Source: Oculina patagonica
Taxonomy: Eukaryota
Length of the DNA: 64,000 nt
Reading direction: 5' to 3'
NCBI RefSeq assembly: GCF_052425735.1
Contig: NC_135761.1
Coordinates: 32,984,001 to 33,048,000 of the forward strand
Positions 1-64,000 of the stretch are shown here, piece by piece; positions within the stretch are counted from its first letter, which is position 1; each line of letters starts with the position of its first letter. The notes under the pieces were generated by a model. That model did no database searches. It was given only the letters and a program-made list of their open reading frames with translations, and was not told the DNA's origin. The translations under genes and the position numbers were made by a program.

Positions 1-1341
1 AACCAGTTACAGGCGAAGTGTAGGCTACTTTATATACGTGTCGACGACTGTTCCTTTTCATTATTAGGGCTTCAATAACATAACGCTTCTTTTGAGCACT
101 TTTGATGCCTCCTTTTCTTGGCAAGCGCACATAAACCTTTTCTCCAACATTGTATTTTGAGGGTGGATGGGCTCGCAAATGTCCTCTTACCATTCTTTAC
201 TGCATCGTTCACTTGCTTTAGCAGCCTGCCTCCTGATGTTTGAGGCATGTTTAGAGCGCCGTCTTCGGTATCCTTCTGATGGATTACATTTACCAGCATT
301 TTCGACCACCTCTGTATCTGTCATGGCTGTGTTATATGAATTACAGTGGCGTGCAAAGTACACTTCAAAGGGTGTTTTGTAGGCCAGAACTTCTTTTGGA
401 TCTTCATTTAAGATGCGCTGGTGATTTGGCAGACTCTCAGCCCAATTTACTTCTTTCGCACCCATTTGAATGAAGTCGTACTCCATCTTGGATTGTAAGG
501 CTCTATGGCTTTGTTCAACTTATCCTTGAGATTGCGGGTGGTACGGACGACTACAAATTATTTTAATTTCCAGCTGGCGGCAAAGCTCCTTGACAGCTCC
601 TTTAAACTCACCCCCTTGATCACATTGAATTACCCGAGGAGGACCATGTTCCAAATATAAGATTCGCAATTCATCCGCAATGTTCTTACTGCTTTTTACG
701 CTAACTGGACGGAGCCAAACAAACCGACTGAAAACATCCATTACCGACAGAACGTACCAATATGACACACCATTAAATTTGATAGCACCTTTTTGTCCCA
801 TATCCATTAAATCAATTTGGTGTCTCATTTGAACGTCTCTTGCCCGAATTGGCTTCAATCTTGCCTTATTACAGAACTTTGCATTCCTTTTGTAATGCTG
901 TTTGTCAGTGTTAAGAATTTTTTGCACTTTGATCCTGCTGAGACCAGCAAAGTTCTGCTTGAGAGATGACACTAACTTTGCAGCCCCCGTTCCTTTCAGC
1001 CGTTCCTATTCATCAGCAACAACCTTGCACACTTCCGAAACTCTTAGTATTCGACGTCCTTTCGCTTTGGAGTAAATAAATTTACGGCCTCTTTCCTCCT
1101 TAACTGTTAAATCCCCATTCGCTCTCCAGTATCGTACTGCTGCTGATCGCTGTGCATGTGTTCGTTCCTTCACTGATGGCAGACGTTCACCTTCAATTAT
1201 ACTTATCAGAGCATCATAAATCTCGTCGGGAATGGCTGATTTATCTCGAACTCCACGTCCTTTGCCTTTGCTATTTGTGGCCACGGAAAGGGCTATGAAG
1301 CAGACAAAGAGAGCCAGAACCAGTAAACATACAGACTTCAT
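1..1341 (-). pseudogene. rve-type integrase/transposase (KRBA2/GIN-like) with a signal-peptide-like N-terminus; 2 in-frame stops and a frameshift
   Basis: ORFs 1006..1368, 520..972 and 187..486 share one frame, separated by TAG (1006-1008) and TAA (520-522). Motifs: HQIDLMD, DVFSRF, IQCDQGGEF, SRPYHPQSQG*VEQSH. After a frameshift near 195 the C-terminus reads PPSKYNVGEKVYVR. Confidence 0.85.
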
Positions 1342-1863
1342 CTTGGACGGAATTCCAGAACAATGCAACTTGGTCCAAACTATCTAAGACAGCGGGGATT
1401 CTGTGTCTAGACACTGTGTCTACGTGCTATTGCTATCTCGGTCGAATCTAAGAGTTGAAATTCCATTTACGAATCGATTTACTTTATAGTAGTTCCAATA
1501 TAAATTTTCGTTGGTACGTGATGCAAAAAAAGAAGCACTGAAACAAGGAATGGTAGTTTAAATAGGGTAAACTTAACTTAAGTTAAAATGTACTAAAAGT
1601 TAGTACATTCGTGCAGTTGGCTCTGATCACATCGAAACACAAAAGTAAACCTGTCATCAATCACGTAAGCCAGCTTTTTAAAAAAATATAGATCCCGTGG
1701 CTGTTGTAGTCCTACGTTTTATTTTGTAGTTCTTGAAAAGTAAACACATACATCAATAAATTCTTGCTGTTTGTGCCCTGGGAAATGAAGGGTTAAGTAG
1801 GTTAAGTCAAGAAGTCATCCTCACTGGGAACAATCACTTCAATGATTCAAGAATAAACAATTA

Positions 1864-2094
1864 CAGTCGAGCACCTATTTAACGGCCACCCATTAAGCAG
1901 CCAGTCATTAAGCGGCCACCCATTAGACGGCCAGGCATCAAAACCGGAAATTTTTCTCAGTACAATACAGTAAAGAAAACCGTTATTTAGCGGCCACCTT
2001 TTGGCCTCCTTTTAGCCGCCCTGACAAGGCTTCTTCTATTGTTTTTACCCTTATTTAGCATGCAGCAAGAAGGTAGGGGAGAAAACCTGTGACA
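1864..2094. mobile_element. Degenerate Tc1/pogo-like MITE inserted in the Ginger 5' region
   Basis: TA-CAGTCGAGCACC start and repeated ttaagcggccacc motifs; the right end is poorly preserved. Confidence 0.4.
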
Positions 2095-2334
2095 GTATAA
2101 CGTATAACAAACACAATGAGACATCTTAAATAGTTCAAATTACCTTTCGGATTAATTTTTAAATCTGAGTGATCCTTATTACATTTGTGACCAATTGTTA
2201 TTACACTTGTGACCTTTATTACAGTTGTGACCAGTTATTACATTTGTGCCTTCAATAACATATACATCCTACAGTATACATGTATACTATGATGTCAACA
2301 AAAATGTTTTTTTTCTCAGCAAACACTTATAAAG

Positions 2335-2976
2335 TTACTCCTTTTTGGCAATCTTCAGTACTACTTTGGATGTTGTGTTGTATGTGAAGATTACTGTTCG
2401 AAGATTTAACAAACTGTCTGTGAGCATTTCCTCAGTTATTGTTGATAAAAGGCTTTCTTTGTTTTGAATGGCCACTATCTGCTTAATAGGCTCCTCAAAT
2501 AGTGTAAGTGTGATTTTCTTATCATCAGAGTACTGTCCGAGTACTTGGGCATACCAATGTTTAGATGTAGGTTTGAGTTTTTGCTTTAAGTGGCAACTGT
2601 TGCACTGTATATATGCTGCCGCATTAGATTGTTCTAGTTTCTTGTTGGACTTAAAGCAAGAGAAGTACGAGTTGATGGAAGTGATTCCCATATTTCTCCT
2701 TTGATGGTTGTGGCTGAATGGCTGAATAACTGGAGTCTGTTGCAAGAATTCTGCCAGAGATCTTATGGCATTGTATGGCAGCTGTTCTTGAGAGCCACCT
2801 TCATTAGACTCTGACAAAAGCTGACTTTGAAGGCATTGCCTTGCTCGTGGTGCGGTGTCGTCCTGTCTTCCATGCTTTTGTTGCCGTTCTTCAGTTGCAC
2901 TTGGGATTTCCGCTGACTTTTTGCCTTGCTTAAACCTACCCAAACTTTCCTGATCTTTAGGGGACTTCAAACACAA
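2335..2976 (-). pseudogene. Chimeric remnant; the C-terminal half resembles a Zn-binding OB-fold (RPA1 C-terminal-like)
   Basis: YFSCFKSNKK...IQCNSCHLKQK...KITLTLFEE pattern. The upstream part (CRRCYSRVKQF near 3000-3030) resembles transposon zinc-finger N-termini. Confidence 0.45.
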
Positions 2977-4739
2977 GTCCTAAAATTCTGCAAACTGTTT
3001 CACACGGCTGTAGCACCTTCTGCATATTTTCTACTTTGATTATTTTGAGCAATTTTTCATCATAAATACCAAGGCAAAGCTGCAATAAAAAAGGGTTTTT
3101 AGAAAGTCACTTACTGTGTTTCCTGCCTGAATTTCATTTTTAAAAATATGACCAGGGAGAAAACCACTGTCAACTTGTTTCCCTAATGCATACACTGAAA
3201 AAGAAATGTGATAAGGTGCACCAAACAGAAGTGGACAAAATAGAGTTAATTTCTTTGTTGCCAAGGTCTCTGAACTACATTCAAGGTGAAAGTGTAGCAT
3301 GACTCCAGTTTTCCCATGCTGTAGGTAAACTTCCCAAGGTGAAAACTCTGTTTTAGACATCGATATAAACATATTAGATATGACTTCATAATTATGTGAT
3401 GTGCTACTGCTTTTCCTGCTAGCCCTGTTACCTTCAGAGTTAGAAAATAATTAAGATAAAGGGAATGAAATAGGTTGACTTGCTGCAGATGTTTGAATAG
3501 TTGCTTCATCTTTGTATTCTTTGTCTGACTCTCTATCAAACCCCATTTTAGAATCATTTTCTTTATCTTCCTTTTTCTTTTTCAATTTTTTTTGAACATC
3601 TTTAATAAAAATTATATTTTTTTTTATGTTCTTTATTTTTCCCTCCCCTCTTTCATCTAGGCAGTTACAAGCAAACATATAATACTTTGATGACATTTTG
3701 AGAATATGTTTTGAACATGGTGTTGTTTTTGTCACAACAATACTTTTCTTACATGATGTACATGTTTTCTCATCAAGCTTAGACAAACAATCATATGTTA
3801 CTTTCTCACTTGTAAAGAACATTTTTTGCATGCTGAACACTTGGATATAATCGTTTTGGTTTATGGCCACGCTTTTGTTGTAAGTTATAGTGATAGTTGC
3901 AGATAAAAAAAGATAGATCATTTACTCGGCCAAGATTACCAGGAGCTATTTTTAATTCGTATACCCCAGTCAAACCTGTGATTTTTTGTGTGATGCTTCC
4001 TCTTCACACCCCCTGATGCAGCACTTATTGATCCCACCTAACAGCCTTCCTCTAATATGAATTGTGGTGAGATCAACAAGTTTTCCATGATTTGACATTT
4101 TATTTCCTCCTGGACCACTTAACCAATATTCAGTACTGGGAAGTTTGAATTTTGCTAAAATCTGTTTCTGAAGATCTGATACAGTGACATTCTGTATCAG
4201 TCGAAATATGCCAGTCTTTTACAAAAAATACATGTAGGGCTTAAATGGTGAAATAAAACATAATAAATTTCCAGGAAGAGATAAAAATATGTTAAATAAA
4301 TCAACAAGTGTAAATTCTAGGACTAAGAAAATACACAACAGAGTACTTCCTGACCAAAAGTTACAAACTGAAAGAGATTCCCCCTGTAAAGTGAAATAAA
4401 AAAAAAGAAAAATATCAGTATAACATGCCATAATCGTCTATATATAAAAGCATGAAATAAACACATGTAAAGCTTGAAAAACTGTAGAACTGTAGGATAT
4501 CTTGTACTATGGGATTAATTGAAGTTTAAAGTATGTATGCACCACTGAAAGAAGGAGAGTTTTCCAAGAGTAACGCAGTAAAAAACTATTTAAAGCCATG
4601 TTACCAAAAACAACAGAAAAGATGTATAAATAATGATGTGCAGAAAAGAAATGTGAATGAGACAATAAAATATTTCCCAAAAAATGATCTGAAGGGTTGT
4701 ACAGACATTTAGACACATTTGTACTTTATTTCTCGAGTA

Positions 4740-4862
4740 AAGGTAGGTTTTGGGGTGGGCTGGGTTGAGGTAGGTTTTGGGGTGAGTCAGGTAGAAGTAA
4801 GGTAGAAGTAGGTTTTGGGGTGGGCCAAGAAGAAGTAGGTTTTGGGGTGAGTAGGGTTTTTT
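4740..4862. repeat. Low-complexity tandem repeat (gtaggttttggggtg units)
   Basis: Five imperfect copies; it gives the PKPT/PQNLP repeats in ORF 4726..5010. Confidence 0.7.
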
Positions 4863-5305
4863 GGAATTCAGATGGAGTTTGTGGGGGATGTAGTGAAGGC
4901 CAGTCTATATCATTAAGTAAGAAAGTGAAGGGGGAATGTTCTGGGGAGGCTTCAGTCTCTGGCTTGCAAATGCTTTGCTCTGAGGCCGTTAAATGATGAA
5001 ACCACTTCACCAGAACTTCATTACCGTTGTCCGTAAGGTGTACCTTATCTTTCCTGTATTTTTGTTAAAAAGTGAGGAAGGTAAATCATGAAACACAACA
5101 GAATGGGAAAATAAATCCTGAATCTGAAAAAAAAAAACAAAGAGTAAGTGCAGTGTACTTGTGAGTGTAGCCAATCGAACCTTGGCAAAATAAGAAATAA
5201 ATAAATAAATAACAGCATTAGGGCATTTTTCTAACGAAGAACAAAAAAAATTCGATGATAGTTGCAACAATGGATTCGGAGGTGTTAAAAAGTAAATTGT
5301 TTGTT

Positions 5306-5506
5306 TCACAAAGAAGGGTAACAGCGGTAAAGAAGAGGGAAAAACATGGTTTCTGCTTGGTAAAGAATTGCCTCCACAGTGTCGCCGGGTATACCGGCGT
5401 TTACAAATGTGGAAGCTGGAAAATATTGCGAATAACACTCAGCAAACCTTTCCATACTTTTTGTTATCGAATCTCCGATAAGTACCATCTCCACCCCCTC
5501 CTTCAA
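5306..5506 (-). pseudogene. SGNH/GDSL esterase fragment
   Basis: Block I VLIGDSI and block II NAGIPGD; the frame decays after block II. Confidence 0.65.
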
Positions 5507-5814
5507 CCTTCCAGCAATCTATGTCATTTTATTTGCTTTTCCTGGCCTTCTCTTTGGCTCCAGCGCACCAAAGGAGGAAGATCAAAAGAAGAATTATACC
5601 ACATTAGTGTTCGGCAGTATTTACAATCAATCACAACAGAACAAAGTTGCTCTTGGCTGTCACATTAGTGTGAACAATTTTCAGAAAAAAAAAACGAGGG
5701 TTAATTAGGTTTGCTATATCTTGAACTCTCACTTTGGTCACTGGGTTCTTACAGCAGTCGTTTCCTCTTCCCCTCTTCCTTTCCCTCCCCTTTTTACGCC
5801 TGCCACACAGGCCA

Positions 5815-6620
5815 GATGGCTCCTTTTGTTGATGCCAGATGACTTGGAGTAAGATCCCTCAAGAGTTTTTTTGTTGCCTTTTCTAGTCGCTTTAATTGTC
5901 CATAGTGATCTTTTTACATCGCATAGTAAACTCTTCTTCAGAAAACTGCACTTGTAGAGTTTTATACGTGGCATCGCAGTGGCGACACTTCTTTCTTGCT
6001 CCTCCAACACTCTCTTTAAACCCAGCTCCCACGTTGCCAGCAGGTGTGTCGGCTAGGAAAACAAGCACGGCTCCTCTGAGGTTGATAAATCCACCATAAA
6101 CATGAAAAGGGTATCCCCTGTCAGTTCCAAGTGTCTTTAATTCCTTTATATTACTTTACAAGCGGTTCGAAGATGCCGTTGATCCAAACCTTTAAATATA
6201 GTCGGTTTTGCACACTCCTAGCAGATGAATAGAATTAATTCTGGATAAATATTCAATTGGAATGTTCGCTAACTGGTAGTATAGCAAAGTAATTTTGTGT
6301 ATTTTGTTTGTCAATGGATTGCAAAGGTTAACGTCATCGTTGTACAACAAAATCTTTAGGGCAGTGTAATCATTAGCAAACAACTCGTGGCTTTGAAGAA
6401 AAGTACCGTCGCAGAAATTGCTGGGAACATTAGCATCGCCTGAAGGCTCCTGACCATTCAGCCCCACGTTCAATACTTTGTCAAAAGACAACTGCATTTG
6501 CAATGTTCCAAGTATGAGAATATAATAAAAAAACTCTTCAACCAACAATCTCCGTTTTTGGTGTGATTGCGTTTCCTTTCTAGTCGTTGCTTTCCAAGTA
6601 ATACTTTTTGAGGCTCCTGA
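5815..6620 (-). pseudogene. CACTA/EnSpm-like transposase fragment
   Basis: FCDGTFLQSHELF, LKILLYNDDVNLCNPL, YYQLANIP, then after a frameshift GAVLVFLADTPAGNVGAGFKESVGGARKKCRHC. Confidence 0.75.
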
Positions 6621-6845
6621 AACAGATAACAGAAGATTAACGTTTATTTTTGTAGCTTTAGAGGGTAGAAAGAAATTTACATAAGTATCATTAAATAACT
6701 AAATAGTAGTGCTGGCTATTAAAGTAACATTTGCCATTTTTGTTGTAGTAAAACAACTGATTTGAGCGGTGTTTGATTTAATTCATTCTAGCTGTATCTC
6801 TAGCTATGGTTGTCTATATTAGCAGGATTGCAAACCACACATTCC

Positions 6846-6912
6846 ATGTGGTACCACTGCAGACAACAGTCACGTGACATGTGGTACCACTGCAGACAAC
6901 AGTCACATGACA
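6846..6912. repeat. 33-bp tandem duplication
   Basis: catgtggtaccactgcagacaacagtcacgtga followed by a near-identical copy. Confidence 0.85.
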
Positions 6913-8287
6913 CTTCCACAGTACAACCTTTTATCTTCATTGTCTAAATCATTGTTACTAAAGTACCTCTGACAGCACACGCCAGCTGCGCAAGTTGTCA
7001 AATTCTTACATTTACTGTTAATTACTGTGTAGGAAGAAAACACTATAATAGAAAAAATGCAATTATACACGTCTCACACAACAAATTGTCTCCCAACATA
7101 ACAAACAATAGAGGATAGTTTCCAGAATAGTATATACACTGGCATTTTTTTGGTCAACTTAATTGCAATGCAAAAACAGAAAAAAAAGTTACCTTGTATG
7201 ACATGGCCTTTCCTTCATTAAGGCCACCATAACTTGGATGTTATGTGTCATTTTGCAGCAAGACAAACAAAGCTATAACTTACATTTTTGCTATTCAAAT
7301 TCCATGTAGTTGCTCACCAACCATTTAATTTTAAATGTAACAAGTTAGCAGAGGAACCACAGGCTTGGGGAGTTTCCCTTAGAGAAAATAAAACTATTTA
7401 GTTTGAAAGCTACATACGGATTGATTTTGCCTTCACAAATGGTATGACGTAATTCACAATTAACTCTGATGAATCTTCTTGGCACAATTCCTTTGGTACC
7501 CAGAGGATACTCAGCTGTAGCTAATTGCTTGTCCCTGGAGGTGAAACGGGCCTCTTGTATTCGTAAAGCAATGGTGACAGGAGTGTGATGGCTTAATGTT
7601 GAACAGTGCTTTCCAAAGCACTGGCAACAAAGACAACTTGAAGGAAACCTTTTTTGGGCAGAAAAGCCCACAATTAACAATAAATATCCCCTATGATCCA
7701 TTCACACAACTCACAAGACTTCTCAAACTAAGTAAACATAACCTCCACACATAAAGCAACAAGAACCAAACTGGACCTTATAATCAACCCCAAACAAGAA
7801 TGTCCATTTACATGTACTGTCATACAATTTCATGAACGATATTTGTCAAGCTATTCCACTTGTATATCAAGAAAAATATATTACATTAACAAATGTCAGC
7901 TAACCTGCATAAAGGAGTGTTTTTGGCCCCTCTTCTTAAACAGTCAGACCTTTTCCCCTTAGAGAAGGTCCACTGCAGTATGCACAGAAAAAATGCGGCG
8001 ATGGCATCTCTATGATCCGCAAGGTCATATTTTTCAACAGCTTTAAGTAACAGAAAAAGCATGAATTGGTATAACTTATTTAATAATTGCTACTACAATC
8101 TTGGACAAAACTGTTGAAACACATAGCAAATTTCCACCAATTTTGCTAACAGAATTCAGTTTTGCACCCCCCCCCTCCCTCCCCCATTTTCAATGTTGTT
8201 AATAATAATAAATAAATGGTGTTTATAGTGGTCATGCACTTAGCTTCATATCTCTACGAGATAGCAAGAACAAAAAGGTATTGAATA

Positions 8288-8672
8288 CAGTAACCCGCGT
8301 GTAGAACCTATTTTTGAGTTTGGCAAACAGGTTCTTGTATTATGGGGTACTTATTGACAGTTTAGGCTAAGTGGTTCTTTCAGGTTCTATTTCTACAGAG
8401 TAGACATTGTTGTTGATATCAGAAAATAGTATAAAATCTGGTCTGTTCTTCATTATAAATATTTATTAATGTACCCATGTTGCCAAAAGACCAACAACAA
8501 CTGATACCCCAGTAACATCACCTTCTGGTTTTGGTAAAAATACCTTTATAATAGTTAAACCCTACATGTAAGAACCTGTAGGAATTTGGCTAACAGGTTC
8601 TTATATTTTGGGGTTTAAAAGCAATCGCCAGAAGGTCTAAATGCCTAGGTTCTTACACGCGGGTTTTTACTG
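8288..8672. mobile_element. Tc1/pogo-type MITE, copy 1
   Basis: TIR CAGTAA(AAA)CCCGCGTGTA(A)GAACCTA ... TAGGTTCTTACACGCGGGTTTTTACTG with TA TSD; second copy at 36148-36558. Confidence 0.85.
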
Positions 8673-8850
8673 TATATTGTGGAACAATTGAAATTAGGTT
8701 TTGCTTTGTTACACTGTAACAAGACGTGGAAATTACACAGCACAGGAATATCAACTGACTTAAAATCCCCGAAACTTAAATGCCCAAAACTTAAATACCC
8801 ATAACTTAAATGTTAGCTGTGGTCATAAACGTGTCTGTTTCCTAGACTGT

Positions 8851-9685
8851 TTACAGTTCAATCTCCTTGTCGACCTTTTGCATAGTGCTCTTCAGCTGAC
8901 TGGTATCAATACCTTCAGGGATCTTAACATACTTGCCCCTTGGAAACTTTTTACAAGCCACTTATAACAGCTGACTTAGAGTGAGTGCAGTTAGATTTCT
9001 TGCTGACACCCCAAATTTACTCTTCCGTAACTTTATGCTTTCTTCTCTATCCAAAATCTTTCCACAGACAGACTTGACAATCATCTTGCAAACCTTAGGT
9101 GTCAGTTGAATAGTAATGTCTCCCTCTGAAGCAACATTAGGAGACTGGGAAGATTGTATAACTTCCATGTCCCCGGTTTCAGAGGTAACTGAGAGTGTTG
9201 ATTTAGTGCTATCGTCATCACTGCCGCCATTCTGCAATTTTCAATCAGTATACTTCAAATTAAAAATACTACTACAAAGACAACTACATGTATATTGGAA
9301 TCCCCCAGATGATAACGAGTATGACCAGATTTAAATAACCTATTTACAACCTATAGTTTTACATGTATAATTATCTTCTTTATAAAGCACTTAATGACTG
9401 GCCCCAATATTTCCCTCTGTGGAGGATTGATTGTACTAAACCTTTGAGAGGTACAGGAAAAGAGTGATTCTGGGAATTGAGGAGAAAAGCATGTACTTAT
9501 CACCTACCAATTTTCCTTTCTTGTACCTTCTTTGCTCATTGAAAAAGTCTTGAATGTGCTTAGCAATTCCTTTCTTACAAAATCCAGCAGCAGGAACAGC
9601 ACATTTCTTTACTATGCTCTCAGCAAATTTGGCCAGCTCTGGTGTGTTGGCATGTTTCTTATTTATTTTCAGGCTTAACAAATTA
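8851..9685 (-). pseudogene. Spliced uncharacterised gene (EQRR-motif family); exons about 9685-9507 and 9231-8851
   Basis: Phase-compatible GT-AG junction (TTG|gtaggt ... ttgcag|AAT) and one internal TAA at 8962-8964. It resembles the SAM-gene exons at 16110-24976. Confidence 0.6.
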
Positions 9686-10384
9686 CTGAATGAAAGACAT
9701 TAGCACATGTACAGCTAAATTTAAAAGTGATGAGACTAGAGCTTAAAAGGGTTAATTCAGTTTCTCAAATTTCTAATTTCTACAGAGCTATAATCACCTC
9801 TGAAAAGTTCATCAAGGTATTTGTCAGAGAATTTGCGAGAAAGTAAAAATAACTATAAAAAAAAAATAAAAACCTATATTTGAGTGTCAAAACTGAAATA
9901 GCAATAATAAAACCACTAAATGGGGACACTTTAAGGTAAAAGAAAAATAACAAAATCGACATATCCTCATAAGGATCAGTGTTGAGCAGTGATGAGGGAT
10001 CACTGCTCTCATCATACTGTATGTGTGATCTCATTATCCTTTCATGGGAAAGACTCTGCTGGGTTCAGGGAATCTTTCCAGCAACTGAGCTCATCCAGTT
10101 TTTTCTTCCCCATTCCCCTTTTGTTTGGTTTTTTTTTCACCTGAAGGTTTTCGCCGGTCTCCGAGAGGTAATGATTCTCCATGATATCTGGCCTATCTGG
10201 ATCTGTGAATGATGGCAACTGGTCTTCTTCGTAGCTAAGGAGCTAATTTCAAATGGCAAGCAGTGTTAGTCATATTCAGACTGCAGAATGTTATAGAATT
10301 AAGGGATGAACCAATGTGCAAAGCCAGTTCCTGGATTCAAGTTGTGATATTCTGTCAGCATTTACTTCATCTCCTCTGTCCAAA

Positions 10385-10591
10385 TCACTCGACCAAACCA
10401 CGAACGAAATCCACAGCAGCCTGCAGGCAGACTATCAAGTTTTCAGCCATATTGAGATTAGCATGTGGATAAAATCTGGAACAATCAATCAAAAGGCGAG
10501 AAACAGTCTCCAAAAGCTCCGTTGTTGGAGAGCAGGTACAAACACTGAAGATAACACAGGTCACCACAAGAGATCTTACAATAGCCGCCAT
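10385..10591 (-). pseudogene. 5' remnant of an ORF with a signal-peptide-like N-terminus, probably transposon-derived
   Basis: MAAIVRSLVVTCVIFSVCTCS follows an AACATGGCG start context; the downstream frame is broken. Confidence 0.35.
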
Positions 10592-10839
10592 GTTTACATC
10601 ACTACCAAGGCACTTTTCGATACCATCATCAGCTTTCGTGCGGTCATAAAACTATTGTGGGCCAAGGTCAGAGCGTGCGGTTATATCCGAACCCGATCAA
10701 ACTGGTTAAACTGGCGTGTGGATGAGAAGGGGCTTGGGGTGAGACGAGAAAAGACAGACTAATGACTCTTTGGAATTTTTGAGGATATCCATCAGCTCTC
10801 CGTTGGTCCAGCAATGGAGTTGCTGATTGGTCAGTTCAG

Positions 10840-12345
10840 AATAAATATTAACGCTATAAAAACATGACGTTTTGGCGACGACATGTCACCATTATCAAAT
10901 GCAAATTTTACATGCTACAGAACGATATTTAGAGAAAGAAAGTGTGAAACTAAATTACAATAAATGCGGCGTTGAAAACAGAAAAATGTGCATAACTAAT
11001 TAAACAGTTTTGCTGGAATGGAGTCCTTTTGAGTGTTCAGGGATGGTTTCTTTTTCCTATTTAAGAGCATCTCGTAAATTAGGCACTCAAACTTTCCGCG
11101 GCATTTCTTTAGGATGGCAAATTGGCTGTGAAGGTTGATCGGCTTTTGATTGTGTTCTTGAAGATGTTTACCAATTACGGAGTATCTGTGCTCCTCAATG
11201 CGCAGGTGAAGGTGGCGGCTCGTGTAGCCAATAGACTTCGCATCGCACGAATTACATTTAAATTCATATACTACGCTTTGTTGGTTACTAGAGAGGGCTT
11301 TGTTTCCGTAAACTTAAAATCTTCAAAGATTTTTTTGCTTGTGAAGACTGGTGTTATTTCACGATTTATTTTTCTTCTTTTTCGTAGGTCACACAGTTCT
11401 CTACGTACGTAGTCAGCCGATTTTTGATCTTTGAATGGCAAGGTGATGCGTACAGGGATGTCCACTGGCGCAATACAGCTTTTGTTCTGGTCTTGAGAGG
11501 AATGAAATCTGTAAAGGACAGAGTCAATCAATTTCCCGGGATATTTCACTTTCAGGAATGTGGCCTTTAGTTCCCTACATTCTTGTGCGAAGAGATCTGG
11601 TGAGGAAGACAGGTGTTTGGCGCAATCAAATATAGTTCTTAAAAGTGATCGTTTATAGCGATTGTCTACGTGACTCTGATAATAGAGCAGAAGTCCTTTA
11701 TTGGTCTTTTTCCTTTAGACAGATGTGTTAAGGCGGTTATCGGTCTAAATGATTGCCATGCCTACAAAGGGTAACATGTTGTTGACTGCTGTTTCCATTG
11801 TGAATTGGATTGCTGGGTGCGCCTCATTCAAGATTGTTAGGAGATCAGTTGCAGTGGGAAGCTCAGGTACTAGTGCGAAGGTATCATCAACATATCTCTT
11901 GCAGAATTTGGAAAGTTTGTTTTCACGTGCTAGTTTCTCTTCAATGGAGCACATAAAGGTGTTTGCCATTAATGGTCCCAATGGTGATCCCATGGCAACG
12001 CCGTCTATTTGTTCGTACAAATCGCTGTTAAACTAAAAAAGTTGATCTTTTGTAGAAATTGCAAGCAGCTCGATAAGGTCACCTTCACTGATGTTAAGAT
12101 TATGTGTGTTATTAAACCAGTTCCCATTGAAGGCTTTCTTTGCCAAAATCTGGATTTTTTCTTCTAGCGGTATGTTAGTGAAGAGTGCTGTGACGTCGTA
12201 CGACACCATGAAATTGTTCTCACCGATTTGTAGATGTTGGATCTCATCAGAAAATTGAAAGATGTCGGAGATCGTGTATTCATTGATCGACAAGGGCTTC
12301 AATTTCTTATCCAGCAACTTTGCCAGAGAATAGTTGTAACCAACT
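10840..12345 (-). mobile_element. Penelope-like retroelement (RT + GIY-YIG), 5'-truncated and decayed
   Basis: VSYDVTALFTNIP, YEQIDGVAMGSPLGP, RYVDDTF; C-terminal VYEFKC..CDA..IGYTSRHLHLRIEEH ... KPSLNTQKDSI. Confidence 0.9.
10862..10905 (-). ncRNA. Decayed minimal hammerhead ribozyme of the Penelope pLTR
   Basis: UUGAUAA core, stem II ggtgac/gtcgcc, (G>A)AAAC, palindromic ACGT, GUC; located just 3' of the GIY-YIG ORF. Confidence 0.55.
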
Positions 12346-13948
12346 TGTCCATCCAAAATATCATGGCACTTCTACAGTTCGTCCTTTGTTGCACTCTGAG
12401 TAAAACTCTTCAATGTAAACAGAGTAACACAGGCTAATACACAATGATAACCCATAAAAAAAAAAACCAAGATTTTCTCACAGTAGGTAATCTGTGTGGA
12501 ATTTTTGTGCAGTAGAAAACCTGTTTTAGCATACAATATAATTTATTTCTCTCGATGCAATTGATTATTGCATAGACATAGACATCAAAATGATCTTCCA
12601 TATTTCGGCTCATTGTGCAAATGATCTTCTGAAACAGATATGATGCAATGAGTAAACTTGCTGAATGAAATTGTCCAAGAGAAACATGACATTACCAAAG
12701 GCATAACTATTAACATCACCTTAAACCCGATAAGGAATAGTTTACTCACCAGTTCTCTTTGATTCAGAGATGGCATGCACTGTAAGCAGAGGATGTCACT
12801 AAAGAAAAAATGGCGCGAAAAGGTTTGAAAGGTTAATTAAATAACTGAAGACGCAGTGCGACAGCTTCATGAAGAGCTTAACGTTTACTTATTGACATTA
12901 CAATTTTTACCGAAGTGGGCGCAAATGTAATAGGGTAACAGTTCTCTTAAACCCCATGCAACAGGAAAAATCTTTTTATCCGTACCGCGCGAACACGTTC
13001 AAAGCTCGCAAAACAGTAGGCTGAACCTTACATGCCGGTAAACGTTGTACATACGTACGATACAAGAAAATTAATACTTACACTTTTCAGCAAAAGTATG
13101 ACTGTTATGTCGTTAAAGTGATACTCTCAACATTTGAGCATTATGCAGTTGTCTTATTAAAAAAAACAATAATAATGGACGCCAGTGACAATTATCACGC
13201 GCTGAATTTTCGGAGACTGTCGTTGACTCACTAAGACTGTAAGGCAGATTGTTCTTAATTTGTTTGCAGCAAAAAGTACAATTTTGGGGTGAAAGAATGG
13301 CTTTATAATGTTTATATTTTAAAGAGAAACTTTATCCATCAATAGGGTGACCAAAAAAGCAGTTTGATAGTTAAATTTATCTTGTGTTCAGAGCTGATTC
13401 AGGGCTGAATCTACTACCATCTACGAGAACTGCCTTGCCGTCGTTGCCAAAGAATCGCACACAAGCCCTGTAAATTTCGCACTTTGTTTGCCCCTTTCAC
13501 TTTTGTCTGCGTCCAAATATAAATAACTTGAAGATAAAACAGTTTTCCCGCGAAATAACCGGGATATAACCAGTTCACCAAAGAAAAATAAGCTTACAAC
13601 ATGCTTACAGTAAACATCATTTGATGCCAAAGTCAACAAAAATCACGACCTTTTAATAGTGGCTTCAGAAAAAAACGCATGCTCTGAATGTTCCAGGGTG
13701 AATCGCTTTCAGCTGATAGTGGAGCCCAAACTAACATGAAACGTAACAAAACATAACATGGTAAAGAACCGCTATCACACGATTTCAGTTGTCAATGAGT
13801 TCATCTTCGTCTCCCTCGCTAAACTGTGTCATCGCTGAGCTCACGTCAGTCCAAACTATGATTTGATTGGTCCAGAAAATGGCAGCCGCACTTTTTCGCG
13901 GGTATTAGATGTTGTTTGCTTCAGTCACTGTACAGTGTTCACTAGAAG

Positions 13949-14218
13949 ATGGAGGCTTCCATTGCAATCCAGATTGAAGAAAAAGAAGATGCCTTACCTG
14001 GAAAAAGAATCCGGGCTGTTGGAATGTGTTTTTACAAACACAAAACCGATCTTGTCATTGGACAGAGATACCTGCTGCGCCGCAATCCACACAATCCAAG
14101 AGACTTTTCTTGTATTGAGGTGAAAGAAGGCCGTCACGTAAGAGCAACACTAAACAAAAATACTTCAAAGCTCCTTGCTCCGTATCTGGACGACAACACC
14201 ATTGCGGAACCTTCTTAG
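13949..14218 (+). CDS. HIRAN-like domain exon/ORF, probably a transposon accessory gene
   Basis: AVGMCFY...LLRRNPHNPRDFSCIEV...RATL...LLAPYLD matches the HIRAN pattern; it ends at a GTGAGT donor. Confidence 0.55.
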   Translation: MEASIAIQIEEKEDALPGKRIRAVGMCFYKHKTDLVIGQRYLLRRNPHNPRDFSCIEVKEGRHVRATLNKNTSKLLAPYLDDNTIAEPS

Positions 14219-14524
14219 TGAGTTAGGGTCCTAGCTTGCTGAAATCGTCTTGTTTTTGACAGTTCAGGCTATGAACGTTCCAGACGTTCTTGCAATACTC
14301 TTACTCTTACTACTGGTGTATTTTCATTTTCACCATTGTGAGATTTTAATACAGGATTTATGCTGATTTATGCTCCTTTCAGAAATTTCGGAAATGGAAA
14401 TGGCGGGTCGTTTGTTGTCGCTGTTTTCCGCAGACTAGTCAGAACTAAGATTTTGATATTTTGTTTTGATCTTGACATTTTTCAAATTACTTCGAGCCAG
14501 TTAGTATAAAATCTACAGTTTGTA

Positions 14525-14660
14525 CTCAGCCAGGCGGGTTAAAATACTGTTTTTCCCAGCCAGGTAGGTTGAAATACTCAGTTTCTCCCAGCAAGGCGGT
14601 CCAATACGCTGTCTTTCCCAGCCAGCTTGGCTGACAATGTGTTTCTCTCAGCCAGCTGAG
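14525..14660. repeat. About 35-bp imperfect tandem repeat
   Basis: Repeated cccagccaggcggg..aaatact motifs, four units. Confidence 0.6.
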
Positions 14661-15744
14661 AAGTGCGTGAAGAACAGCTTTTCTGTGGAACACCTCCGTT
14701 TCGTCCTCCTGCATTTTAACCGCTTAAATTTTTTCACGACAAATATAATATTGTTTTAGGTTTTGAAATTTCTCGAGTTTTAATTAGTAGAAAAGAGTAA
14801 ACAGACCTAAAACTTTGTCCGTACACTACTCTTAACCATATATTTTTGGCGGGAAATTAAGCAGCGTTTCTGAAGCTTTCTATAAATATTTTGCCAAGAT
14901 GCTTCTGTTTAAATCACGAAAAAAGCTGTCTGTTATTTTATTTTGCTGGCACTAGACTGGTCAAAGGAAAGAATAAAGAAATGGGCGGCTGAGGCGTTTG
15001 GTGAAGACGTTGCTGAGAAATTTTTAACTGAAGAAGTGACAGGGGAAACGTTAATCAGTGAAAGAATCACCAGTGTGGATGCAATGGAGCACCTTGGACT
15101 GCGTACATTAGGGAAGCAAGAAAGATTTAGGCGTGATGTTCAACAGTTAAAAGATTAGATTTATTTCAAGGTACTTTGTACATATTATAAATAAGCATGT
15201 ATAGTTCTACATCACCCCAAGACAAGACTATGACGATTGTTTTGTGACAATTCCCACGAAAGCATTTCTGCTGAACTTGATAGAAAATTATGTGTCTGTA
15301 CAGCATTTAAAAATAAGAGGACAACATGCTTAAGTTATGCTTGTTTGTTTCTAGTAAGATTAACGATTCTGAAGTGTTTCACAAACCATAGACTTTCATT
15401 TTAATCTTGAAAAGGAGATAAAGAATCCAGTCAAACCACCTCTGCATCTGTTGCTGCAAAAACTCAGCTTAGTAAAAGTGACAGGCTGTTAACTCACCAG
15501 GAGAAAAAGAAGATGACTTGTGAGGACAAACGAAAATACAACACAGAGTAAGACTTTTTACTTAATTTAAAAGCTTGGTGTGGAAAGAGATTGATTTTAA
15601 AGAACAACCTAAGCTGTTGATTGAGAGTAGAGGGAACAAGGAAGAAGGAAATGCAGTGTTTTGAGTTACTGTTATAAGCTACATGCATGTAATCATAATA
15701 TTTATTATAATACATTATTGTAGGTAAACTTTACGATAATTAAA

Positions 15745-15890
15745 AATTATTGGATGAGGCTAAGTATGATATGAAGAATTATGCAGATCTTCGGCGCATA
15801 ACACCCTCCGAGATCTGCATAATTCTTCATATCATACGAAAGCCGAATTCAAAAATTGTTTTATTATTCATTCAAAATATTTCCAAGAGC
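15745..15890. repeat. Palindromic interspersed repeat (intronic)
   Basis: 26-bp perfect stem tatgatatgaagaattatgcagatct / agatctgcataattcttcatatcata. Confidence 0.7.
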
Positions 15891-16307
15891 TCTAAAAACA
15901 CAAAATAAATTAAAATGGCTACTAATTGTCGCCTACAGTGTCCAATTATTCCGGTGTCGCTGTTTTTTTTTTTTGTGTTTCTCTCCTGAAGATAAGCTTT
16001 AATAATCAATTGACTTCCCTTCGAAGCTTGTATGATGTTTTTGCTATCTCTATCATCTAATATTTCGTCGCAATCTTGCCAATAATATTTTTATGGATTT
16101 TTTTGGCAGAAAGAAGATGGTACTTGGAGAAATAAATAAAGAGTGGCCCATTGATGAGGAAATTCCCTCATTCAGACCCTACCAACTTGACCAAGTTGTA
16201 AAACTCAACGAATTTGTCAGACGTTTAAGTGAAGGCAAGGAGGCCACTAAGTATGTATTCCCAGAGTGTGCTTTTGGCGCAGGTGCGATTCGGGAAATGG
16301 TGATGAG

Positions 16308-16418
16308 TGAAAGTTTAATTCTTGAATCAAGGCAACATGGCCGCCATGTTTAGCTACATGTGTACAAGACTCGGTCCAGTCCTCTGCGGCTAGCACAACA
16401 AGAGCGGGTACTATGACA
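16308..16418 (-). repeat. 3' LTR (111 bp, about 16 bp shorter than the 5' LTR)
   Basis: Near-identical to 23940-24066; the adjacent 16419-16429 reads AAGGAGGGGGA on the minus strand (PPT). Confidence 0.92.
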
Positions 16419-16771
16419 TCCCCCTCCTTGAAAACTAATCAAAACTAGGATTACATAATGTGATAAGATAGTAACATAAATAACGCGGCTGTACATAAAG
16501 GTAGACAGTTTCGGTTCAATGCATAATAAATGTCCTGCTAGCCTTATGCAATAATGTCATTTTAACCACAACAACAACAAATAAAGTGCAAACAAGTGCT
16601 CCTAAGCCTACTTAGCCAATTAATGGCTACTAGGATCATTACTGAATGTTACTTCAACAGAACGGAACTAAGTGTCATTTCAACAAAGTGTTCTCAGTCC
16701 TTAAATTTGGCTGGGACCTGCGTCTGCCGCCTGGATCTCATCACTTGGCTTTTTGGCTGGAAGGAAATGTT

Positions 16772-17655
16772 TCAACCTCGAACAACGATGACTTCATCTT
16801 CTGGTTTTGGTTTAGCTGGACTCTCTGAGGTCTTTTCTGTTGAAGTAGGAATGACTGGGTTGGCGTCCTCCATTAGAGTTGCCGGTGCTACCCACACTAG
16901 TTGGTGTTGTAGCTGCTTGTTTGGTAAGTGACTCTTGACCAAGCGCTGCCCCAGAGGTAGGTCTGGGAAATGTAGGCGCTGGATTCTCTTCCAATCTACA
17001 TGTAGGTATGGGTGGTCCCTCGTTGGTACCCTTCGGTCGCAGGTGCTCTCTTGTTCTCTGGAACAGCTTGCCATTCATTTCAACGATATATGTTCTTGGT
17101 TCTCTTTGGGGGTTCGGGCAGTTGAAGATTCTGCCCTGTTCCCAGATGTGCTTTCTTGAGTTCCATACGTACACTGGTTCAGAGCTGCTAAGAACACGCT
17201 TGTCGCAACTGGCTCTCTTATCATAAAATTCTGCCTGCTTGGTTTGCTTCTGGTGGTTGGCTTCTTGGTGACCACCATTGCCAGGATGTTTTGACTGGAG
17301 AGCAAAGTTGCTACTGGTGACTTGGGCTTCCGCCCAAACAATAGCTCATAGGCCGATGGAAGATGGTCGTCAAGAGGGGTTATTCTGTACATCCACAGGG
17401 CTGTTTCGAGGCACTGGTTATTCTCGACTGCTTTCTTCCAAAGGGATTTAGTAGTACCAACGCACCGTTCTGCTACACCGTTGGCTTGGTGGTGGTAAGG
17501 TGAACTGAAGGTTAAGGTGATTACGCTCTCTTTGCATTTCTTCCTGAACATCTCACTGACATACTGGCTTCCAAAATCAGCAGTTAGTGCAGAAGGTAGG
17601 CCATACTCAGCAAATACACTGGTAAAGTGGCTGGAAATAGTGGATGCTGACATAT
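16772..17655 (-). pseudogene. Gypsy integrase, C-terminal part
   Basis: TADFGSQY, SSPYHHQANGVAER, ELLFGR, PRTYIVE..G..FQRTREHLR. Confidence 0.9.
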
Positions 17656-18880
17656 TAGTCCAGGAAAGTTAACGGGATTTGATACTGTAAGGTCAAAATG
17701 CTTGCAACAGAATTATTATTATCAGGGACGTTTTCGTCAAGGACTCTAGATAATCATATTGAAAGTCAACAAAAATCAACCCAGGCGAAATACGAAAAAA
17801 ATAAAAGTTTTTGACCTCTATCATTTTGCCCTTTAGACGCCATGTTTTATGCAAATTAGCCTTATCACAGATGAGTTTTAAAAGGGCAAAAAATGCTTTG
17901 GTTTGCTAATCGAGGATCCTCGCTACGAAATAATACTATCACTATTACAACTTTTATTACTACTACTGTTACAAAGTCTTAAAATCATCTTTTAGCTCTA
18001 CAGGGCACTTACATATAAAAAAAAATTAACAAATATCAATAAATGTTAGCATATGCTTTATAATGTTAGCTCGCTCCAGTTTTGCGTTGAAGCGGACGAT
18101 AGAGTATAAGGCCGACACCGGTTTCCTAGAAGATTAGTAGGAGAGAGTTTACAGATCACGAGCAAGTCCCGCCAGTGCCTTTATCCAAACTTCAGACAAA
18201 ACTATGTATTTCAAGTAATACGTTTTGATAACGCCTGATAAAATTATTAAAGAAGGAAGAAGAAGCTGAATATCACAGTACAACTATCCCAAGGTCCATC
18301 GGCCTCTAACCTATTATGACCTTAGTGCTTGAAAAGCAATTACTCCTAAAGGTGAACCAAAAACACTGACAGACACCTTATGAAAAGTCTCTCCTTTTTT
18401 AAAGTGGCCACGGTTGGTTGGTCAAATGGTACATAAGGGAAACCATCCAGGGAAAGCAATTGTAGTATTCCTGCCTATTATTGACTTAGATCCGTCCAAC
18501 ATGCCCTGTACTTATTCCACCCTATTCTTTCTATATCTTGTGGTGAAAGGCTTGGACTTTCACTACAAATGAGCTATTAAGCAGATATTTATTGTATGTG
18601 GTGTTACGAATTAGTAGTCTAAACACAGAAATGAGCTACTTCGGCTGCATAGGTCAACTTATGGAGAATATGCTAAGAGGTAAGGCACTAGCGAGAGCTC
18701 GCAGGGGTCGTTTTTTTGTTTGACGAAGCGCTTAATATTATTCTTATTGTAGACGTGCTTCAGGTTCGTTGCCCAAATATTTCTATGCCACAAACTGACA
18801 ATTTAGGAGTATATTTTGAGGAAGACCAGCATAGTCAATCAAATGTGGATTTTCGACAGTGGACACGCTGCGGCCCTAGG
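17656..18880 (+). mobile_element. Academ-like DNA transposon: left end plus decayed transposase
   Basis: TAG terminus (TAGTCCAGGAAAG); degenerate VFLPIIDLDPSN, SYFGCIGQLM and MLRGKALARA motifs. Confidence 0.55.
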
Positions 18881-18899
18881 AAGCTGCACTGATAACGTG

Positions 18900-21223
18900 T
18901 CGCCTAGACTACTGATTCAAGTAGTTTATTACACAAAACGAGAGACATAAGACAAGCAGCTGTTTGATGTCAGAATCGATAAAGAGTCAAGGGCTTCATT
19001 AGAGGATGTTGATGCAAGACTTAAGAAAGAGATGGAAAAAGAAAAGAAGTTTGGAAATGCGTGCAGCTGCCCTTAATGGAATAGCAAGTAGGCATTTTCT
19101 ATTCTGTTCTTGGTTTGCCTGTAATGTGAACCCATAACAAATTAGCTGTATTTACATTGCACAAGGAGCATTCAACATCTATTTTGTTGGGGGGAGGGGG
19201 GAAGGGTACGAAGGTTTGAAAAAATTGGGGGCATTCTTGAAAATAATGCAGGGTTTGAGAGGAGTCAAAAAAATTTGAAATTTATATAAATTAAGGAGAA
19301 ATCTTAAAATTTACATTGATTTTATAAACAGAAAGAGAGTGTAACAAAACTTGTATTTTCAGTGTATAATATTGCCCTCCCCTGATGGTAGATAGTAAAA
19401 CCCTCACTTATGTAACATATTTTGTAAATTGCGCTAGAGAGGAGGAACAGTGTCATGGAAAGTGAGGATGAAAGCAGTAGTAGCTCTGGAGAAGGTTCTG
19501 ACACCACCATTGCTAGTGCCTGTCCTAGCAGCAGCAAAGGCAAAAAAGGTGAGAGAAACATTGGAGGTTACTCTTGCAAACAGCTAAAGAAATACCCGAT
19601 TCCCTCTATAGCGCGCGCCTGCAGGGGATCACGGTTTTGCTGTATAGGGCCTAGAAAGAAAATTCAGCCTAGAGCAACCAAGCAGTCAGCAATGGAAATG
19701 CTTGCAAACAAATACAACCAGAAAGCTGAGCTCAAAGAAAAAGAACTTGAGTTAAGGAAGATGGAACTAGAGTTTCAACAGAAGAAGTATGAGGCAGAGG
19801 CTGAAGAAAGGAAGGCTAAGATACATCTTGAGCTGGAGGAAAGGAAGGCCATGTTAGCACTTCTTAAGGACAGGCTTTAGCTTTCATATGTGTGATTTCT
19901 CATTGCTGAGTGCTGAGTTGTCCAGGTTTTCTTCATGCTTGCTAACATACAATCCTTTACAATAATCCAGCAAATGAGAACATACAAGTCTGCTCCATTT
20001 TTGTTTTGAGGAGAATTTAGGTCAAATGAAGTACGGTTAATTTTGGCCCATTTTTAGTAGCATTTCTACTGATAAAAGAATCTCTATTTTTGAAGAAGTT
20101 TGTATTACTTTTACTTGGTATTTATTGTGTAACACATTTTATATGAAAGACAACAAAGAGATCTTTATATTTAAATAGTTAACCTTAAGGAATTAAAGGT
20201 CTTGAAAAGTTGTGATAAATAAATTTGGCCTTAACTGGTATATCCTGTACATGTATACTGACCACATTGCTATTGCATTTTCCACAATTATGTAATTAAC
20301 AACTACCTAGACCTCAAGTCATACAAGATCTAAAGTATCAAGCAAGCAGATTACTGAAGCGATCATGAAGGTCATCAACAATCTAGAAAAGAATCGATCA
20401 TATTATGATTATTTACAGTCGTTGTAAGTCATGTAACTATGATTAACAGTGTATTTTCTGATTGCAATAAATCACCTTGTTAAAAATAAGACTAAGTTCA
20501 GACTCGGTTCTTCCAAAAATTGTCACTAGGTCACACCATCTATTAGGATACGCAAGTCTTCTCAAGAGTATCATGAGTGCTTCCATCCCGGTTGCATTGG
20601 TTCTTTGGCTACAAATATAGTATTCTGGTATTTCCAGCGCATCAAGGAGGCGTGGCATATCATCTTTTTGAAACCTAAAGAACACGAGCAGAAACAACAA
20701 CAACCAATAATGAATTTTTAAAGAAAACGTGCGCGAAAAATAAGTGGCATCAGCTCACATACCTAAACATCCGTTCGCACTGGTCTTCGCTAACATCCTC
20801 GAGGTTAAGTTTCGGGACGTTATCACCACCGGTTTTCAAAGGAAACAAAAAACCAAATAAAAGTAAATCGAGGTCATCTTCATCGCTGCTTGAACTGTCG
20901 TCTGAATCATCGTAAAACATAACGCTCATGATGTCATTTAAATTCCGCCTGTTGAAAAAAGTCGTAGTAAGTTTATACTGTTATTTTTGTTTTAAAAAAC
21001 GCATATTTTAAGCATGAATCCTATAAAAAACCTTCAGGCCAACGTACCTTGCTGCGGCCGCCATTTTCCTTCAGATTACCCAGAATTCCATTTTTGCCGT
21101 CACTTACGAAAACGCCAAGCTAAAAGCCCAAAACCAACTGTACCTCAAACGGCAAACACCTAACCGCAAACCGCAGTTTGTGGTTTGCCGTTCTCGGAAA
21201 AAACCTGGTGCTAAATGTCTCTA
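18900..21223. mobile_element. PIF/Harbinger element remnant: spliced transposase (-) and convergent coiled-coil accessory gene (+)
   Basis: Minus-strand exons about 20929-20762 and 20676-20476 (FRFQKDD, GMEALMILLRRLAYPNRWCDL). Plus-strand C-terminus ELKEKELELRKMELE at about 19650-19880. Terminal TTA|GAGACATTTAG near 21223. Confidence 0.8.
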
Positions 21224-21224
21224 A

Positions 21225-22730
21225 TGTTAGAGTACCTGGACTCGGTGTCAGTGAGTGATCTTGATGCCATAGCAACGATCTTTTCCTTGCCATTGGGGTC
21301 AATTTGTCATACCCAGGCACCTAGTCCCTTCTGGCTAGCATCACACTGTAGGATGGTGGTTCTTGCTGGGTCAGGATCATAGTAAGACAGGACTGGTGCC
21401 GAGCAAAGTTCCTCTTTGATTCTATCAAGTGCAGTTTGGTGGTGTTGCTTCCACCTAAAGTGAACATTCTTCTTTGTTAGCTCACGGAGAGGTTGGGTAA
21501 GCTCTGCAACCTTGGACGAAAAGCGGTTGAGGTAGGTGACCAATCCTAGTAGGAACAGAAGCTCCTTTGTGTTGGATGGTGCAGAGATGTTCCTGAGAGC
21601 TTCTAACTTGTCAGCAGCAGGAAGAATACCGTCTGCTGTCAGCGTGTGGCCAAAGAAATTGACACTTTGTTGTTTGAACTGCAGTTTGTCAGAGTTAAGA
21701 CTCACATTGTTTGCTCTAGTGGCCTCCAGCATGTTGACAAATGCTTGGTCGTGTTCTTCTTCTGTCGAGCCGAAGACTATGATGTTGTCGGCGATTCCTG
21801 TAACATTGGGAATGTTCTTATAAATGTTGTCCAACATCCGCTGGAAAATGTCCTGGGAAACAACTATGCCAAAGGGTAGACGCTTAAACCTATAACGACC
21901 AAAAGGTGTGTTAAAGGTGCACAAGAAACTAGATTCATGGTCAAGTTCGACATGCCAGTAGCCTTTTGTGGTATCGACTACTGAGAAGTAGTTCTTGCCA
22001 TGAAGAGATGGAAGAATCTCATCGATAGTTCTGCTGTAATAATGTTCACGGCGAATGATCTTGTTCAGGTCTTTTGGGTCTAAGCAGAGCCTGACCTTTT
22101 TCTTTCCATCAGATGTCTCTTTAATATTACAGACAATTGAGTTGACCCAGGCTGTGGGCTCTGTTACTTCAGTAATGACGTCATCAGCAATCATCTTGTC
22201 TAGCTCGGCTTTGTACAGGGGCAAGATGTGAACAGGTACTGTACGTGGTGGGTGTACCACTGGTGTCGGATTGTTGACGAGCTTGATGTGGTATTGATCC
22301 CCAGGGAACCGGCCAATTTTGTCAAAACAATCATGGTATTCCTTTAACACAGTGGTTTTGGGGAGACCAACATGTTTAATGGCCTGCTGTGCTGCAGGTG
22401 ACACTGAAGTACTTCAGACTTCTTCGACATGGATAGTGATGATGCCCAGTTCTTGAGCTTGTTGGCAACCGATCATTGAAGGGTGGCCAGGGGCCTCAAC
22501 AATGGTAAAATTTGTGGATATGGAGGTGTTCTTGAAAGTGACTTGAAGGTTGGTGGTACCCAGGTTCTGTATGGGATTTCCCCCATAACCCTTCAGTACA
22601 TTGTTGCATGGTTTGATTTCAACAGGAAGACATAACCTCTGCAAATCGTCTTTTGTAAGGATACAAGTGTCTGCTCCTGTGTCTATCTTCATTTGGATAT
22701 TACGCTTGTCGTTGATCTTGACATTAGTGA
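21225..22730 (-). pseudogene. pol: Gypsy pol: protease, RT and the N-half of RNase H
   Basis: KIDTGADTC, VRLCLDP, RLPFGI, IADNII (catalytic DD mutated to DN), LQCDASQKGLGA, SRSLTDTESRYSN. Confidence 0.92.
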
Positions 22731-22750
22731 AGATCTTGTTAGGGTAACTG

Positions 22751-23724
22751 CTACGACAATTCTACGGAATTCTCGGAGGTAATGGTATCTAAAAATACTG
22801 CGATTGGCTCAGAGTCGCTTCCCTCATCTTCATCACAGCTGTTTACGCTTGAAGAATCATTTGTTTCTTCACTGTCATCATGCAAGTGGATCTCCTGGCC
22901 CTGGTACTCTGGACTTTGTACAATTTCATTGACTTGTTTGAGACGTTTCTTCATGCACACCTTCTGGAAGTGTCCTGTTTTCTTGCAGTACATGCACTTA
23001 GCATGCGTAGCTGGGCATGAAGCGTCACTATCATGTTTGTTTCCACATCTGAAACAACCACTGAATTTAAATTTGAACTTTGGTTTGCTGGCAGATGAGC
23101 TGTAGGGTTTAAAGCCATTGCCTGAATGACCTTCCTTGAACTGCTTGCTGACTTTGAGCCTTCATATGAAGCTGCTTTCTTTTTGCTTCTTACAGAAAAT
23201 AATCCAGTGTTCTCGTCCCCTTGTTTGATTACTTGCATCTGTGCCTTTGTGCTTTCTTCGGTTTTGGCTAGGTCATAGACCTGTTGAAAGGTAAGAGAAT
23301 TACCTTTGGAGATGGCATCTTTTCTGACCTTGTCTGATTTCAGACCAAAAATCAATGTGTCACGAAGGGTTTCATCTTTGAATGCAGGATCATATCCACT
23401 GTCGATTAGTGTTCGAGTGTTGAGACAACTTAACTGGTATCTAGATAGTATTTGGATGCTCTGTGGCTTTGTGTATGCCTCGAACTTCTCGAATATTGGC
23501 TTAAGCTTGAATTTGTCCGCTTCATCTTCCAACCTTGCTGCATTGTAGATCTCTAATCCTTTGTCGCCGGCCCACAGTAAGAGCAACCTTGCCTTTTGAC
23601 CTTCTGGTTTGTTTGAAAGAGTACCATCGAAAATAAGGCTGCATTTCTACATAAAGAGCTTATATCGCTTGTGGATATCTCCAGGTGTCGACCAATCCAT
23701 TGAAGGAACCGTGAATTTTTCCAT
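22751..23724 (-). pseudogene. gag: Gypsy gag with zinc knuckles
   Basis: MEKFTVPSMDW start, LRDTLIFG, CFRCGNKH...CPA...CMYCKKTGHFQKVC; stops and frameshifts. Confidence 0.85.
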
Positions 23725-23921
23725 GACTGTTGTTTAAGAAGAGATACACCATCAGTGTTTGAACGTGAATCGACTTGAAAATTGAAACTTGAAAATGGCA
23801 GTAAATCGAGTCGAGCGGATCGAACGTTAAAACTTGAAATATTTGAAGAAGTGATGTGAAAGGTTTGGTTGTTTTCACTTAAAGAGTTCCATATGCATTT
23901 GTAGCTTGAATTTTCGAAAAG

Positions 23922-23939
23922 ATCCCACTTCTGACACCA
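23922..23939 (-). promoter_or_regulatory. Primer-binding site, tRNA-Leu type
   Basis: TGGTGTCAGAAGTGGGAT immediately inside the 5' LTR; complementary to the 3' end of tRNA-Leu(CAA). Confidence 0.85.
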
Positions 23940-24066
23940 TGAAATAGTACATATTCGAAGGTTTAATTCTTGAATCAAGGCAACATGGCCGCCATGTTTA
24001 GCTTCATGTGTACAAGACTCGGTACAGTCCTCTGCGGCTAGTACAACAAGAGCGGGTACTATGACA
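23940..24066 (-). repeat. 5' LTR (127 bp)
   Basis: Near-identical to 16308-16418 and flanked by the TSD ATGAG. Confidence 0.92.
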
Positions 24067-24292
24067 ATGAGTCATATGAGAGAGCAAAGAAGAAAGGCGA
24101 AAGATACTGAGTTTCAAAAGGGGGCAACTTTTTCAGACACAAGTGCAACCAGTGGTGACACTGAAAGCGTCTACGAGTCAAGCGGTAGCTCCAGTTCTTC
24201 CCCACCATCATCTCAGTTCCACAAGAAAAAGATTTATGCAGAATACTTTCATCCAAGTAAGTATCAAGTTTCAGATTACTTGTCTTATCTAT

Positions 24293-24471
24293 ATAGAGCG
24301 TTTTCACATGACGTCATGGCGGCCATATTGGTGTTCCAAAACAATGAAACGGCGGCCATGTTGGTGTACCAAGCCAATCGTGTGGGATTTGAAATCTTTT
24401 CTTATGTAAACACTTCCTTTCGTTCCAATAAATTTGCATAGATGTCGGCCACGTGAGTGAAAACGCTCTAT
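24293..24471. mobile_element. MITE (Harbinger-like), intronic
   Basis: TIR ATAGAGCGTTTTCAC ... GTGAAAACGCTCTAT. Confidence 0.85.
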
Positions 24472-25329
24472 ACAGTCAACTCTTTAGCATGGACACTACC
24501 AGGAACATCTCCAACTGTCCATCTAAGGGAGGTGTCTGTCATAACAAGTGTATTTAAGGTGGTGAGACTGTTCACATCAACAGCTATTTTGCCTGAAGAA
24601 AAATGAAGGAATTTAAGCTCTAAATATCTTTTTCTAGTCTTTTGCAGCCTGAGCACATTCATGAAGGCATAAAAAATTGCAAACTTGTTTATAAATGAAC
24701 ATTGAATTCTCTTCCGCAGGTATGACTCATGCCAGCTGTGAATGTATTATTCTTGCGGTGCTGAAAAAGAACACTGTCAAAGATGTTTCGTTGGTGAAAG
24801 ATCTTGTCCCATTGAAGAAGAACTTTATGCTCTCACTGCTAAGAAGCCAAGACAAGAACACTCTCATCAGAGCCATTGCTAATTCCTTTTATGAGCAGGG
24901 ATATATTTCAATCATAGCAGGGGTTAATTTGGAAAATCTCACAAGAGAGGACATTACTGTTGTTAAGTCCATTTAACAGTGCACTTTAACATGTTATTTG
25001 TTGTTGATTACATAAAAGAGGTGTTACATATAAGAGGTGTTCCTGAGGAATAGACATGAAAGTCATAGATAAATGACTCTTAATGTCCACTTTTTTGGCA
25101 ATTGATGATTTTCAGTTTGTCGCCCAAATTTTGTTTCTTTGCTTCTTGTCTTTCTTGTCAAAACCGTTTAAATCTAAAAGGCCGTCTTGCTTCACTCTTT
25201 CTACTATCATATCTACTGGTCAGCAAACTTGAAACAAAAGTTTGCAGATGATGGAGCAACCATGTAAAAGAGTAGGCTGGCCACTATACTTGCTGAATTA
25301 AAAATTGAGTTGTTAAAAGGGAAGCATTA

Positions 25330-25626
25330 AGCCAAGTGGCCTATACGTGCTGGCGCTTATCACAGTTTTTTCTTGCATTAAGTGGCTAACAATATTACTA
25401 CTCCCCTCTGAATGGCGATGATAGTCCATCGAAGGGTACTCCCCAGCATTTTGTCAGTGGTACGCATTTATACACCTGGGTTAAGAGAGGAACTACGGTT
25501 AAGAGAGGAACTACGAGAGTAAAGTGTACTGCCTAAGAACACAACATAATGAACTCAGGGAGGCCTCAAATATGGACCACTCACTCTGGAGTGTGGCTCA
25601 CTAACCATTAGGCCATCGTGCCTCCC
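25330..25626 (-). mobile_element. tRNA-headed CORE (MIR-like) SINE
   Basis: Minus strand GGAGGCACGATGGCCTAATGGTTAG (A box), then GTTGTGTTCTTAGGCAGTACACTTTACTCTC...CCCAGGTGTATAAATG core. Confidence 0.75.
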
Positions 25627-26828
25627 CTTGTTATTACTTCTTTCATTTCATTTATCTAGAATTTGGCAATTATCTTGTCGGGATCACCGAACAACATAAG
25701 TATATTTATCTTTTTCTTGTGTAAAATCATTGAACTTTGTTATTGACAAAAATAATTCAAGAGCTTCATAAATATTTCTTTGAAGTGCAGCAAGTAACTA
25801 ATACAGATGGTATTTATATTATGGATGATAGTACAATAGTTTTGGAGTTTGTTTTGTTTAAATTTATACATGATGTATACCTTTTTATTTGCAGGAGATG
25901 AAGGTAAATGGTAAGTGTGTTATTGATGTTACAAAGATAGCTTTTTTCACAAGTGTCACAAGAAACTATTACTATTGTTGTGTTAGTCACTGATATTATT
26001 ATTTGTTTGTTTATTTATTTATTTATTTATTTTAAATTTTTCCCTTTTGATACCTTGATTGTTTCTGGAAGATGAGAACAACGAACAAAAGGGTGGTAAG
26101 TCTATCGTTGATGTTACTGTAATAAGTTTTGATTTTTTGTTTTCAGCTTAAGTGTTATTATACATAGTGTGATTTGTGATCTCTTCACATGTAAAAGATG
26201 ACACTGTTGAGCCACAAAAAGCTAAAGTTATTTTTATAGCGATGTCATTCCAAGTTAATTGGCATCAAATATTATACTGACGTAGACAGCTCTGATAAAC
26301 ATTTATTAGAGAGTCATGATTTACAAAACCAGAGGATCAGATCACAATTAACAGATTCGTGAAGCTCTGATCACCCTTTTTCATGATGATATATACTTTC
26401 CAGGAAAGTGAAAGCAGCAGTTGAAGAGATATCTGTAGCAACAATAGAAAGAGGCCAATTTTTATTAAACATTTTTTCTTGAAGAGTTTTTCTTGAATTT
26501 AAAGCAATAGAGCTTTGATTTCAATTCTTTAAGATACAAAAGTATAACACTACTTCATTGACATTATCTTTTTTTCCTGAAGAGAAATTTGTTTGTTATC
26601 TACAACTAATACAGGTTACTTTCTAATCTCTTGTTACTTACAATCGTGTTAAGGGAGAAGCAAGCAACTGATAGTAAAGATCCAAGATTGCAAGACCAAC
26701 TGCCGCCATTGCGGAGTCATAAATAAACTGCGGAGAAACAAGCGGCAGCCCGAGCCTAAAGTAAAGATCCAAGGTAGGTTGACTCAGTTCTTGCTTCAAT
26801 GGAATTGATAATAAGAGTCTTCTTTGTG

Positions 26829-26947
26829 ATGTAATGTATATGAAATGATTCATATATGAACTGCGGATGTATATGAGAGTGATAAATGATCGTCGCAGTG
26901 AATTTCCAATTTAAGCAATTGGAAAAAAGAAGCCTGAAAAAAATTCA

Positions 26948-26981
<34 letters not shown>

Positions 26982-27010
26982 GTTACCGGTGCGAGCATCG
27001 CACCGGTAAC

Positions 27011-27044
<34 letters not shown>

Positions 27045-27118
27045 TGAATTTTTTTCAGGCTTCTTTTTTCCAATTGCTTAAATTGGAAATTCACTGCGAC
27101 GATCATTTATCACTCTCA
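26829..27118. mobile_element. tRNA-derived inverted-repeat retroposon with perfect 121-bp arms
   Basis: Arms 26874-26994 and 26998-27118 with a GCA loop; B box GGTTCGAATCC in each arm; 13-bp direct repeat AGTCTTCTTTGTG at 26816-26828 and 29285-29297. Confidence 0.85.
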
Positions 27119-27122
27119 GTCT

Positions 27123-28999
27123 ATTATTCTAATATATCCAGTTGTGTCACAAACAATGGTTTTTCGACGCCATTGTTCAATGTTGAAAGAGGTGTTAGAC
27201 AAGGAGACCCGTTGTCACCGTATCTGTTCATCATAGTGTTGGAACTACTATTAATTAAAATAAGAAGTGATCCTCGTATTAAAGGAATTAAAATTGGTAA
27301 TATAGAGGTAAAACTTGCAGCCTTTGCTGATGACTTGACAACATTTGTACACAACAAAGCCTCCATAGAACATTTGTTCAGTACACTGGGACTATTCGAA
27401 AAATGTTCAGGCTTGAAATTAAACAAAGACAAAACGGAGGCCTACTGGCTCGGGAGTAGCCATAATTGTAAACAAAACTTGGGTATAGAAACTGTTAATG
27501 AACCAATGAAGATTCTGGGAATTTATTTTACGTATAATTCTCGCCTAAAACATGAACTTAATTTTGAAGCAATACTTAAATCTTTAAAGAAAACCTTGAA
27601 TGGTTGGCAATGGCGAAATCTAACTGTGTTCGGCAAGATTCAAATCATTAAAACATTCGCAATGCCAAAACTCATGTACCGTGCTTCCGTATTAAATCTA
27701 GACAAAGATTTTTTGAAAAAGGTTAATTCTGTGATGTTTAATTTTTTATGGAACAGAAAAGATAAAATCAAACGCTTAGCTCTGATCAGCGATTATAAAG
27801 ATGGCGGTCTGAAAATGCCTCACGTGGAGTCTGCAATCAAAACTCAGAGAATCATTTGCCTAAAGAAGTATACTGAGAACTATCATAGCCCTTGGAAACT
27901 TATTCTATCAAGGATTCTCAAAGATCACGGCGAGAAATTCCTTCTTCATTGTAATTACAATGGTGCTGATCTACCTAAACACCTTCCTAAATTTTATCGC
28001 GAGTGTTTTGAGACCTGGGCGACAGTCAATACTAAAGAAATGTCCTCCCGAGACGTCATCATGGATCAAATACTATGGAACAATCAATTTCTGCGTATTG
28101 GGGGTAAACCTCAATTTTGCAAAAAATCATATATGGCTGGAATTGTAAAGATAAAAGATATCCTTCTCCCGAACGGCAAATTAAAAACTTGGAATTTCTT
28201 TAGAGAAAAAGGGCTGAATTTTAACAATTATTTCTTAATCCTTGGTCTGTCAAAAGCACTTCCAGACGCATGGAGAGTCTTGATAAACTCGAAAAATCCA
28301 CAACCCCCTGATGCGCAAGAGCAGAGCACCACCACAAGTTTGGATTTAACTCAGTTTGTGCTCAATTGTAATAATGAAGAAATTAAGCTCAGTGAACTCA
28401 CGAGCAAAAGACTGTACTGGATTCTGATAGGGAACATACATGTCCATCCTACTGCAAGATTAAAATACAACTCTTTATTTGATGATCAAAATCTTGACTG
28501 GAATCAAATTTATTTAACGCCACAAAAAGTGACTTTAGACATTAAAACAAGAATGTTTCAATTTAAAATTCTTAATCGTATAATATATACTAACAAATTG
28601 TTGAATAAAATGAGGCTAATAGATACCTCGTTATGTACGTTTTGTGGAGAGTACGAAGAATCTCTCGAGCATTTGTTTTTACACTGCAAATTTACCATAG
28701 ATTTCTGGACGCATACTACTAACTGGTTAAATAAATTAAATATTACCATTTCTAGGCTAAATGACAGCGAAATTCTGCTAGGTATTACAAAAGAAAGTCC
28801 TCATTGGACTCTTCTCAATCATATTCTCATTGCTGGTAAGCAAGTAATCCACGCTAATCGGCTCAGGAAAACAAAACCACTCCTACCTCAGTTAATAGCT
28901 AAACTTAAATATATTGAACACATTGAATATTGTATCGCTAAGAAAAGGGACAGGCTTAATTTTCACCTACAGAAATGGGAAATACTTAAGTTTTCTTGA
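27123..28999 (+). CDS. LINE ORF2 C-terminal part: RT plus zf-RVT
   Basis: RGVRQGDPLSPYLF, AFADD, SGLKLNKDKT, DGGL, CTFCGEYEESLEHLFLHC; no stops over about 625 codons. Confidence 0.92.
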
Positions 29000-29247
29000 G
29001 AAATTATTGTATCTTTAAATAAGTCCTTTTATTTAATCTTCATAAATAGTGCATAATTAGTGTCAAATAGAAGTAGCTTAGCAATCAATCAAAACTTTTG
29101 TTAAATAGGAGTAGCGCTTTACGTTAGCGACAATAGTATTGTTTTTTTTTTTTTTTCATGTTTGTAGTGTATGCAATGTTAGAATCGTCTTTGTAAGTAA
29201 TTGTCAGTAATGTATTGTAATGTAGTGTGTATGAATCAGTAAGAGCA

Positions 29248-29279
<32 letters not shown>
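27123..29279 (+). mobile_element. L1/Tx1-clade LINE, 5'-truncated and recent
   Basis: Uninterrupted ORF2 tail, 3' UTR, AATAAA and about 30 A; TSD (A)CTCTCAGTCT at 27113-27122 and 29280-29289. Confidence 0.92.
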
Positions 29280-29284
<5 letters not shown>

Positions 29285-30146
29285 AGTCTTCTTTGTGTCG
29301 TTTCATTAGCTCCTTTTCAGTGTTGAGTGCACGGCAGCTACCTTTGACTTTCATATTTTGATGTCCTAAACAAACAAGACAAATTGAATGTACCCGACAA
29401 AATGCCACTAGCATTATGTTTTTAATTTCTCATACGTTTTTCTATAATTTTTCCCGCAAACAGCGTCAATCATGCGGAAAAAAATACAGACAAATGTTTG
29501 GGGAAATTAAAAACGAAACTGAACGCTTTCTAGCCCAGCTAAATCCTTCAAACTCGGCGAATAAAAACTTTTGCCTAGTACATGTATCTTAACTTTACAA
29601 TTGATAAGTTGTCCAGAATTCAATTTTTGCAAAATATATTTGCCATTGGATTCCCATACAAACACTGTAATTTCTACCCGCTTTGCCTACTCGTCAAAAT
29701 GGCGTTGAAAACCGTGATAAGGCCTATTCAAAATGGCATACTCGTGTTTCTTTTTGATGCAAATGTAAAATTTTGATTTTTGTATTCCTCTTTTCTTTCA
29801 GATTGCAAGACCAACTGTGGCCATTGCGGAGTCATAAATAAACTACGCAATGGCGGCCTTGCCGCTTTGGTGTAAAAAAAAAAAACTTAAAATAATAACA
29901 TAAATAAATAAATTAATTAATTAAATATAAATAATAAGATAAATAAATTAATTACATAAATAAAACCAGTAAATAAAATTGTGTTTTAATTCAATCATCT
30001 GTTCTTTGTATATACTTATCAATTTTCATAGTGTACAATTCTACTTCTTGACACATTTACAATGAAGATGTTATCTACCAGTGTTATCGTTCACGGGAGT
30101 AGAACAAATTTTCCAACGAAGACTTCTCCTTTCATATAGTCATATA

Positions 30147-30356
30147 CCTTATTGTTCCTTTTTTTTGCGGGACTTAATTTTCACAATTTTCGCCATTTCC
30201 AAAAAAAATACCCGCAAAAATTTGTTTCAAAAGTTTTCTATTGTATTTTTTATGTTAATTTCGTATTTTTGGCCAAATTGCGAAAAAAAGTCCCGCGAAA
30301 AATGCCCCTTCTATTTTCATGAAATTAAGTTCCCGCAAAAATAAGTAACAATAAGG
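30147..30356. mobile_element. MITE with TA TSD
   Basis: TIR CCTTATTGTT..TTTTTGCGGGA ... TCCCGCAAAAATAAGTAACAATAAGG. Confidence 0.75.
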
Positions 30357-30877
30357 TACTCCCATGTATAGTCAGATACTCCCATGTCTTGTGACAAGTT
30401 TTCTCTCTCTGTTACACAATTTACATTGCATTGCAGTTGAGTGTTTGACGACATTTTCATGGTAAAATAATTGCCACGTGCGTAAAACAAAAAGTAAAGT
30501 TTTTTCTTTCATCAATCATAAGAAAAGTTAATTAATTATGAATGTCGTTCCTAGCTTCTGTCTCTCCCCGATATAGTCGTTTTGTATTTTAAATTACTGT
30601 CAAGTAAAATTCGATTAATCCTTTGCATTGGCTTATTGACTTGAACGTTAACAAAACAAAATAAAACTTCCGATATAGCTTATTCGAGAAAGGTCAGAAA
30701 ATAGCACAGAAGTGCATGCAACAAGACCGAAAAGTGGTCTGGGTATGCACTTTAATTATGGATATTGGCCTAGAGAAAATGTACAAGTTTGTATTTTTGC
30801 ACGTGATGATTTTGTTTTAACACTCAGAAGGCCTTTTTTCTGTAGCATATACCGAATGACGTAAGGGAATTTTTCTT

Positions 30878-31130
30878 TTTAGCGGAGCTCCTTAGCGGCC
30901 TGTAAGGGCCGCAGAGCGGAGCACCATACCCATAAAAAAAACACATGAAAAAAAAAAACACATGAAATAAAATAGGAAACCTTGCATCCGAGTTTTCATG
31001 GTCATCATGGCTAGCGGCATGCCTCGCGGGCGCGTACGGCGGCGTACGTACGGTTTTGCGCACATCCGGGATCTTGAAAGGTCTTGACAACTCGCGCAGT
31101 ACTGGCGCGGAATAATTTTGCAGTGTGAGG
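30878..31130. repeat. GC-rich hairpin-ended interspersed repeat (Helitron/Helentron-like)
   Basis: agcggagctcc...agcggcc..ggccgc..gcggagcacc hairpin next to a T-run. Confidence 0.35.
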
Positions 31131-31919
31131 TCTCTTGGCAAAGAAATTTTCAAAATTACTACGTATTTTTAAATCCTATTCAGCTAGTCTGAAAGTTAGA
31201 ACTTGAGACAAACATATTTATTTTGGCTCCTTGTTATGCCGATGACTACAAACGAGAGCAGGGTAAACTTAACTTCGAGGAAACAGGGTTTAAGCGATTT
31301 GCGACGGGAAAGAGATCGCGAGAGATCCAGAAAACCCGGACAGAAAGCAGGCGAAAAAGTATAGCAAAGCGCCTGTCGAACCTGGTAGCAAAGTAGCGAA
31401 GAAAAGCGACTAAAATAGCAAGAGAGGTGCCGAGAAAACAGGCAAAGAAATAGCGGGGAACAAGGGAACGGAGATAAAACGAGCAGACGAGTGTACCTAC
31501 TGCGGCCAACTGGTGAAGGTGAGTACAAAACTGCAGTGTTTCCGTCATTTAATATCTCTACGTTTTGTCTTAAGCTTACTTTATACGCAAAGTAAGCTTA
31601 TATTTACGGCACATTTTACTTGCTTTCGCCACTAAGCATTTGCTTGTGACATGAACAATGTTGAAAAATACTATTCGTTAAAATTCAGTTTTACCAGGTT
31701 TTACTGATCAAATAGGAGGATTTGATTATGTAAACAAATAATTGTTGGGCCTTCGAGGAACGAATTCACAAAGAATATCACTTCAACACATCTCGAAGAA
31801 AATTAAGCTTACGATTTTTAAATGCTTGTGATATGATTATTTTGTTTTACAGTGCTGGAAGAGCAGCTGAGATGAGAATGAAAGTGATGTCAGTTTGCAC
31901 GAAGCACCTGGAATTTCGC

Positions 31920-33352
31920 CAGGCGTAGTCAATCGATAAACCGATAATCGATAACAATCAATAGCAATCGATATCAATCGAAGATTAATATCGATTTCCG
32001 ATACCACTCGATAGGAATCGATAAAGAAAAAAAGTTGTGAGTTCGATTGACATCGAAAATCGATAAGGATTGGTTTTTCGATTATTATTGATTGTTATCG
32101 ATTTTTATCGGAAGTTATTTATGTCAATTCCTACATGTTAAACATGGACACAATATTGTTTTACGGGTCTATTGAGTCCTTCAATCGTGGATATGTAATG
32201 CAAATATTGCTAAGCTTGTACTATAAAAAGAACAAGAACAATATTGATCTCCAGCGCGATTCAATATTAGAAGAAGTTGCGACCAAAGTAGCGGTGCGCA
32301 ACCCTCTAGTCTCGCTATAACAACTTCATGAATACATTGTATGAAGCAAAAAGATGGAATCGTTCGGGAGGGCTACAATGTCCGTGCATATATAGGATCG
32401 AGTTGAACTTTCACCAACGCAAGAACGTCATATTATGGAGATGCAATCGACAGCGCTCTGAGCGCTACCTGGGTTGAATAGACTAGTTAAAATATTTTAA
32501 AACCCCCAAACCACGAGAATCTTGATGAACATTCTGCCTGGACCCCAGACTGGACTTCGGCAGGACTAGATGCTGAATTTTACCATGTTGAACGCCGATC
32601 TCGTATTGTTTTACTAAATAGTAACGCCATCTTTAGAATATGTTTCAAACGAATACACCTCCAGATCAGGGCATGTACTAAAACCCGAAACAACGAAACG
32701 AAACCACCGAAACGAAACCACCGAAACGAGCGAAACCACCGAAACGACCGAAACGAAACCGCCGAAACAACCGTAACGGCCGAAACGAGCGAAACGAAAC
32801 GAAATCACCGAAACAAGCAAAACCCATTACGATTATTGAGAGCTAACCGTAAACAGGCTAACCAGAGTGCATAGTAGGCTAACCTAAATGAAAAATAGGC
32901 TAACCGGAGTGTGTAGTAGGCTAACAGGAGTGTATAGTAGGCTAACCGGAGTGTATAGTAGGCTAAACGGAGTGTATAGTACGGTAAGTGGCGAAAATCT
33001 TGAAGTTTTGCTTGTTTCGGTGATTTTGTTTCGTTTCGCTCGTTTCGGTTGTTTCGGCGGTTTCGTTTCGGTCGTTTTGGCTGTTTCGGTGGTTTCGTTT
33101 CGTTGTTTCGGGTTTTAGTACATGCCCCAGATCAGAGGCTCCTTGCGATTAGTGATTGTTATCGATTACTGTCAATTGCTATCGATTATTATCGATTTTC
33201 TCAATCGATAACAATCGATAATAATTTTTTTCTGTGAGTTCGATTGTTATCGATTACCGATTTCAATCGATATCAATCGGTGATTGATATCGATAGATAT
33301 CGATTGTATCGATTGATTTCCGATATCGATTTCTATCGATTGACTACGCCTG
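31920..33352. mobile_element. hAT-like non-autonomous element
   Basis: TIR CAGGCGTAGTCAATCGATA ... TATCGATTGACTACGCCTG, ATCGAT-rich subterminal repeats and an imperfect 8-bp TSD (aatttcgc/gatttcgt). Confidence 0.8.
32670..33126. mobile_element. Mutator-like foldback MITE nested in the hAT element
   Basis: Long TIRs GGCATGTACTAAAACCCGAAAC built of CGAAAC repeats; perfect 9-bp TSD CCAGATCAG (32661-32669, 33127-33135); central 21-bp tandem ggctaaccggagtgtatagta. Confidence 0.9.
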
Positions 33353-33967
33353 GATTTCGTTAACTCCGAGTGAAATAGATCGATTCAGTGTATGCAGTTT
33401 ATTGATATTCATGATGGAGGTAAAATTACTGTTCATTTAGTCAGAGTAAATAAACTTCAGCTTCATTACTTAGCTCTTTCGTTCCCAAATATATTAAATA
33501 ATCCACTTGTCATGTAGTTCTGTTCACTATTGAGCGTTCATGTGGATTACATAACAATGTCAACAATTTTGAGATTTTGAGGTCTGTTTTGCTGGTTTCA
33601 TTCAGAATGTCAACAGTAAATGTTATATTTGTCATAAAAAAATCACAATCTTGTTGTGGAATTTGGAAAATGCACACAACAAAGGTTAATGACTACTGGA
33701 AAACTGGAATCTTTGTGAGTAAATTCATGCCATTTTAGACACTGTATGCAGCTGTGCATGCAAACTTATTATTAATTAAATGTGTATCTTTAAAAATCTT
33801 AGTATTACTGTTAAGAGAAAAGCTTTTAAGATGTGGCAATGTTTTTCCTATGCATGTACATGTATATATAGGGGTAGAGGGGAGGGGGAGTATTTAAAGG
33901 CCAAACCTTTTAATTAAGAGGGGGTGTAAGGGTTTGCAGTGATGCTTTGAGTTTATTAAAATATTTA

Positions 33968-34471
33968 CAGTAGAACCCTGCTAACTCGAACTCTGAAGGG
34001 AAACGAAAATGAGTTCGAGTTAGCGGGGTTTTTCGAGTTAGCGGGGTTGATTGAATATTTTATTTGCCAAGTTAATAATTGATAGTTTACTGATTTTTAA
34101 GCACTTCAGTATACAGTACTGTGCAAATTGAACTTATCTTGCCAGAAACTCTAAAGCGACCACACATTCTTTTGTTAAGAGTGGAAAATGACTGTCAAAT
34201 ACATGATCTGTTCATTGCTAAAATCAATGGGCAACCGTTGCGAGTTGCAAGTTCCGGAATTCGAGTTATCAGGGTAAAAAGTTTGACCCAAATTTTGTTC
34301 AAGGGAAACAAAATTTAGCTCGAGTTAGCGGGGTTTTCGAGTTATCCGAGTTCGAGTTAACCGAGTAAAAATGACTGAAAAGTGGGGTCAAATCCAAGGG
34401 AAATGGAAGTGAGTTCGAGTTAGCAAGGTTGTTCGAGTTATCCGAGTTTGAGTTACCGGGGTTTTTTTCTG
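33968..34471. mobile_element. Tc1/pogo-type MITE
   Basis: TA-CAGTAGAACCC ... GGGGTTTTTTTCTG-TA and repeated TTCGAGTTAGC motifs; a related fragment lies at about 63212-63284. Confidence 0.75.
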
Positions 34472-36147
34472 TAGTTGACTTCGCAGTTATCAGTAAAAAA
34501 AAAATAGTCTGTGCTGATACATCTCTGTTAAATATATAAGGTATCCTTTCGCATCCAGTGGTTTTGCTTCACTTGATACAAGCTTGCGTTAAGTGTTTTG
34601 TTTTATAAATTATTGATATTCATGCCAATTAATCAATTTTAATTTAATCTGTGGCATTTGACTTTTTTCAGGGTTAACATGAGTTTCAGAATTTGCAGAG
34701 CCACAGACACAAAAACAGAATGTGGACAAAGACATCAAAAGAAAACAGGAAGGATTAAGATTATCCAGCTTGATGTTTGGGTGTCTTCATGATGCCATTT
34801 TCAAGAGACTAGTAAATTACATGTAAATTGAAATCAAGAAAAGCTGCAAATGAGCAAAGTTTATATTTTAAATGTTAACGTATTTACAGTGTACTTCAGA
34901 AAACAACTTCTTGATTGACCTGTCTCTTTCACATCTTTTTAGATGTAACAAGGGCATTATGAAGTGATCTTTTTAAGAATATGCAGCCAAAACAGTAACA
35001 GCAGAAATGAATGGGAGTTTAAAATTGCTATTTTCAATGTTTTGGCTGGTAAGAAACCACATGTGACCAAGCTAAAATCTCTTTGGCCGGTTAACATGAC
35101 CTGTAAGTGTCCAAATATTTTGAGCCCTCGACTACACAGGACTTACATGTAGTTGTCTAATTACTGTATATCATAAGATCTTTGGTTGACCTTGGGGGAG
35201 GTAGTGGAGTTAAAAAGCAATGTAATAATTTGAATTTGGATTGGTAATGCTGAAACTGGTGGTACTGTAATTCCAAAGTATAGACGTTAAAATCGTGATT
35301 GCAAGCAATATGCAATACCAATTTCATTCTTATGTGTTGTATGCTGCGTACAATTTATAAGAACAGCTATAATGTTAAAATTAGTGAAATATTCTAAAGC
35401 CAGATAAAACTTGCAGTATCCATTAGGTACCATGAAGCAACCAAATTGTGACTCATTTGCTTACTTTGTGAACTCCATGACGAATGGGCAACATGACTCC
35501 ACAAAAATGTGTACAATAAAGCATACAAATTTTTAAAAGAGCAGTCAAAGTATTGATGCTATATTTTTTTCTTGCATAGTTTTATACACAAGCAAACATG
35601 ATTCTATTTTTTCTGCGTAATCAAAGAACAAAACTGAGTTTGAGACTCACAAACAATATTCTATCTTCCCAGAATTTTTGTTTTTTTATTTCTGTGAGTG
35701 AAGTGAAACCCCTTAAGAGGAAGGGGACTGTAGTTAGCTTTCACTCCGGTTTGCTTGGCATTAGCTTATGGCAATATGCTGTAAACCCTTTGCTACATGT
35801 ATGACCTCTGCCATTTCCATTCAAAATTAAAATATAGGCAAATAGTGAAAATAAAAACAAATGAATGAATGAAAAAAAGAAAATTAACCATATTCTTAAT
35901 GTAGATGTATATTATTTCCTTTATACTCTAAATGTTAAGTGATTTGCTAATTTACCACGTGATATGCCTATCTACCCCAACATGCAGCCCTACTACCCCC
36001 TCCTTATCTACACGAAGGTTACATAATTACCCGTTTTGCAGCATAATTTCCCATCCAGACTTCTGGATCATAATGCTGTCGGTGGAATTAAAACGTTTTG
36101 ATTGATTTTGCTTGTTCTCGGCTTATTTGGTGTTGCTGTATACGGTA

Positions 36148-36558
36148 CAGTAAAAACCCGCGTGTAAGAACCTACTTTTTTAGAGTTTGGCAAAACAGGT
36201 TCTTGTATTATGGGGTACTTATTGACAGTTTAGGCTAAGTAGGTTCTTAATTAGGTTATTAATTTCTACAGAGTAGACATTGATGTTGATTATCAGAAAA
36301 TAGTATAAAATCTGGTCTGTTCTTCATTATAAATATTTGTTGATGTACCCATGTTGCCAAAAGTACAACAACATTAATTGATCATCAAAAACTGTTTTTT
36401 TAGTAAAAAAAATATAAATTAAATAGTTAAACCCCACTTATAAGAACCTGTTGGAATTTGTTTGGCTAAACAGGTTCTTATATTTTGGGGTATTAACAAA
36501 GCAAATTTTTGCCAGAAGGTTCTTAAATTCCTAGGTTCTTACACGCGGGTTTTTACTG
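36148..36558. mobile_element. Tc1/pogo-type MITE, copy 2
   Basis: Same TIR and internal sequence as 8288-8672, with TA TSD. Confidence 0.9.
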
Positions 36559-37261
36559 TACTCCCATATAAGGGCTATACGGGTACATGTGCTGCTCAAC
36601 AGGGTATGCCTTTTGCCTCTCTGACTCTGAAACAGGGTATACAAATCACCCTTTTGACTGTGGAACACTATCAAGTTTAGCTATGAAACTCCGCTCCTCT
36701 CATTGGTTTTTCTCCAAGCCACAGACAAAGTCAAGTGAGCGCTTTGTGATGTACGTTAGTGTTTTTATATCTATCTTCATATATTTTTCATTGTGGATAT
36801 TGTCTGGAACAGGGTACCTATTTTGCACTGTTTGTCTGGAACAGGGTCGCAAATTGAGCCGTTTTTCTCTGGAACAGGTCCAGAGTCTCAGCGACTCAGT
36901 GGCACACCCCTTTAGTAAATTTTAGGGAGTACCTCTTCCCCCCCCCCCCCCGGGACACAGTAAAAAAGAAAGTAAGTAACAATATTAATATTTATAAAAA
37001 AAAATAAAACGAATATTATATTCTTAGCCTTAAAATTGTACAATGGCTTGAATTCAGGTTTCAATAAAGTGCAAAATAATTAACTGGGGAGCTCCGCTTT
37101 TAGGCTTGCCTAAATCTATATATTATCTTTAAAATCCTTTCAATGACACAGGCCCCCAAAAATAGATTAAATACTTTGCAATAAATTTGTTTAGTAAAGA
37201 CCAAAGGATTCGGAAAGGAAATAACTACAGGTATTATTTTGTGTTTTCTGTTAACTTGCAG

Positions 37262-38730
37262 GTCATATGGCATCATTATTTGACAAATATAACCCCCATA
37301 CCAATTTCTATGCATGTGGCAAGTTCTTAGACAAAGTCGCAGATGCATATCTGATTTGCGGGGCATTACACCACTTTGAGATGGAGACATTGGGGGAGGA
37401 TCTAAAGAAGATTTATACACTGGGGATCCTGCCGACAAGCAAGCAAAGCTAGATTATGTCAAGAAAGTATTGAAATGCTTCATTGAAGACCATGTTGAGA
37501 CAAATGTATCGGAGCTGAGCCAGCAGGCACCCACTTATTGCCACTTTTGTGACAGGAAATATGTCAGGCCAAGTGCACTTAAGAACCATGAGGAAAAGGA
37601 ACATGGTTTTGATGTTGCCGAAAGCAACAGCTCATCCCAACCCCCCACTAAGTGATCAGGACAAAGTTTACAATTATACCCACCAAGCCCTTGTATTGGT
37701 GCTGCTGAGAAAGAATCATGAAGATGCCATCAAACTTGCTGACGGGGAGAGAATTGTAAGACTTTACAAATTCTTTAGTCTGTTTTACAAAGTTAGCAAA
37801 TGCCCCAAAGAATGCCATTGGAACTCTGCATTTTCTACCACAGGTAAAGTGCCTCCTTAGCCCAAGGCTAGCTCACTCTTTAACATGGAACAGATTTGTG
37901 AATCATTAAGGAAACATTGACTCAAACTTTCTGATGGATAAGGAAGTTGAGCATGACAATTTGGATTCAAGACGGATATACATAGTTTCAAGGGTGATAT
38001 TACTGACAAGAGCATAGGCAAACGTAATTTTACTGATTAAAATAAAAAAATGAAATTAAAAGTAAAATTAAGTTCATCAGTAAAAATAAGTTCAAATATT
38101 GACTAGAAATTTTTTTAGTCAGTTCTTAACAGGTATTAAATTTTCACCATCAAAAGTGTTCCTCCCCACTGCTTCACCTCACACTATATTTTTTATTGTT
38201 TCCTTTCTTGTAAGTATTTCGTCGTAATTTACAGTATAGTCACTTCAGTCATATGTATTTTGGTTTAGACAAGTACATGTATTATTGTAATTTCTATTTC
38301 TATTTCCTATGCTATCATGTATTTTTCCTTTTTTGTATTATTATATTTCGTCCTCGTTGAAGATGTAACTATTTTGTGCTTTTTTATGTAAATATTGTTA
38401 ATGTTTGTAAATGTTGATTTCAATAAAACATGTTATTAAAAAAATGAGTCATTCTACTACTAGCCCTGCTGACGAAATCCTCAGAAGCTTTGAAGCCATC
38501 TGGGAGGCACACAGAAATGTGTGCACATCAAATGTCCACAGAAAGTGATGTCATCGCATTGGTCGACCATTTTTTGGAGGCAGGCCTTTATGACATTATC
38601 CCTGGAAGAAAGCACTCTGCTTTCCCAGAAATGATAGCACAATTTGCTTACAGACTTAAAGGTCGATGATGAATTTTTAAATTGGGTTTCAAAGTCACTG
38701 AGAAAGTTCTAAAGAAAGCATTTTTACCGA
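37262..38730 (+). pseudogene. Academ-type (DUF6589-like) transposase with an inserted C2H2 finger
   Basis: FYACGKFLDKVADAYLI, CHFCDRKY..HEEKEH, DKVYNY, DAIKLADGERIVRLYKF, LSPRLAHSLTWNRFVN, DKEVEHDN. Confidence 0.75.
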
Positions 38731-39159
38731 CTGTTAACATCAATATTGCTCAAATCCTCTATTAAGATCTTTCCTGATATGCAGGGGGTGGAGTGGTGGC
38801 TACGTCTTAAGTCGCTTCTCCGACGTACTACTGGTCAATTCGCCAACGTCTCAGTTTACTTTGTAATGAAAGTTTTTCTTACATTTGTGTGTTGTCATTT
38901 ATTTCACTCCCTTGGACTAATAATTCCCCAGCGCATGGGTGCAAGAATAATAAGATCAACTCATTGTTTACAACACAGGGAGAGCACAACACCTACATAT
39001 GCAACAGCAGTTCTTGCGCGAGCGGATTCTTACAGATATAACAAATTTGCAACAAAAATAGGATAATAATCCTAAATGCAAATCTGCTACGCTCCCTCTT
39101 CACTTAAAGTTTTTACGAACACAAAAAGTTAAGTGCTCTTTACGACAAGTGAAAAAGTA

Positions 39160-39228
39160 ACAAGTCACACTACAATTGACACTAATTAGTGTTTACAAGT
39201 CGCACTACAATTGACACTAATTAGTGTC
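39160..39228. repeat. 35-bp tandem duplication
   Basis: acaagtcacactacaattgacactaattagtgt, two copies. Confidence 0.8.
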
Positions 39229-39909
39229 GCATTAAAATTAGCCTTTTGTGGCTGTAGCAAGAGACTTAGACTTAAGGCTTATTAGAATATGAATTTTTCC
39301 TGTCAACCAATCAGAACTGTGAATTTTATTACACTTACTTTTTTGATCTGATGCCATGTCGGGTCTTCATTCGAGCTTAAGAGCAACTATAAGTCATGGA
39401 CATTTGCCACGTTTGTAACTTTTCCCTTTGCCCAGGTCAGGAAGGCCTTTAATGCAACGGTTGCTTCCGATGGCAGCATCATACCTGCGGTACAGGAGTA
39501 TCTTTAGCCCAGTACCGTGCCACAGTACAGTTCGGAGAGGAGGCAATCAACTGGTGTTGCCAGTTTTGCAACACTAGTATGGACTCTTCGATCAGTGATT
39601 CCTCAATGGTAATCACACGTACATATGTTTATCATATGTATAATTATTATTGTCGTAAACTTGAGTTTTTGTAAGTTACTTTTCAGTCTCAAGTAGGGTC
39701 TAGCGCAAGTGGTCCCTTAAGTCTCTTGAAGCGTAAATTCAATTTACAAATGAAAAAATCCATTGTCCACTACACATGGTCTAAGTTAGATCATTAAAAA
39801 AGCACAAAACACGAACATTGACTGATCTCGTTTGTTTTCTCCTCTACCTACTGATTTTAGACGGATTTATGCCTGCCTAAATCAATATATTATTGTTGTT
39901 TCTGTCTAT

Positions 39910-40277
39910 AGGTCCTGTTGGAGGAACTTACTGAAGCCTGTGCACAGCCCTACCCAAACCCAAATACATTGCTTGAGCTGCCAACCGGCTGCGTCAAAAA
40001 CTCCGCCTTGAGCACCCACGAGATCTTGACTTCGAACTGGTTGATGAATGTCTCCCTGTTGGTTTCCTCCGTACTGACCTCGAAGTAAAGGATAGATGCC
40101 ACCTGATATTTGCAAGGCAGGAGCAGCTGAACACCAGACCTAGTCCATCGACGGGACGTTAAAACTTGTTCGCCACCCCTTCAAACCAGCTCCTAACAGT
40201 AAATGGGGAGAATGCCAAGCAGGTGCCACTTGCATACGTACTCATGTCCAGCAAGAAGGGAAAGGATTATAAAAAGG
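39910..40277 (+). pseudogene. MULE transposase fragment
   Basis: AANRLRQKLR, DLDFEL, IDGTLKLVRHPF, KQVPLAYVLMS..KGKDYKK across frameshifts. Confidence 0.7.
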
Positions 40278-40866
40278 TATGTACACTTTGTTTTAAAATG
40301 ATATCAATGACGAGCTTGGACCGCTAAAAAAAATCCCCACAGGTGGCGTAACATGATTCTAGGTGTGGCAACAAATGTGTCAAAAAATCAATTAAAGCGG
40401 CAAACGAAGGTGTTACTCGCACACTGTTTCATATGACAGCTTATAATTTTATTGTCATAATATCATTTAATGGAACAGACCTGTTCTCCCATGCACTTTT
40501 TTTTGGTGTGCATCCAGGCTGTTGCTATATGTTCACAAATTTGGACTAAACGTTTTTCTGACTTAGCTTTCTTTTGTAAGATCCATTTCTTAACTGACCA
40601 GAAATGATGCATATCTTGTTTATGCTTTATTTATTGAAATAACTGATTTAGCTCGCTAACATGTAACATGCCTTTTATGTGTTTGTGTTGGACTTTTTCG
40701 ACAAAGAGACATTCCCTCCGATGGCCTTCTTAAGTCTCCTGCTTTTATGTCTGTTGTTGGACTGGTCAACTCTATCGACCTGCAACCACAGGAGGCAAAG
40801 GATCTCGATTCTGGCACGAAAAATTTTTTCCATGACTCTTAGTGCAGAATTAGGCGAGAATTAAAA

Positions 40867-41409
40867 GTGATGCAGGCAAGGATTGTTGACCTTGAGTCAG
40901 AAGTTGAGAGAATGGCTAGCTCTTCCCTTTCAGACAGGACTACTCCTAAATCAAATTCATTGACGCCGTCGCCATTTGTATCAAGTTCTGACAGTTGGAC
41001 AGGTTTGATGGGAGAAATTCAAAGTAATTCGAATTTTGGATCAACAACAAGGAAGAAAGAAGTGAAAAAGAGATGCAAGAAAGTAACGACTTTACTCCAC
41101 GTTGTGTCTGAGAAGTATGGCGATTCGATGTCCTGTGTGCTGGCTAACAGTTTCATATTTGGGAATAATGCCGAAAGATCTGAGGTGAGAGACATCATTT
41201 CTGATGTTGCAAACATGATCATCGAAGCAATAGGAAGCAAGAAAGGCCTTTCTGGGCTTCTCTCGTCTGAAATCTATGATCGTATCATGAAGAGCATGAG
41301 AGTTCCTGACTGGATCCTTCCCTACTTTAAACTTCAGACAAAACCCCCAGATTCTGAATGGCAGACATTGCTAAATTTGACACAGCTTGGAAAAAGTAAG
41401 GTAAGATAA
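40867..41409 (+). pseudogene. Uncharacterised transposon-like ORF exon (copy 1; copy 2 at about 44162-44655)
   Basis: 180-codon ORF ending at AAG|gtaaga; duplicated in the window. Confidence 0.5.
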
Positions 41410-41479
41410 AGTTCTGTGTAATATTTTTAGTTGAACTGTAGTTTAACTGAATGATGTAATCAATGTGTACAACTACTTT

Positions 41480-41843
41480 GTTAGACAATCTGAAACCTGA
41501 CAATGTTCTGTTGGAGAAAAGATTACAAAAGTGGAATCCGGTCATTATTGATTTTGGAAAGGCACGTTTTATGTCCAGTCCTAAGCCACTGATGCCCTTG
41601 TTGAAGTCTGCACAAGAGAGGTATCGCACACAGTATCCCCACATCGCCCCTGAACTCAGTCAAGGAACTGGACAACAAAGTATTGCGTCGGACGTGTTTT
41701 CTCATGGAAGAGTGGCTTTATCAATCTTAGATTTATTGCCGACTAAGCTAAGTCGATACGCTTGGCAACAAAAGCGACATCAAATGATCTGTCAAAATGC
41801 CCAACACTTCAAGAAATGCTTGCTTCTCTGTTTGCTTGTTTGA
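41480..41843 (+). pseudogene. Ser/Thr protein kinase C-lobe fragment (copy at about 44725-44936)
   Basis: NLKPDNVLL, IIDFGKA, HIAPEL, SDVFS.G. Confidence 0.85.
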
Positions 41844-44800
41844 CTACTAATTCATTCCTTTCATTTATTTATAACACACGTGAACAATTACTTCTTCACA
41901 GTTTGTTATTCAATTCTGCACTTTTAGTCTTGGACGCTGATGGACGATACTCTGGAAGAGGCCAGTCACAAAAACAACATTCCATGAATGGGGTAAATCT
42001 TTGCACTCAAGCATGGTGTAGACTTTAAGGCAAATCGAGGTATGTTACTTAAAATTTGATGAATTATGCTAGAATCACCACTAATGTTCGGTAATTAGCT
42101 CAGTTTCTTTTTCACTTGCTTCCTTTAGCTGCTTCGAAAGATTAAAAGAACTCAAGAATGGAGAGAATGTAGATAAAAAGCCAGGTCACCAGAAAAGTTT
42201 TGTGGTCGACCTCGCCTTCCATTGCTTCAATCGTTTTGTACAGAATGCCAAGCCAATGCCGAACTTGGACACAAGGTAGTTACCTTCGTGTTTGTCAAAA
42301 GATGATGTTTATAGAATTTGCAGGGAAGAGATGGGTACCAGACCAGTATGCAAATCAACAAAAGAATTGTACAAAAGAATTGTTGTCATCCCCCTGGTTA
42401 GTGAAATGGCCCTTGTTGTACGTTTGTTTTACGTTGATCATTATCGTTATGTTGCCTGCCTGTTATTTATTCTAGTTTACTGATTTTATTAGGAAAGTCG
42501 TTTTTCCTAATGCACAATTTGCGTCCATTTCAAAGAGCAGCTGCAAAGTGGTGAGACCGACAGCGAAAGTAAGAAGGAACTCAATCTAATGAGAAAGATC
42601 CATGTCACACAGCAGCTGAAAGTGAAAAATATGTTCTATATATGATTGACTGATTGATGCTCAAGGAGAATTAATTTCTTGGACTAATGCGACGGTCATT
42701 GATTGTATTTGTTTCCCGTTAATAACAGAGCGGAAAGAGAAAAGCACTACAAACCCAGGTTGAAAGTGGCGGCACATCCCAAAAAATATTTATCCTTAAC
42801 ATTGGATGGAATGGATCAGAATAAGCATAACCTGCCCCACCCAACAAAGAGCACAAAGAGTACAAAGCTGCCGATATATAATTGACCCTACCAATACTGA
42901 CCAACAAAGAAAATGTCAGAGGTGGCAGACTGCTTTGAGACTGGATGCTGGGTGGGAGGGGGGGGGGTTTCATACATCAAACCAAGAACAAAACACAAGA
43001 ACAGGTGCCCATCCCCCACCCCCAGGAGGGCACAAACCCCTACATATATTCCAAAACGTTGAAAACAGTGTAAGTAGACTTTTGGTTAGCCAGTTAATGA
43101 GTAAATTAGCTAGTTTAGCTACTCAGTTAGTTATTTAGTTAATTAGTTAAGTTAGTCAGTTAATTAGTTAGTTTTCATTTAAAGGTTTTAATGATTCTAA
43201 GTTTTATTTTCATCTTTACAGCTTAGCTATTTTATTTGTAAGTAACTTTTTATCACGGAAGAAAATTTTTAATTTAAATTTTATTTTTAATAACATTTCA
43301 CTGTAAAGCGCCATGAACCATCGGTATGGCACTATATTAGTCTATTATTAGATAGTTTAAATTTAATAGCATCTATTCAAGTTTCAGTGCAACATTTTTT
43401 AACGGCAGTCAATTTAAAAAAGATGATGTAGCATTGATTGTTGTTAAAAAAAATTGTGGTACTAAATTATTGTTTTAACCATAAATCAAAGGTGGATGGA
43501 GCTGCTTGGAAACTAAAAACACACGTGACTGGAGCACAAGTAAACCATCGTCCGATGGTCGCAGCATTCATTGACTGTTGTCGGTGGTTGGGGAGGATCC
43601 AAAAAAGAATTTCTACACTGGGGATCCTGAAGACAAGCAAGAAACCAAGATTATGTCAAGGAAGTACTGAAATGCTTCATTGAAGACCATGTTGTGACAA
43701 ATGTACTGGAACTAAGCCAGCACGCACCCACTTTGAATGATTTGAATTGTCGCTTTTGTGACAGGAAATATGTCAGGCCAAGTGCACTTCAGAACTATGA
43801 GGAAAAGGAACATGGTTTTGATGTTGCCGAAAACAACAGCTCATCCCAACCCCCTGCTGAAATGAATTGTCCAAATTGTCTGAATCGGAATTGTCCCCCG
43901 TCGTCCTTGCCTTCATTCAACATTTCATGTCTCTCGAGGGTTGAAGGCCCCTCTCTTGACCCACAGAAAAAGTGGTACATATTATCAAAGAAAATTATTG
44001 GAACAGCTTCTGCCCAACTTGTGGATTTTGCTAAAAATATATCGAAGATATTTCACAATGTAGTCAAGAGTGTTCCAGCGCGGGAACTCAGGCCCGCCAA
44101 AACAGGAGGCATAGCTGCAGCATTCAGAAACTATACCTGTCTACCGAGTAGCCTTTATGTGAAGTTGAGGGAAGGGCTAGCTCTTCCCTTTCAAACAGGA
44201 CTACTCCTAAATCAAGTTCCTCGCCGCCGTCGCCATGTGTATCAAGTTCCGACAGTTCGATCAAAGAAATTTAAAGTAATTCAAATTTTGGATCGACGAC
44301 AGGGAAGAGAGAAGTGAAAAAGAGATGCAAGGAAGTACTGGCTTCACTCCATGTTGTGTCTGAGAAGTATGGCAATTCGATTTCCTGTGTGCTGGCTTAC
44401 AGTTTCGTATTTGGGAATAATGCTGAAGATCTGAGGTGAGAGACATCATTTCTGATGATGTGGAAATGATCATCGAAGCCAAAGGAAGCAAGAAAGACTT
44501 TTCTGGGCTTCTCACATCCGAAACTTATGATCATATCATGAAGGGCATGAGAGTTCCTGACTGGGTCCTTCTCTACTTTAAACTTCAGACAAAATTCCCA
44601 GATTCTGCACGGCAGACATTGCTAAATTTGACACAGCTTGGAAAAAGTAAGGTTACATAAAGTTCTGTGCAATATTTTTAGTTGAAGTGTAGTTTAACTG
44701 AATGATCTAATCAATGTGTACAACTACTTTGTTAGACAATCTGAAACCTGACAATGTTCTGTTGGAGAAAAGATTACAAAAGTGGAATCCAGTTATTATT

Positions 44801-45341
44801 GATTTTGCAAAGGCACGTTTTATGTCCAATCCTAAGCTACTGATGCCCTTGTTGAAGTCCGCACAAGAAAGGTACCACACACTGTATCCCCACATCGCCC
44901 CTGCACTCAGTCAAGGAACTGGACAACAAAGTATTGTATACCTGGCTAACAAATCTCAGGCGTAAGCTGTTTGCTGGTATTACTGAAGAATTTGCTGATG
45001 AAGAATCTGATGACAAGGAAGAGCCTTTAACATTCATTGGATTACAAAGACGTTTTGTGATAAGTTATTTATTTCCATAAGTATAAAGTTAAATGTCATA
45101 CTCTGTATGAGTCGAACAATATTAAAAAGTTGCGGCCATGGTACCTCACTGATTTGGCTGAAATTTTGCATGTAATCATGATTTGGGGTCCTTAGTACGA
45201 AATGGATGTTTTAAAATTCTATAAAATTTTTACTTTGGAAATTATGAAGACAGCCATTTTCGATCAGCTTCCTTCCTAACTCCTAGTTGTCGTTCCATTC
45301 CGACAATACCGCGACGACCTGAAAGTAGGCCACACCAAGAG

Positions 45342-46319
45342 GTGAAGATCAGTGCCTCAGAAATTCTTGTGATAGAGTATTCCCTCCGAGATGCACGTGG
45401 CGATGTTAAGGCTGGAGATGGTTTTTTTGGAAAAGTTTCCCTTCAGATATATAACAGAACTTTTCCAGTTGCGGTGAAGGAGTACAAGTTCAATGATTTG
45501 TACGAAGTGACAAACAAGGCAAATAAAATCTTTCAACTCCAGAAAAACGGACCTCAAAAACAAAACAAAACTGTGTTTGATAATTATTGCTTTTATTTAT
45601 TACACATATCATTTCGGAGTTACGAAACCTCACCCTAAAGAACAAGCCATTAATTACAGGTCTAACATGAAGTTATATGTCAAATAATTTTTGTCAACTT
45701 ATTGCATTGTAAAAATATCATAGCCTTGTCATAATAATTTCTCTAATGTTACAACAGACATGACATTTAAGGCTGTCATGGACAGGGCGAGTGCTACCAC
45801 CATACCATTTGGATGGGACGACGCTGAGAACAGTACAATGATAAAACAAGTGGCAGCTGCCTTCTTTAACCAAGTAAGTCCAATAGTTTTTTCCCCTTGC
45901 TTTGTAGGAATCAGCACAAAACGGTTTTTAATGGTCATGCAGTGTTATGGAAAAAATAACAAAAGTTGGACCTTGGGCCGAGCTCTGAAGTACAGTAACC
46001 CACCTAAATGGAATGCCATCTTGGTGGATTTTGGAGAGAGCAGACCCATGGAAAACCCAAACAATACAATTTGACAGAGCTACAGCAAATCCATTATGCA
46101 AAATGTCATCCGTGGATTATGCCTGAGCAAGTGAAAGGCATTCAACCGCAATTGGTTGCTTTGGATGTCTTTTCGCTGGGGATGATGCTACTTCTTTTTG
46201 AAAATTCAAAAATTGAGCTGCCTCAAAATGTTTGTGTAATGTGCCAGGGCTGTAGGTCAAAAGAGCCCGCTAAACCACGGGAAATAATAGGCTTACAAAA
46301 TTCGCTAAGTGGCTGTTAA
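45342..46319 (+). pseudogene. Fragments of a second protein kinase (N-lobe 45342-45545, C-lobe about 46005-46319)
   Basis: GDGFFGKV, VAVKEY; ILVDFGES, PWIMPE, DVFSLG. Confidence 0.75.
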
Positions 46320-46910
46320 ACATTAACATACGAGCATTTTTCTTTTGAATATAGTACAGATACAATTATATATTTCACCTTGTCGTTTAAAATAAACATA
46401 AAAATTATGTCTGAGCTTTCCTGCCTTGGTTGTAACTGAATGATTCTAATTTTTCACATTTTATTTCAAGTCTGCCCCCAGGGTCGGTGATATACGAATG
46501 AGCCTTCTGCAATTTACTTTTTTAAACACTGAAATTGCCAACTTTAAAGCGCTTGAATTAGAGAAAACAAGTGCAGCAGTAAAATATTTTTCAATATAAA
46601 CTTTGTACTGTTGATACAATGCATAATTTTATAACAAAAACATGTGATGCTCTCTTTGATTGATTTTATAATTGAACAAAAATACAATATTATTCCCTTT
46701 TTTTAGTTGACGTGACCAATCTACCGCAAGTTTTCTACAACGCACATTTATCTGATCGTTAAACAATGGATTATCCTGGTTTGAGTGACAACCAATGTAC
46801 CTGTACTGCACCAATGCACCCTTGTGAAGGCACACGGCTCGTCATGCATTGATTGTTAAAATATATATAATATATTATTGTGAAAACTAAATTATTGTTT
46901 TAACCATTAA

Positions 46911-47499
46911 CCCTATCCAGACCGGGGGGGGGGGGGGGCGGAAAGTGTCCGTGCCGACTTTGAACGCTTATGACTTTTTTTATTCAACCAAACGCTGCCA
47001 AACTTTGCGACTTTATCTAAAATTTATCCGGGAATAATTTGGTAGGGTAGGTTGTTGTGTCAGGAACTTGACGTCACCATGGCAACGGCATTTTGACAGG
47101 CATGTTTTCCCAAATTTGTAATTTTCGTGTTTCTATTAATGAAAAATAACTTTAAAGTAATTATTTTCACCTGTTAACGGGTTTAAAGCACAAATTTATT
47201 GGTTTTGAGTATTTTCCAGTAATTTTGGGCGGTTTTCTGACGTTTTGAAAAAATGTCGAAATCCAAGATGGCGGATCCAAGATGGCGGCTGTTTTGACAT
47301 TATGATGTAATTGTCAAGTGATGTGACGTCATCATCCCACGTGACATATACCAAAAGATAGATTTTGGGACATACTATATATCCTGTAAGTTTCATTGTG
47401 ATTACTTAAATATTCTGGAAGTTATGGAGGGGGGCGGAATCCACCCCCCCCCCCCCCCCCTGGTCTGAAAAGACCAAAAAAAGCCCGGTCTGAATAGGG
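46911..47499. mobile_element. piggyBac-type MITE
   Basis: TTAA TSD and TIR CCCTATCCAGACCGGG ... CCCGGTCTGAATAGGG; absent from the paralogous site at about 43480. Confidence 0.9.
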
Positions 47500-47714
47500 T
47501 TAATCAAAGATGGATGGAGATGCTTGGAAACTTAAGACACACGTGACTGGAGCACTAGTAAACCATCGTTCAATAGCCGCAGCATTTATTGGCTGTTGTC
47601 AGTGGCCTTATGATTGCTCCAGGTGATAGCCCAGGGCAATTATTCTTGATCATGACTTGCAAAAATAAATTACAAAATTAACAATTAATGTTAATATACT
47701 AATAATAATCTACA

Positions 47715-48780
47715 TCTTACAGGTCAAAATTGTCTGCAGGTTATTTTTCTCAACCTAGGTTATTTTTCCCAAGAGTCAAAAGATGGAGGAATTCTGCTTG
47801 AGAAAAAAAAAATCAAACAGGTTTATGTGCTCCAAGAACCCCAACAACACAGGGACTTGTAGAGCGTAACCATCGTACCATTCAAGAAAATATGACCAAT
47901 ATCATCAAAGAGAAAAATGAAAAACAAAGGAGAACTGGTGTAAAATACTAAACAAGGCAGCGCACAAGAAAAATGTAGTTACACACAGTGCCACAGGAAA
48001 GACACGGTATGAAGCAGTATTTGGCCTTCTTGCAAAAAAGAAGTTCACAATGTTGAAGCATGAGGAAGAAGACATGCAAAGGAAAAAACTGAAAACAGAT
48101 ATCAATAAAAAAACAGTCAAGTTATAATAGCAGAATGAAAGAGAGTAGAAAAAAAGCTCCAACATTTCACAAGGATGACTTTGATTCTTTGAAAAGAGTA
48201 TGCCAAAATTGTCACTAAGTTCGGAAAAGTAAAAACATTGATTTCAAAAACAGGTTGAATAAGTGCACAGCAACGAGCATAATATTTGACTACTCAAAAG
48301 ACATTACATTTTCCACTGCATGCAAAATGGCTACAGAACAGTGATGTAATATTACAACTATGAATGAGAAAGTGAATAAAACACACTGAAAATAATTGAT
48401 TGCAATTGTGAGAATTTGAGTGTAACTAATCCAAACAGTAACCATAACCCTTACATTAACAAATGTCACGAATGTAATTTGTAATTTGTAAACACAACCA
48501 CATCAGCTATGCTGCAAAACATTTATCGTGTATAAATAAAAGCTTTTTTTATTATTATTAATGGAAAAACTAATTCTAACACTACATCGTTTCATTTTAC
48601 AGGTCGCAGGTTAAGGCTGCCTCAACCAACAAATGATAGCTCACCACCAGCAATCCAAAATTGTTTGGAGTTATTAAACTACTTTTAAAAAATACCCAAG
48701 TTAAAATTTTTTAAACTAGTTTTAAAAAAATCACCTCGGTTAAAAAAAAATAAACCTGAATTTCAATTTGACCTGTAACA
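47715..48780 (+). mobile_element. Ginger-type DNA transposon, internally deleted
   Basis: About 50-bp TIRs T(G/C)TTACAGGTCAAA and a 4-bp TSD TACA (47711-47714, 48781-48784); integrase remnant APRTPTTQGLVERNHRTI ... NWCKIL ... HSATGKTRYEAVFG. Confidence 0.85.
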
Positions 48781-50079
48781 TACATTATCAACTGCACCTG
48801 TTCATCAATGGAGACAATACATAGGGTATTGACTTAAAATGAATTTGAATTTAATCCAGTGGGTCTTACCTTGCTTTTTTATTTACATGATAGTTTGGTC
48901 AGTTGCCACCCATCCTCTATCTACAAATGGACAACTGCTGGCGCGAATGCAAAAATCAATTCGTTATTACATTCCTTGCCATGCTTGTGGAGCTGAGAAT
49001 TTTTAAGAAGGTTAGTTGATGTTGTGTAATAAGTAATCTAATGTACATGTAATGTTATGTAATGTAATGACTGTAACATAAGGTTACCTACCGTTACGTA
49101 GAATTATGTAATACAAGCTACTAAAGACAGACTAAAAAAGGTTAAACTATTACTTTATTATATCTCCTCTTTCCTTCCAGTCTCCTTCCCTTTTCCCATT
49201 CCTCTTTGTTCACTGATCTTACCTCCCTCCAGGCCTGCACCCTCTTGCTTGCTCACTCTCTTGCTCTCTGTATGTTTGTTCGTTTGCTCATAATGGAATT
49301 TGTGTTGCAGCTACAATCACTTCACATGTTAGCACACATGACCTTGCAAATAACAACCAATGGGCATACAAAACCGAGCATCTATTGATCAAAATGTCAA
49401 ACCGCGCAGGAATAACAAAGCTGCCCCGACCTCGGCCATAGATGAAACAAACAGAGGCAAAGCTTTCAATTTGCAGGCACTAAACAATGTGTTATAGTTA
49501 ACGACTTCATTGTGATTTTTGTCGTTTGCGAAAAAATAGAATTTGAAATTGCAGGAAATTGGCACATACTTTAGGACTTGGATAATTGTTGTTGTTTGAG
49601 CGATTCGTCTTCATTGAATCGATTTGGCCGATACTTTTCCTCTACTCTCAGTCAGTTTTACCATAGAGCGGTTTTTAAATCTGTTATGTCACATCTTGAA
49701 AGTTGAGAAAAATCTTTGCATGTACTGTACCCAGTTGATTGTACTGCTACCTCGGCTTTATAAAGCTGTTTTCGAGTCAAACACTTTCTTAGAATCGCTG
49801 ACCAAAATAATCAGAAAAAGTTAACAACTCAGTACAAAAAAATCCATTCGATCATTTTACTGTATTCACATGCAAAAACTGTGCACCTTATTTCTTTTAT
49901 GGGCTCCTCCTTAGCACCTCACATTCATTTCCCAAATTTTTACTAGGGTTTGTATGGCGGCCATGTATATTTACCTCTCGAAAGTCAAGTTTTCGAATTT
50001 CTGTAATACAGAAATTGTTGCTGCAACGAGAGCATGCCCACAATGTATTCTGGTTGCCAGTGTCCCTTTAAAGAATTGA

Positions 50080-50330
50080 GATAATTAGACTGGTATACAC
50101 CCTCTGTGGATGTCCTTCAAAGGGTTAAATGGCGAACGCTAGAAACTAACTATAACACTAAAATTCTAGCTCTAGTTTACACAGTATTTGAAGGAACTGC
50201 TCCATTGGGTATACAATTTCTTTTTCGGAAACAGCATAGTATATATGACATGAGACGTCAGAACTGCTTTGTCCTGCCCAAGCCAAAAACAAACCTTAAA
50301 ATGAAATTAGTAACATACATTGGCGCATAA
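50080..50330 (+). mobile_element. CR1/L2 LINE ORF2 3' fragment
   Basis: VLQRVKWRTL..YDMR...LPKPKTN..K...TYIGA. Confidence 0.65.
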
Positions 50331-50509
50331 GGGGAATATGTTTTTTGCGTAGTACTTAAATAAATACAAGCAATATGCAAAATACCGGCACATATTAAGT
50401 TAAACATTTTTTGTGTCATTTAGCTCCAAAATGTGGCATTGCAGTGTAATACGCAATACTACTAACAGTAATAACATGTCGTATTACCAATTTTTTGCTT
50501 TGATTTTCA

Positions 50510-51695
50510 GAAAGCCATCCTAAACACCTTAAAGTCTGGAATGAAAAGCAAGTCAGCTTTCTACTAAAAGTCCTTGATGCTGCGCTCAACTGTATTCCTG
50601 ATTCAGAAAAGGATTTGCAGGAAAAGGATGAGAAAGAGTTTGGGGATTGGTTAACAAAGCAAGATTTTTAAGAAAAGAGGCAGCCAACATTTGCTATCAG
50701 GATCTCTCGCTCCACCATCTAGTCAAACGCACGGTGGGATAAGTCAGAAACTTTGATCCTTCCCCTGTCTTTGGAGAATAATGCAACCACAACTGGAACT
50801 GCAGTTATTATTGAGCATTTTGGTCAGGAGTTTGGTGTGCCATGTGAACATGCCAAGGAGTAACTCCCCTTCAACAAAAAGGCACAATCCTTTGACATAA
50901 ATGCTGCACGACAGCATCAGGTCTTTTGGCCTCTTTAAACAAGCACAGGACAGAGATGACTGAAACAATTCGACAATTGACTGAAGCTGAAAAGGCCTTG
51001 GAAATCATCCAACCATCACAAAAGGTGCAAAATGACAGTTTCTCTCCAGAGGAAGACGACCCAAGTGTCAGCAACATCCAAAAGATTGATACAAAATTTC
51101 AAAATATCTTTTACAATGTGGTGAATAAAATGTGGGAGGCACAACAAGCAAGTGATGCCAGTGAGTACGAGAAGTTTACTAACTGGTTGTCAATGCAAAG
51201 GAAGAACTGGGAAGATGCAAAGGATGACAATGCTAGGACTATACTTCATGCAGCTCTTGAGAACAGAAACATGACACTTGTCAAAACTCTGTTCTCTGCT
51301 GGGGTGAATGTGAATGTGAAGGAGAAATGTGGAGCAACTCCTCTTACATTGGCTGTCATCAGAAAAGATGAGGACATTTGCCCTTTCTTGTTGAGCAACT
51401 TTGCAGTTTATAGTGATTACTTTTTCAGCACCATTCCAAGTCCACACAGCATTGCCAGACAGTAAGACATAAAAGTTGCAACTGATAGGAATGAAAGAGT
51501 GAAATCAAGAACTTCTGTTGATACAGAACTTTGCAAACTCTTCTAGCATGGCGAGGATAAAGAAACCACTGTCAATGATTCTGAAGTTGCCGAGCAATCA
51601 CACATGGCAGAAGGTCAGAAATATGACAGGGACAGTAAATGTTCAAAGACATTGATTGTTGGTGATCAGGGCAGCAAAGTTGAAACCCTTCAATA
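50510..51695 (+). pseudogene. Ankyrin-repeat-containing, Academ-like transposase remnant (partial copy at 53807-54325)
   Basis: [27 protein letters not shown]; ANK repeats RTILHAALENRNMTLVKTL..AGVNVN..KCGATPLTLAV; LIVGDQG. Confidence 0.6.
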
Positions 51696-52179
51696 GCAAA
51701 TTGCTACAAACAGCCTGGAACATGCAGTTAGATACTGTGCGACAGCTGGCTAACCAACCATGTCCTTTGGTCGATGCTCTAGGCTGTTGTTGGCAGCCTT
51801 AGAACAGCTCTCAAATGTAGCTAGGGAGTCTGGGCATACAGAAAAGAAAAAAACGTTGCCATTTGTCCAATGCATGGCATTGATTTGCCCCTTCAGGAGT
51901 GTATAGAGATGCCTTTTTTTTTCTGGTGGTTACTTTTAGACTACCTAAACTGCTACAATCTTGGACAAAACCTGTTGAAACATACTCATTTCACGCATTA
52001 TTTGTCCATAACTTTCCTCTCCAGCGGAAAAAATAAAATTCTCTACCCCCTACTCAATGTTGTTTTATGGGGTTTGGGAATGACCTAGCTTCACTTTTAC
52101 AACAACTTCCTATGCACAACATTGAAATGGGGGAGGGGGGTTAAAGAATTGAACAGAGATACCTACATGAGGGAAATAC

Positions 52180-53806
52180 GAACGTAACGTAAACAACACA
52201 AGGAATGCGAGGAGATTATTTTGAATTTTTTGTTTCATTTTTACATTAAATCCAGGAATTATTAACATCAACGAGAGACTCTTTTGAGTACCGTACAACT
52301 TCGGGACATAAGTGGTGCCGGGACCAGGACACGCCGGGAGAAAAGGAGTGTAATTTCAACACAAGACATTGCAAACATGGGAGACTCGGACAACAAGAAA
52401 ACCGACCAAGGTGACACAGGAATGACACAACAAGATCTTGAAAAGAAAATCAAGAAAGAGATCGTCAAACTCAAATTCTACTTAGAGGAAGGCGATGAGC
52501 TCTTAGAAGACGGCGCTTACGGCTAAATTTCTCTTACGTGCAAGCGAACGGATGAAATCCAAGACCGCCTAAACGACCTTATGTCAACACTACAAGAACT
52601 TAAAATTGACCGTGGAATTTCAACGCAGAGAGAAGTAAGGCAGTGGAAAAAGGACTTAAAGGCCACATACGTGCCACTTCTGGAGATGAAAACCAAACTG
52701 AGCAAGGTTCTGGAGGAAAGAGAGCGAAGCAAAAGTCAAAAGGCCGAGGAGGAGAAACTCAGAGCAAAATTCGAGCAGGAGGAGAAATTTAGACGCGAGA
52801 TCCAGCAACAAGAGAAGGAACTTTGGGAAGAGAAAATGACGGCGGAGTTAAAATTGACGGAAACGAAAATTGAGATGGAAAAAGCCGCGAAAGCCGCCAG
52901 TGCAAAGCTGCCGGAGCTCAAGATAACCCCTTTCAACGGCACTTCAGTTGACTGGATCAGGTTTGAAAACATGTTTACCTCGCAAATAGACAGCAAGCCA
53001 TTATCGGACGAGGAAAAATACGGCTATCTTTTGGAGCTGGTGGCCCCTAAGGTAAGAGATAGACTAGCCAATTTAAAGCCGGGTACGCTGGGGTACAAAA
53101 CGGCGTGGGGCAGGTTAAGGACTGAGTTTGGACAGAGCAAAACTGTCTTCGCTGCGCATATGGAAGAGATAATCAATTTACCAGTTACTAGAGGATCAAA
53201 TTACGAAAGGGTACGCGAATTTTATGAGAAGCTGAGCAAGAATTTTGACGCGTTGCAAACTCTGGGGGAGGGAGAGATGCTCAAGGGTTTTGTCCTGTCT
53301 ACCTTAAACAAGCTTCCCCAAGTGAAACCTGATTTGGTGATAACAGACGAAGGGTGAGAAGATTGCAACATGGAAAAGTTGATCGATTCTATCCAAAAAT
53401 GGCTCAAGCGCAACAAATCCGAAGACAATCACAGAGACCAAACGGAGCCAAAGAAAAGGAAACAAAGTTATTTTGGCCAGAAACAACCCCACTGCCGGTT
53501 TTGTGGAAATAACCACTGGGGAGAATCGTGCCTAACGTACAACACAATCGCGAAACGGAGAGAGTTCTTTGCAGCAAGACGGCTATGTTTCAATTGCGCC
53601 CGCCCAGGACATTCTGGGAAGGAATGTCAAGGCAGAGTGTGCTATAAGTGCAAAAGCAAACACCACACCAGTCTATGTGATAGGCCCAAAAGGAGCGAGA
53701 CGCAAGATCCCAATGCCCCACTAAGCGGATACACGCCTTCTGTTGAGCAAAGGTCCCTACCTGCCATTGTACCATTGAAAATCCAAGAGAGTACGTTTTG
53801 GGCTTA
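52180..53806 (+). mobile_element. BEL/Pao LTR retrotransposon fragment (LTR end, PBS, gag)
   Basis: PBS-like TGGTGCCGGGACCAGG at 52313; DUF1759-type KLPELKITPFNG..DW..FENMF; CRFC..H..C, CFNC..GH..C and CYKC..HHTSLC knuckles. Confidence 0.88.
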
Positions 53807-54567
53807 ATTGGTTGTCAATGCAAAGGAAGAACTGGGAAGATGCAAAAGATGACAATGCTAGGACTATACTTTATGCAGCTGTTGAGAACAGAAACATGAC
53901 ACTTGTCAAAACTCTGGTCTCTGCTGGGGTGAATGTGAATGTGAAGGAGAAATGTGCAGCAACTCCTCTTACATTGGCTGTCATCAGAAAAGATGAGGAA
54001 ATGTGCCCTTTCTTGTTGAGCAACTTTGCAGTTTATAGTGATTACTTTTTCAGCACCATTCCAAGTCCACACAGCATTGCCATACAGTTAGACATGAAAG
54101 TTGCAACTGATAGGGACGAAAGAGTGAAATCAAGAACTTCTGTTGATACAGAACTTTGCAAAATCTTTTGCAAAGCATGGCGAGGATAAGGAAACCACTG
54201 TCAATGATTTTGAAGTTGCTGAGCAATCACACATGGTAGAAGGTCAGAAATATGACAGGGACAGTAAATGTTCTACGACATTGATTGTTGGTGATCAGGG
54301 CAGCAAAGTTGAAACCCTTCAATAGGAAATTGCTACAAACAGCCTGGAACATGCAGTTAGATACTGTGCGACAGCTGGCTAACCAACCATGTCCTTTGGT
54401 CGATGCTCTAGGCTGTTGTTGGCAGCCTTAGAACAGCTCTCAAATGTAGCTAGGGAGTCTGGGCATACAGAAAAGAAAAAATACGTTGCATTTGTCCAAT
54501 GCATGGCAGGAGTGTATAGAAATGCATGTTTTCTTCTGGTGGTTACTTTTAGACTACCTAAACTGCT

Positions 54568-54880
54568 ACAATCTTGGACAAAACCTGTTGAAACATACTC
54601 ATTTCACGCATTATTTGTCCATAACTTTCCTCTCAAGGAAAAAAATAAAATTCCCTCCCCCCTACTCAATGTTGTTTTATAACTTTCCTCTCAAGGAAAA
54701 AATTAAATTCCCTCCCCCCTACGCAATGTTGTTTTATGGGGTTTGCGAATGGCCTAGCTTCACTTTTACAGCAACTTCCTATGCACAATATTGAAATGAG
54801 GAGGGGGGTTAAAGAATTGTAGTGAGATACCTAGATGAGGGAAATGTAGCCCAGTGTTTCAACAGTTTTGTCCAAGATTA
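54568..54880. mobile_element. MITE (CAATCTTGGACAAAA family); partial copies at about 8095 and 51955
   Basis: TIR CAATCTTGGACAAAA(C)CTGTTGAAACA ... TGTTTCAACAGTTTTGTCCAAGATT. Confidence 0.7.
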
Positions 54881-55379
54881 GGTAAATGACATTTTAGTTA
54901 AAACCCAGGAAACAATATCTATTTCGGTCATCAAACTTTTTGAGTTTTTGATACTCTGCGAGTTATACAACATAAAATTATCATCTAGGATAAATTCCTA
55001 AATCAAGTTTAACAGGAATGTAAATTTAATAGATGTTCGTGCTTATGTTACCATATTAACGTTCTACATGTCCATGACACCACCACATGTGGTCCTTTAT
55101 GGCATTCTGCACCAGTATTCATTTTTGGATTTGTTAACGAACTATTGCAGCGACAGCATTTTCGCAAGGGAAAGCGAAGGTTTTACACTGGTGTTGCTGT
55201 AGAGAACAGTACAAGAAGTTGGACGATCATTATCACCTGGCATTGAAACTCGACCGTAATCAGTGGTGGTTGAGTGCGAAAATAATTCTTCTTAAAGAAT
55301 ACTCCATTTCAGTGAACTTCTTCAACAAGCATCACAATTACTACAGTGCCTGGCGGTATGTTAGGAAATGTGAACACCT

Positions 55380-55803
55380 CAAACATTCCTGTTAAATCCC
55401 CTTACAGTAATCTTCAACAAATTTTGCACCCCAACTTCAGGGACCTTTGCTTGGACCGGTGTGGAGAACGCAGAATGTATATTTCTGAATGATTTTCAAT
55501 GGTCCCCCAGCCTTATCCTGTGGCAAGATCTATTGCTCTTGCTGGGGGCCAAATACCCATTTTGTGAAGGGATATTTCATTTAATGCCGACATGCCTATC
55601 TTCTGCACAGGAAAACACTGTCTCGTGTACAATAAAACGGTGTTATTGATGTTATTGACTGTAATGATGGCTCTATGTTTCATGGTGTTTTATTTCAATT
55701 ATCAAATCCTGCAGGCAAGACAACGTGAGATCCCGCCATGTGGAAGATGTTTTTCTCGCTTTATTATGGCAAGCCTTCAACAGAAAACCATTTTTGATGA
55801 TTA
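55380..55803 (+). pseudogene. SF3 helicase fragment (parvovirus NS1/CRESS Rep-like)
   Basis: (GK)TFLLNPL after a truncated Walker A, SGTFAWTGVENAECIFLNDFQW (Walker B), WQDLLLLLG, PIFCTG (motif C) and C-terminal PCGRCF. Confidence 0.7.
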
Positions 55804-57332
55804 ACTTTTTACTTACGTATTGAGAATCTGACATTGGATGAAAGCCACAAAGACACTGAGGAAGACATTGCTGATGATCCCTATGAAGAGACGGCACAAC
55901 AGAGCCAAGAAAGCGATGAAAGTGTGAATAAAGAACAAGCCAGTTCAAGTTTTAAATGCATGCAAGAAAGAGTTGGAAATTATTTCCAAGCTCTGTGAAA
56001 AAGAACCACGACACAGTTTGAAATGCAGGCAACTCGAGATAATCCTTGCTAGCCGTCAAGCAGTTAAAGAAGATTGCCATAACCAGGTGAATTTGCAGAA
56101 GTATACTCCTTTTCCAACGTGCAATCTGGCAAACCACATGTTTGACAAAAATCACTGTTTTAACGACATTCTGAATTTAAATAAGCCGGGAGATCTCTTA
56201 AATAAAGGCAAAGGAACACACAGATAATACACTTCAAAAGCTGCGCCATTTTCCTCAACTCCACCTAACACATGCCCTTGTAATCTTGCATGTGACAACC
56301 TGTATGAAAATATACGGCAATTTCACGGATGCTTGAGCAATAATTTTCCATAATTTACATAATAAGCTACCTATTAATACCGTAAGACTTTAACAGGGCT
56401 TTAATCCCTAAAAATCCCGCTGAACTGGGACAATGGCTCCAGAAACCAAGTCCAAGAGGACATAATTCCTGTGTGCAAAGCAGATGAGGAATAGATTTTC
56501 ACATACATGCGCGCTGGTTATATACGCATGGATCTTAAACAAGAGAGGTCATTTAAACACATCTTCCTTAATTTAAGTGTTGTTATAGTACTGTTTTCTC
56601 CTGTACTATGAAAAGTTAAATTTTTTTCACTGAAACAGTATCACTCAAGTTTGATTTTTGCTTGTCGTTGTTGTACAGACAGTAGTATTACTAGTATTAC
56701 AGAGACCTAAAGGATTTAATTTCTTAGTTTCTTATCCGAAAAAAAAACTGAGGGATTGGATAGGAAGTATGGTATGTTCTATTATTTCATCTGACATATA
56801 CATTTTACCTTTCACATAATACAAATATCACATTTTCTATTGCACCCAGTCCCTCTTAAGCTTCCATGGCTAACAAAATTATACCTTGTGAAACTAAACA
56901 CCACAGCTTCGGTACTGTGAGTTACAACTAGGTGTATGTTAGGAACCAAAAAGATGATATTTTACAATCATTTTATAATACTAATTGTAGAATAACTTTA
57001 TTTCCCATAGGATCTAATTTAATCCTTGGATGTCTGGGAAAATCATTTTAAAGCCTTAAGATGAGCCCCTCATGGAAGAATCCTGCCACGATGAAAGTCC
57101 CCGGAGTGATATACTATCACCTTCAGTAACTGCAGGTGAATGCAAAGGGTCTTGGGTCTTAACCACCAAACGATGAATTACTTGGTCAATTTCCTTGATC
57201 CAGTGACCATATCCATACCCAGCACACAGAAAGTAACTGGTTTAAAGCAAAAGAGAAATTCAAGAAAATGAAAGGCACTACAAATCCAAACTTCCTATAA
57301 GAATAACTACTAATTCACGAAGAGAAAATAGA

Positions 57333-57521
57333 GTGGATGACTCTAGAGCTTTTGTTGTGGTACCACCCTTTATTCTTGGTGATTCGGTCTACAGACTCAC
57401 CAACTGGTTAATGAAACCCTTTCAGACCAGAGAAACCTTTCGTATGAGAAGTTGGTGTTCAACACAGCCCACAGTTAGTCAAGTGGTGGTGGAAGATTCC
57501 TATAGACCTATGGCAACATGA
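57333..57521 (+). pseudogene. HARBI1-like DDE nuclease fragment
   Basis: PPFILGDSVYRLTNWLMKPF. Confidence 0.7.
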
Positions 57522-58789
57522 AGGATGTATCAACTAGCATCTCATATATTGTTTTCCAGCGAATTTAACATAATACCCTAAAGGATTACATAACCCTATC
57601 TACGTTATATTCGTCCGATTCAAAATTCAAGCATAATTAGCATGTTAGTTTCTCATGTTATTTCGTAAAAATTCAACAACAATGTCGTCCACACAGCCTT
57701 TGTCTCATTTGCCTCCATGTCCACTGTCTGAACTGCCATCAGGGGGCATTTATTATATATCCACTTGCTTATTGCCAACCGCTTGCGAGCATCTGCTATG
57801 GTTGCTCAGGGAGTCTCTAAAGCCAAGTGGTCAAATTTCCCCACCCCCACAGGTTATCGCTATCCTTTCCAACATGATAAGATCGTATTTCCACAACCAC
57901 AAAGAGTACCACAAGCCATCAAACGGGGTATTATCTCTGTATGACTGGCTAAAACGAACAAATTGATAGTTAAGTTGGCAGAGAGCACTTCTACAGAAGT
58001 TGTGTATGCCTTGGTTGTTGGTTCAAATCCAGACGGAAGCAATTATTATTGTTTTCATTTTTATCTGTATAATAATCAGTATGCCGTTTCACTTAAAATT
58101 TGAAGGTTGAACAGACGGTACAGTTAATTTTGATATCACAGAATGTTAGGATTGAATGCCCGCTATTTCAGTGAAACTTCAACCCCTAAAATCAAGTGTG
58201 TTCCTAGTCACATTTTTCGTTGCGGAAAAATTAAGGCTTTTGGATGATAAAGACAAAACAAAAGGAAACAACCATTCCGCAAAATAGTTCGCAACAATGC
58301 AAATTTCGTTAATTAACAGCTTTTTTCAATGAAAATGTAGGGCTTAAATGCAAAATCAAAATCCTACGAAAATGCTTCTGGTACAATGTAACGGCTTGGA
58401 TTTAGCTTTCGATAGTCAAGAGCTAATGTTCCTAGGTAAGTACTTGCTATCAAATAAGTTGTTCTGTTTGAAGGCAGAATTTTCATATTATGAATTTAAT
58501 TGTTATGTTTTGGTTCCTGGACCTGATTTCCATGTGATTATTTTGATGGCTGCGATGGCTAGGTTCACTGAAAGAAAGAGTTGAGTGATCGTAGTGGTGA
58601 GATGAAAACAACTATTTAGTGGTCGTTGCAAGAATCGCTGTAGTTCTATCTCATCAATCGTAGCAGTCGTAAAAATCATATGGAGATCACGTTACTTTCC
58701 ATGATTGTAGATTGTTGTGATGATAAATAAAAAACAATGTAGTGCATTGTTGGCTGGTCCAAGTCTCCAACATTTTTATTATTTTGTGG

Positions 58790-59050
58790 CAGAGTTTGTC
58801 TCAAGCCAGTGGCTATAGCGATGGAATACAAGTGTTTTGATTTCTTGCCATTTAGTCTTGATGTTCAGGTATCAATTGATATCAGGTATAAATTGATATC
58901 GCCGAGAGACTTGACTTCTTGCATTCAAGAAACGTGGTTCACCACGATTTAAAACCAGGGAATGTCCTACTAGGTAACAGAAATTACGTGCGAGCGGAAA
59001 ACGAGAATGATCAATTGGAAGATTTGAACTTCCACCAAGCTATTGGCTGT
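58790..59050 (+). pseudogene. Protein kinase catalytic-loop fragment, not in the ORF track
   Basis: AIAMEYKCFDF.PF ... IDIAERLDFLHSRNVVHHDLKPGNVLLGN (about 58892-58978). Confidence 0.75.
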
Positions 59051-59159
59051 TTTTAACATCCAATAGAAAAAAAAGCATTTTCAATCCTAAACTTCCGTAT
59101 AAAAGCAAAAAATTATGTTTGCCACAGATTGCGCTCAATCACTACTCAATCAAAAACAC

Positions 59160-60060
59160 ACTATAGTAGTAACTAAAGAGAAACACTATAGTTCCGAAAC
59201 TGCAGTCATGCTTTATTTTTACAATGATTGAAAATAACCTGACGAAACATTTAAAGAAAGCAACCTTGACGAAACCATGAGGGAAAACAACTATGATGGA
59301 GAAGATGGAACTGAAAAGCACTCAGACATCTCCCTCCTTGACTCAGAAGGCGAACTTGTTAGTGGCCAAAGAAGCCTGTCGCGATTTCCCTTGCGCACGC
59401 GGTCCTACGAAAAACAGAAGACCCTCAAAGGGTTCCATACTGATACATGCAACCACAAAGGAAAACAACCACTCAAGTTTGAAAAAGGCGGCCCTACTAA
59501 CCAACGACCATGCCAGTCGGCTAAAGACAAGATACCAGCCATAAAATGGAGAATCGAGAGATCCGAACGGGCCATCCAAAAAACTCCAAGCTCACATTGA
59601 AAAGGGCACATGCCTGAGAGACTTTAAATATGTAGCAAAGGCTAACATCTACGCGGACGATGAGTTCAAAACAGACGTCCACGCATTAAGGAAAGTAGAT
59701 GAAAGAAAATTGTTTCACTCTTACTAAGTTCCACCACTGAAGAAATGAAAGGAACAACGCAAAACTATGCAAAATGAAATCAAGCTGTGTAAACACGAGA
59801 CCTGACCCACAGCCAAGTACAAGTGGTTTGAAACCAAAGAACAAAGAGAAAATGTAATTGTGACTGATTCTGATCTGAACGAGAAAATGCAAAAAGTTGA
59901 CATGTTAAAGAAACTGGAAGGAATATGTAAACCTTATCCCTGTGTTATCTTTGATTGTGAAATTAGAACACAAAGGGGGGTCAAAAAGCGAAAAAGCACA
60001 AAATAAATAACAAAAAACACAATGAAGGAAGAAAAAAAACTTACAAAACTGTTACGGCAT
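59160..60060 (+). mobile_element. Penelope-like element 5' remnant (pLTR with hammerhead plus ORF N-terminus)
   Basis: Hammerhead-like CT(A)AAGA-gaaac/gttcc-GAAA-CTGCAG-TC at 59173-59207, then a decayed ORF KIPAIKWRIERSERAIQ..HIEKGTC..KYVAKANI..DDEFK. Confidence 0.55.
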
Positions 60061-60169
60061 AGCCAGATAGCAAACGTTGTTTTTTAAGCAATCACGCCCC
60101 ATGCCTTCTGTTTTGTAATGCCATAGCCCTGCTTTGCTGCTACGGTATCATCTGAGAATGGAGAGCTTA

Positions 60170-60552
60170 CAAGCCGGGAGGCAAAGGATTGTGTACCTTA
60201 TAACGTATATTTGCGCTGACCTTGTAAAGTTTCCAACAAAAGCGCAGTTATACAATCAGTTATACAATCTCGGCAGAATTTTAGCGTTAGAGTTGTACAG
60301 TGGGCTGTATGTATTGAGGGACATCACAACACCGATGTGGAAGGTGAGGAATTAAACCAGTACCATTATCATATGGCTATCAAACTGGCCAAGAGGTATA
60401 GATGGTTTCAGGGTAGAAAGCATTTAGAAGAACATTTCGGCATCAAAGTTAACTTCAGTGACAGTCATAACAGCTACTACAGCGCCTACTGCTATGTGAC
60501 AAAGGAAGACAAGGAAGAAGTGAGGCACACTCTTATAGACCTGGCCAAGTAA
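60170..60552 (+). pseudogene. HUH rolling-circle Rep endonuclease remnant
   Basis: Motif I VYLITY, VVQWAVCIEGH, motif II HYHMAIKL and motif III YYSAYCYVTKED; one frameshift. Confidence 0.8.
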
Positions 60553-60629
60553 CAGTATGCTGTCTGCTTTCAGGAAGGTGTAGCCATTCTTCCTTCTTTG
60601 CAAGTCTCAAGCTCAGCCAACATCTCAAT

Positions 60630-61160
60630 CCAAGGTGAAACTTTCCAAGAGGGCTTGGCCCCGAAAGAAGTAAAGAAAGCCTACAGGTTTAACGAAAAAC
60701 AAAAGAGCTATCTAGATGCGAAATTCAACATAGGTGACTCAACTGGTAGAAAGGTGGAGGCAGATGTAGTGGCAAAACAAATGCAACGTGCCAGGGTTGT
60801 TTGCTGTCTCTGAATGTCTGATTCCTCAGCAAGTGTCATCTTACTTGCAGCAAAGTGGCGTCATCAGCAATTTGAGGTGACACCAGAAGATGTTTTGGCA
60901 GCAGAGGATCAAATACATTTCTCTCAGGCAAGAGAAGATGTGATCTCCGCTCTGCATAACCGAAACCCAATAATTGTGGACCAGTACGAGACATGTTAGT
61001 CACTAATAGAGCGGAGTTCTAGAAAACAAAGTTGGGAATGCTGCAGCAGCTGTGCCAAAGTTTGGAGCTTGATGTTTCAGTACCGTCGGTGAGGAAGAAG
61101 GCTCCTTATATGGCACTTCTGGAAGAGCTAGTAGACAGCTGCCCCTGCATAGCTACCAAA
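60630..61160 (+). pseudogene. C-terminal remnant of a large DNA-transposon ORF, possibly Sola3-type
   Basis: RFNEKQKSYLDAKFNIG..TGRK...VAKQMQRAR and RKKAPY..LLEELV..C.C. Confidence 0.45.
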
Positions 61161-63319
61161 TAAAGCCCAGAACAATTTTCCGTTTCCTTTCCACGAAAAC
61201 TGTTTTGCTATGCCACATGTAGCTAGCTTGTTGAATAACAATCCGTTCAGAGCTTTTAGTTTGTAGTGGGAATGCCCAGAATAGAAAGGAAAGCCAAGCA
61301 AAGAAATAGAGTGCAAACATATATATAGAGTTTTTTTTTTCTTTTTTTCAACTCGGGTTCATGGCTTTGTTCTGTTCTTGATGTTCTCACTATTTTGCAA
61401 CTTGAAACATTTTATTGTTCATTATTCCTGTCGTTTTTCAAATTGAAAAGAACAGCGTCGAGAAACATGAAGTACAGCTGTTCTGCCATGATTTTATGAA
61501 TCTTCTGAGATATAATCGGAAAACACACAAGCAAAAGGTACAGTAAACATGTGTATTCACAGCATAAGAACATCTCATCTCTCTCTCTTCACTGTGTAAT
61601 GTATTTCTCGTTTAGGTTCCATGCCTGATTGGTAGTGCCGAAAACTAAAAATGAGCCTCTTCGCTCCAATAAGAGGAATTATCCCTACACACCGCATTGG
61701 CAAGATTACCAAACAATGACATTTCAACAAATCGATGATGAACGGGGATTGCAAGGTAATGTTCCCCGACAAAGCAACAGCTGATCTGAAGGACGTCGAC
61801 AACTGGGTAAAACGTGGTAAAAAAAATTATTTGGTAACTGAACTCAAGCTTAATTTGTGTTAATATATAAAATAATCTCTCAAAACAGTAGAGCGATATT
61901 TAAATAACTTACTAAATGCAAAAGAAGGTACTGATGCCTCAAGGTGTCATTAAGGATAAAAGAATTAATTTCTTTGCAAACATTAAGTTTCAGCAAATAT
62001 TTGGCAAGAAAAACTAATAACATAAAACTAACTTAGCCCTGACACAGTCCCTTTAACAGAGTATGTATAAAAGTGAACACAACACAGTATAAGATTTCAA
62101 CGCTCAATACAGCCATTTAGTTAACATGAAACTAGTTTTTCCCTGGTTTTGTTACGTTGAAGGTAGTTTCTCAAGGCAGGTGGACTGCAAACGATTGTAG
62201 AGTACAAGTCACCAACGGTTTTCATCAACAAGATTCCAAAATTAATAGCTGAGTGACAAAGGTAATGGATTAAACAAGTACTTTTGAACGGATAGAGTCT
62301 GTGCATTGACACACTAGAGTTTGTGCATTGAGGGGAGTCACATTATGACGCCATGGGGGTATGAAGCAAGAGTTCAAGCTCTCCACTTTAAAGTTTATCA
62401 ATTTTCGCATTTTTGATTAATGTCAACTGCCTAAGCTTGGTAGACGTTCTACATGAATTTTAGAACAAGGTATCAAACCTTAAGAATGACCAGTACAGAT
62501 GCCAATGCAGATTCGACTTGGATAAAGCTGGATACCGTCTTCGCTAAAATGGACGACCTACTGAAATCCAGAGACTTGCAAGAAACAAAACTAAACAGCA
62601 TCCTGGAGAAACTGAATGAAATTATTGTCTGCATAGCTGAAAACATACAATTTCATGCACGAATGGTAGGCAGAAAGCACTTGTACTTGATGTACCAGCA
62701 GTACTTATTCTCTCTTTGAAGAAATATAGAAATTAAACTGTACAAACAGAAATCGCCTCTTTGGGACGTGAAAAATGAACTACCACAACAGGCAGAAACA
62801 AAGTCTGGCAATATCAGGAAATTGAGAAAGAGATGGGTATGAAAAAGGATAAAATTGTGCAGAAGTAAACCAAGCTCACTATATCAATACTTACTTTATA
62901 TTTTGGACAATCATTGTCCCACCAGGAATTTATCTACACCATATGGTAAATATTACAATTCTCAATTACAAAACAACAACTTCCAATGAATAACTTTCCA
63001 TGTGAATAGCTGCACTTTAAACTTAATTGGATTTTGAACTTGTCTTTTAGATTATATCTCGCCAACACTCTTAAGAGGTAACCTTGCTGCCTGGATTACG
63101 TTAAGAAGACTAGAAGGAGTTGCGGTATCCACCACTGTTGTCTGCTTAAAAGCCAAGGCCCTTGCCCAAAATAAATTAATTCCAGCTGACACTTTCAAGG
63201 CATCGCAAAGCTCTAACTCAAACTCCTGATAACTCAAACCATTTTCAATTTCCCTCGAGGGTTTGAGTTATCGGGAGTTGACTGTACTAAAAAAAAATTG
63301 ATTGTGTTGTCAACAAGAT

Positions 63320-63530
63320 GCTTTACATCAAGCAATTAACACCAAGTTTGAACGTGCAAACGGATTCAATCCGTGCTAAAGTATTTATAGCCACCACCAT
63401 TATGTAAATTAATAACTCTTTGAACCTCGAATTTAATTAACTTTTCTCAATCTACCCTTGGTAATGGCGTCATGATGTTGCCGAAACGTGGGACAATATT
63501 GTTTGTGTTTACCTGTTTGTGTACAACTAA
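63320..63530 (+). mobile_element. Penelope-like 3' end with a decayed hammerhead
   Basis: LTPSLNVQTDSIRAKVFI (GIY-YIG C-terminus), then TTGGTAA-ggcgtc/gttgcc-GAAACGT at about 63458-63490. Confidence 0.65.
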
Positions 63531-63878
63531 ATCACTGTTTATACTAATAGCACACAAAACACAAAAATAACTAAAGCCATGACATGAATCACCCCAACAG
63601 CATAATCACCTAGGCTCACTTATACTCACTCCATCACTTGAAAAATCACTCCTGCACGTTTATCGTTCCTATGTTCTGTGCCCCCGCAGACTATACCCGG
63701 CCCAAAACGGGAATGATTTTTCTTAATTTTCCTTTAGTACGCCTGATTAAAGTACTATGAGTTCCTTGGTCAAGAAAATTACCAATTTCTTTGATTAATT
63801 TATTTAAAGGACTTGAGGGGAAAATGATTACAGTACCCATTACAAAGTGATAGCAAATATGGTGTACTAAGGCGTAAG

Positions 63879-63981
63879 GGGAAGCTACAATACTAAGAAT
63901 ATCAAGAATACTGCCGTACTAAGCATTATAACGCACAAAGGGAAGCTACAATACTAAGACATCAAGAATACTGCCGTACTA
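63879..63981. repeat. 60-bp tandem repeat, 1.7 units
   Basis: gggaagctacaatactaaga.atcaagaatactgccgtacta repeated at 63879 and 63939. Confidence 0.85.
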
Positions 63982-64000
63982 GGAGTACTAAGCGTACTAA

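What the first reader, a model, noticed from the sequence alone, without database searches (positions are those of the whole stretch)
55380..60552. Remnants of an HUH Rep + SF3 helicase rolling-circle element in an animal genome
Seen: an HUH endonuclease with all three RCR motifs (YLITY, HYHMA, YYSAYCYVTKED) at 60170-60552 and an SF3 helicase remnant (TFLLNPL, FAW, IFLNDF, PIFCT, terminal CxxC) at 55380-55803. No capsid gene is recognisable. Known: Helitrons pair HUH with an SF1 Pif1 helicase, Replitrons lack a helicase, and HUH+SF3 is the CRESS/parvovirus architecture. Inference: these are two decayed copies of a capsid-less, virus-like Rep transposon family. The helicase lies upstream of the HUH here, so they are not one intact ORF.
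Basis: partly seen in the sequence, partly recalled or inferred. Interest (0 to 1): 0.75.

Follow-up and report, generated by a model that had tools for sequence, protein, structure and literature searches.

The report
Coral transposon carrying a virus-like Rep
The two fragments are dead remains of a replication-initiator gene (nicking domain plus helicase) from an abundant, apparently undescribed family of coral and sea-anemone mobile elements that pair this virus-like gene with a Tc1-type cut-and-paste transposase and carry no capsid.

Summary
The window is Oculina patagonica (stony coral). It holds two decayed remnants of one Rep family, at 55138-55804 and 60134-67. It also keeps a 5' terminal repeat (54569-54880).

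Intact relatives of 425-496 aa are numerous in anthozoan genomes. They combine a CRESS-like HUH nuclease, a helical linker and an SF3 helicase in one ORF.

In seven divergent lineages Rep lies convergent to a Tc1-like (DD34E-spaced) transposase. In the six of them read on chromosomal contigs, the 4.3-4.7 kb unit has these features:
- It is bounded by 148-277 bp direct repeats.
- Each repeat has its own short inverted ends (ACAATC...GATTGT) and a conserved hairpin.
- The outer junctions read TA.
- In the copy checked there is no capsid-sized ORF.

Repeat pairs are 92-100% identical within a copy but differ between lineages. Some metagenome contigs are circularly permuted or longer than one unit.

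My inference is that Rep copies a one-repeat circle or concatemer and the transposase integrates it. This mechanism is not proven. I found no description of the family in the searchable literature. The window copies themselves are inert relics.

The parts
54569..54880 (+). 5' terminal direct repeat (DR) of element copy 1. It has a left inverted end (ACAATC...), a decayed C-rich/G-rich hairpin with an internal ~59-bp tandem duplication, and a right inverted end whose last bases are lost. It is preceded by T, so the junction reads TA-CAATC.
   Evidence: Sequence read. The end-motif search gave 3 hits against 0.49 expected. Same layout as the DRs of six chromosomal relatives. The hairpin no longer folds better than shuffles (z -0.03).
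55138..55804 (+). Rep remnant, copy 1 (a broken gene, given as one part). It holds HUH motifs II and III followed by the SF3 helicase Walker B to C-terminal CxxC region. Breaks: at least 2 frameshifts, one large internal deletion (about 160-180 residues, covering the linker and Walker A), and the first 35-50 residues not recognisable. About 190-205 of roughly 440 residues remain.
   Evidence: tblastn outer bounds and counts. Profile hits E 7e-25, 2e-25 and 5e-15. Best relatives are P0057 (74%) for the HUH part and P0218/P0272 (63-65%) for the helicase part.
60134..60567 (+). Rep remnant, copy 2 (a broken gene, given as one part). It is the HUH nuclease domain only, with motifs I-III. Breaks: 1 frameshift, 1 in-frame stop, and loss of the C-terminal 280-325 residues (the whole linker and helicase). 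No terminal repeat is recognisable upstream.
   Evidence: tblastn outer bounds and counts. Profile hits E 2e-28 and 5e-6. 72% identical to Porites lobata P0273. No hairpin or inverted end found upstream.
60601..61160 (+). Fragment of the C-terminal part of an unrelated transposon-like protein family (P0285-like, with a HeH/LEM-like tail). It abuts and replaces the 3' part of Rep copy 2.
   Evidence: tblastn of P0285 gives E 6e-6 at 60601-60795. blastp of the window pieces against P0286, P0307 and P0285. HeH domain found in the relatives.
51955..52177 (+). Duplicate of the left two-thirds of the copy-1 terminal repeat. It lies inside a ~1-kb segmental duplication (51180-52177 matches 53805-54845 at 94%) that also copies the host ankyrin-repeat exon. 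It is not an independent insertion.
   Evidence: blastn self-comparison; sequence read.
8095..8197 (+). Third remnant of a terminal repeat: left inverted end, C-rich tract and TCAATGTTG core, preceded by T. The rest is missing.
   Evidence: Pattern search; sequence read.

Best explanation
**What is in the window (shown).** There are two old, inactivated fragments of the Rep gene of an anthozoan mobile-element family. One of them still carries its 5' terminal repeat.

**What the family is (shown in relatives).** It is a 4.3-4.7 kb unit with this layout: DR, then Rep on the + strand, then a convergent Tc1-like DD34E-spaced transposase on the - strand, then DR.
- Rep is about 440 aa: a CRESS-like HUH nuclease, a helical linker and an SF3 helicase.
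- The transposase is about 365 aa.
- Each 148-277 bp DR is bounded by about 27-nt inverted ends (ACAATC...GATTGT).
- Each DR holds a conserved two-tier hairpin. The outer C/G stem varies in sequence but stays complementary. The inner stem is invariant (TCAATGTTG / CAACATTGA).
- The outer junctions read TA.
- In the copy whose ORFs were listed there is no capsid-sized ORF.

In a one-DR circle or tandem form, the DR lies between the divergent 5' ends of the two genes. This is the layout of an ambisense CRESS genome with the capsid gene replaced by a transposase.

**How it most likely works (inferred).**
- Rep nicks at or near the hairpin and copies the unit by rolling-circle replication.
- From a chromosomal copy, the two hairpins would delimit a unit-length circle.
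- Multimeric products then offer a left end of one DR and a right end of the next DR.
- The Tc1-like transposase joins these ends into a TA target.
- This regenerates two identical DRs at each insertion.

In short: copy-out by Rep, paste-in by a DDE enzyme. The window copies lack the transposase, the second DR and an intact Rep, so they do nothing today.
For: **Architecture of Rep.**
- Intact relatives of 431-496 aa hit Parvo_NS1 (above the Pfam cut-off in P0032 and P0061), PPV_E1_C and RNA_helicase in the C-terminal half. The N-terminal half gives weak hits to REP_ORF2-G2P, Gemini_AL1 and 117-like_vir.
- The AlphaFold model (pLDDT 85.7) matches AAV2 Rep68 over both domains (E 7e-12), and also Rep40, papillomavirus E1 and Vientovirus Rep.
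- The nuclease-domain model (pLDDT 89) matches CRESS Rep nuclease domains best (Vientovirus E 8e-5, TM 0.74; also geminivirus, circovirus and nanovirus Reps). SIRV1 ORF119 and pMV158 RepB follow.
- Residues invariant across 24 sequences of 35-66% identity include motif I Y/L/T/S, the two His of HUH, the Tyr and Lys of motif III, the Walker A Gly and Lys, and the Walker B Asp.

**Abundance and hosts.**
- 1338 clusters at the 50% identity level reach E<=1e-3.
- 372 near-full-length hits were found. All the named ones are Porites, Oculina or Exaiptasia. Actinostola is added.

**Linkage of Rep and transposase.**
- Rep and a convergent DDE_3/HTH_Tnp_Tc3_2 transposase occur together in L001, L002, L003 (with L004-L010), L011, L012 (transposase fragment only), L013 and L014.
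- Across lineages the two genes diverge in step: 51-59% identity for Rep against 43-58% for the transposase.
- The transposase matches only the Sleeping Beauty catalytic domain in the PDB (E 6.5e-9), with no gap between the second catalytic Asp and the Glu in that alignment. That Sleeping Beauty is DD34E is from my own knowledge.

**Ends of the element.**
- DRs, inverted ends and T...A flanks are seen at 6 of 6 5' ends and 5 of 6 3' ends. Inner junctions show these bases in only 1 of 6 cases.
- The hairpin is conserved. It has 22 pairs, 5 of them with compensatory changes, and ssDNA fold z-scores of -3.3 to -5.7.
- DR pairs are 100% identical in three copies and 92-98% in three others, yet DRs differ between lineages.

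**Circular or tandem forms.**
- Some contigs are circularly permuted, with terminal overlaps of 141, 141, 141 and 30 bases, as k-mer assemblers leave on circular or looped repeats, plus one of 286. One scaffold spans 1.42 units.

**No capsid.** Rep and the transposase are the only long ORFs in the L003 copy.
Against: - Circular-looking contigs can be assembly loops created by any element with terminal direct repeats. The 1.42-unit scaffold may be a repeat-resolution artefact. No read-level evidence for circles or concatemers was available.
- No nick site could be identified. Unlike CRESS origins, the hairpin loop is not conserved, so the conserved palindrome could instead bind the transposase or act as a bidirectional promoter.
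- A DDE enzyme, inverted ends and a TA target would suffice for mobility without Rep.
- The TA duplication cannot be strictly proven, because the A and T also occur at the inner DR junctions and no empty site was compared.
- Selection tests are weak. The transposase shows 5 synonymous and 7 nonsynonymous variants among near-identical copies. The Rep count (9 synonymous, 0 nonsynonymous) is biased because the look-up required an identical protein.
- Nothing in the window itself bears on the mechanism.
Confidence: 0.55

Rival explanations
1. This is a Tc1-like cut-and-paste transposon that captured a viral Rep gene as cargo. Rep plays no part in mobility, or only a regulatory or host-interaction role. 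The direct repeats arose by duplication of one end.
For: The DD34E-spaced transposase, the ~27-nt inverted ends and the TA flanks are all that a Tc1/mariner element needs. The circular contigs may be assembly loops.
Against: Rep catalytic and ATPase residues are invariant across lineages that differ by 35-66%. Rep and the transposase diverge in step. A hairpin distinct from the inverted ends is conserved, with compensatory changes. DR pairs are homogenised within copies but diverged between lineages, which plain cut-and-paste does not explain.
Confidence: 0.25
2. The main form is a small circular plasmid-like or virus-like episome of anthozoan cells (4.0-4.5 kb, Rep plus transposase). Chromosomal copies are occasional by-products of integration.
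For: Circularly permuted contigs with overlaps of 141, 141, 141, 30 and 286 bases at the unit length of 4474-4476 bp. An ambisense CRESS-like layout with a hairpin between the divergent genes.
Against: Copies sit in megabase chromosomal contigs of several species, with DRs and TA junctions. Decayed relics such as those in the window show long residence in the germ line. There is no capsid for transmission between cells.
Confidence: 0.12
3. These are ordinary endogenous viral elements: chance integrations of an exogenous CRESS-DNA or parvovirus-like virus.
For: The Rep architecture and fold match viral Reps.
Against: No capsid gene. There is constant linkage to a transposase inside a bounded unit, high copy number (264 member sequences in one 90% cluster), and many intact ORFs.
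Confidence: 0.04
4. This is a Rep-only rolling-circle transposon of the Helitron or Replitron type.
For: An HUH Rep is present, and tandem or more-than-unit-length forms occur.
Against: The helicase is SF3, not the SF1 Pif1 type. The motif III region has two invariant Tyr (Y111 and Y117 in P0238 numbering), with Y117 spaced YxxK, and the nuclease fold matches CRESS Reps best; which Tyr is catalytic was not tested. The ends are inverted repeats with TA flanks. A DDE transposase is always present.
Confidence: 0.04

Closest known systems
Rep of CRESS-DNA viruses (Cressdnaviricota) and their ambisense genome layout
   Same: It has an N-terminal HUH nuclease with a YxxK motif III, a helical linker and a C-terminal SF3 helicase in one ORF. 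The nuclease fold is closest to Vientovirus, geminivirus, circovirus and nanovirus Reps. A hairpin lies in the region between two divergently oriented genes.
   Different: Sequence identity is only 9-16% and no Pfam Rep family reaches its cut-off. The second gene is a Tc1-like transposase, not a capsid. The conserved sequence lies in the stem of the hairpin, not in the loop. The hairpin region is bounded by transposon-type inverted ends. Copies are chromosomal.
Parvovirus NS1 / AAV Rep68-Rep40 (also papillomavirus E1 helicase)
   Same: These are the best full-length structural matches (AAV2 Rep68 E 7e-12; parvovirus NS1s in BFVD). Parvo_NS1 is the only Pfam family above its cut-off.
   Different: Identity is 12-18%. 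The nuclease domain resembles CRESS Reps more closely. There are no terminal hairpin telomeres of the parvovirus type and no capsid.
Tc1/mariner superfamily, Tc1-like DD34E (Sleeping Beauty)
   Same: The relatives have a DDE_3 plus HTH_Tnp_Tc3_2 transposase. The alignment to the Sleeping Beauty catalytic domain has no gap between the second Asp and the Glu. They also have short terminal inverted repeats and TA at the junctions.
   Different: The ends are 148-277 bp direct repeats, each with its own inverted ends. The element carries a second, conserved Rep gene and a conserved hairpin. More-than-unit-length or circular assemblies occur.
Teratorn (piggyBac transposon fused with a herpesvirus; PMC10175614, title and abstract seen)
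   Same: The concept is the same: a cut-and-paste transposase module combined with a viral replication module in one mobile unit.
   Different: Different transposase superfamily, a different virus class (large dsDNA), about 180 kb against about 4.5 kb, and a fish host.
Replitrons and Helitrons (PMC10288648)
   Same: These are eukaryotic transposons encoding an HUH Rep. Replitron Rep is distantly CRESS-related.
   Different: In the Replitron paper's schematic (PMC10288648) SF1B and SF3 are the fused-helicase types and CRESS-DNA Reps carry the SF3 one. That Helitrons pair Rep with an SF1B helicase and that Replitrons lack one is from the finding's text and my own knowledge; that neither encodes a DDE transposase is from my own knowledge; that paper does not contain the term 'DDE'. 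Here an SF3 helicase and a DDE enzyme are both present.

Membership tests
HUH Rep with SF3 helicase (CRESS/parvovirus-type initiator) | HUH motif (two His around a hydrophobic residue) and motif I | tested here: met
   Present in both window copies for HUH, and in copy 2 for motif I. Invariant in 24 relatives.
HUH Rep with SF3 helicase (CRESS/parvovirus-type initiator) | Catalytic Tyr in a YxxK-type motif III | tested here: met
   Both window copies keep the motif. The Tyr and Lys are invariant in relatives. Catalysis itself was not tested.
HUH Rep with SF3 helicase (CRESS/parvovirus-type initiator) | SF3 helicase with Walker A, B and C in the same ORF | tested here: met
   Met in intact relatives. 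In the window, copy 1 lacks Walker A and copy 2 lacks the whole helicase.
HUH Rep with SF3 helicase (CRESS/parvovirus-type initiator) | Membership of a curated Rep family by sequence (Pfam cut-off) | tested here: inconclusive
   The window pieces hit no family. Relatives pass only Parvo_NS1, and only in 2 of 12 tested. The nuclease-domain families stay below their cut-offs.
Endogenous CRESS-DNA or parvovirus provirus | A linked capsid gene | tested here: not met
   The 4.7-kb L003 unit has no ORF of 150 aa or more other than Rep and the transposase, and the longer antisense ORFs lie inside Rep. Gene calls at the other loci show the same two genes. A spliced capsid gene is not excluded.
Tc1/mariner (IS630-Tc1-mariner) DNA transposon | DDE/D transposase of the superfamily | tested here: met
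   Met in relatives: DDE_3 E 4e-11, HTH_Tnp_Tc3_2, Sleeping Beauty E 6.5e-9. Not met in the window, where the only signal is a marginal profile hit elsewhere (E 0.009).
Tc1/mariner (IS630-Tc1-mariner) DNA transposon | Terminal inverted repeats | tested here: met
   ACAATCnnGGnCAnAA and its complement lie at the outer ends of six chromosomal copies and at 54568, 51955 and 8095 in the window.
Tc1/mariner (IS630-Tc1-mariner) DNA transposon | TA target-site duplication | tested here: inconclusive
   The outer junctions read TA-CAATC...GATTG-TA at 6 of 6 5' ends and 5 of 6 3' ends. No empty site was compared, and the A and T also belong to the repeated unit.
Tc1/mariner (IS630-Tc1-mariner) DNA transposon | Simple structure: one transposase gene between two inverted ends | tested here: not met
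   There are two genes and 148-277 bp terminal direct repeats.
Helitron | RepHel protein: a two-Tyr HUH fused to an SF1 Pif1-like helicase; no inverted ends | tested here: not met
   The helicase matches SF3 families and structures only. Inverted ends are present.
Replitron | Rep without a fused helicase as the sole transposition protein | tested here: not met
   An SF3 helicase is fused to Rep and a DDE transposase is linked to it. The criterion is from the finding's text and my own knowledge; the passages of PMC10288648 read describe the paper's domain schematic and CRESS-DNA Reps but do not state it.

The most novel reading that the evidence does not exclude
The family is a previously unrecognised class of eukaryotic mobile element: a capsid-less, CRESS-like rolling-circle replicon that uses a Tc1-type DDE transposase as its integrase. 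Rep copies it out and the DDE enzyme pastes it in, which regenerates LTR-like repeats at every cycle. It would be a living link between small ssDNA viruses or plasmids and cut-and-paste transposons, and it is widespread in Anthozoa.
Probability: 0.4. Interest if true: 0.9.

Novelty: new variant of a known kind. Interest (0 to 1): 0.72.

Why it matters
If the linkage is functional, a DNA transposon would owe its copy-number gain to a viral-type replication initiator and its integration to a DDE enzyme. To my knowledge and in the papers I could search, this combination has not been described in eukaryotes.

It would explain how terminal direct repeats can be renewed without reverse transcription. 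It would also give a natural example of module exchange between ssDNA replicons and transposons. This exchange is often invoked for the origin of CRESS viruses and bidnaviruses but is rarely seen in an active state.

There are practical consequences too. Hundreds of coral "hypothetical proteins" are copies of this element, including the O. patagonica model that the window encodes. Viromics surveys of corals may miscount these copies as CRESS viruses.

Tried and rejected
- **Pfam on the eight window pieces, each searched apart:** nothing significant.
- **PDB sequence searches:** with a window piece and with profiles, only weak hits appeared (SIRV1 ORF119 0.23-0.75, AAV Rep40 0.02, E1 0.05). The classification therefore rests on the full-length relatives and the fold searches.
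- **Transposase in the window:** tblastn (E up to 5) and a profile found only one marginal hit, at 50419-50667 on the - strand (E 0.009). I do not assign it to either copy.
- **DNA of intact elements against the window:** only the Rep coding parts match.
- **Terminal repeat or hairpin upstream of copy 2:** none found.
- **A second terminal repeat downstream of copy 1:** none found.
- **DR at 51955 as an independent insertion:** rejected. It belongs to a segmental duplication that includes host sequence.
- **TCAATGTTG at 27177:** chance, in a reverse-transcriptase-like context.
- **The piece downstream of copy 2 as a third Rep domain:** rejected. It belongs to another TE protein family.
- **Selection test on near-identical copies:** too few differences, and the Rep count is biased by the exact-protein look-up.
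- **Literature:** eight successful searches of the library (one more failed on a term format) found no paper describing a Rep plus Tc1-type transposase element. Repbase and subscription journals could not be checked.
- **Named cluster members for ten divergent full-length Reps:** none carry a name.

Full report
**1. What is in the window**

The window has no N. It encodes, exon by exon, the Oculina patagonica gene model ACROYT_G014384 (P0001). Its first 66 residues equal a window ORF starting at 59277. Its last 88 residues equal the HUH remnant. I compared each exon separately and joined nothing myself. The DNA is therefore stony-coral nuclear DNA.

The region is likened to viruses of animals, so I searched every open piece apart. 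I give breaks only as counts.

- **Copy 2 (60134-60567, + strand).** This is the HUH nuclease domain only. It has 1 frameshift and 1 in-frame stop, and the C-terminal 280-325 residues are missing.
- **Copy 1 (55138-55804, + strand).** It actually begins with its own HUH remnant (motifs II and III), which is 35% identical to copy 2 (E 1e-9). It continues into the helicase Walker B to C-terminal region. It has at least 2 frameshifts and one large internal deletion of about 160-180 residues that removes the linker and Walker A. The first 35-50 residues are unrecognisable.
- **Nothing else in the window.** A profile of 24 intact relatives finds these two places and nothing else in the 64 kb.

**2. 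The protein family**

Pfam is silent on the window pieces.

The word search with the copy-2 piece found short relatives. Their profile, run against 1.84 billion representative proteins, found 1338 clusters with E<=1e-3. The longest proteins are 431-496 aa.

These full-length proteins have two recognisable halves:
- The N-terminal nuclease domain gives weak hits to REP_ORF2-G2P, Gemini_AL1 and 117-like_vir.
- The C-terminal half is an SF3 helicase. Parvo_NS1 is above its cut-off in two proteins, and PPV_E1_C and RNA_helicase also hit.

A search with the full-length P0032 gave 372 hits, mostly 420-485 aa. The named ones are from Porites harrisoni, P. lobata, O. patagonica (on a contig of the same length as the one that carries P0001, probably the window's chromosome) and Exaiptasia diaphana. 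Actinostola is added.

Twenty-four sequences of 35-66% identity keep the following residues invariant: motif I, both His of HUH, the Tyr and Lys of motif III, the Walker A Gly and Lys, and the Walker B Asp.

Structure predictions agree with this reading:
- The AlphaFold model of the Oculina protein (pLDDT 85.7) matches AAV2 Rep68 across both domains. It also matches Rep40, papillomavirus E1, Vientovirus Rep and B19 NS1.
- In the viral structure library it matches an uncultured-virus Rep and many parvovirus NS1s, all at 11-16% identity.
- The nuclease domain alone (pLDDT 89) is closest to CRESS-DNA Rep nuclease domains, then SIRV1 ORF119 and pMV158 RepB.

The HUH+SF3 reading is therefore correct, and the two domains do co-occur in one ORF.

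**3. Genomic context of intact relatives**

Rep is followed about 0.6-0.7 kb downstream by a convergent 357-365 aa transposase (or its broken remains) with DDE_3 and HTH_Tnp_Tc3_2 domains. I saw this in seven divergent lineages: L001, L002, L003 with its near-identical copies L004-L010, L011, L012, L013 and L014. L012 keeps only a fragment of the transposase.

The only solved relative of this transposase is the Sleeping Beauty catalytic domain (E 6.5e-9), with no gap between the second catalytic Asp and the Glu in the alignment. That this corresponds to DD34E is from my own knowledge of Sleeping Beauty.

Rep and transposase identities to the Porites copy fall together across lineages (51-59% against 43-58%). 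The two genes therefore evolve as one unit.

The six copies on chromosomal contigs (98 kb to 64 Mb) share one structure:
- Each is bounded by direct repeats of 148-277 bp, spaced 4.0-4.6 kb apart.
- Every repeat starts ACAATC and ends GATTGT, with about 27-nt inverted ends.
- The base outside is T at 6 of 6 left ends and A at 5 of 6 right ends, so the junctions read TA.
- At the inner junctions these bases occur in only 1 of 6 cases.

An alignment of the six repeats shows a conserved inverted repeat in an otherwise diverged sequence. Its parts are:
- an outer C-rich/G-rich stem, whose sequence changes but whose complementarity is kept;
- an invariant inner stem (TCAATGTTG / CAACATTGA);
- a variable loop of 30-73 nt.

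The consensus fold has 22 pairs, 5 of them with compensatory changes. ssDNA folding z-scores are -3.3 to -5.7.

In the Porites copy the only long ORFs are Rep and the transposase, so there is no capsid gene.

**4. Circular or tandem forms**

Eight loci encode the identical Porites Rep. Seven of them are short metagenome or SRA contigs.
- Three of 4615 bp are circular permutations of one another, each with a 141-base terminal overlap. Others have overlaps of 30 or 286 bases.
- All give a unit of 4474-4476 bp, which equals the DR spacing in the chromosome.
- One scaffold spans 1.42 units (transposase, Rep, transposase).

This pattern fits circles or tandem arrays. It could equally be the assembly loop expected for any element with terminal direct repeats.

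**5. Mechanism (inference)**

In a one-repeat circle the DR lies between the divergent 5' ends of Rep and the transposase. This is the layout of an ambisense CRESS genome with the capsid gene replaced by a transposase.

DR pairs are 100% identical in three copies and 92-98% in three older ones, yet DRs of different lineages share little beyond the ends and the hairpin. Both repeats of a new insertion therefore seem to come from one template.

The simplest account is as follows:
- Rep makes unit circles or multimers by rolling-circle replication from the hairpin region.
- The Tc1-like transposase uses the left end of one DR and the right end of the next to insert DR-Rep-transposase-DR at a TA.
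- In a chromosomal copy, the two hairpins would allow Rep to release a unit circle. This is the principle known as replicational release of geminivirus partial repeats (my own knowledge, not tested here).

The following are shown: the architecture, the linkage, the ends, the hairpin and the homogeneity of the repeats. The following are inferred: nicking at the hairpin, the existence of circles or concatemers, and the division of labour between the two enzymes. The main rival is that Rep is mere cargo of a Tc1-like transposon.

**6. Back to the window**

- **Copy 1's terminal repeat.** Searching for the end motif found the 5' DR of copy 1 at 54569-54880. It is preceded by T and lies in the same orientation as Rep. 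Its hairpin is decayed, it has an internal ~59-bp tandem duplication, and the very last bases are lost. The host-element boundary of copy 1 is therefore at 54568/54569.
- **What copy 1 lacks.** Its transposase and 3' DR are gone.
- **DR-like stretch at 51955-52177.** It is part of a ~1-kb segmental duplication (51180-52177 matches 53805-54845 at 94%). The duplication also copies a host ankyrin-repeat exon.
- **Third end remnant.** It lies at 8095-8197.
- **Copy 2.** It has no recognisable DR. It is followed at 60601-61160 by a fragment of an unrelated TE protein family with a HeH/LEM-like tail.
- **Subfamilies.** The two Rep copies belong to different subfamilies. Copy 2 is 72% identical to a Porites lobata protein. 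Copy 1's helicase part is closest to P0218 and to the P0272 lineage of L013, and its HUH part to P0057.
- **Status.** All the window copies are inert relics.

**7. Comparison with known systems and novelty**

- By Rep, the family works like CRESS-DNA and parvovirus initiators, but it passes no curated nuclease family threshold.
- By transposase, inverted ends and TA junctions, it falls in the Tc1/mariner superfamily. It fails that superfamily's simple one-gene, two-inverted-ends structure.
- It is not a Helitron, because the helicase is SF3 and inverted ends are present. It is not a Replitron, because it has a helicase and a DDE enzyme. It is not an ordinary endogenous virus, because it has no capsid.
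- Eight successful literature searches (one more failed on a term format) and the Replitron paper gave no description of such an element. I could not check Repbase or subscription journals.
- I rate it a new variant of known kinds, with a fair chance of deserving a class of its own.

Noticed in passing
window 51180-52177 and 53805-54845: A ~1-kb segmental duplication (94% identity) carries an ankyrin-repeat exon (ORF 53812-54186, Pfam Ank_2 3.5e-8) together with the left part of the element's terminal repeat. The duplication therefore happened after the insertion.
   Followed up: partly
window 59277-60549: The O. patagonica gene model ACROYT_G014384 (P0001, 155 aa) splices an ORF of unknown nature (66 aa) to the dead HUH remnant (88 aa). 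It is probably an annotation of a transposon relic rather than a host gene.
   Followed up: partly
window 60601-61160; proteins P0285, P0290, P0296, P0300: A fragment of the C-terminal part of an unnamed protein family with members up to 689 aa, which has a HeH/LEM-like tail and looks like another transposon. The Actinostola gene model P0040 is likewise a Rep fragment followed in the same orientation by the tail of this family. That makes two independent cases in two species.
   Followed up: partly
window 58919-59053: A short ORF with the catalytic-loop region of a protein kinase (Pfam Pkinase E 7.5e-5, below the cut-off). Together with the ankyrin exon it may belong to a host gene whose introns hold these relics.
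   Followed up: no
window 50419-50667 (- strand): A marginal match (E 0.009) of a profile of the element's transposases, over its HTH region. It may be a remnant of any Tc1-like element. I do not assign it to the Rep copies.
   Followed up: no
L003 4800-5350: A MITE-like unit with 62-nt inverted ends (87% complementary) lies directly upstream of the Porites harrisoni element copy.
   Followed up: no
L013 9171-9598: Between the transposase gene and the 3' repeat of this copy there is a long, nearly perfect palindrome: 149-nt arms, 89% complementary, nested inside a 32-nt inverted pair. It may be a nested insertion.
   Followed up: no
window 57333-57521: A short ORF whose sequence reminded me of PIF/Harbinger-type transposases. 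Pfam gave no hit at E 0.1, so this rests on memory only.
   Followed up: partly
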